A DNA stretch of 33,238 nt from an archaeon. Lineage in GTDB: Archaea > Iainarchaeota > Iainarchaeia > Iainarchaeales > Iainarchaeaceae. Where the stretch lies: contig SBBR01000060.1 of the NCBI GenBank assembly GCA_005239615.1, positions 1 to 33,238 of the forward strand. The letters run 5' to 3'. Numbering within the stretch: position 1 is the first letter of the stretch; each line of letters opens with the position of its first letter. A model generated the notes under the pieces. It was not told the DNA's origin. It did not search any database and was given only the letters and a program-made list of their open reading frames with translations. Position numbers and translations under genes: made by a program. Positions 1 to 33,238 of this stretch are shown here, piece after piece.

Positions 1-944
1 ATTGACATGCCTGCATTTTTCTCTATGAGGGTGTCGGTGTCAACCAGATTCATACCGGAAAGAGCGGCGATTTCCTTCGCCACATATGATTTTCCCGTGC
101 CCATGAAGCCTATAAGGGCTATGTTGCCGCAGCTCTTTTCCCGGGGAACAGGCACGAGCGTGGTCGAGGTGTAGAGTGCCTCCCGCATTACCTCTACCGG
201 CGCTTTTTTTCCAGTGAAAATTTCGAAAGATTGCGAGCCGGCAAACAGGAGCCACTCGCGCGCGTCAATTACCTTGCATCCCTTTTTTGCGGCAGCCACG
301 GAGAGCTTTGGGGCCGTGGAATAGTTGGCGTCGAGAACAGAAGTTTTTGCGCTGAGAAGCCCTGAAGGTATTATACTTTCGGAAGTGCTTATGGCAGATA
401 CAATCACATCAGCATCAGGAATCGTTTTCCTCAAATCTGAATCCGAAAGGCCACAGTATGCGCAGCCGAGTTTTTCCGAAATTTCCTTCGCCCTGCTGAC
501 TGTGCGGTTCATTACTGTGACATCAGCGCCTTCACCTATGAGCGCAGCGATGGCGGAGCGCCCTGCCCCTCCAGTACCCAACACGCACGCTTTAGAGCCA
601 TTAAGCCTCACACCATTTTGCAATAAAGCCTGCGCAACGCCGAATGTGTCGGTGTTGTAGCCGGTGATTTTCACTGATTTGATTGTGATACAGTTCACGG
701 AGCCGGTTTTGCCGACGCTTGCGTCTAGCCTGTCCGAGGCCGCGGCGAATTCGTCCTTGAATGGAGAGGTGATGTTCATTCCCTTCACCCCAAGGTTAGC
801 TGCAGTCTCAAGTGCTTCATTTGCACTGTCCGCGGCTATACGAAGATACCTTGCATCGATTGAGAGTGATGCGAACGCGGCGTTTTGCATCTGCGGGCTC
901 ATGCTGTGAAGAACAGGCTTTCCTGTCACTGCGTAAAGGTCCAT
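1..944 (-). CDS. aroE: Shikimate dehydrogenase (AroE) fused to a C-terminal P-loop (AroK-type) shikimate kinase domain; the 3' end runs off the window
   Basis: Absent from the ORF track because it is open to the window edge. I translated the minus strand from the ATG at 944. The AroE part reads MDLYAVTGKPVLHSMSPQMQNAAF..NITSPFKDE..GYNTDTFG..VLGTGGAGRSAIAAL (substrate and Rossmann motifs). From about residue 272 it continues NIALIGFMGTGKSYVAKEIAALSGMNLVDTDTLIE (Walker A at about 87-110, then DTD as in AroK). It lies 47 nt downstream of aroB on the same strand. Confidence 0.8.
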   Translation of the reverse strand, partial: MDLYAVTGKPVLHSMSPQMQNAAFASLSIDARYLRIAADSANEALETAANLGVKGMNITSPFKDEFAAASDRLDASVGKTGSVNCITIKSVKITGYNTDTFGVAQALLQNGVRLNGSKACVLGTGGAGRSAIAALIGEGADVTVMNRTVSRAKEISEKLGCAYCGLSDSDLRKTIPDADVIVSAISTSESIIPSGLLSAKTSVLDANYSTAPKLSVAAAKKGCKVIDAREWLLFAGSQSFEIFTGKKAPVEVMREALYTSTTLVPVPREKSCGNIALIGFMGTGKSYVAKEIAALSGMNLVDTDTLIEKNAGMS

Positions 945-991
945 TTCAACCACCTGTAACCAGCCAATCGCACCGGCAGCCAAAGCACGGC

Positions 992-2029
992 TCAAGCACC
1001 GTCCAGCGCCTTCAACGCTCCAGCAATTCCATCAAGGCTTATCCTCTGAATCACCGGTTTCCCGATGCCTGAAAGGAGCACCATGTTTATTTCTACCCCT
1101 CGCCTCTTCTTGTCCTTGCGGATTGCATCAAGAACAAGGGCACAGTTAAAATTTATTTTTGTTGGGAGGCCGAACTTTTCTATCAGCGAGACCATCCTGC
1201 CAGCCTCAGTCCGCTTCAGGAGACCTGTTGAAACGGAAACCTGCACTGCAGCAGCCATTCCCACCGCAACAGCATGTCCATGCCTGATTCTCGTGGTTTT
1301 CTCAATTGCGTGGCCGAGCGTGTGCCCGAAGTTTAGAATCATCCTCTGTCCGGACTCAAGCTCGTCGCCCTGCACCACTTTCACCTTCACCGCAACCGAG
1401 TCGGAAATGGCCTTTTCAAGCGCCCCTTCATCGCCGGAGAGGAGCGCGGCTGAATTTTTCCCGAGAAACGCGAAAAGCCTCTGGTCGCCAATCGCCGCAT
1501 GCTTTATCACCTCGGCAAAGCCGCTGGCCAGCTCTTGTGGAGGAAGCGTTTTGAGGAAAGCGAAATCAATGAGGCAGAACTCTGGCTGCCTGAAAGTGCC
1601 TATGAGGTTTTTGTAGGAATCGAGGTTTACACCGTTTTTCCCACCGATTGCGGCATCGGACTGCGCAAGGAGCGTTGTGGGCACGAGGCCAAGGCGGAGG
1701 CCGCGAAGGTAGGTGGACGCGGCAAAGCCCGCAACGTCACACACAACGCCTCCCCCTATTCCGACTACCATCGCGGAGCGGTCGAGCTCGAGCGAGAGGA
1801 ACCTGCGGTAAATCCGCTCCACTGCCTCAAGGGTCTTTGCCCCTTCACCAAGCCCTATTTCAACCACTTCCGCCTCCTTGGGAAAATCCTTCGAGTGGAG
1901 CCTGGAGACGGACTTATCCGTGATTATGACGATTTTTCCCGTGCCACAGTATTTGGGAAGGTTTGCGAGCTTCTCCCCGACAAGTATCCTGCATTGCCCG
2001 GATTTTGCCGCGAGTACGAGCTCCCTCAT
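992..2029 (-). CDS. aroB: 3-dehydroquinate synthase
   Basis: 345-aa ORF with DHQS hallmarks: [45 protein letters not shown]. Its ATG overlaps the upstream gene's stop (ATGA at 2026-2029). Confidence 0.93.
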
Positions 2030-2847
2030 TTGAGGCCCTCCATAAACCTGCGCAGCGGCCTTATGCGCTCCATCATGGCGGAAAAAACATCAGGCGTAAG
2101 GGCCTGTTCCTTGTCGCTCAGAGCCTCTGCCGGGTTCCTGTGGACCTCGACAATGAGGCCGTCCGAGCCGCATGCGACAGCGGCAAGGCTCATCATCGGA
2201 ATGAGGCTCACCTTCCCGGTGCCGTGCGTGGGGTCAACTATCACAGGGAGGTGCGTGAGTTCCTTCGCAGCGCACACAGCGCTTAGGTCAAGGGTGTTCC
2301 GTGTGTATGTCTCGAATGTCCTTATGCCGCGCTCACAGAGTATCACGTTCGGGTTGCCTTCGTGGAGAATGTACTCCGCGCAGTTGAGCCACTCCTCAAT
2401 GGTAGAGTGCATGCCGCGCTTCAGCAGCACTGGCTTGCTGGATTTCCCGGCCTCCTTCAGGAGTGCGAAGTTCTGCATGTTGCGTGCGCCAATTTGGAGG
2501 ACATCCGCGTACTCGCTGACCCACGAAACATCCCTCGTGTCAATGACCTCGGTGACAATGGGAAGTCCTGTTTCTTCCCTTGCCTTTTCCAGTATCTTGA
2601 GGCCCTTGAATCCGAGGCCTTGGAATGAGTATGGGGAGGTGCGTGGCTTGAACGCACCGCCGCGGAGCATATCAGCGCCGGCTGCTTTTACAGCTCTTGC
2701 GGTTTCAAGCACCTGCTCCTCGCTCTCCACACTGCACGGGCCAGCGATTACCGTAAACCCAGTCCCTACCCTCACCTTGCCGACCCTGACGATTGTCCTC
2801 TTCCTGTCCTCAAGGGCCGCGAGCTTTATTCCCTTCATCTCAGCCAT
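2026..2847 (-). CDS. aroF: 3-deoxy-7-phosphoheptulonate (DAHP) synthase, short type I-beta / KDO8PS-like
   Basis: Motifs [54 protein letters not shown] prefer the ATG at 2847 (MAEMKGIK, 273 aa) over the track start at 2928, because a TATA box sits about 28 nt upstream of 2847. Confidence 0.9.
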
Positions 2848-2870
2848 CAAAACCACACCCACGACCAATG

Positions 2871-2878
2871 TTTTATAT
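2871..2878 (-). promoter_or_regulatory. TATA box (ATATAAAA on the minus strand) for the DAHPS-aroB-aroE operon; implies a leaderless or near-leaderless mRNA
   Basis: Minus strand reads gcgATATAAAAcattgg, centred about 28 nt upstream of the ATG at 2847. Confidence 0.5.
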
Positions 2879-3024
2879 CGCACCCAATCGACTGCAAATC
2901 CATGAGCAACCCATTCTGACACATGCATACTAGAGAAAGGTTAAGCCAGCCCACGACCCGGATAAAACTTGATTCCGATTTTTGTGAGCCGGCTTTTCAG
3001 CAGAATGCCAAGCCAAAGCTGAAG

Positions 3025-3032
3025 AAAAAAAA
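3025..3032 (-). terminator. Oligo-T (T8) tract, candidate archaeal terminator of the trp operon
   Basis: A8 on the plus strand equals T8 on the coding strand. It lies 117 nt downstream of the trpA stop in a 220-nt non-coding gap. Confidence 0.4.
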
Positions 3033-3148
3033 GCGGTTCGCCCGATACATTTGCGCTTCAGCAGTCATCCAAAAACACTTGGACATTTAAGATATTATTT
3101 ATTACGCCCCAAGCCTTTTTAAAAGAATCCATCGGTCCAAACCCCGGC

Positions 3149-3940
3149 TTAACGCTTCGAAACAGCCTCGGCCATCACCTCCGCAAAACCCGCAGCTGCG
3201 GCAACTGCTCCTGCCTCGTCGAACCCGTTGTCCTGCGCCACGAACTTCGAGTAAATGTTTATGAGCCCGCTGCCGACAATCACGCCATCAGCCCCCGCGC
3301 CAATGTATGCCCTTGCCTGTTCCGGCGAGGAAACCCCAAATCCAACAAAGAGCCTCGCTCCCCTGCCGGCAATTTTCCTGACTGACCTGACAAACGCAAC
3401 GCTCTCCCGAGAAACGCTCCCACGGGCACCGGTGACGCCTTTTGCCGAGACAAGATAAGTGAAAGAGCGATTGGCAATGCCGCTACCTTCAGCCAACATC
3501 TTTATTCTTTCTGGCGGCGTGTTCGGGGCAACCATTCTTATTATTTCGATGCCATGTTTTGTAGCAAGCGACTCGAAAGCAGGGTCCTCTCCAAGAGGGA
3601 GGTCGGGAATTATAAGCGCCTGTGCCCCGGCCTCAGTCATTCTTTTAAGGAACTTTTCTTGCCCGAACGAGAATATGATGTTGTAATAGGTCATCAGGGC
3701 GAAATCGTTCTTGATTCCATCGGCGCGTAGCCTTCCCAAGAGGCTGAAAACATCGTTTGCGGTTGTTCCTCGCGCAAGAGAGCGCTGGCTCGCGGCCTGA
3801 ATAGTAGGGCCGTCGGCAATCGGGTCGGAGAACGGTATGCCAAGCTCTATTATGCCGGAGTGCGGCGCAAGGACTTTTACCAGGCGGAAGGTGAAGCCCA
3901 TACCATAATCGCCGCAGCAGACGTAAGGCACGAAGGTCAT
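3149..3940 (-). CDS. trpA: Tryptophan synthase alpha chain
   Basis: 263 aa; [17 protein letters not shown] and [10 protein letters not shown] motifs; start overlaps the trpB stop. Confidence 0.93.
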
Positions 3941-5208
3941 TTGTCTACCCCCTCATCGCCATGCACCAAAGCCACCCTATTTTGGATTGCACCCCAGCCG
4001 TCATTTTTTTGTGGAAAGTTCTTTTCCACGTCCATTATTCTCGACGCGTGCTCCACATCCTTGTCCCCGCGCCCGGAAAGGCACACAATAACCGAGTCGC
4101 CCTTCCTGCAGGACTTCGCAACCTCCGGGAGGTAAGCAATCGCGTGGGCAGATTCTAGAGCTGGAATTATTCCCTCCGTGCGACTGAGTAATTTGAAACC
4201 TTCAAGCGCCTGCCCATCCGTGACGCTCACGTACTTTACCCTTCTGCGCTCGTGCAGCATCGAATGTTCAGGGCCCACAGCAGGGTAGTCAAGCCCCGCC
4301 GAGACGGAGTGCGTGTCCCGAATCTGGCCGTTTTCATTTTCCAGCAGATAAGTCAGCGCGCCGTGCAGGACCCCTGGCCTTCCGTCTCCAGTCAGGCGCG
4401 CGGCGTGCATCCCGCTTGCAATCCCTTTCCCGCCTGCCTCAACTCCGAACATTTTCACCCTGCCACATTTTTTGTCGTCGAGGAAAGGGCCAAACAGACC
4501 GATTGAGTTGCTCCCTCCGCCCACGCATGCGAGCAGGCAAGTGGGGAGCTTTCCCTCCACCTTCAGGATTTGGGCTTTTGCTTCCTTCCCAATCACGGAC
4601 TGGAAGTGCCGGACAATGCTAGGATAAGGGTGTGGGCCCATCGCCGAGCCGATGACATAATGGGTGGTGTCGGAGGTCGTGGCGTAGTCGCGAAGTGCCT
4701 CGTTGATTGCGTCCTTCAGTGTTTTCGAGCCCGCGCCAACAACTTTCACTTCCGCACCGAGCAGCCGCATCCTGTAAACATTTAGGGCCTGCCTCTTCGC
4801 GTCCTCCTCACCCATGTAAACCACGCATTCGAGACCGAGCAGCGCTGCGGCTGTCGCGGTCGCGACTCCGTGCTGGCCAGCGCCGGTTTCGGCGATGAGC
4901 CTTGTTTTTCCCATGCGCCTCGCGAGCAGGGTCTGGCCGATAGTGTTGTTTATCTTGTGCGCACCTGTATGGAGCAAATCCTCGCGCTTGAGGTAAATCT
5001 TTATCCCGAACTTTTTGCTGAGGTTCTGCGCAAAGTAAAGAGGTGTTGGCCTTCCCGCGTACTGTGAAAGGTAATTTCTTACCTCACGCTCGAATTCCCT
5101 CTCCTTAAGGGCTGAGGCGAACTCCCTTTCGAGCCGGTTGAGGGCCGGGACAAGGAGCTCGGAAACATACGAGCCGCCGAACCTGCCGAACCGTTTGATA
5201 TTTTTCAT
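3937..5208 (-). CDS. trpB: Tryptophan synthase beta chain (TrpB1 type)
   Basis: 423 aa; [27 protein letters not shown] (PLP lysine), [16 protein letters not shown]. Carries a tail of about 25 aa after the conserved GRGDKD motif. Confidence 0.95.
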
Positions 5209-6060
5209 TCAGCCTCCCTCCAGCCGCAGCTCGCGGACCTTTGCCGCAAGGTCATCCGCCTTCCACAGCGCCGTTCCTACTAGAATGCCTTTCGCGCCAA
5301 CAAAGCGTAGGAATTCCGCGTCTTTCCTGTCCCGCACCCCGCTCTCGCTTATGAGCGGTCTGTCGAGCTCCATGCCCTTAGGGACGGATTCAATGAACCT
5401 TTTCGTGTGGTAGAGGTCAACCCTGAGGGTTTTGAGGTCGCGGTTGTTCACGCCGATGATGTCTGCCTTTGTCCTGAGCGCAGCCCCTAGCTCTACGGCA
5501 TCGTAGCATTCGAGCAAAACCTCAAGGCCAAGCGCGTGAGCCTTGTCAACCATCCTTCCCAAATCAAGGCCGAGCCTTTTTGCGACCGTAGCGACGAGGA
5601 GCATGCAGTCCGCGCCGTAGAATGCCGCGGCATGGATTTGGGAGTCGTCAATGACGAAGTCCTTGAAGAGCACAGGAAGGCCTACCTGCTTTGATACAGC
5701 AATGTGCGCCAGCTGGCCTTTGAATATTTTCGGCTCCACGACCACAGAAATCGCGTCCGCGCCGCAGTCGCGGAAGGTCATCGCGGTTTTTTTGACATCA
5801 ATGTTCTCGAATGAGTACTCACCGGCAGGAGAAGCGTGCTTTATTTCCGAAATGAGGCTGAACTTCCTTTGCTCGAGCGTCTGGCGCAGCGAAACCTTTT
5901 GCACAATCGGCCTTACCTTGCCCACAGTGCCGTAATAGCCTGACTCGACGTTCTCCTCTGCCTGCGCGATGAACGTGTCGAGTATGTCGCCTCCAAAGCC
6001 GGCTTTTGCGTGGCCTGCGCGCATATCAGCTTGCTTTGCCGAAACATTCCCTGTATCCAT
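5209..6060 (-). CDS. trpC: Indole-3-glycerol-phosphate synthase (monofunctional, no TrpF domain)
   Basis: 283 aa; SLISEIKHASPAG, LFKDFVIDDSQI, IGVNNRDLKTL, ISESGV. Confidence 0.9.
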   Translation of the reverse strand: MDTGNVSAKQADMRAGHAKAGFGGDILDTFIAQAEENVESGYYGTVGKVRPIVQKVSLRQTLEQRKFSLISEIKHASPAGEYSFENIDVKKTAMTFRDCGADAISVVVEPKIFKGQLAHIAVSKQVGLPVLFKDFVIDDSQIHAAAFYGADCMLLVATVAKRLGLDLGRMVDKAHALGLEVLLECYDAVELGAALRTKADIIGVNNRDLKTLRVDLYHTKRFIESVPKGMELDRPLISESGVRDRKDAEFLRFVGAKGILVGTALWKADDLAAKVRELRLEGG

Positions 6061-7113
6061 TCATTTCCCGCCCTGAACCGAAAATGCCTTCAATGCATTA
6101 AGCTTCGCCATAGCACTCCCGGAATCTATTGATTTTTCAGCAAGCGAAATCCCCTGCTTCAGCGAAGATACCTTTCCGGAAACATAAATTGCTGCACCGG
6201 AGTTCATAAGGACGATGTCTCGTGCTGGCCCGGCCTTTCCAGAGAGCACTTCTAGTATTATTTTCGCGCTCTCCTCAGGGTTTACCGCCACGAGCTCATC
6301 TAGCGTAGACATCATTAAACCAAAATCCTGTGGGGAGATTTTATACTCTTTTGTCTTGGCTTGTGAAACGTTATTCTCGGCGGCGGATTCGATTTCAACA
6401 ATGGTTGTCGGAGCGCTGATGCTAATTTCATCGGTATCGCTGCTGAGGACCATTGCCTTCTCCGTGCCGAGCCTGCCCAGCGCCCCGGCCACCTTTTGAA
6501 CGAGCGCCTTGTCGTAAACTCCTATCACCTGCCTCCTGACGCCAGCTGGGTTGCAGAGTGGCCCAAGGATGTTGAACACAGTCTTGAAGCCGAGGGCTTT
6601 GCGCACGGGAGCGACGTTTTTCATCGCTGGGTGGAAGGCTTGGGAGAACATGAACGTTATTCCGGCGCCGGCAAGCTGCTGCTCGGCATCGTGCTGCGAC
6701 ATTGCCATTGGCACTCCGAGCTTTTCAATCACATCCATGCTGCCGCTCTGGCTGGATGCCTTCCGGTTGCCGTGCTTTGCGACAACTGCTCCGGCACCAG
6801 CAGCCACGAACGCCGAGCACGTCGAGACATTGAATGTGCCGCTGCCGTCCCCTCCCGTGCCACAGTTGTCCACCATGAAATCGGCGCGGAAATTCACGCG
6901 CAGCGAGGCAGCACGCATTATTTTTACAAAGGCAGTTATCTCCACAACGGTCTCGCCCTTCTCCTTAATCAGCGTGAGGAACGAGGCCAGGTCAGCATGG
7001 CTGACGTTGCCGTGCATTATCTCGTGCATGCAGAATCCCGCCTCCTCGCTGCCGAGGTCCGCTTTCAGCGCTAGTTTTTTCAGAAGCGATTCAAAGCTCG
7101 GGTCCTGCATCAC
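6061..7113 (-). CDS. trpD: Anthranilate phosphoribosyltransferase
   Basis: 350 aa; DNCGTGGDGSGTFNVST, AKHGNRKASSQSGSMDVIE, NILGPLCNPA. Confidence 0.93.
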   Translation of the reverse strand: MMQDPSFESLLKKLALKADLGSEEAGFCMHEIMHGNVSHADLASFLTLIKEKGETVVEITAFVKIMRAASLRVNFRADFMVDNCGTGGDGSGTFNVSTCSAFVAAGAGAVVAKHGNRKASSQSGSMDVIEKLGVPMAMSQHDAEQQLAGAGITFMFSQAFHPAMKNVAPVRKALGFKTVFNILGPLCNPAGVRRQVIGVYDKALVQKVAGALGRLGTEKAMVLSSDTDEISISAPTTIVEIESAAENNVSQAKTKEYKISPQDFGLMMSTLDELVAVNPEESAKIILEVLSGKAGPARDIVLMNSGAAIYVSGKVSSLKQGISLAEKSIDSGSAMAKLNALKAFSVQGGK

Positions 7114-7853
7114 GCATCACCTTTACCTTTTCGTATCTTAACAGGCTTTGCCACGGCTGCCAAAGCTCTTGTGGGGATTTTGGTCTTGATGTTGACAAAG
7201 TTGCCCAGGATTTTCTCACCTTCAGGGGTCATTATTGACTCCGGGTGGAACTGCACTCCGAAAATCGGGAATCTCTTGTGCTGCAGCCCCATTATCACGC
7301 CATCGTCGCTCCTCGCTGTTATCTCAAGGCAATCTGGCAAGGATTTTTCTTCCGCGGCAAGTGAGTGGTAGCGCATGACTGACACAGGATTTTTTATCCC
7401 GACAAAAATCCCTTTCCCATCATGCTTAACCATGCTTGTCTTGCCGTGCATCGGCACGGGCGAGCGCACTATTTTTCCGCCGAAAGCGCTTGCGATTCCC
7501 TGATGCCCAAGGCACACCCCAAGCACAGGAATTTCCTTTCCGAGCTCTAGGATTACTTCCCTGCAAACGCCAAAGTCTTGTGGGATTTCTGGGCTGCCGG
7601 GACCTGGGGAAATAACAATCTTGGAATAGCCGCGCGATTTTATCTGCTGGAGAGTGAGCGCGTTGTTCCTCGCAACATCGACCTTGCAGCCCAGCTTTGA
7701 GAGGGCCTGATAGAGGTTGTAGGTGAAGGAGTCGAAGTTGTCCAGCAGTAAAACCCTCTGCTTGGCTTTGCCATAGCCCTGACATGCAGCGTCATGACCG
7801 GCCTTTGCGGCTCCAACTTTTGCCCTTACGTGTAATGTGCCCTGCCCTGCCAT
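7110..7853 (-). CDS. trpG: Anthranilate synthase component II (glutamine amidotransferase)
   Basis: LLLDNFDSFTYNLYQ, GVCLGHQ (catalytic Cys), GVQFHPES. The first ATG is at 7853, 1 nt after the trpE stop; the track start at 7862 is GTG. It has an N-terminal extension of about 30 aa before the conserved core, so the true start is uncertain. Confidence 0.88.
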   Translation of the reverse strand: MAGQGTLHVRAKVGAAKAGHDAACQGYGKAKQRVLLLDNFDSFTYNLYQALSKLGCKVDVARNNALTLQQIKSRGYSKIVISPGPGSPEIPQDFGVCREVILELGKEIPVLGVCLGHQGIASAFGGKIVRSPVPMHGKTSMVKHDGKGIFVGIKNPVSVMRYHSLAAEEKSLPDCLEITARSDDGVIMGLQHKRFPIFGVQFHPESIMTPEGEKILGNFVNIKTKIPTRALAAVAKPVKIRKGKGDA

Positions 7854-7854
7854 T

Positions 7855-9285
7855 TCACCCACCCTCTGTTTTGAAGTTATCTAGGAGAGCCCTTGCCTTG
7901 TTCTCGGTCTCGAGGAACTCCTTTTCCGGCACACTGTCATACACTATTCCCGCGCCTGTCTGTATGAAGGCTGTATTGCCGTTGGCAAAAAGCGACCTTA
8001 TCCCTATTGCGAAGTCCGCATTGCCGTTTGCCGAGAAGTATCCCACTGCACCGGCATACGGGCCGCGCCTCGTATTTTCGAGCGAATCTATGATGTCGAT
8101 TGCCCGGATTTTCGGCGCACCTGAGACAGTGCCAGCGGGAAAAATCGCGTTGAAGACGTCGAACGCATCCCTATCCACGCGCATTTTCCCAGTAACGAGC
8201 GAGGCGATGTGCTGCACGTGCGAGTACTTGTGCACCGCCATGAACTCCGGGACACTCACACTGCCCGAAACCGCGACCTTCCCAACGTCGTTTCGTGTGA
8301 GGTCCACAAGCATCAGGTGCTCCGCGCGCTCTTTCTTGTCCGCGAGAAGCTCCCCCTCCAGCGCGGCATCCTCCTGCTCTGTTTTGCCGCGCGGCCGCGT
8401 GCCTGCAAGCGTCGCGTAGCTCGAAATTTCATCTCCCTCGACCTTAAAGAGGTTCTCGGGACTCGAGCCGATTATTTGCCGCGCCCCGAATTTCATCGAA
8501 TACATATATGGCGATGGATTGCTTTGTTTCAGCCTATCGTAGAAATTGTGCAGCGCGCCTTCAAAATATAGCATGTAGCGCTTCGAGAGGACGGCTTGGA
8601 AAATGTCCCCTGCACGGATGTGCTCTTTCGCTGTTTCTACCTTTGAGCAGAACTCCTGTTCTGTATCTGAGACTGAGATGTTTTTTATGATGAGCTTGCC
8701 GCCCCCATTTTTCCCGCCACCGTGTAGGCTCTCCACAAAACAGCCATTGCCCTCGGTGCTGTCCCTGACGGACTTTTTTATTTCCGACAGGCGGTTCTCT
8801 TTTCCATAAAGGTAGGCAGCCTTTCCGGTGGCGTGGTCGAATGCTATAACATCATCGAACAGCCCGAACTCGAAATCCGGGAATCCTGTTTCGTCTTTGG
8901 GGTGTGCAGCGAATTTTTCCACGCAGCGCACATAATCAAATGAGAAGTAGCCTACTGCACCGCCCACAAAACCAGCCACGTTATGGCCTTGGCCGGCAGC
9001 GCCGCGCCCTGTTGGCACTAGTTTCTTGAGCTCCTCAATAGGTCTCTCCGCCTCAACCTCCTCGCCGTCAATGTCTACGACGCCCTCACGCAGTGTTATT
9101 ATTTTCTGTGGGGAAAAGCCGACGAATGAGTAGCGCGCATTCTTTTCCGCGCTGCCGCTGCTCTCAAGCAGGAAAGCATTTTCGGAGTTTTCGCAGAGCG
9201 CCGAGTATAGATGCTCCGGCCCGATTACAAGACCTAGTGGCACGGAATGCACCTGCGGCCCCACTGCCCTGCTTTTTTTTGCCAT
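7855..9285 (-). CDS. trpE: Anthranilate synthase component I
   Basis: FLLESS, GAVGYFSFD, LMLVDLTRNDVG, PAGTVSGAPKIRA, RGPYAGAVGYF. The track start at 9324 is TTG. The first ATG (MAKKSRA) is at 9285, preceded by GGTGG. Confidence 0.92.
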   Translation of the reverse strand: MAKKSRAVGPQVHSVPLGLVIGPEHLYSALCENSENAFLLESSGSAEKNARYSFVGFSPQKIITLREGVVDIDGEEVEAERPIEELKKLVPTGRGAAGQGHNVAGFVGGAVGYFSFDYVRCVEKFAAHPKDETGFPDFEFGLFDDVIAFDHATGKAAYLYGKENRLSEIKKSVRDSTEGNGCFVESLHGGGKNGGGKLIIKNISVSDTEQEFCSKVETAKEHIRAGDIFQAVLSKRYMLYFEGALHNFYDRLKQSNPSPYMYSMKFGARQIIGSSPENLFKVEGDEISSYATLAGTRPRGKTEQEDAALEGELLADKKERAEHLMLVDLTRNDVGKVAVSGSVSVPEFMAVHKYSHVQHIASLVTGKMRVDRDAFDVFNAIFPAGTVSGAPKIRAIDIIDSLENTRRGPYAGAVGYFSANGNADFAIGIRSLFANGNTAFIQTGAGIVYDSVPEKEFLETENKARALLDNFKTEGG

Positions 9286-9380
9286 TGATACCCCACCATA
9301 AACGACTGCCAAGGGCTTTGCCAACCAAGAAAACGCCCAACCAAGGGCTATAACGGATTACCAATATGCAACAGCGAACA

Positions 9381-9407
9381 TATTTAAGCCTTTATGTACA
9401 TAAATAG
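9381..9407. promoter_or_regulatory. Divergent promoter/operator candidate: an ATGTACAT palindrome flanked by two TATA-like boxes
   Basis: The sequence is tatttaag(9381-9388)cctttATGTACAT(9394-9401)aaata. The left TATA is about 28 nt upstream of the ATG at 9413. The right one reads tatttatg on the minus strand, toward trpE. Confidence 0.4.
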
Positions 9408-9412
9408 GCATT

Positions 9413-9913
9413 ATGCTTTCTGTGCTGGAAAGGCTCTTCGGCCACGCGCGCGGCAGGAGGGTGGTTGCGACAGAGTTCCTCCGCCTTGGACTCAAGGTGG
9501 ACAGCAAGGGCAAAATCTATGCCGGGAGGATAGAGCTCCCCCCTGCAAAAATCGCCCGCGCACTGGGGGTCGACAGGCGCGTGGTTATTGAGACCGCGAA
9601 GGCCATCGGGAACAACGAGAGTTTGCTCCAGATCTTCTACAGGCTCGAGCCTCGCGCGTTCATGGGCAATGCGGCACGCGAGTTGGGCTTTGATACCATC
9701 GAGCTGCGCGGCGACCCGAAGAAGAAAGGCATTGTCGCTGCGGTCACGAAAATAATTTCCGACGACGGCATTGTGATAAGGCAAATAATCAGCGACGACC
9801 CGGAAATCTACCCAGACCCTGTGCTCACGATAATCATAAACGGGAAGCTGAAGCCTGCGACGATTGCGAGGCTGAAGGCGCTGGAGTTCGCGGAGAGCAT
9901 AACGGTGAAGTGA
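9413..9913 (+). CDS. Small HTH + ACT-like putative amino-acid-responsive transcription regulator, divergent from trpE
   Basis: 166 aa. The N-terminus LPPAKIARALGVDRRVVIETAKAI resembles a helix-turn-helix. The C-terminal beta-alpha-beta-beta-alpha-beta-like segment reads TIELRGDPKKKGIVAAVTKIISDDGIVIRQII...LTIIINGKL. It resembles the archaeal 'predicted regulator of amino acid metabolism with ACT domain' group; that family assignment is from memory only. Confidence 0.6.
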   Translation: MLSVLERLFGHARGRRVVATEFLRLGLKVDSKGKIYAGRIELPPAKIARALGVDRRVVIETAKAIGNNESLLQIFYRLEPRAFMGNAARELGFDTIELRGDPKKKGIVAAVTKIISDDGIVIRQIISDDPEIYPDPVLTIIINGKLKPATIARLKALEFAESITVK

Positions 9914-9935
9914 GTGGCAAGTTTCATGCGCTGTA

Positions 9936-10583
9936 TCAAAACTTGAAATTCAGGAGGGGGAAGGTCTTCTGCGCATCCTTCTCGCTTATGAGAAAAATCG
10001 TGTCGGTCCACGAGCTGATGCACTCATAGATGTTCACGCCGTTCTCGCAGAGTAGGGCTGTGAGGAAGTTGAGAAAGCCCGGCACCTCCTCAATCTTTTC
10101 AGAGGTTTTGTGCGTAATCTGCACGAGGCCCTTTCTTGCCCGAAGGATGTACCCGGAAAAGCTGTCCTCCACCTCTTTTGCAAAGTCATCATCCAGCACG
10201 AGCGTGATTGTTTTCGTGCCCTGGAAGAGGTGAAATGTGTCGCCCTTTGACTTTACAGACTTCGCAAAATCCAGAATCTTTTCCCACACAAGGCTGTCGT
10301 CTTCGAGGATGAAGACCGAGACGCGGTTGCGCATCTCGAATTTTCCCCCTTTCACAAGCTTTACTATTTTCGACTCGAGTTCCGGCGGTGGCCGGGATTT
10401 TTCGGAGAATCTCCTGCACGCGACCATTATGGCATCAAAGGATGATTTCCCCCCGATTTTGAGTTCTAGCGAGATTTTGCGCGCGAGCGCGGAGTAATTT
10501 ATCAGGCCTGCCTTTAGGCACTGCTTTATCCCCGGATGGTTCTCCAGGTACTCGAAAACGAGCTTTGCGGTCTTCATGGACAA
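9936..10583 (-). CDS. HTH + ACT domain protein, putative amino-acid-sensing regulator, divergent from argG
   Basis: 215 aa. The N-terminus AGLINYSALARKISLEL is HTH-like. The C-terminus is aspartokinase-like ACT (EVPGFLNFLTALLCENGVNIYECISSWTDTIFLISEKDA). Confidence 0.55.
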   Translation of the reverse strand: MSMKTAKLVFEYLENHPGIKQCLKAGLINYSALARKISLELKIGGKSSFDAIMVACRRFSEKSRPPPELESKIVKLVKGGKFEMRNRVSVFILEDDSLVWEKILDFAKSVKSKGDTFHLFQGTKTITLVLDDDFAKEVEDSFSGYILRARKGLVQITHKTSEKIEEVPGFLNFLTALLCENGVNIYECISSWTDTIFLISEKDAQKTFPLLNFKF

Positions 10584-10689
10584 TTAATGGGGCAAAACAA
10601 TTAAAAATGTTCAATATTGGACATTCTTTGTCAAATTTGTCTGTTTTGGGACAGAGCCTATAAGTAGGTTGGCAGCGCCATTGCTGTGA

Positions 10690-11922
10690 GTGGTTTTTGT
10701 GGCGACAAGGGAAAAGGTCGCGCTGGCGTACAGCGGCGGCCTTGACACTTCGGTGATTCTCAAGTGGCTGTGCAATGAAGGCTATGAGGTTGCGGCATAC
10801 ATCGCAGACGTGGGGCAGGACGAGGATTTTGCCGCGGCAAAAAAGAAGGCGCTGCTGCTCGGGGCCTGCAAGGCACACGTTGATGACCTGCGCGAGGAAT
10901 TCGTGAAGAATTATGTTTTCAGGGCAATGAAGGCCAACTGCACCTATGAAGGCAGCTACCTTCTCGGGACTTCGCTTGCGCGCCCCGTGATTGCAAAAGG
11001 CCAAGTCGCTTTTGCGAAAAAGAACGGGTGCGGCATCCTCGCTCACGGGGCCACTGGAAAGGGCAACGACCAGGTGAGGTTCGAACTCGCATACCACTCC
11101 CTCATGCCGGGCGTGAAAATACTGAGCCCGTGGAAGGAGAAGAAGTTTCTGGAGCGGTTCGGCGGAAGAGGGGACATGATAAAGTATGCCGCGCAAAACG
11201 ACATCCCTGTGCAGGCTACCGCCCAAAAGCCATACAGCATAGACGAGAACCTGATGCACACGAGCTACGAATCCGGGATTCTCGAAGACCCTGCAACAGC
11301 CCCGCAGGACGATATGTTCGTGAAAACGAAAAGCCCCCGGCAGGCCCCTGATAAGGAGACCAAAATAGCGATTGACTTCGAGGCAGGGGCCCCTGTGCGT
11401 GTCACCAATGCAGAAAACGGAAAAAAGACATCCGGCGCGCTGGAGGTATTCGGCTACCTGAACAAAATCGGCGGCGAGAACGGCATAGGCAGGGTTGACA
11501 TGGTTGAGAACCGGTATGTCGGCATAAAGTCACGCGGCGTGTACGAAACCCCTGCAGGAACGATACTCTGGAAGGCACACCGGGACATCGAGGGCCTGAC
11601 GCTCGACAGGGAGGTCTGCCACCTCAAGGACATGCTCATGCCGAAAATCTCGGAGCTTATATACAACGGATTCTGGTTCTCGCCGGAGATGGAATTCCTG
11701 ATGTGCACAGTCGAGCAGAGCCAGCAAAATGTTTGCGGAACGGTGTTCATGAGCCTCTACAAGGGAAATGCAATCATCACGGGAAGGGAATCGAAAAATT
11801 CGTTATACGACAAGGACCTCTCATCGATGGACAAGGCAGGCGGGTTCGACCAGTCAGACTCGAAGGGGTTCATAAAAATAAATTCGATACGGCTCCAAGC
11901 TGCCTGCAGGACGGGTTTTTGA
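10690..11922 (+). CDS. argG: Argininosuccinate synthase
   Basis: 410 aa; [46 protein letters not shown] start at 10690. Confidence 0.95.
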
Positions 11923-12842
11923 TGAAAAACGATGTATTGTCACTTGAAGGCTTTACCATGGAAAAAATAGAAGGGCTAATCGGCGTTGCACAGGACATAA
12001 AGAAGGACCCGAAGGCATACGCCTGGGATCTGGAGGGCAAAACACTTCTCTCCATATTCGAGAAGCCCTCGCTTCGCACGCGCATTTCCTTCGAGCTTGC
12101 GATGAAGCAGCTAGGCGGCCACACGATAACTATTGATTCCCAGTCAACCCCTATGGGAAAAAAGGAATCGATTGAGGACACGGCAAAGGTTGCGAGCAGG
12201 TACGCTGACATAATCATGGCGCGCATGTACAGCCACGCTGACCTTATAAAGCTTGCCCAAAACGCGAGCGTGCCGGTGATAAACGGGCTCACAAACAAGT
12301 TCCATCCGTGCCAGATACTCTCAGACCTTCTCACTATAAAGGAGAAGAAAGGCAAGTTCGAAGGGCTAAAGCTCGCGTACTTTGGCGATGCGGACAACAA
12401 CGTAACGCACTGCCTGCTGCTCGGCTGCGCCATAATGGGAATCAATATCCATGTGGCGTGCCCGAAGGGATACTGGCCGCAAGTGGATGTGCTGCAAAAG
12501 GCCATCGCGCTCGCCAGCGGCTCGGAAGTTGTGGTCGGGGAGTGCCCTGAAAATGCCGCAAGGAAGGCAGACATAATCTACACCGACAGCTGGATGAGCT
12601 ACCACATAAAGGAAGAGGAAAAGCCCAGAAGAATCAGGGACCTGATGCCGTTCCAGGTCACCAGCCGGCTCATGAAAGCTGCAAACAAAGGCGCCATGTT
12701 CATGAACTGCCTGCCCGCGCAGAGGGGCATGGAGCAGAGCGCCGAGGTGATTGATGGGCCACAGAGCATAGTGTTCGACCAGGCCGAGAACCGGCTGCAC
12801 ATGCAAAAAGCAATACTCCTATACTCTGAGGGGATTGCATGA
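11922..12842 (+). CDS. argF: Ornithine carbamoyltransferase family protein with variant fingerprint motifs
   Basis: 306 aa from the ATG at 11922, which overlaps the argG stop (TGATG). Motifs: SLRTR, HPCQ, GDADNNV, TDSWMSYH, NCLPAQRG, FDQAENRLH. The track ORF from 11703 is an artefactual extension across the end of argG. Confidence 0.8.
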   Translation: MKNDVLSLEGFTMEKIEGLIGVAQDIKKDPKAYAWDLEGKTLLSIFEKPSLRTRISFELAMKQLGGHTITIDSQSTPMGKKESIEDTAKVASRYADIIMARMYSHADLIKLAQNASVPVINGLTNKFHPCQILSDLLTIKEKKGKFEGLKLAYFGDADNNVTHCLLLGCAIMGINIHVACPKGYWPQVDVLQKAIALASGSEVVVGECPENAARKADIIYTDSWMSYHIKEEEKPRRIRDLMPFQVTSRLMKAANKGAMFMNCLPAQRGMEQSAEVIDGPQSIVFDQAENRLHMQKAILLYSEGIA

Positions 12843-14017
12843 AACTCTGGCAATCGGAAAACAGCATGGACAAGGACATCGAAGAGTATACTGTCGGGAA
12901 CGATTGCCTCTGCGACCAGAGCCTTGTGGAATATGACTGCATCGCATCAATTGCACATGCAGGGCTGCTGCTCAAAATGAAAATAATTACTCTACTGGAG
13001 CACAAGCGGCTCGTTTCCGGGCTGAATGAAATAATCCGCCTCAATGCCGCAGGCAAGTTCAAAATAACCCGGAAAGACGAGGACGTTCACACGAAAATAG
13101 AGAATTGGCTGACAAAAAATCACGGCACGGCGGGCAAGAAGATACATACGCTGCGCTCAAGAAACGACCAGGTCCTAACGGCCCTCCGGCTTTACTCGAA
13201 GGACGGACTTGCGCAGGTCAAGGAACAGGCCCATGACCTGATTGAGACTCTTGGAAAATTCGCCAAAAAAACAAAAGGCATCGCAATGCCGGGCTATACG
13301 CACATGCAGCGCGCGATGCCATCCAGCATTGCGCTATGGGCGGGGGCATTCGAGGAATCCCTCAAGGCCGACATTGAAATCCTTGAAATGGCAATTTGGG
13401 CAAACGACGAGAATCCCCTGGGAAGCGGGGCAGGGTATGGCCTTCCAGTGAAAATAGACAAGAGCGTTACCACAAAAGGGCTGGGTTTCTCACGGCACTT
13501 TTCCAACCCGTTGTATGTGCAGAACACCCGACAGAAAGTGGAACTGGCCACGCTCTTCTCGCTGCTGCAGGTGATGCTCACCCTAAACAAGCTCGCAAGC
13601 GATTTGATGCTCTTCACAACAAAGGAGTTCGGGTTTTTTTCGCTCCCGAAATCCATGTGCACGGGAAGCAGCATCATGCCGCAGAAAAGGAACTATGACG
13701 CACTCGAAATCCTGCGCGGCAATCTCGGAGCCGTTTCCGGGAATTTTTATGCCGTGCTCGCATGCGCCTCAAATCTCCCTTCAGGTTACAACAGGGACGC
13801 TCAGCTTGGCAAGGCAAGGCTCATGGAGAGCCTTGATATCGCCCTCAAATCTCTCAAAATCGCGCGGAAAATAATAATGAACATTGAAGTGAACAGGGCA
13901 GCCCTCAAGGCCGCCAACAGCGAAGGGCTCTATGCCGCGCAAAGGGCGATAAAAATGAGCCTCGAAGGCGTCCCGTTCCGGGATGCTTACAAAATAGTCT
14001 CAAAAAGCTGCCAATAA
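12839..14017 (+). CDS. argH: Argininosuccinate lyase, C-terminally short form
   Basis: 392 aa; HTLRSRNDQV, GYTHMQRAMP, GSSIMPQKRNYDALE (fumarate-lyase signature). ATGA overlap with argF. Confidence 0.88.
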   Translation: MKLWQSENSMDKDIEEYTVGNDCLCDQSLVEYDCIASIAHAGLLLKMKIITLLEHKRLVSGLNEIIRLNAAGKFKITRKDEDVHTKIENWLTKNHGTAGKKIHTLRSRNDQVLTALRLYSKDGLAQVKEQAHDLIETLGKFAKKTKGIAMPGYTHMQRAMPSSIALWAGAFEESLKADIEILEMAIWANDENPLGSGAGYGLPVKIDKSVTTKGLGFSRHFSNPLYVQNTRQKVELATLFSLLQVMLTLNKLASDLMLFTTKEFGFFSLPKSMCTGSSIMPQKRNYDALEILRGNLGAVSGNFYAVLACASNLPSGYNRDAQLGKARLMESLDIALKSLKIARKIIMNIEVNRAALKAANSEGLYAAQRAIKMSLEGVPFRDAYKIVSKSCQ

Positions 14018-14095
14018 GCCAGAACGTTGCCCGACGATGCCCTTCTGGCGATACCTTAAAAAAAGGCGCAACGGTATTGTTTACAGGTTTCCGAA

Positions 14096-15625
14096 ATGCA
14101 GAACGGCAACGGCTTTTCGCAGAGGATGAGGGCGAGGGTCTTAGACATCACCACGGGAAAGATGGTGGCGGTGCTCAACAATAAGGACGCGAGGGAGCTC
14201 GGCCTCCAGCCAATGGAAAGGGTTGAAATCATCAACACGAGAAACCACAAGTCAGTTAATGTGGTTGTGGACGTCACCGACTCAATGGTTAGGGAGGACG
14301 AGGTCGGGGTTTTCAGGGAAATGAAGGCAGCCCTCGGAGTGAAGGCAGGCAGCATCCTGGATGTCAGGCCTTCGAAAAAGCCCAAGAGCGTGGAATTCAT
14401 CAAGAAGAAGCTCGATGGGACAAAGCTGTCGGACGGGGAGATGAGGGAGATAGTGGAGGATATTGCCTCCAACAAGCTCTCGGAGATTGAAGCGACTGCT
14501 TTTGTGTCAGCTGTCTACGTGCATGGGTTCGACCTGGATGAAACCGTAGCCATGACAAAGGCGCTGATTGCGAACGGCAAAACACTCCAGTTCGGAAACA
14601 GGATGGTGCTGGACAAGCACTCGATAGGGGGGGTCAACGGAAGGACTACAATGATAGTGGTCCCAATAATCGCCGCTGCCGGTTTTGCCATACCCAAGAC
14701 GTCCTCACGCTCAATCACATCCTCATCCGGCACAGCAGACGCCATGGAAGTGCTCGCGAACGTATCGCTCTCCCTCAGAGACATCAAGAGGATTGTGGAA
14801 AAGACCAACGGCTGCATAGCGTGGGGAGGCGCTGTCGAGCTCGCCCCTGCTGATGACAAGATAATCAAGATAGAGTATCCGCTCTCGCTCGACCCGGAGG
14901 GGCAGGTAATTGCGAGTGTGATGGCAAAGAAAGCCAGCGTGGGGGCGAAATTCCTGGTAATTGACCTTCCGGTGGGGCCTTACGCGAAAATCAAGACCAA
15001 GGACAAGGCAGAGCAGATGGCACTGCGCTTTATAGAGGTCGGGAGGAAACTTGGCATCAAGGCCGAGGTCCTGCTCACGAATGGATATGAACCCATGGGC
15101 AGCGCATTCGGCCCCAGCCTCGAGGCGAAGCACGCCATGATGGTGCTTGAGGGCAAGGTGTATGACAATCTCGCCGAGAAGGCAATGGAGCTGGCGGGGG
15201 CGCTGCTTGACCTCGTTGGAAATACCGTGCCAGGAAAAGGTAAGGAAAAGGCGCTCGGAATCTTGAGGTCTGGGAAAGCCCTGAAAAAGATGCAGGAAAT
15301 AATCAGGGCACAGGGAGGAAAGATAACTTCGTCCCAGCAAATAAAGGAGGCGCCTTACAAGATACAAGTGCTCTCGCAGCACGACGGTGTGATAAACCTT
15401 ATCAACGTCTCGCTGCTGAACAGGATTGCGAGGATAGCCGGCGCGCCGGCGGACCAGAAGGCAGGCGTGAGGCTGCTCGTCTCGCAGGGGGACAAGGTCA
15501 GGAAGAACCAGGGCCTTTTCGAGATACATGCTGAGGATGAGCGAAAGCTCAGCACAAGCCACGAGTTCGCGCTTAGAAACGAGCCTGTAGAGCTCGAGAA
15601 AGTTGTCATCGGGAAATTCGAGTGA
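14096..15625 (+). CDS. deoA: AMP phosphorylase / archaeal thymidine phosphorylase family
   Basis: 509 aa. It has the archaeal-type N-terminal extension (RVLDITTGKMVAVLNNKDARELG) followed by the glycosyl-transferase family 3 core (DKHSIGGVNGRTT, TSSRSITSSSGTAD). Confidence 0.85.
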   Translation: MQNGNGFSQRMRARVLDITTGKMVAVLNNKDARELGLQPMERVEIINTRNHKSVNVVVDVTDSMVREDEVGVFREMKAALGVKAGSILDVRPSKKPKSVEFIKKKLDGTKLSDGEMREIVEDIASNKLSEIEATAFVSAVYVHGFDLDETVAMTKALIANGKTLQFGNRMVLDKHSIGGVNGRTTMIVVPIIAAAGFAIPKTSSRSITSSSGTADAMEVLANVSLSLRDIKRIVEKTNGCIAWGGAVELAPADDKIIKIEYPLSLDPEGQVIASVMAKKASVGAKFLVIDLPVGPYAKIKTKDKAEQMALRFIEVGRKLGIKAEVLLTNGYEPMGSAFGPSLEAKHAMMVLEGKVYDNLAEKAMELAGALLDLVGNTVPGKGKEKALGILRSGKALKKMQEIIRAQGGKITSSQQIKEAPYKIQVLSQHDGVINLINVSLLNRIARIAGAPADQKAGVRLLVSQGDKVRKNQGLFEIHAEDERKLSTSHEFALRNEPVELEKVVIGKFE

Positions 15626-16433
15626 ATAGGACCAGCATTTCCTCGGGTTCGAGCAGGTAAACCTTCTTTCCAGCGAGGCCTGTTTCCTCAAGGGCTTTCG
15701 CAGTCTTTTTCTCAGTTATCTTCAGCTTCGATTCAAACTCCGCCCGGCAACTCTTCATGGCATTCGAGAGGTTCTTGTTCCTGAACCTAAAAACGCTCTT
15801 CACGAAGAATACGAAACCGCCGTAGTCCTTTATTTTCGGCTGCCTCTTCTTTGCATCGAGGACCACGAGCGATGAATAGGCCTCTGGCTTAGGGTAGAAT
15901 GATCTCGGGGAGATATTGTGTATGACGACCTCCGGGTCGTATGAGACCCTACAGAGGGCAGAAATGTAGTTGTACTCGAGGAAGCCGGGCTCGGCCACGA
16001 GCTTCTCAACGAATTCGCGCTGGAAAACGAGCACCGCTTTCTCAAACCCGAAGGCGAAGAGCTTCAGCATTATCTCGCTAGAAATGCTGTATGGCGGGAA
16101 GGCAACTACCTTGCTAAACTCCGGCTTTTCAATCCCAAGGAAGTCGCCTTCTACCAAAAAAAAATTCTTGTTCGCGTCGAATTCTTCCTGCAGCACCCGC
16201 GCGAGAACCGGGTCGTACTCGATTCCAATCACCTTGCAGTGCTCCAGCAACGCCTCGGTCAGGAACCCGGTTCCAGAGCCGATTTCCAGCACCGTGTCCT
16301 TGGAGCCCAACTCAGCACACTCGACCATCTTTGCAATAAGGCGCTCGTCAATCACGAAGTGCTGCGAAAACCTATGCTCTGGCCTGAACCCGTACTCCAC
16401 CATCAGCTGCTGAAGCTCGTCGAAAAGTGACAT
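15606..16433 (-). CDS. rsmA: 16S rRNA (adenine-N6,N6)-dimethyltransferase KsgA/RsmA/Dim1
   Basis: FSQHFVID and VLEIGSGTGFLTE motifs. The track start at 16442 is TTG. The ATG at 16433 (MSLFDELQ) lies about 25 nt downstream of TTTAAAAT (16458-16465, minus strand). The 3' end overlaps deoA convergently by 20 nt. Confidence 0.9.
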   Translation of the reverse strand: MSLFDELQQLMVEYGFRPEHRFSQHFVIDERLIAKMVECAELGSKDTVLEIGSGTGFLTEALLEHCKVIGIEYDPVLARVLQEEFDANKNFFLVEGDFLGIEKPEFSKVVAFPPYSISSEIMLKLFAFGFEKAVLVFQREFVEKLVAEPGFLEYNYISALCRVSYDPEVVIHNISPRSFYPKPEAYSSLVVLDAKKRQPKIKDYGGFVFFVKSVFRFRNKNLSNAMKSCRAEFESKLKITEKKTAKALEETGLAGKKVYLLEPEEMLVLFTRISR

Positions 16434-16535
16434 AAGCAGCAAGTAAGGTTAGAACAAATTTTAAACGGAACAAGGCCGAAAGGAAAACACCCTTGCTGGT
16501 AGGAGATTTCAGGCATACGCTGCTGTGGCAGCTAA

Positions 16536-17153
16536 TCAGAACCTTCCCTCGCGCCTTTCGAAGCCCGGGCTGTCATGGTGGCCGTGCCTCCCGTGCCGGA
16601 AGGGCCGCTCCGGCGCTGGCGGACGGGTGAAGAGATAGAACTTGCTGTCCTTCTCCTCCAGCTCCTCGACAATGCGCTTCACGATTGCCACCAGTGGGTC
16701 AGGAAACGGATAAAGCCTCTTCCTCATGTCCTCAAATGAAGCGAATGGAGCTTTCTGCCTCTCGCCGAGTATCTGCATCATGTGCTTCTTGCCCAAGCCA
16801 GGCAGCAGCTCTATCTGGTGCATCTTCAGGCTGAGGCTACTAGAAGTGTTGTAGAAGCCGACGTACCTGCTCTCGTTGCCGAGCACAATCTTCTGGATAG
16901 CGGCCTCGAGCTCGTTCAGGGAAGTATTCGTGAGCTCCTTGTGGGTAACCCTTCTCTTTATGTGGTCGACCTGCGGCCTCTCATCCTTTCCTATGTAGAC
17001 CTCGTCAAGCGCTTTGAGTTCCACTCCCGAGCGGGGAACAACTTCGAGCAGCGTGAAGGACTCCATTCCTATGAGCTGTGCCAAGGGCTCGGTCTTGTAG
17101 TCGGAGCTCTTTCCGCGGGACAGGAAATCAAGGACTAGGGCTTTTTCTTCCAT
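16536..17153 (-). CDS. DUF655-family protein, the conserved archaeal partner of RpoF and KsgA
   Basis: MEEKALVLDFLSRGKS...LLEVVP...LELLPGLGKKHMMQILGERQKAPFASFEDM (helix-hairpin-helix-like). Its position between rpoF and ksgA is typical of archaea. I prefer the start at the ATG at 17153; the track start at 17225 is TTG and overlaps rpoF. Confidence 0.75.
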   Translation of the reverse strand: MEEKALVLDFLSRGKSSDYKTEPLAQLIGMESFTLLEVVPRSGVELKALDEVYIGKDERPQVDHIKRRVTHKELTNTSLNELEAAIQKIVLGNESRYVGFYNTSSSLSLKMHQIELLPGLGKKHMMQILGERQKAPFASFEDMRKRLYPFPDPLVAIVKRIVEELEEKDSKFYLFTRPPAPERPFRHGRHGHHDSPGFERREGRF

Positions 17154-17193
17154 ATGCAGGAACACTCCACCTGAGGCTGGAATTGCCGGAAAC

Positions 17194-17532
17194 TTATTTG
17201 GCATACTTTGAGACAACTTCCACAACCTGCTTGAGCGTCTCGTCGCTGACCTGCGCCCCGCCCTTGTAGAGAATTAGCTTCGCGGTGTTCAGGTCTGGAG
17301 GCATGATGTCGATTACCTTGGTGATAAAGTCATCATCCAGCCCGTTAATCGCCTGCAGCTCCGAGTTCATCTTCTCGCCCTTAGCAGGAGTGACCTTCGC
17401 AAACTTCTTTGAGTATTCAAACGCCTGCTGCTGCTCATAAGTGAGGTCCCCCTCCTTGTTGCGCCCGGAGAGTATCTCCTTGACCTCGTAAAGCGGGACA
17501 TCCTTTGCCGAAACCTGCTTCTTGCCAATCAT
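17194..17532 (-). CDS. rpoF: DNA-directed RNA polymerase subunit F (Rpo4)
   Basis: 112 aa; sequence, size and position immediately downstream of rpl21e (ATGA overlap) match archaeal RpoF. Confidence 0.8.
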   Translation of the reverse strand: MIGKKQVSAKDVPLYEVKEILSGRNKEGDLTYEQQQAFEYSKKFAKVTPAKGEKMNSELQAINGLDDDFITKVIDIMPPDLNTAKLILYKGGAQVSDETLKQVVEVVSKYAK

Positions 17533-17909
17533 GCGGCCACCTTCTCTTCGTCCTCTTCGCCTTCCCCGTGCACATGGGCCACATGGACGCCCTGGGCAAT
17601 ACCAGGTGTGAATCCTGCCGAGCCCCTTGAAATTGTGAGGTGCGCCGGCCCCGCGAGGACCTTCATCTGCTTGCCGAGCTTGGAAACCGAGACAAAGTAG
17701 GCCGAACCCTGCTTCCCAATAACCATGCCTGTCATGCCTTGGTAGCGCCTGAATGGCATGCCGGAATGCACCGAACTATTGATTTTGATGTCTACCTTCG
17801 CCCCTACAGGAATCTGCTGCAGGAGCTTGTTGACTGTAACCTTTCCGCCCTTGTTGCGGTGGCTGTGCCTTGTCTTAGCCCTCTTGCCCTTTGCAGCCTT
17901 GCCCGCCAT
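17529..17909 (-). CDS. rpl21e: 50S ribosomal protein L21e with an acidic C-terminal tail
   Basis: GKRAKTRHSHRNKG...MPFRRYQGMTGMVIGKQGSAYFV. ATG at 17909; the track start at 17918 is GTG. Confidence 0.88.
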   Translation of the reverse strand: MAGKAAKGKRAKTRHSHRNKGGKVTVNKLLQQIPVGAKVDIKINSSVHSGMPFRRYQGMTGMVIGKQGSAYFVSVSKLGKQMKVLAGPAHLTISRGSAGFTPGIAQGVHVAHVHGEGEEDEEKVAA

Positions 17910-18580
17910 AAATACCACTAACTAAAATGATCCTGTTCTATAACCATGTCCTCTGGAAACATTTAAATACGTTGGGGGGATAAATGCGCCGTGGCGTCAT
18001 ATCATGCCAGTCTTCAATCACCCTAATCATTTCCAACCTGGTCGTTATTGCCCTTGCAGTGGTTGAGAACTTGAGCCTCCCGATGCTCATGCTTTGGTAT
18101 TAGTGCCCCGTGAAGATATTTTTCGGTGGGTTTTTTCTCCCTCATTATGGAGTGTTTCACACGGGATTCCTTCCTGTCATACTGAGTGGCTTCTTTTTCA
18201 TTAGTCATTTTTCAGGCCAATTATCCGGAGCAACTGCCATTGACTGGATTATGGTTGCCGCTACTACCATCATTTTCTTTGCGAACCACCTTTCTCCTTT
18301 GTTTGCAATTTCAGGAGGAGCAGCGCCTCAAAAAAGCAGATAATGCAAATTGTGCTTGCACCGAATGCGAGAATCGTCCCGATGCACATCACAATAATTT
18401 TCGGCACGATGCTATAGCAAATGACAAAAATATTTGAACAGGAAAAAGTCATTTGCTATCAGTGATTTTCCTCCTGCTCAAGACAGAGGCTGACCTGAAG
18501 ATGCACGCGGGCTAAGGGCACAATGGGTTACAGACTGATACAGAGATTCGGCCCACAAAAAGTTTTGGCACCGACATTAA

Positions 18581-18823
18581 CTACTCCGCCCTGAACACGT
18601 AATAGCCAACCGCGAAGAGTATTATCGCTATGAACCAGAGGCTGTACACGCCGAGCGCCTGGAACTTGAATATTATTTCCCTGATGAACTCGATTTCCTC
18701 AAAAACACGCACAAGCGCGATGAACGCGAACACCGCGCCAAGGGCCATTATGGCGGCACCTAACCCTTGCGCGAATGGGTTTCCGCTTCCTGCCATAGAT
18801 GTCACAACACCAATACGTCCCAC
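18581..18823 (-). CDS. Small hypothetical membrane protein (two predicted TM helices)
   Basis: 80-aa ORF (GTG at 18823, or ATG at 18796) with two hydrophobic stretches (LGAAIMALGAVFAFIAL and LWFIAIILFAVGYYVF). No family recognised. Confidence 0.4.
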   Translation of the reverse strand: MGRIGVVTSMAGSGNPFAQGLGAAIMALGAVFAFIALVRVFEEIEFIREIIFKFQALGVYSLWFIAIILFAVGYYVFRAE

Positions 18824-18922
18824 CGGCTTTTTACGCCTTATGCGTTTTTAGGCAACACAGGCAAAACAATCCATGCCAGGATTTAGGGAAAAGGCCCTGT
18901 TTCCGGACATTTAGGCCGTGGG

Positions 18923-18974
18923 GGCTTTATATACCGGGTTTATAAAGCCTTTTAAAGGCTTTAAATATAAAGCG
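18923..18974. promoter_or_regulatory. Array of four GGCTTTAWA TATA-type elements in alternating orientation, between the small membrane ORF and tbp
   Basis: ggctttata (18923-18931, +), tataaagcc (18941-18949, -), ggctttaaa (18957-18965, +), tataaagcg (18966-18974, -). Together they form overlapping perfect palindromes. Confidence 0.5.
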
Positions 18975-18979
18975 CCTTT

Positions 18980-19573
18980 TTGAAATCGCACGGGGGTGGC
19001 CGGTTGCAGTATACTATCGTTAACATTGTCGCCTCGGCCAATCTGAACGCGAACATTGACCTTTACAACCTCGCTGTGAGCATTCCTGATGTCGAGTACG
19101 AACCTGAGCAATTTCCCGGCGCAATCCTGAAGCTCAAGGAGCCGAAGGTGTCGATGCTCCTTTTCAAGAACGGCAAGATAATCTGCTCGGGAGCCAGCTC
19201 CGAGGCGCAGATACCGCTTGCAATCTATAAGGCCTCGAAGATGATTCACGAGATACAGAAGGGCGTTAAGGTGCAGAAGAACGCCGAGTATCAGGTGGTC
19301 AACCTTGTCACGACAGCTAACCTTCACATGAACCTTGACCTATTCAAGACCGCAATGGAATCTGACAACGTCGAGTACGAGCCTGAGCAATTTCCCGGCG
19401 CAATCCTCAGGATTCACGAGCCAAAGCTCACCCTGCTCCTATTTAAGAACGGCAAGCTGATTTGTGCCGGCGCGAAGAATGAGGAGCTCCTCAAGAAGGG
19501 CCTGCGCAAGGCGAGCGCTATGGTGCGCGCGATAAACGCGCCAAAACCTGCCGGAAAGAAAAAGGCGAAGTGA
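18980..19573 (+). CDS. tbp: TATA-box binding protein
   Basis: Two TBP repeats: NIVASANL..EYEPEQFPGAILKLKEPKVSMLLFKNGKIICSG and NLVTTANL..EYEPEQFPGAILRIHEPKLTLLLFKNGKLICAG. There is no in-frame ATG near the 5' end. Candidate starts are TTG at 18980 or TTG at 19004 (MQYTIVNIV). Basic C-terminal tail KPAGKKKAK. Confidence 0.93.
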   Translation: MKSHGGGRLQYTIVNIVASANLNANIDLYNLAVSIPDVEYEPEQFPGAILKLKEPKVSMLLFKNGKIICSGASSEAQIPLAIYKASKMIHEIQKGVKVQKNAEYQVVNLVTTANLHMNLDLFKTAMESDNVEYEPEQFPGAILRIHEPKLTLLLFKNGKLICAGAKNEELLKKGLRKASAMVRAINAPKPAGKKKAK

Positions 19574-19637
19574 AATCCGCAAAATGAGGGATTTATTGCC
19601 TTTCGACCCATTCAATCCTTTTGCGAGCAACAAAAAA

Positions 19638-19992
19638 CTATAATCGCTTTTTGGAATAAATAATTGCATCCTTAAAAGCTATTCTTGAATTTTCTTCAAT
19701 GATAGCCAGCACCAGTTGGAGGGTTTTTCCGGAGACATTTACGATTTCAAGGTTTGTCATGTCCAGAAGCTATCTGAAAGCCTCGATTAATTTGTCGGTC
19801 ACGAAGTTATCCTGCCCTTTCGACTTCCGATAAAGGAATCTTACAACTTCGCCCATTGCATGGGTCGAGGTTATGATTGCGCGGGATTTTCCCCGGAATC
19901 TTGTGAAATATTCAAAAGCTCGCCGAGTTTTCATCAAGGACTGCCTCAAGAATAACATTCGCATCAACAAATACCAATTCCATGATTGCCAT
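19638..19992 (-). pseudogene. Degraded PIN-domain (VapC-like) toxin gene
   Basis: My minus-strand reading gives MAIMELVFVDANVILEAVLDENS, then a 1-nt frameshift. It continues AFEYF..RAIITSTHAMGEVVRFL..KLIEAFR to an in-frame TAG (19770-19772), then LLDMTNLEIVNVSG..IAFKDAIIYSKKRL and a stop. PIN acidic positions are recognisable (VDAN, GEV, KDA), but the last conserved segment is missing. No antitoxin ORF lies upstream. Confidence 0.5.
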
Positions 19993-20108
19993 AAATACCA
20001 AAACATCTATTACGACAATTGCCGTAAAGAGGGCATTGATAATTTTACCCCGATTTGAAGCGGAAGCTTTCAAGAAGATTTAAAAATCTAGCAATATGCA
20101 ATGGGTAT

Positions 20109-20226
20109 GATTAGCGGCCATAGCGGCGGGGAAACACCCGGTCTCATCCCGAACCCGGAAGTTAAGCCCGCTGGCGATGTTGCGTGCACTGGTCTGTAGA
20201 CCGGAGCGCCTTATAAGCTGCTAATC
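20109..20226 (+). rRNA. rrf: 5S ribosomal RNA, not linked to 16S/23S in this window
   Basis: AGCGGCCATAGCGGCGGGGAAACACCCGGTCTCATCCCGAACCCGGAAGTTAAGCCCGCTGGCG matches the archaeal 5S core as I remember it. The 5' GATTAGC pairs with the 3' GCTAATC (helix I). About 118 nt. Confidence 0.9.
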
Positions 20227-20236
20227 ACTTTCACTC

Positions 20237-20252
20237 TTTTTCCAATATTTTT
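20237..20252 (+). terminator. Two T5 tracts immediately after the 5S rRNA
   Basis: ctcTTTTTccaataTTTTTcc begins 11 nt after the 5S 3' end. Confidence 0.5.
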
Positions 20253-20305
20253 CCAGAACAACTCACGCTACGCCTTTTCTGCCTTTGCCGGCACAATTTG
20301 GCATT

Positions 20306-20680
20306 ATGAGAACATGGATGCTCAAAGGCAGCCTCGAGGACTTCAATGCCACGTGGGAATACTGCAGATTTGCCACAGTGCAGGAGCGGGCACCGATTTT
20401 CCCAGGCGACAAAATAGTTTGCTTCTGCAACGGCCTCATAATGGGCGTGTTCGAGGCAGAAAAGATTGTGGAGAGAGAATTCGGGCCGTGACATGAAAGT
20501 CACCCATTCCAGGTTAAACTCAAGCCCGTCATCTTCCAGGAAAAGGGCCTCGTTGCCGGACCGCTGCACTACAAGACACGGCTAGAGGGGCACGAGAAAG
20601 GGTCGCCGTCGCTGTGGAGGCTCAGCGGGCTGGAGTACAAAAGGATAATGCGGTGCTTGCCGAAGGTCGCAGTGAACTGA
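20306..20680 (+). pseudogene. EVE/PUA-like (UPF0310-like) small protein interrupted by an in-frame TGA
   Basis: ATG at 20306: MRTWMLKGSLEDFN...FPGDKIVCFCNGLIMGVFEAEKIVEREFGP, then TGA (20489-20491). The same frame continues HESHPFQVKLKPVIFQEKG...WRLSGLEYKRIMRCL to the TGA at 20678-20680. Total 124 codons plus the internal stop. Confidence 0.55.
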
Positions 20681-20698
20681 TGTTCTGAGGTGGGGGGC

Positions 20699-21688
20699 TC
20701 AAAAGAGCTTGAAATAGAACATGAGGAACACAACGACCGAGATGAGAAGCTGCAACGCGAGGAAGTTGAGGACCACTGTCTGCTCGGTGAACCTTCCGAG
20801 GGACATCATGACGTGCGTGAGGGAGCCACCAAGCGGGTCTGGTGCGAGCGTGCCGTCCTTCTGGGGGATGCCAAAGGATTCGCTCTGGAACCTGTGCCTC
20901 GCCTTGAACAGGAGCTCGAGCCAGTAGAGGGAGATTATTGCCACTCCTACCTTCTCCATGTTCCCGACAATTGAAATCGTGGCGATGCTGGCGCCTATCA
21001 TCATTGTCAGCGAATCCCCCCCGAATACTTTCGCGGGAAACCAGTTGTACCTAAGGAACGCCAACAGCGCACCCACCACTGCAACTCCTATGACGAGTGC
21101 TTCGGGCTTACCGTAAAGAGCGGCAATGAGGGACAATGTTGAGACAATAATCACACCAAGACCAGCCTCGAGTCCGTTGAAGCCGGCGAGCATGTTGAAG
21201 GCGTTGCTCGCACCTGTAATGCCTATCGGCACGAGGATAAGGGAGTAAAGTATACCAAGGGAAAAAGTACCGAATAACGGTACTGAGATCGTGGTCGTGC
21301 CAGCATTGATTGCCATGAGGGGAAAAGCTGCAAACAGTGGGAACAGGGCGTGCTGCCACTGCCTAATGCCCTTTTTCCAACCGATTAGATCATCAATAAC
21401 CCCTATGAAACCGACAAGTAGGATAGTCAGGAATGAGGCCAGCACTACCGTGAGGTCAAGGCGCAGGAAGCCCGTGTAAGTGCTTATGAATATGGCGCTT
21501 ATTATTCCCAACGACAGGCCGAGCATTATCGAGATGCCCCCCATCTCCGGAATCTCTTGCTTGTCGAGCTTGTTCATGTCCCTGCCAGTAAGGCCGCGAG
21601 AGCCTATCCGCCTAATCATTATTGGGGTTATAAAGTATGTGAGGAGGAACGAGCCCAAAAAGACTAATGCTACCGATGCGGCTGACAT
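20699..21688 (-). CDS. aglH: UDP-GlcNAc:dolichyl-phosphate GlcNAc-1-phosphotransferase (AglH / Alg7-like, MraY-WecA superfamily)
   Basis: Polytopic membrane protein with DMNKLDKQEIPEMGG, GVIDDLIG and NAFNMLAGFNGLEAG motifs. ATG at 21688 (GTG at 21706 is possible). Confidence 0.82.
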   Translation of the reverse strand: MSAASVALVFLGSFLLTYFITPIMIRRIGSRGLTGRDMNKLDKQEIPEMGGISIMLGLSLGIISAIFISTYTGFLRLDLTVVLASFLTILLVGFIGVIDDLIGWKKGIRQWQHALFPLFAAFPLMAINAGTTTISVPLFGTFSLGILYSLILVPIGITGASNAFNMLAGFNGLEAGLGVIIVSTLSLIAALYGKPEALVIGVAVVGALLAFLRYNWFPAKVFGGDSLTMMIGASIATISIVGNMEKVGVAIISLYWLELLFKARHRFQSESFGIPQKDGTLAPDPLGGSLTHVMMSLGRFTEQTVVLNFLALQLLISVVVFLMFYFKLF

Positions 21689-21710
21689 GTCGGGCTGCAA
21701 CTCCACAACC

Positions 21711-23735
21711 TCACGGCAGGTACTTGAATAACCTTACTTCCTTGTACGAGTAGACCTCTTGGAAATGCTTCAGGTTTTCCTTGTCGAAGAACAACCTCAC
21801 AATGAATGTGTCGTTGGCCGCCTTGTTGAATATGAAGATTTTGTTTCCAGCCTCGTTCCTGTATATAAAGACCTTTTCAGTTCCCCCAATTGTCTGGTTA
21901 GGCTGCTCTATCCATCTCGTAGGAATTTCACTGAACTGCTGATCGGCGAGGATGTTCTGACCGCACTGCATGTAGGTCTGCCTAGAAAGTGGGTCTGTGA
22001 CCTTCTGACAAGGTATGGTTATCCCCATGAACCTCGATACTCTAGGGTCGGAATTGTTCGTGGTCTGGTAGGCGTATATTCCCAGCGAGCCCATTTTCTC
22101 AAGTAAGTCCTCGCTTGTCAGCACATAATCCGGATCGTACCTGGAGTTGAGTATCGCCACTGCAGCATTTTCGTCGCCCGAAAGAAGAAATAGTGAGTAA
22201 TCGGAGTTCGAGTTGAGGTCACCATTTCGGTTATCAGTGCTCACAGCTCGGCGGGCGATGAATGTTATCCAGTGCCCCTCATCCCACCAATTGAAGAGCT
22301 TTGAGTCGGCAGGCGTATTCTCGGCTATCCACTTGAGCGATTCTTTCCAGCCTGTGTCATATTCAATGTTAGGCGTGTTCTGTGTTATGAAGAAGGCACC
22401 TGCCGCAACCCCTACCAAAAGCATGAAGCCAGCCCCAACTCCAATGAGTTTCTTCTCGAAACCCGGCCTTTCACCCATGAAGGAAAGCAGTTCGTTCAGG
22501 GTGATTCCTGCAGCAAGGGCAACTGGTAGGCCAAGATAGAACGTGAATTTCAGCTTTATGTATGCCAGGTATATGGCGAAGCCTATCCAAATGAGCGCAA
22601 GCACAGAGGCATGGTCGTCCTTGTTCTTGACTAACCTGTAAAGGAGGAAAATGAAGACAAGCCCCGGGACATACCATGGAAAGACAGGGGTGTATGGGGG
22701 AGGGTCTGTAGGAGTCTTCTGGGTACCTGCTGTGACGGGCCAGCCGATGAATACGCTGAGTGCATTATACTTGTTGCCCCAATAACTGAGGCCCTTGCTT
22801 TCCTCTCCGACGCTGACCGAAAACACGCTACCGGCAGTCTGGCCAGCACCAGCAAGGTCGATGGCCCCTCCTGGTCTGATGACGTGCAAAAAGTTCGTCT
22901 GGAAGGCTTCTATCCACACTGTGCCTATGACTAACGAGGCAAGGATAAGAAAAGTGAAAAAAGCCACGCAAGTGTTTGCCATCACATTGAGCCTTGTTTT
23001 TGCCGGTTCGCTGAGGAAAATGAACCTCAGAAAAAGGATTAACGCAGTCAGGGAAAAGAAACCGAGCAGTATATAGGGCACCATGAGGTAGGCCTGCCAG
23101 TTCCACGCCATGACCGCAAAGAAAAAGCCCGCAATCAGGGAATTTAGTACAGTGCTCTTGCTGAGTGCCCCGTTCTTGATGGCGCGGATGAAGAAAATGA
23201 AGCCAAGGACCATCCACAGGAAGCCGAGCGATTGGCCCTCGAACCAACCTGCCATTGTCCTGTAAACGAAAGCAGGTACAACAGCGGCAAAAATCGCCAT
23301 GATGGCGCCGGCACGCCTGCCATACATCTCCTTGCCGAGGAAATACATCGCTATGCAGACGAGCGAACCAAATAGTGCGGGAAAAAGCTTTATCGCTAAA
23401 TACCATGTAGCATTATCGAGGGGCGCCCCAAGCGTCAGTATGCGGAATAGTGAACCTGTAAAGAGCCACCAGAAAGGGCCGTCCTGGAACTGTGGGCTAG
23501 CCAGGCCGTTGGGAAGATAGTAATAAGCCAGAGGATCTGTCCCAGGTATTTTACCGTTCTCCATCACGTACTCTGTCATTCTTGCGTGGTAGTAACCGTC
23601 GAACTCGAAAAAGAACTCATATATGAACTGGTGGCCCCTAATGCCAAACGCGAGGAGGAACACTAGGAAAAGGAATGCCAGCTCTTTCTTGTTGCTGGAT
23701 ACGAAACCCTTCAGCTTCTGAATCATCACTAGCAT
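21711..23735 (-). CDS. aglB: Dolichyl-(pyro)phosphate oligosaccharide:protein oligosaccharyltransferase AglB (STT3 family), short form
   Basis: 674 aa. N-terminal multi-TM domain with an FEFDGYYHAR loop and a WWDEGHWI (WWDYG-type) motif before a soluble C-terminal domain. Confidence 0.88.
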   Translation of the reverse strand: MLVMIQKLKGFVSSNKKELAFLFLVFLLAFGIRGHQFIYEFFFEFDGYYHARMTEYVMENGKIPGTDPLAYYYLPNGLASPQFQDGPFWWLFTGSLFRILTLGAPLDNATWYLAIKLFPALFGSLVCIAMYFLGKEMYGRRAGAIMAIFAAVVPAFVYRTMAGWFEGQSLGFLWMVLGFIFFIRAIKNGALSKSTVLNSLIAGFFFAVMAWNWQAYLMVPYILLGFFSLTALILFLRFIFLSEPAKTRLNVMANTCVAFFTFLILASLVIGTVWIEAFQTNFLHVIRPGGAIDLAGAGQTAGSVFSVSVGEESKGLSYWGNKYNALSVFIGWPVTAGTQKTPTDPPPYTPVFPWYVPGLVFIFLLYRLVKNKDDHASVLALIWIGFAIYLAYIKLKFTFYLGLPVALAAGITLNELLSFMGERPGFEKKLIGVGAGFMLLVGVAAGAFFITQNTPNIEYDTGWKESLKWIAENTPADSKLFNWWDEGHWITFIARRAVSTDNRNGDLNSNSDYSLFLLSGDENAAVAILNSRYDPDYVLTSEDLLEKMGSLGIYAYQTTNNSDPRVSRFMGITIPCQKVTDPLSRQTYMQCGQNILADQQFSEIPTRWIEQPNQTIGGTEKVFIYRNEAGNKIFIFNKAANDTFIVRLFFDKENLKHFQEVYSYKEVRLFKYLP

Positions 23736-23886
23736 TCGTCCCGCATAAGGTTTTTATACCAAGCCAAGAAAGCAGATTCTTGTAGCCAATTATGGATGTG
23801 AAGGCACAATCCTATGGTTGTACCAATACCAAGCTATGTAAATTAAACCAAAAAGGTTTAATTCTTCAGGGCAATCTGATAGTTTG

Positions 23887-24345
23887 ATGGGAAAACAGTT
23901 CAAAGTGTGCCTGGCGTGTTCTGCCGGCGGCCATTTATCCGAGATGCTGCAGCTGAAGGATTTCTACTCTAGGTATGAGCATTTCTTCATCACCTTCAGG
24001 CGCACCGACACTGAAAGCCTTGCCGGAAAGGAGATTGTGTCCTTTGCAGAGCGCCCAGGAAGAAATCCGCTCGCGACAGCCAAGTGCTTCCTGCAGTGCT
24101 TGCTAACCATCAACAGGGAGAAGCCTGATTTGGTGGTGTCCACCGGAGCCGACCTAGGCATTATAGCGTGTATCGCGGGTAAGCTGCTCGGAAGGAAGAT
24201 AGTCTTCATCGAGAGCTTCTGCAGGCCGCTGAAACCGGGAGTCAGCGGGAGGATAGCGTACTTGTTTGTAGACCTCTTCATTTATCAGTGGGAAGAGCTC
24301 CGGAAATTCTACCCAAGGGGAATCTATGGCGGGAGTGTATTCTGA
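23887..24345 (+). CDS. Alg14-like membrane-anchoring subunit of a bipartite UDP-GlcNAc transferase (PssD/Cps14F family)
   Basis: KVCLACSAGGHLSEMLQL..., PDLVVSTGA, KIVFIESFCR. ATG at 23887 (the track start at 23884 is TTG). Confidence 0.75.
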   Translation: MGKQFKVCLACSAGGHLSEMLQLKDFYSRYEHFFITFRRTDTESLAGKEIVSFAERPGRNPLATAKCFLQCLLTINREKPDLVVSTGADLGIIACIAGKLLGRKIVFIESFCRPLKPGVSGRIAYLFVDLFIYQWEELRKFYPRGIYGGSVF

Positions 24346-24397
24346 GCTCATCGGCACACTGTACGCGTAGGCAATTTCATGAAACTGGTGAAGCTAT

Positions 24398-24919
24398 ATG
24401 AAGAAAAAAGCACGTGCGAGGGGAACTGCAGTAGCAAGGTTTTTTGTCTCCGTAGGAACACATCCGCAGCAGTTCAACAGACTCCTACTTGAAATCGACA
24501 GGCTTGCGGGTGAAAAAAAAATCCGGGGGGGGATCTTCGCCCAGTCAGGGTCAAGCACATACACGCCACGGAATTTTCCTTGCAAGTCATTCCTCACTAT
24601 TGATGAGTTCAACCGGCACCTCATTCAGGCTGACGTTGTGATAACCCACGCAGGAGAGGGAAACATAGGGATTTGCAAGAACCTCGGCAAGAAAATGGTT
24701 GTGATGCCGCGAAGGAAGGAATATGGCGAGCACACGAATAACCACCAGCTCGAGTTGGCAGAGGTCGTGGAAACCAAGGGCATCGGCCTCGTCGCTTGGA
24801 CCGAAGGAGACCTTGGGGGCAAGCTGAAGGAAATAGCGCGCTTTACACCAGCAAAGGTGTTAAGAGGAAGGATTCCGGAGCTGCTTGAGGAATTTGTCCA
24901 AAAACTAATTGGAGAGTGA
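24398..24919 (+). CDS. Alg13-like catalytic subunit (glycosyltransferase family 28 C-terminal domain; PssE/Cps14G family)
   Basis: FFVSVGTHPQQFNRLL, VITHAGEGNIG, VVMPRRKEYGEHTNNHQLELA. Contains an A9 run (24513-24521) and a G8 run (24525-24532), both in frame. Confidence 0.75.
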   Translation: MKKKARARGTAVARFFVSVGTHPQQFNRLLLEIDRLAGEKKIRGGIFAQSGSSTYTPRNFPCKSFLTIDEFNRHLIQADVVITHAGEGNIGICKNLGKKMVVMPRRKEYGEHTNNHQLELAEVVETKGIGLVAWTEGDLGGKLKEIARFTPAKVLRGRIPELLEEFVQKLIGE

Positions 24920-24923
24920 AGCA

Positions 24924-25829
24924 ATGCTTGCAAAACAACTACAAAAAAAAGCGCTTCCGGGAGTGACAATATTGGTGGCGACGTACAACAATGAAGTCGC
25001 ACTGAGAAAGACTCTTGATGCGCTACTCAGCCAGAAGTATGCTGGAAAGTACGAGGTCATCGTAGTGAATGACGGGAGCACTGATGGCACAAGAGAGTTC
25101 CTCGATGCATACAAAGAGGGCAAAAGTTACTTCAGGGTTTTCCACCAGCCGAATTCAGGGGTGTGCAAGGCACGGAACCTGGGTATTGAAAGCGCGCAGT
25201 ACGGTATAGTTGTGAACATGGACCATGACTGCATCGCGGAGAAGGATTGGCTGGAGAAAATGGTCATGGGCTTCGACTCGCCCAAGGTTGGGGTTGTGAG
25301 TGCGTATGATTACTATGGCGGAACATCAACGGCGTACAGGAAGGAGCTGCTCGAAAAAGTTGGTGGGTATGACGAGGAATACCACTATTACAGGGAGGAC
25401 ACCGACCTGTCGTTCAAGATCATGGAGTTGGGGTACAAATTCAGGCTCGTGAAGGCAGGCTATATCCACGACCACGTGGAAACAAAGCCGAAAGGCATTG
25501 TCGGGCTTGTGAAGTACGTGCTGAAGCGCCTCGAATATCATCAGAATGATGTGCTGCTCTACAAGAAGCACCCGACCTCCCTATGCAAGGAATTCCTGCA
25601 CATAAAATTTGGATTCCTTGTTGACCCGGTGCATGACTTTTCAGTGGCAACTGGCACGTGGCAGCCCGGAGGAAAGTTCGGCCTCAGCAGTCCACGAGGG
25701 ATAACATTCCTCGAAAACAAAACGCCGCTGCACACCCTAGCAATCATAATCCTCGGAATTGGATATGTTGTTGCTGTGAAAGCAAGCAGGCTGATTGGCA
25801 GCATAAGGTTCGGCAAGCTGCTGGTCTGA
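24924..25829 (+). CDS. Family 2 glycosyltransferase with a C-terminal TM segment
   Basis: VTILVATYNNEVALRKTLDALLSQ, YEVIVVNDGSTDGT, MDHDC (DXD-like), YREDTDLS. ATG at 24924, preceded by GGAG. Confidence 0.85.
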   Translation: MLAKQLQKKALPGVTILVATYNNEVALRKTLDALLSQKYAGKYEVIVVNDGSTDGTREFLDAYKEGKSYFRVFHQPNSGVCKARNLGIESAQYGIVVNMDHDCIAEKDWLEKMVMGFDSPKVGVVSAYDYYGGTSTAYRKELLEKVGGYDEEYHYYREDTDLSFKIMELGYKFRLVKAGYIHDHVETKPKGIVGLVKYVLKRLEYHQNDVLLYKKHPTSLCKEFLHIKFGFLVDPVHDFSVATGTWQPGGKFGLSSPRGITFLENKTPLHTLAIIILGIGYVVAVKASRLIGSIRFGKLLV

Positions 25830-25867
25830 GCAGGAATTAATAATTCTTTGCTTGGTGTGTTTCTCTG

Positions 25868-26800
25868 ATGGCGATAAAAAAAATCCTCGTCACGGGCAGC
25901 AGCGGCACAATAGGAACTAGGCTGTGCGAGAAGCTCCTTGAAAGCGGCAATTACGAGGTCACTGGAGTCGACATAAAACCCAACAAGTGGAAGCCGGGAA
26001 TTAATTCCATCACGAAGCTCTGCGACCTGCGCGACATGAAGGCAGTTGACAGGCTCCAAAAAGGCTTTGACATCGTGGTGCATCTCGCGGCCAATGCGCG
26101 TGTGTACAACATCGTGATCGACCCAGTGCAGGCGAAGGACAACTTCGACACGACGTTCAACGCCCTTGAATACTGCCGCAAAGGCGGCGCGAAAAGGTTC
26201 ATTTTCGCCTCTAGTAGGGAAGTATACGGCAACACCCCAAAAAGTCGGGAAAGCATAATAAAGGAGAGCGACGCGCGCGTAGAGAGCTCGGAAAGCCCCT
26301 ACAGCGCATCCAAGATTTCGGGCGAGGCGCTTGCGCACTCGTACAGGAACTGCTACGGAGTGGATTTCATCATAACGAGGTTCTCAAACGTTTACGGCAT
26401 GTATGATGACAGTGACAGGTTCATTCCTTCAGTGACGAGACTCTGCATGGATGACGGGCAGATAACAATTTTCGGGAAGGATAAGGTCCTTGACTTCACC
26501 TACATTGACGACGCCGTGTGGGGGATCATGCTCTGTATAGAGAAGTTTGATTCCGTGAAAAACCTGACATTCAACATCGCCACTGGGAAGGGCACCGCGC
26601 TCATGAAGGTTGGGGAAATGATAAAGATGGAAACGGGCTCCGCAAGCAAAATCAAAATAGGGGAGAACCGGGTTGGCGAAGTCGTGAGGTTTGTTGCGGA
26701 CATCTCCAAGGCAAGGAAGCTGCTCGGATACTCTCCCAGGTACAGCTTTGAGGAAGGGCTGAAGAAAACAATAGCCTGGTACTCGAAACGCTCCGAATGA
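25868..26800 (+). CDS. NAD-dependent nucleotide-sugar epimerase/dehydratase (extended SDR)
   Basis: ILVTGSSGTIGTRL (GxxGxxG), SSREVYG, YSASK (YxxxK). Confidence 0.85.
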   Translation: MAIKKILVTGSSGTIGTRLCEKLLESGNYEVTGVDIKPNKWKPGINSITKLCDLRDMKAVDRLQKGFDIVVHLAANARVYNIVIDPVQAKDNFDTTFNALEYCRKGGAKRFIFASSREVYGNTPKSRESIIKESDARVESSESPYSASKISGEALAHSYRNCYGVDFIITRFSNVYGMYDDSDRFIPSVTRLCMDDGQITIFGKDKVLDFTYIDDAVWGIMLCIEKFDSVKNLTFNIATGKGTALMKVGEMIKMETGSASKIKIGENRVGEVVRFVADISKARKLLGYSPRYSFEEGLKKTIAWYSKRSE

Positions 26801-26891
26801 GTCCCGGAAACATGCGAGGCTGAATGGACCTGAAGGCATTTGTTTGGCCCCGTGGAAGTTTATCGTGGCAGGGAAATGCGGTTTCGTTGAT

Positions 26892-27000
26892 GGATAAGGC
26901 GTCTCTAAGCACCACGGGCTGAAGCCCGGCGAAGCATTTTCCGTCATCAGTCGCCGAAGGGAAAGGTTGGCTGGGTCTCACAAACAGCCGTCGACGGCAA
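26892..27000 (+). repeat. Copy A of a roughly 100-nt structured intergenic repeat
   Basis: gggctgaagcccggcgaagcattttccgtca (26916-26946) matches 33151-33181 at 30/31 positions. ggttggctgggtctcacaaac (26965-26985) matches 33205-33225 at 19/21. Hairpins: GGGC-UGAA-GCCC and GGCUG..CAGCC. Confidence 0.7.
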
Positions 27001-27066
27001 TGGTTTAGACAGCTGAATATTTCCGCAATTTTCAATTTGGCAAAACCGTTGAACGCAGGAGACACT

Positions 27067-27213
27067 CTAACAACCCCTGAAGCGAGTGGCGTCCTGCGTT
27101 GGGTCGATGATGGTGCTGCCAACGCAGACGACGGATTCGCCCTTTACCAACAGGAAATCGCATAGGTTGGAAACTATGAAACCGGCACCACCGGCGACCA
27201 TGATATTCTCCAT
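27067..27213 (-). pseudogene. 48-codon stub of an NAD-dependent epimerase/dehydratase (N-terminal Rossmann fragment only)
   Basis: My translation: MENIMVAGGAGFIVSNLCDFLLVKGESVVCV, after which SDR similarity is lost and the frame stops at 27067. Too short to appear in the ORF track. Confidence 0.45.
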
Positions 27214-27221
27214 GCCGAGCA

Positions 27222-27245
27222 AATGAATTATAAAATGAATTATAA
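27222..27245. repeat. Perfect tandem duplication of a 12-mer (aatgaattataa x2) in a divergent promoter region
   Basis: Read directly: aatgaattataa aatgaattataa. Each unit contains a TATA-like ATTATAAA. Confidence 0.8.
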
Positions 27246-27309
27246 TACAAATTGCATTTCATTGTGTTGACTTCTGATAGCGCTGTGAAGCCAGGCAAGT
27301 GGTTCTTCG

Positions 27310-27853
27310 ATGGGAAAAGATTCCGGCCTGATAACAGGTTACCTCGCAAAGGAAAGGAATTCCATTGCCGCAAGGTACGTTTCGGGAAAGAGGCTGCTTG
27401 ATATAGGCTGTGAATCCGGGCTACTGAGGAAATTGCTGGGAAAGGGCATGGAATACAACGGGATTGACATCTATGACAAAAAAGCTGGCATGGGCTTCAG
27501 GTACGCGTAGGGCGACATAGAAAAGGGCGTGAAGGGCTTCGGCAGGTCGACTGCCTAACAATGATGCAGTCATTGAGCACCTCAAGAGCCCTCATAAGGC
27601 TCTTGGGAACGCCTTTTCCTCCCTGCGCAAAAACGGCAGGCTCATCCTAACGACTCCAACAATAGCGGGTGATGCCGTGCACAAAATCTTCAGGAGGATA
27701 GGCCTTGTCTCGAGCTTCGCCGCGGAGGACCACAAGCACATATTCTCGCTGGAAGAGCTCAAGTCGGCATGCCAGCAAGCGGGATTCAGGATCATTGAAG
27801 CGAGGACGTTCAAGCTTGGCTTTAACCAGTTTGTAGTTTGCGAAAAACCCTGA
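27310..27853 (+). pseudogene. Class I SAM-dependent methyltransferase disrupted by an in-frame TAG and a +1 frameshift
   Basis: Frame 1: ...RLLDIGCESGLLRKLL (motif I)...GFRYA, TAG (27508-27510), GDIEKGVKGFGRSTA, stop. Frame 2 from about 27542: NDAVIEHLKSPHKALGNAFSSLRKNGRLILTTP...FSLEELKSACQQAGFRIIE, to the TGA at 27851-27853. Confidence 0.65.
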
Positions 27854-28453
27854 GGCCGCCAGACAACAATTACAAAGTTACAAGGAACCGTTATTGTTGG
27901 CTGGGAAATTGCGCTTGTACCGCCCAATTCTCCTAGTTTCGTCCCCACACCAAAATGCAAAAGGGTAAAGTAATGGTCTTCGGCACGCCCTTCACGCAGC
28001 CATACCGTTTACCCATGCCACTGCTTTTTTCTTCTCGATGTAGAGAATCTCCTCCTCTATTTTCTTGTTCCTCTTTATACATGACTTAGCCAGTTTAGGG
28101 AGGACTGATTAAGATTGTGTGTCGCAATTTTTCATTGATGCAAAGCCGCCAAATGCTTCGGGCGACCATTAAAACGGTCGGTAATCCTTGATAAACCCGG
28201 CCAAATTTTCCAGAACGACAGAGCCAAACTGCCGGCAATTTATTGTTTTACGTGGCCTCATTGGTAGGATAACGACCGACCGGATAAATGGGCTACACGG
28301 CAATGGCACTCTTAGCGCGGAATCTGCCTGAACCAAAAACATTTAATTAAGTCAGGGGCGGAATTATAGCAGTCCGGGAAAACGCTTTGGTGGAATTCCG
28401 GACGGCTATCTGCAACCCGGCCAATTATCGGCGGCATATTTTTTGGTGGTTGA

Positions 28454-29428
28454 GTGGAAAGGGTTCTCGTCACTGGAGGCTGCGGATTCATAGGAAGCGC
28501 TTTCGTGAGGATGCTGCTGAAGGAAACTGATGCTGAGGTGGTGAACCTCGACCTGCTCACCTATGCTGGAAACCCGAACAATCTAAGAGGCGTCGCGGAA
28601 GACAAAAGCCTCGGCAAGAGGTATACATTCATAAAAGGGGACATTGCGGACAGGAAAACCACCGCAAAGGCCCTTGAAGGGATTGACACAGTGTTCAGCT
28701 TCGCGGCCGAGAGCCATGTGGACAATTCCATAAAAGACTCTTCAGCTTTCGTGCGCACAAATGTGGCTGGGACCAAGAACATGGGTGAATGCGCAATGAA
28801 AGCTGGGGTCGAGCGCTTTGTGCAAGTCTCGACCGACGAAGTCTATGGCTCGGTCGAGAAAGGCTCATCGAAGGAAACCGATAGGCTAGAACCCCGCAAT
28901 CCGTACTCCGCAACGAAGGCGGCGTCAGACCTCATAGCGCTGAGCTACTTCACGACGTTCGGCTTCGATGTTTTGGTCACGCGCAGCTCGAACAATTATG
29001 GCCCTTATCAGTACCCTGAAAAGGTCATCCCGCTCTTCATCACGAACCTTCTTGAAGAAAAAAAAGTGCCGCTTTATGGCGACGGCAAAAACGTGAGGGA
29101 CTGGCTACACGTGGAGGACAACTGCCGCGCACTCCTAACTGTCTACCGGAAGGGGAAGAAGGGCGAAATCTACAACATCGGCGGCGGGAACGAAGTGCAG
29201 AATATTGAGTTGACGAAAAAAATCCTCAGGCTGACAGGGAGGGACGAGAGCTATATAGAGCTTGTGGAGGACAGAAAAGGGCATGACAGGCGCTACTCGC
29301 TCGACAGCTCAAAAACGAGGGCGCTCGGGTGGGAGCCGATGAAAAGATTTGACGAGGGCCTCGCCGAAACAGTGAAATGGTATAAGGAAAATGAATGGTG
29401 GTGGAAGCCACTGAAGGGGAAAGTATAA
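28454..29428 (+). CDS. rfbB: dTDP-glucose 4,6-dehydratase
   Basis: VLVTGGCGFIGSAFV, FAAESHVDNS, STDEVYG, YSATKAASD. GTG start preceded by GGTGG. Confidence 0.9.
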   Translation: MERVLVTGGCGFIGSAFVRMLLKETDAEVVNLDLLTYAGNPNNLRGVAEDKSLGKRYTFIKGDIADRKTTAKALEGIDTVFSFAAESHVDNSIKDSSAFVRTNVAGTKNMGECAMKAGVERFVQVSTDEVYGSVEKGSSKETDRLEPRNPYSATKAASDLIALSYFTTFGFDVLVTRSSNNYGPYQYPEKVIPLFITNLLEEKKVPLYGDGKNVRDWLHVEDNCRALLTVYRKGKKGEIYNIGGGNEVQNIELTKKILRLTGRDESYIELVEDRKGHDRRYSLDSSKTRALGWEPMKRFDEGLAETVKWYKENEWWWKPLKGKV

Positions 29429-29440
29429 TGATTACAAATC

Positions 29441-29457
29441 TTTTTTGGCAATTTTTT
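29441..29457 (+). terminator. Two T6 tracts after rmlB
   Basis: atcTTTTTTggcaaTTTTTTac begins 13 nt after the stop codon. Confidence 0.45.
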
Positions 29458-29576
29458 ACTATGATAACGGACTTGAAATTAAAAACCCTAAAGAACCTAT
29501 TGGCAGTTAAAGTTTATACAGCTGTTTAACAGTTGGTGATGAAATGGAAAATATTATTGAAAAAAGAGGGGGATAG

Positions 29577-30305
29577 ATGAAAGGCATTATTCTTGCTGGC
29601 GGGCGGGGCAGCAGGCTAAAACCCCTTACTTCTGTCCTGAACAAGCATCTTCTGCCGATTTACGACAAGCCGATGATTTATTACCCGATTGAAACCCTGA
29701 GGCGGGCTGGCATCAAGGATATCTTGGTCATCACGGGAACAGAGCATGCAGGAGACGTCTTCGCCCTGCTTGGTTCCGGAAAGGACTTCGGCGTGAACTT
29801 CACCTTCAGAGTTCAGGACGAGGCCGGAGGGCTGCCGCAGGCAATCGGGCTTGCAAAGGAATTTGTGGAAAACGACAGGTTCGTTTCAATCAACGGTGAC
29901 AACATACTCTTCGACGACATCACACCGTTCGTAAAGGCGTTCGAGAAGGGAAAGGAAAAGGCGAGAATCCTGCTATTTGAGACGACGCGGGAGGAGGCCA
30001 CGAAAGCCGGAGTGGCAGTGCTCGAGGGCGAAAAGGTCGTGAAGGTTGTCGAGAAGCCGAAGGACCCGCCCACTAACTGGGTTGTCGTGGGTGTCTACAT
30101 GTATACGCCACAGGTTTTCGACGTGATAAAAACCCTCAAACCAAGCGCGCGCGGGGAACTGGAGATCGCCGACCTGCACAATTACTACATAAAGGTTGGC
30201 TCGCTCGCGGCAAGCAGGCTCACGAAGGAATGGCTCGATGCAGGCAGCTTTGACGAGCTGCTGCGCGTGAACAGGTTTGTCGGGGAGAGAAATGCAAGGC
30301 AATAA
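29577..30305 (+). CDS. rfbA: Glucose-1-phosphate thymidylyltransferase-type sugar nucleotidyltransferase (short form)
   Basis: MKGIILAGGRGSRLKPLTSVLNKHLLPIYDKPMIYYPIETL. ATG preceded by the purine-rich GAGGGGGA. Confidence 0.85.
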   Translation: MKGIILAGGRGSRLKPLTSVLNKHLLPIYDKPMIYYPIETLRRAGIKDILVITGTEHAGDVFALLGSGKDFGVNFTFRVQDEAGGLPQAIGLAKEFVENDRFVSINGDNILFDDITPFVKAFEKGKEKARILLFETTREEATKAGVAVLEGEKVVKVVEKPKDPPTNWVVVGVYMYTPQVFDVIKTLKPSARGELEIADLHNYYIKVGSLAASRLTKEWLDAGSFDELLRVNRFVGERNARQ

Positions 30306-30383
30306 TGCTGCCCGACAATGCATCTATCGCCCCAAAAAAATCGGAAACTCCTTATTCTCTCCATTAAAAACCCTTTTGCGGCC

Positions 30384-30407
30384 CAAACATACAGTCAAAC
30401 ATACAGT
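30384..30407. repeat. Perfect tandem duplication of a 12-mer (caaacatacagt x2) just upstream of the methyltransferase gene
   Basis: Read directly. It lies between a TATA-like ATTAAAAA (30363-30370) and the GTG at 30422. Confidence 0.8.
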
Positions 30408-30421
30408 TATTCAATAATCTG

Positions 30422-31156
30422 GTGTGTGGCTTGGATAAGAAGGAACTCCTCAACATCAGCGCGCTGGAGGAAAAAAACTTCTGGCATGTCTCGAGGCGCG
30501 ACCTGCTGGACAGGATGCTCCCGAACGGCTCCGGTGATGTCTTCGAGATAGGCGTTGGGTGCGGCAAAAATCTTGAGTTCCTGCGCTCGAAAGGCTACAG
30601 CGTAGAGGGCATTGATATGGACCCTACCGCTGTCAAGTTCTCCCGCAAAAAGGGTCTGGACGTCACGAGGAAAAAAATCGAGGAGTACGATTTCAGGAAA
30701 AAGTACGACCTCGTGCTCATGATGGATGTGCTTGAGCACATCGAGGATGACGCTGCGTGCGTGAAGAGGCTCGCGCGAGGCATAAAGAATGGGGGCCACC
30801 TTTATCTCACCGTGCCTGCGTATAGGTTCATGTACGGCCCACATGACCTTCTGTGTCACCACCACAGGAGGTATGAAATCGACGACGTGAGAAGGCTTGT
30901 CAGTGGCGCAGGGCTGTCCATCAAGAGGCTCAGCTACTGGAACGGTACCTATTTCCTGCCTGTGGCGGTGTTCAAGTACTTCCGCAGGGTTCTGTTCGAC
31001 GGCGATCTAACCAAGACCAACCCCGACCTCGGGATAGCTCCGGAGCCATTCAACACTGCAATTATCCAGAGCCTGAGGCTAGAGAACCGTGCCATAAGCG
31101 AGGGAATTGTCATACCATTCGGCTCTAGCGTGGTGTGCCTAGCGCAGAAGCCCTGA
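30422..31156 (+). CDS. Class I SAM-dependent methyltransferase
   Basis: FWHVSRRDLL, VFEIGVGCGKNLEFL (motif I), DLVLMMDVLEHIEDD, GGHLYLTVP. GTG start. Confidence 0.85.
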   Translation: MCGLDKKELLNISALEEKNFWHVSRRDLLDRMLPNGSGDVFEIGVGCGKNLEFLRSKGYSVEGIDMDPTAVKFSRKKGLDVTRKKIEEYDFRKKYDLVLMMDVLEHIEDDAACVKRLARGIKNGGHLYLTVPAYRFMYGPHDLLCHHHRRYEIDDVRRLVSGAGLSIKRLSYWNGTYFLPVAVFKYFRRVLFDGDLTKTNPDLGIAPEPFNTAIIQSLRLENRAISEGIVIPFGSSVVCLAQKP

Positions 31157-31271
31157 ACACCACGGGCAATCTTGTTCTCTCAGGACGAGACCTCGTCCCA
31201 AAGGGACAAGGGCCATGAATGGCAAGAGGTCCTTTTTGGTTGCTGAGGCAGCCTTCCAAGCCATTTTCCAT

Positions 31272-31343
31272 AGGCGCGGCAGAGGGCGTTGTACCAAAAA
31301 GGATTTTTAAGGCCGGAAGGAAGTTAGTAAGGCGCGGCAGAGG
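31272..31343 (+). repeat. Two copies of the 14-mer aggcgcggcagagg, 58 nt apart, upstream of the radical SAM gene
   Basis: Copies at 31272-31285 and 31330-31343 inside a 247-nt intergenic region. A GGACGA-GACC-TCGTCC hairpin lies near its 5' end, and TATA-like TTTATATT is at 31363-31370. Confidence 0.6.
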
Positions 31344-31403
31344 CATTAACGCGCGTTTAAGGTTTATATTCAGGTTCGTGGCATTGTTTGTAAGGTTTTT
31401 ATA

Positions 31404-32897
31404 ATGAAAATCCTGATGCTAAATCCGCCTTTCCTTTTCAGATTTTCAAGGACAAGCAGGTCTCCCGCCATCTCGAAGGGCGGGTGCGTTTACTACCCAA
31501 TCTGGATGGGCTATGCAACCGGCGTGCTCGAGAAAGCAGGCCATGACGTAAAGCTGCTTGACTGCCCAGCTTCTGGCATGAAGCTCGAAGAAGTTGTGGA
31601 GCTAACGAGGGACTGGAAACCAGAGCTCATTGTGGTTGATTCTGTTACTGCTTCGTTCAACAACGACGTGAAGGTTGTTGAAACCCTGAAGGACGCCAGA
31701 CCTGAGGCGTTCATCATAATGGTAGGAACGCACGTTGGCGCGCTGCCGGAGATATCACTGAGGGCGAGCAGGAAGATTGATGCTGTTGCGCGTGGGGAGT
31801 ACGATTACATACTGAGGGACCTCGCGCACGCGCTCGAGTACAAGAAGTCGCTTGACACGGTGCTTGGTATCACTTACTGGGACGGCGAAGGGAAGTTAAA
31901 ATTCACGCCTAACATGCCGCCGATTGAACAGGAGGGCCTCGATGACATGCCCTTTGTAAGCGACGTGTACAAAAGGCATTTGAAAATCAGGGACTATTTT
32001 TACCCTTCGGTGCTCTTCCCTGAGGTCACAATCATAACAGGTCGCGGATGCAAGTACCGCTGCACATTCTGCAAGTGGCCGCAGACCCTGACCGGGCATT
32101 CTTACAGGGCGCGTAGCGTGAAGAACGTAGTCGACGAGTTCGAGTGGATTGCAAAGAACCTGCCTGAAGTAAAGGACATAATGATTGAAGACGACACCCT
32201 AACACAGGACAAGGCGCGCACAATAGAGCTTTGCAGGGAAGTGCAGAGCCGTGGCCTTGATATTACATGGACATGCAATTCGCGCGCCGACCTTGATTTG
32301 GAGACAATGCAGTGGATGAAGAAAGGCGGCTGCAGGCTCATGTGTGTTGGCTTTGAGAGCGCGGACCAGCTGATACTCAACAACATCAAGAAGGGCACGC
32401 GTATAGAGAAGATAGAGCAGTTCATGGTTGATTCCAAGAAAGCGAACCTCCTAGTGCACGGGTGCTTCATGATGGGGAACAACGGTGAGACAAAGGAAAC
32501 TATAAAGAAGACTGTTGAATGGGCGAAGAAGCTCGAGCCAGACACGGCGCAATTCTTCCCGATAATGGTATACCCCGGCACGGAGGCATTCAGGTGGGCG
32601 CAGGAAGGCGGCTACCTCACAACGCAGAAGTGGGGCGAATGGCTCACTGTAGAGGGAACGCACAACACCATTGTGAGCACGGAGCACCTTAAGGCAGATG
32701 AGCTTGTGGCTTCTTGCGACTGGGCACGCAAGGAATTTTATTGGAGGCCCTCATATATTGTAAGCAGGCTGAAGCTCATGCTGAGCCAGCCACGCGAAGC
32801 TCCGAGGCTCATGATGGGCGCGAAGACATTCATGAAGTACCTCCTCGACATTGACTTTTGGAAGAAGTCGGCGGCGGAAAAACAAGTAAGTGCATGA
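31404..32897 (+). CDS. B12-binding-domain radical SAM enzyme (class B; HpnJ-like architecture)
   Basis: 497 aa. N-terminal Rossmann-like cobalamin-binding-type region (MKILMLNPP..., ELIVVDSVTASF, IIMVGTHVGALPE). Radical SAM cluster motif GRGCKYRCTFCKWPQT. Also ILNNIKKG and GETKETI. Confidence 0.85.
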   Translation: MKILMLNPPFLFRFSRTSRSPAISKGGCVYYPIWMGYATGVLEKAGHDVKLLDCPASGMKLEEVVELTRDWKPELIVVDSVTASFNNDVKVVETLKDARPEAFIIMVGTHVGALPEISLRASRKIDAVARGEYDYILRDLAHALEYKKSLDTVLGITYWDGEGKLKFTPNMPPIEQEGLDDMPFVSDVYKRHLKIRDYFYPSVLFPEVTIITGRGCKYRCTFCKWPQTLTGHSYRARSVKNVVDEFEWIAKNLPEVKDIMIEDDTLTQDKARTIELCREVQSRGLDITWTCNSRADLDLETMQWMKKGGCRLMCVGFESADQLILNNIKKGTRIEKIEQFMVDSKKANLLVHGCFMMGNNGETKETIKKTVEWAKKLEPDTAQFFPIMVYPGTEAFRWAQEGGYLTTQKWGEWLTVEGTHNTIVSTEHLKADELVASCDWARKEFYWRPSYIVSRLKLMLSQPREAPRLMMGAKTFMKYLLDIDFWKKSAAEKQVSA

Positions 32898-33133
32898 TGC
32901 CTCTACAGTTCTATTGATGGGCAGGTCTACCTTCCCCAAGCAAGGGTTTGATATGTGAAAAATATGCCACTTTTTCTTTCGCTAAATCGTTGGAGGTTTC
33001 TCGGGCTGAAAGAAAAGCGCCGTTGATAAGTAGGTAAGTGTTTAGATCCTATCTTATAGCCTGTGGCAATGGAAAAGGTGAAACTAGATTGTATATAGAG
33101 AATTTTGCGTTGGCAGAAGTTCCTTCGACGCGA

Positions 33134-33238
33134 CGGATTCTGAGCGCCGCGGGCTGAAGCCCAGCGAAGCATTTTCCGTCAACGGAAATTCCCGCAGGGA
33201 TTTGGGTTGGCGGGGTCTCATAAACTACCGCCAACGGA
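33134..33238 (+). repeat. Copy B of the structured intergenic repeat, truncated by the window edge
   Basis: See copy A. It has the same orientation. The stem is UUGGCGG (33207-33213) with CCGCCAA (33228-33234), plus extra hairpins UUCCG-UCAA-CGGAA and AAUUCCC-GCA-GGGAUUU. Confidence 0.7.

Follow-up and report, generated by a model that had tools for sequence, protein, structure and literature searches.

A small, lineage-restricted family of non-coding repeats of about 100 nt in the N-glycosylation cluster of an Iainarchaeota archaeon

The window and its glycosylation cluster

The window, by which we mean the whole stretch of 33,238 nt that was analysed, carries genes for Trp and Arg biosynthesis, a TBP gene, an L21e gene and a lone 5S rRNA gene; it is chromosomal DNA from an archaeon. 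The 5S rRNA gene (20110-20226, + strand, 80.7 bits) was the only feature returned when the whole window was scanned against Rfam with cmscan; no 16S or 23S gene accompanies it, its neighbours being the TBP gene on one side and the glycosylation cluster on the other. Within the TBP gene (18980-19573) a 104-nt direct repeat was found (19091-19194 and 19370-19473, 79% identity), which corresponds to the two Pfam TBP domain repeats. The N-glycosylation cluster begins with AglB/STT3, followed by Alg14/Alg13-like genes, a GT2 gene and an epimerase gene (25868-26800), behind which lies the first copy of the repeat described here (copy A). The order then continues with a methyltransferase pseudogene, a dehydratase gene, a nucleotidyltransferase gene, a gene for a 244-aa methyltransferase and a B12/radical-SAM gene (31404-32897), and ends with copy B. 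The cluster is rich in paralogous genes. The nearest named homologues of the radical-SAM protein are found in 'Candidatus Diapherotrites/Iainarchaeum' MAGs, which places the host in this DPANN lineage; an exact look-up of this protein returned a 2.2-kb Logan contig (L001) identical to the window, and the same look-up with the window's epimerase protein returned no match.

The methyltransferase pseudogene (27310-27850) consists of a 66-aa ORF with a SAM-binding motif that runs into a stop, the remainder being in another frame, and it is followed by about 550 nt free of ORFs (27850-28380). With the Methyltransf_23 gene of relatives it shares about 33% identity. The same low figure (about 33%) was obtained against the methyltransferase situated behind the radical-SAM gene in relatives, and a recent gene-sized duplication that included the element and the methyltransferase was for this reason rejected as the origin of copies A and B. 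A hairpin with a 9-bp stem (CTGCGTTGG...CCAACGCAG) lies at 27094-27127, 95 nt after copy A, and its 5' arm TGCGTTGG and the CGACGGATTC that follows recur upstream of copy B (33103-33140), the single matches being not significant. A two-hairpin module unrelated to the repeat, here called element X (32886-32965), starts at the stop codon of the radical-SAM gene (CATGATGCCTCTG...). In the related loci L010 (9712-9882) and L011 (6598-6770) it occurs as a tandem pair, and in the window as a single degenerate unit; in RNAalifold 8 of its 18 pairs are kept through two-sided changes. As a conserved 3'-UTR RNA, element X makes a stronger candidate than the A/B repeat.

Copies A and B

It was originally predicted that a structured element of about 100 nt occurs twice in direct orientation at this locus. 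Both of its proposed building blocks were recovered: a 31-nt core lies at 26916-26946 and 33151-33181, with one difference and a spacing of 6235 nt (0 such pairs expected in shuffles), and a 21-nt block lies at 26965-26985 and 33205-33225, with two differences. A gapped alignment joins them over 26904-26998 and 33139-33237, with 77 of 99 columns identical (78%, E 1e-17) and indels of 3 and 2 nt placed between the conserved blocks. The similarity extends, in weaker form, a further 25-45 nt or so upstream, where a weakly conserved leader of copy A (26880-26903, + strand) has its counterpart at 33115-33138 upstream of copy B.

Copy A (26904-26998, + strand) opens with a 5' block (26904-26920) that overlaps a first hairpin, CGGGC-TGAA-GCCCG (hairpin 1, 26915-26928), and closes with a 3' block, GGTTGGCTGGGTCTC (26965-26979), and a tail that holds the mini-hairpin CCG-TCGA-CGG (26988-26997); its long-range helix is in part broken up. 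In copy B (33139-33238, + strand), which is truncated at the window end, hairpin 1 lies at 33150-33163 and is followed by the palindrome TTTCCG-TCAA-CGGAAA (33173-33188), a second palindrome TCCC-GCA-GGGA (33190-33200), the 3' block (33205-33219) and the tail mini-hairpin CCG-CCAA-CGG (33228-33237). As had been pointed out, a gene on the same strand lies upstream of each copy, the epimerase gene before A and the radical-SAM gene before B.

Further members of the family

Syntenic loci of relatives were fetched by way of the radical-SAM protein and by way of a glycosyltransferase-like neighbour. A search of these related genomes for more copies yielded an intact copy in one Logan contig, L005, and degenerate copies in both L005 and the window. 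The radical-SAM protein of L005 is 91% identical to that of the window, and the coding DNA of the two is 67-81% identical. The intact copy, L005c (L005 15880-15982), is intergenic between divergent genes, at a site that differs from those of A and B. Its 5' block (TTTGAGCACCGTGGGCT) and its 3' block and tail (GCGGGGTCTC..AACCGTCAACGG) match A and B, and its interior is unrelated. It was recovered by a two-sequence nhmmer model (E 0.004), it was the only match to a 26-base end pattern among the fetched loci, and its local alignment was better than those of 300 out of 300 shuffles.

A partial copy, C (31154-31215, + strand), carries a 5' block whose start coincides with the stop codon of the gene for the 244-aa methyltransferase, and is without a 3' block. 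A first hairpin of the L005c type is present, along with an inverted duplicate of it; against L005c, copy C gave blastn matches with E 2e-4 and 0.04 and a local alignment better than 300 of 300 shuffles. Inside copy C, at 31170-31211, a near-perfect 19-nt inverted duplication was seen, CTTGTTCTCTCAGGACGAG-AC-CTCGTCCCAAAGGGACAAG, whose right arm, when reverse-complemented, matches the L005c hairpin exactly. Three more candidates have modest statistics. A possible copy D (28380-28453, + strand) is a degenerate 5' half immediately upstream of the GTG start of the dehydratase gene at 28454; it is weak, as 1 of 300 shuffles reaches its alignment to L005 copy d and 4 of 300 its alignment to B, and it was not recovered by an HMM built with D left out. 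Copy d of L005 (19366-19449) is an A-type 5' half that ends at the contig end (0 of 300 shuffles), and copy b of L005 (6785-6857) is degenerate, with E 0.014 for an HMM from which b was excluded.

The members share a common anatomy. The conserved 5' block reads T(C/T)TGAGC(A/G)CCG(C/T)GGGC, which contains a TGA, and the GC hairpin (hairpin 1) lies about 12 nt from the left edge of the repeat. The interior is variable and holds one or more palindromes. The conserved 3' block, GC(G/T)GGGTCTC, is able to pair with the 5' block, the two being complementary at about 12 of 14 positions, and is followed by a conserved 20-nt tail that finishes in a CCG-YCRA-CGG mini-hairpin. An internal sub-repeat between the 5' and 3' blocks was also considered and did not rise above shuffles. 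Between genomes whose genes are about 70% identical, the end blocks agree at about 85% of positions, and this at non-orthologous sites; set against a coding-DNA identity of only 67-81%, they have been preserved better than most genes. Copies A and B are thus members of a small, previously undescribed, lineage-restricted family of non-coding repeats of about 100 nt.

Outside the window and L005, no copy was found with the covariance model R1 or the nhmmer models in L006, L010-L012, L015, L016 and L019-L021 (about 125 kb of more distant relatives), and blastn against plasmids and phages gave nothing. Exact patterns of the A/B core returned only chance matches in genome, metagenome and viral contigs, the interior having later proved variable, and the end-based pattern had no match in viral contigs. 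A 16-nt match at the edge of L011 was set aside as chance (E 0.47-0.7). The original failure to match the repeat to known RNA patterns was borne out with Rfam: no family was recognized, be it 5S, tRNA, SRP, RNase P, C/D or H/ACA sRNA, a riboswitch, a ribozyme or EAR. ARAGORN reported no tRNA, and permissive Rfam scans (E <= 10) of A, B and L005c gave only chance matches to eukaryotic families with E >= 0.14. Readings as H/ACA, C/D box, BHB, K-turn or tRNA-half elements, and as group II domain V, 5S-like, ORB or attC elements, were rejected by eye and by pattern, the defining motifs being absent or not conserved. A scan for sigma-70 promoters and terminators was uninformative, the host being an archaeon.

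It was also asked whether the repeat might be what is left of a duplicated protein-coding gene. A, B and L005c are open throughout on the minus strand, where the 5' module also holds short ATG mini-ORFs. No reading frame is common to the copies, however, the 5' and 3' blocks stand in differing relative frames from copy to copy, the A/B indels are of 3 and 2 nt, and a six-frame translation query of the repeat found no protein at E <= 10 among 5.8 billion sequences. The earlier view that conservation is not at the protein level was therefore borne out, and the coding remnant, which we consider next to inconceivable, is for practical purposes refuted. As to the mini-ORFs themselves, the 5' module ends in a conserved GCAT, which gives an ATG on the minus strand (window 26929-26938 and 33164-33173; L005 19416-19425 and 6839-6848) and in three copies opens frames of 9-10 codons, with the products MLRRASARGA*, MPRASAGGS* and MPPALAGGS*. 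These minus-strand mini-ORFs are probably incidental to the palindrome.

Secondary structure

Three stems had been proposed for the repeat, one of them with a compensatory change that was taken as a sign of selection on structure. The first, the GGGC-UGAA-GCCC hairpin, is indeed seen in both A and B. The second, a UUUCC/GGAAA pairing, joins partners that are not homologous, that of B lying in a B-specific insertion where it forms a local hairpin (33173-33188) and that of A lying 20 nt off. In the third, GGCUG/CAGCC in A against GGCGG/CCGCC in B, the 3' arms are offset by three alignment columns, and the homologous columns are without a two-sided change. On these few sequences the argument from covariation thus fails, there being no helix with a two-sided change at aligned positions: none (0) was counted in the proposed stems and the closing helix among three sequences. 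A single flip from G-C to C-G was found in hairpin 1, in copy d of L005, among four sequences, and as 233 of 500 shuffles reach it, it is not significant.

Folding energies divide the copies. Copy A folds no better than shuffles (z -0.41 as RNA, 0.05 as DNA), copy B reaches z -1.77 as RNA, through an extended stem, and -2.3 as DNA, through four local palindromes, and L005c, with z -4.3 as RNA and -4.4 as DNA, is the only copy that is clearly better. In L005c the 5' and 3' blocks form a closing helix that, with two internal hairpins, makes a three-way junction, to which a 3' mini-hairpin is added, and a hairpin and a U-run follow downstream. In the three-copy alignment 91.7% of the cells of the closing helix are paired, against 28-51% when the partners are slid. 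The changes in this helix are all one-sided, from G-C to G-U, and G-U pairs function on the + strand only; in A, B and L005c the + strand also has the more favourable folding energy of the two strands, by 2-4 kcal/mol. The mismatches in the closing helix of copy A fit decay beside a pseudogene. From these folding models, a secondary structure of the repeat is plausible as a prediction.

Such observations bring up the possibility that the repeat is a cis-acting structured RNA module, or a small RNA gene, of the glycan transcription units, transcribed from the gene strand, whose closing helix and 3' tail hairpin would be bound or processed and so would affect mRNA stability, processing, or termination and read-through between cistrons. 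Intercistronic REP stem-loops and the bacterial EAR element would be loose analogues. The strand-specific helix and the junction of L005c speak for it, as does the fact that the copies all lie on the gene strand and no more than 310 nt upstream of a gene. TATA-like boxes can be read from the sequence 29-45 nt upstream of copies, the 5' end of L005c lying about 26 nt past a TTTATAAA box, and the covariation in element X, although that module is unrelated, indicates that structured intercistronic modules exist in these clusters. Against this, the helices are without two-sided covariation, A and B fold no better than shuffles, and the closing helix is conserved and the interior is not, which is the reverse of what is seen in riboswitch-like RNAs. 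Furthermore, decay is frequent among the copies, which do not occupy orthologous sites and are missing from relatives that have the same genes, and the TATA box before L005c may serve the divergent leaderless gene. We regard this explanation as rather unlikely, and yet its tight confinement to the glycan cluster, the orientation shared with the genes, the TATA-like boxes and the hairpin and U-run after L005c together make a transcript-level role of the repeat a serious rival.

Genomic setting of the copies

When the window and L005 were compared, every indel in the glycan cluster was found to hold a copy, and all copies lie in DNA that is missing from the other genome, at non-orthologous intergenic sites. 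L005 has 370 extra nt between the GT2 and epimerase genes, where copy b is located. The window in turn has a specific segment of 1.54 kb (26901-28441, + strand), absent from L005, which holds copy A, the pseudogene, the stretch of about 550 nt free of ORFs and, at its end, possible copy D. The intergenic L005 8111-8200 is homologous to window 26808-26902, the leader of copy A being the last stretch to show this homology. It breaks off at about 26901-26903, no more than about 3 nt from the left edge of copy A, and returns at the start of the dehydratase gene. The window also has 1.1 kb extra with the 244-aa methyltransferase gene and copy C, and after the radical-SAM gene it has more than 340 nt with copy B, compared with 84 nt in L005. 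In L021, a distant relative, a gene pair orthologous to the divergent pair around L005c has a 116-nt spacer without a copy.

All copies are inside the glycan cluster on the strand of the neighbouring downstream genes, 0-310 nt before a gene. Those of the window are confined to about 6 kb, with none in the first 26.8 kb, and copies in the same orientation are spaced 1.5-2.7 kb apart. The genes that flank different copies are unrelated to one another. Three independent contigs end within copies, namely the window (33238, in B), L001 (at the equivalent of window 33186) and L005 (19449, in copy d), which suggests that the repeat, or a strain-variable junction, breaks assemblies.

It had been suggested that the 6.2-kb interval between A and B might be an exchangeable cassette. 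That idea is contradicted by gene order, since relatives free of the repeat keep its dehydratase, nucleotidyltransferase and radical-SAM genes in synteny. Among the other options put forward at the time, a MITE-like element and a recombination junction fit best, because the copies lie in lineage-specific DNA at breaks of synteny.

The same setting could be explained without any activity of the repeat itself, if the copies were passive relics, that is, gene-flanking DNA duplicated or imported with methyltransferase or glycosyltransferase cassettes by ordinary recombination. Copies C and L005 d and b begin at or just past a stop codon, and the 5' block contains TGA; copy A adjoins a pseudogene and non-coding debris in a cluster full of paralogous genes, and element X shows that a gene end and its hairpins can duplicate in tandem. 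On the other hand, neutral relics should not align, and the end blocks are about 85% identical at non-orthologous sites, compared with about 70% for genes, with flanking genes that have no relation to one another. We therefore consider passive origin unlikely.

A proposed mobile or recombination-associated repeat

Well-kept ends, non-orthologous sites, a mixture of intact and decayed copies and the breaks in assemblies together indicate that the repeat moves or is moved with cassettes, and they argue against a conserved regulatory RNA at fixed loci. Our leading reading, held tentatively and at something short of an even chance, is that the family is a small non-autonomous mobile or recombination-associated repeat that is strand-specific and without terminal inverted repeats or target-site duplications; it looks more like such an element than like a conserved RNA gene. 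The repeat would spread within the flexible portion of the glycan cluster, or would travel there together with gene cassettes, and in that place it would mark gene gains and losses and would break metagenome assemblies. It is probably co-transcribed with the genes, and it may additionally act as an intercistronic stem-loop. It was shown in earlier work that transposon activity and homologous recombination occur in another Diapherotrites genome (PMC5905446).

The search for direct traces of transposition gave negative results. Around the boundaries of A and L005c, up to 20 nt away, only chance repeats of 4-5 nt were found and no target-site duplication; no inverted repeats are present at the extreme ends, where the conserved 20-nt tail follows the 3' block; and Pfam revealed no transposase or recombinase gene within the window. 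The low copy number and the confinement to about 6 kb also speak against mobility, as a local duplication, or a function specific to the cluster, would account for them better than free transposition would, and the uniform orientation, the TATA-like boxes and the G-U pairs that work only on the + strand would all fit an RNA role.

Of the original interpretation, it may be said that the non-coding and repeated nature of the element, its absence from Rfam and the expectation of more copies were upheld, whereas the covariation and the exchange of a cassette between A and B, the genes there being syntenic in relatives, were not. A bolder proposal, to which we give only a small chance, is that the repeat is a working part of an undescribed system of cassette gain and loss, namely a strand-specific, hairpin-bounded junction folded from single-stranded DNA and served in trans by a Y1 or other recombinase, or else the archaeal counterpart of the read-through elements of polysaccharide operons. 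If this were true, the surface-glycan genes of DPANN archaea would be shuffled by such a system. Few loci in microbial genomes vary as much as those that encode cell-surface glycans. The repeat, which marks each gene gain or loss between the two genomes compared, may be of use as a practical marker for the flexible part of DPANN glycan clusters, and it is a candidate handle on the mechanism of their reshuffling, be it as a mobile element, a recombination substrate or a transcript-level module.

Comparison with known systems

Integron attC sites, including those of CALINs, are the known systems closest to the idea of a cassette junction. Like them, the repeat is a hairpin-rich site of 60-140 nt that lies downstream of genes, in the same orientation, at distances below 4 kb (here 1.5-2.7 kb), with conserved ends and a variable interior, and the window-specific segment is bounded by A and possibly by D. 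Such a site, folded from single-stranded DNA and recognized by a site-specific recombinase for glycan cassettes, is very improbable. A regular-expression search and a scan for 6-of-7 complementarity, run on A, B, C and D in both strands, revealed no attC core sites, and RYYYAAC...GTTRRRY sites in the right order are absent at every copy; the only attC core match in the window is inside the radical-SAM coding region. Neither the window nor those related loci whose genes were listed contain a tyrosine recombinase, no recombinase domain or integrase being among their Pfam results, and the genes between copies are conserved, syntenic genes of the cluster core and not short promoterless cassettes. 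It is through core sites that attC is defined, and integrons and CALINs have been reported in archaea (PMC9668308).

Like classical MITEs, the repeat is small and non-coding, has conserved and mutually complementary ends around a variable interior, and sits at indel sites. Unlike them, it is without a target-site duplication, its inverted repeat is not terminal, and no parent element is known.

IS200/IS605-derived hairpin elements, which are PATE- or MITE-like and moved by Y1 transposases, share more features with it: no terminal inverted repeats, no target-site duplication, a size of about 100 nt, a hairpin near each end (hairpin 1 on the left; the CCG-YCRA-CGG tail on the right in A, B and L005c) and copies on one strand. 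The differences are that no cognate transposase with matching ends was found, that no conserved target tetranucleotide could be defined, that the two hairpins of the repeat are only loosely similar, and that its copy number is low and local. A gene for an IS200-type Y1 transposase was seen in L012 (62-436, - strand), with GC-rich flanking hairpins, directly upstream of the dehydratase gene, which is the variable spot occupied by copy A in the window. This Y1_Tnp (PF01797) was rejected as the cognate enzyme, its flanks being without significant similarity to any copy.

Bacterial REPs are 20-40 nt long, occur by the hundreds per genome, and are often found in alternating orientation and paired with RAYT genes. 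The repeat resembles REP and BIME elements in being made of short palindromic modules, in its intergenic or intercistronic and mosaic character and in its frequent decayed copies, and by analogy it may, as they are, be transcribed with operons. It differs from them in its length of about 100 nt with a long-range helix, in its uniform orientation, in its archaeal host and in the few copies known from 33 kb and 19 kb of the two host genomes.

A last comparison can be made with EAR RNA and JUMPstart/ops of bacterial polysaccharide operons, which are likewise non-coding, placed in or before long glycan clusters and oriented with transcription. The repeat has no sequence or Rfam match to them and is not at orthologous positions, and we know of no archaeal counterpart of EAR/JUMPstart-type elements. 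By analogy, the repeat would seem to resemble IS200/IS605-derived hairpin elements or REP-like units more than classical MITEs, and from what its sequence offers it is best filed among the small structured intergenic repeats, as a modest, lineage-restricted member of that group with a putative function.
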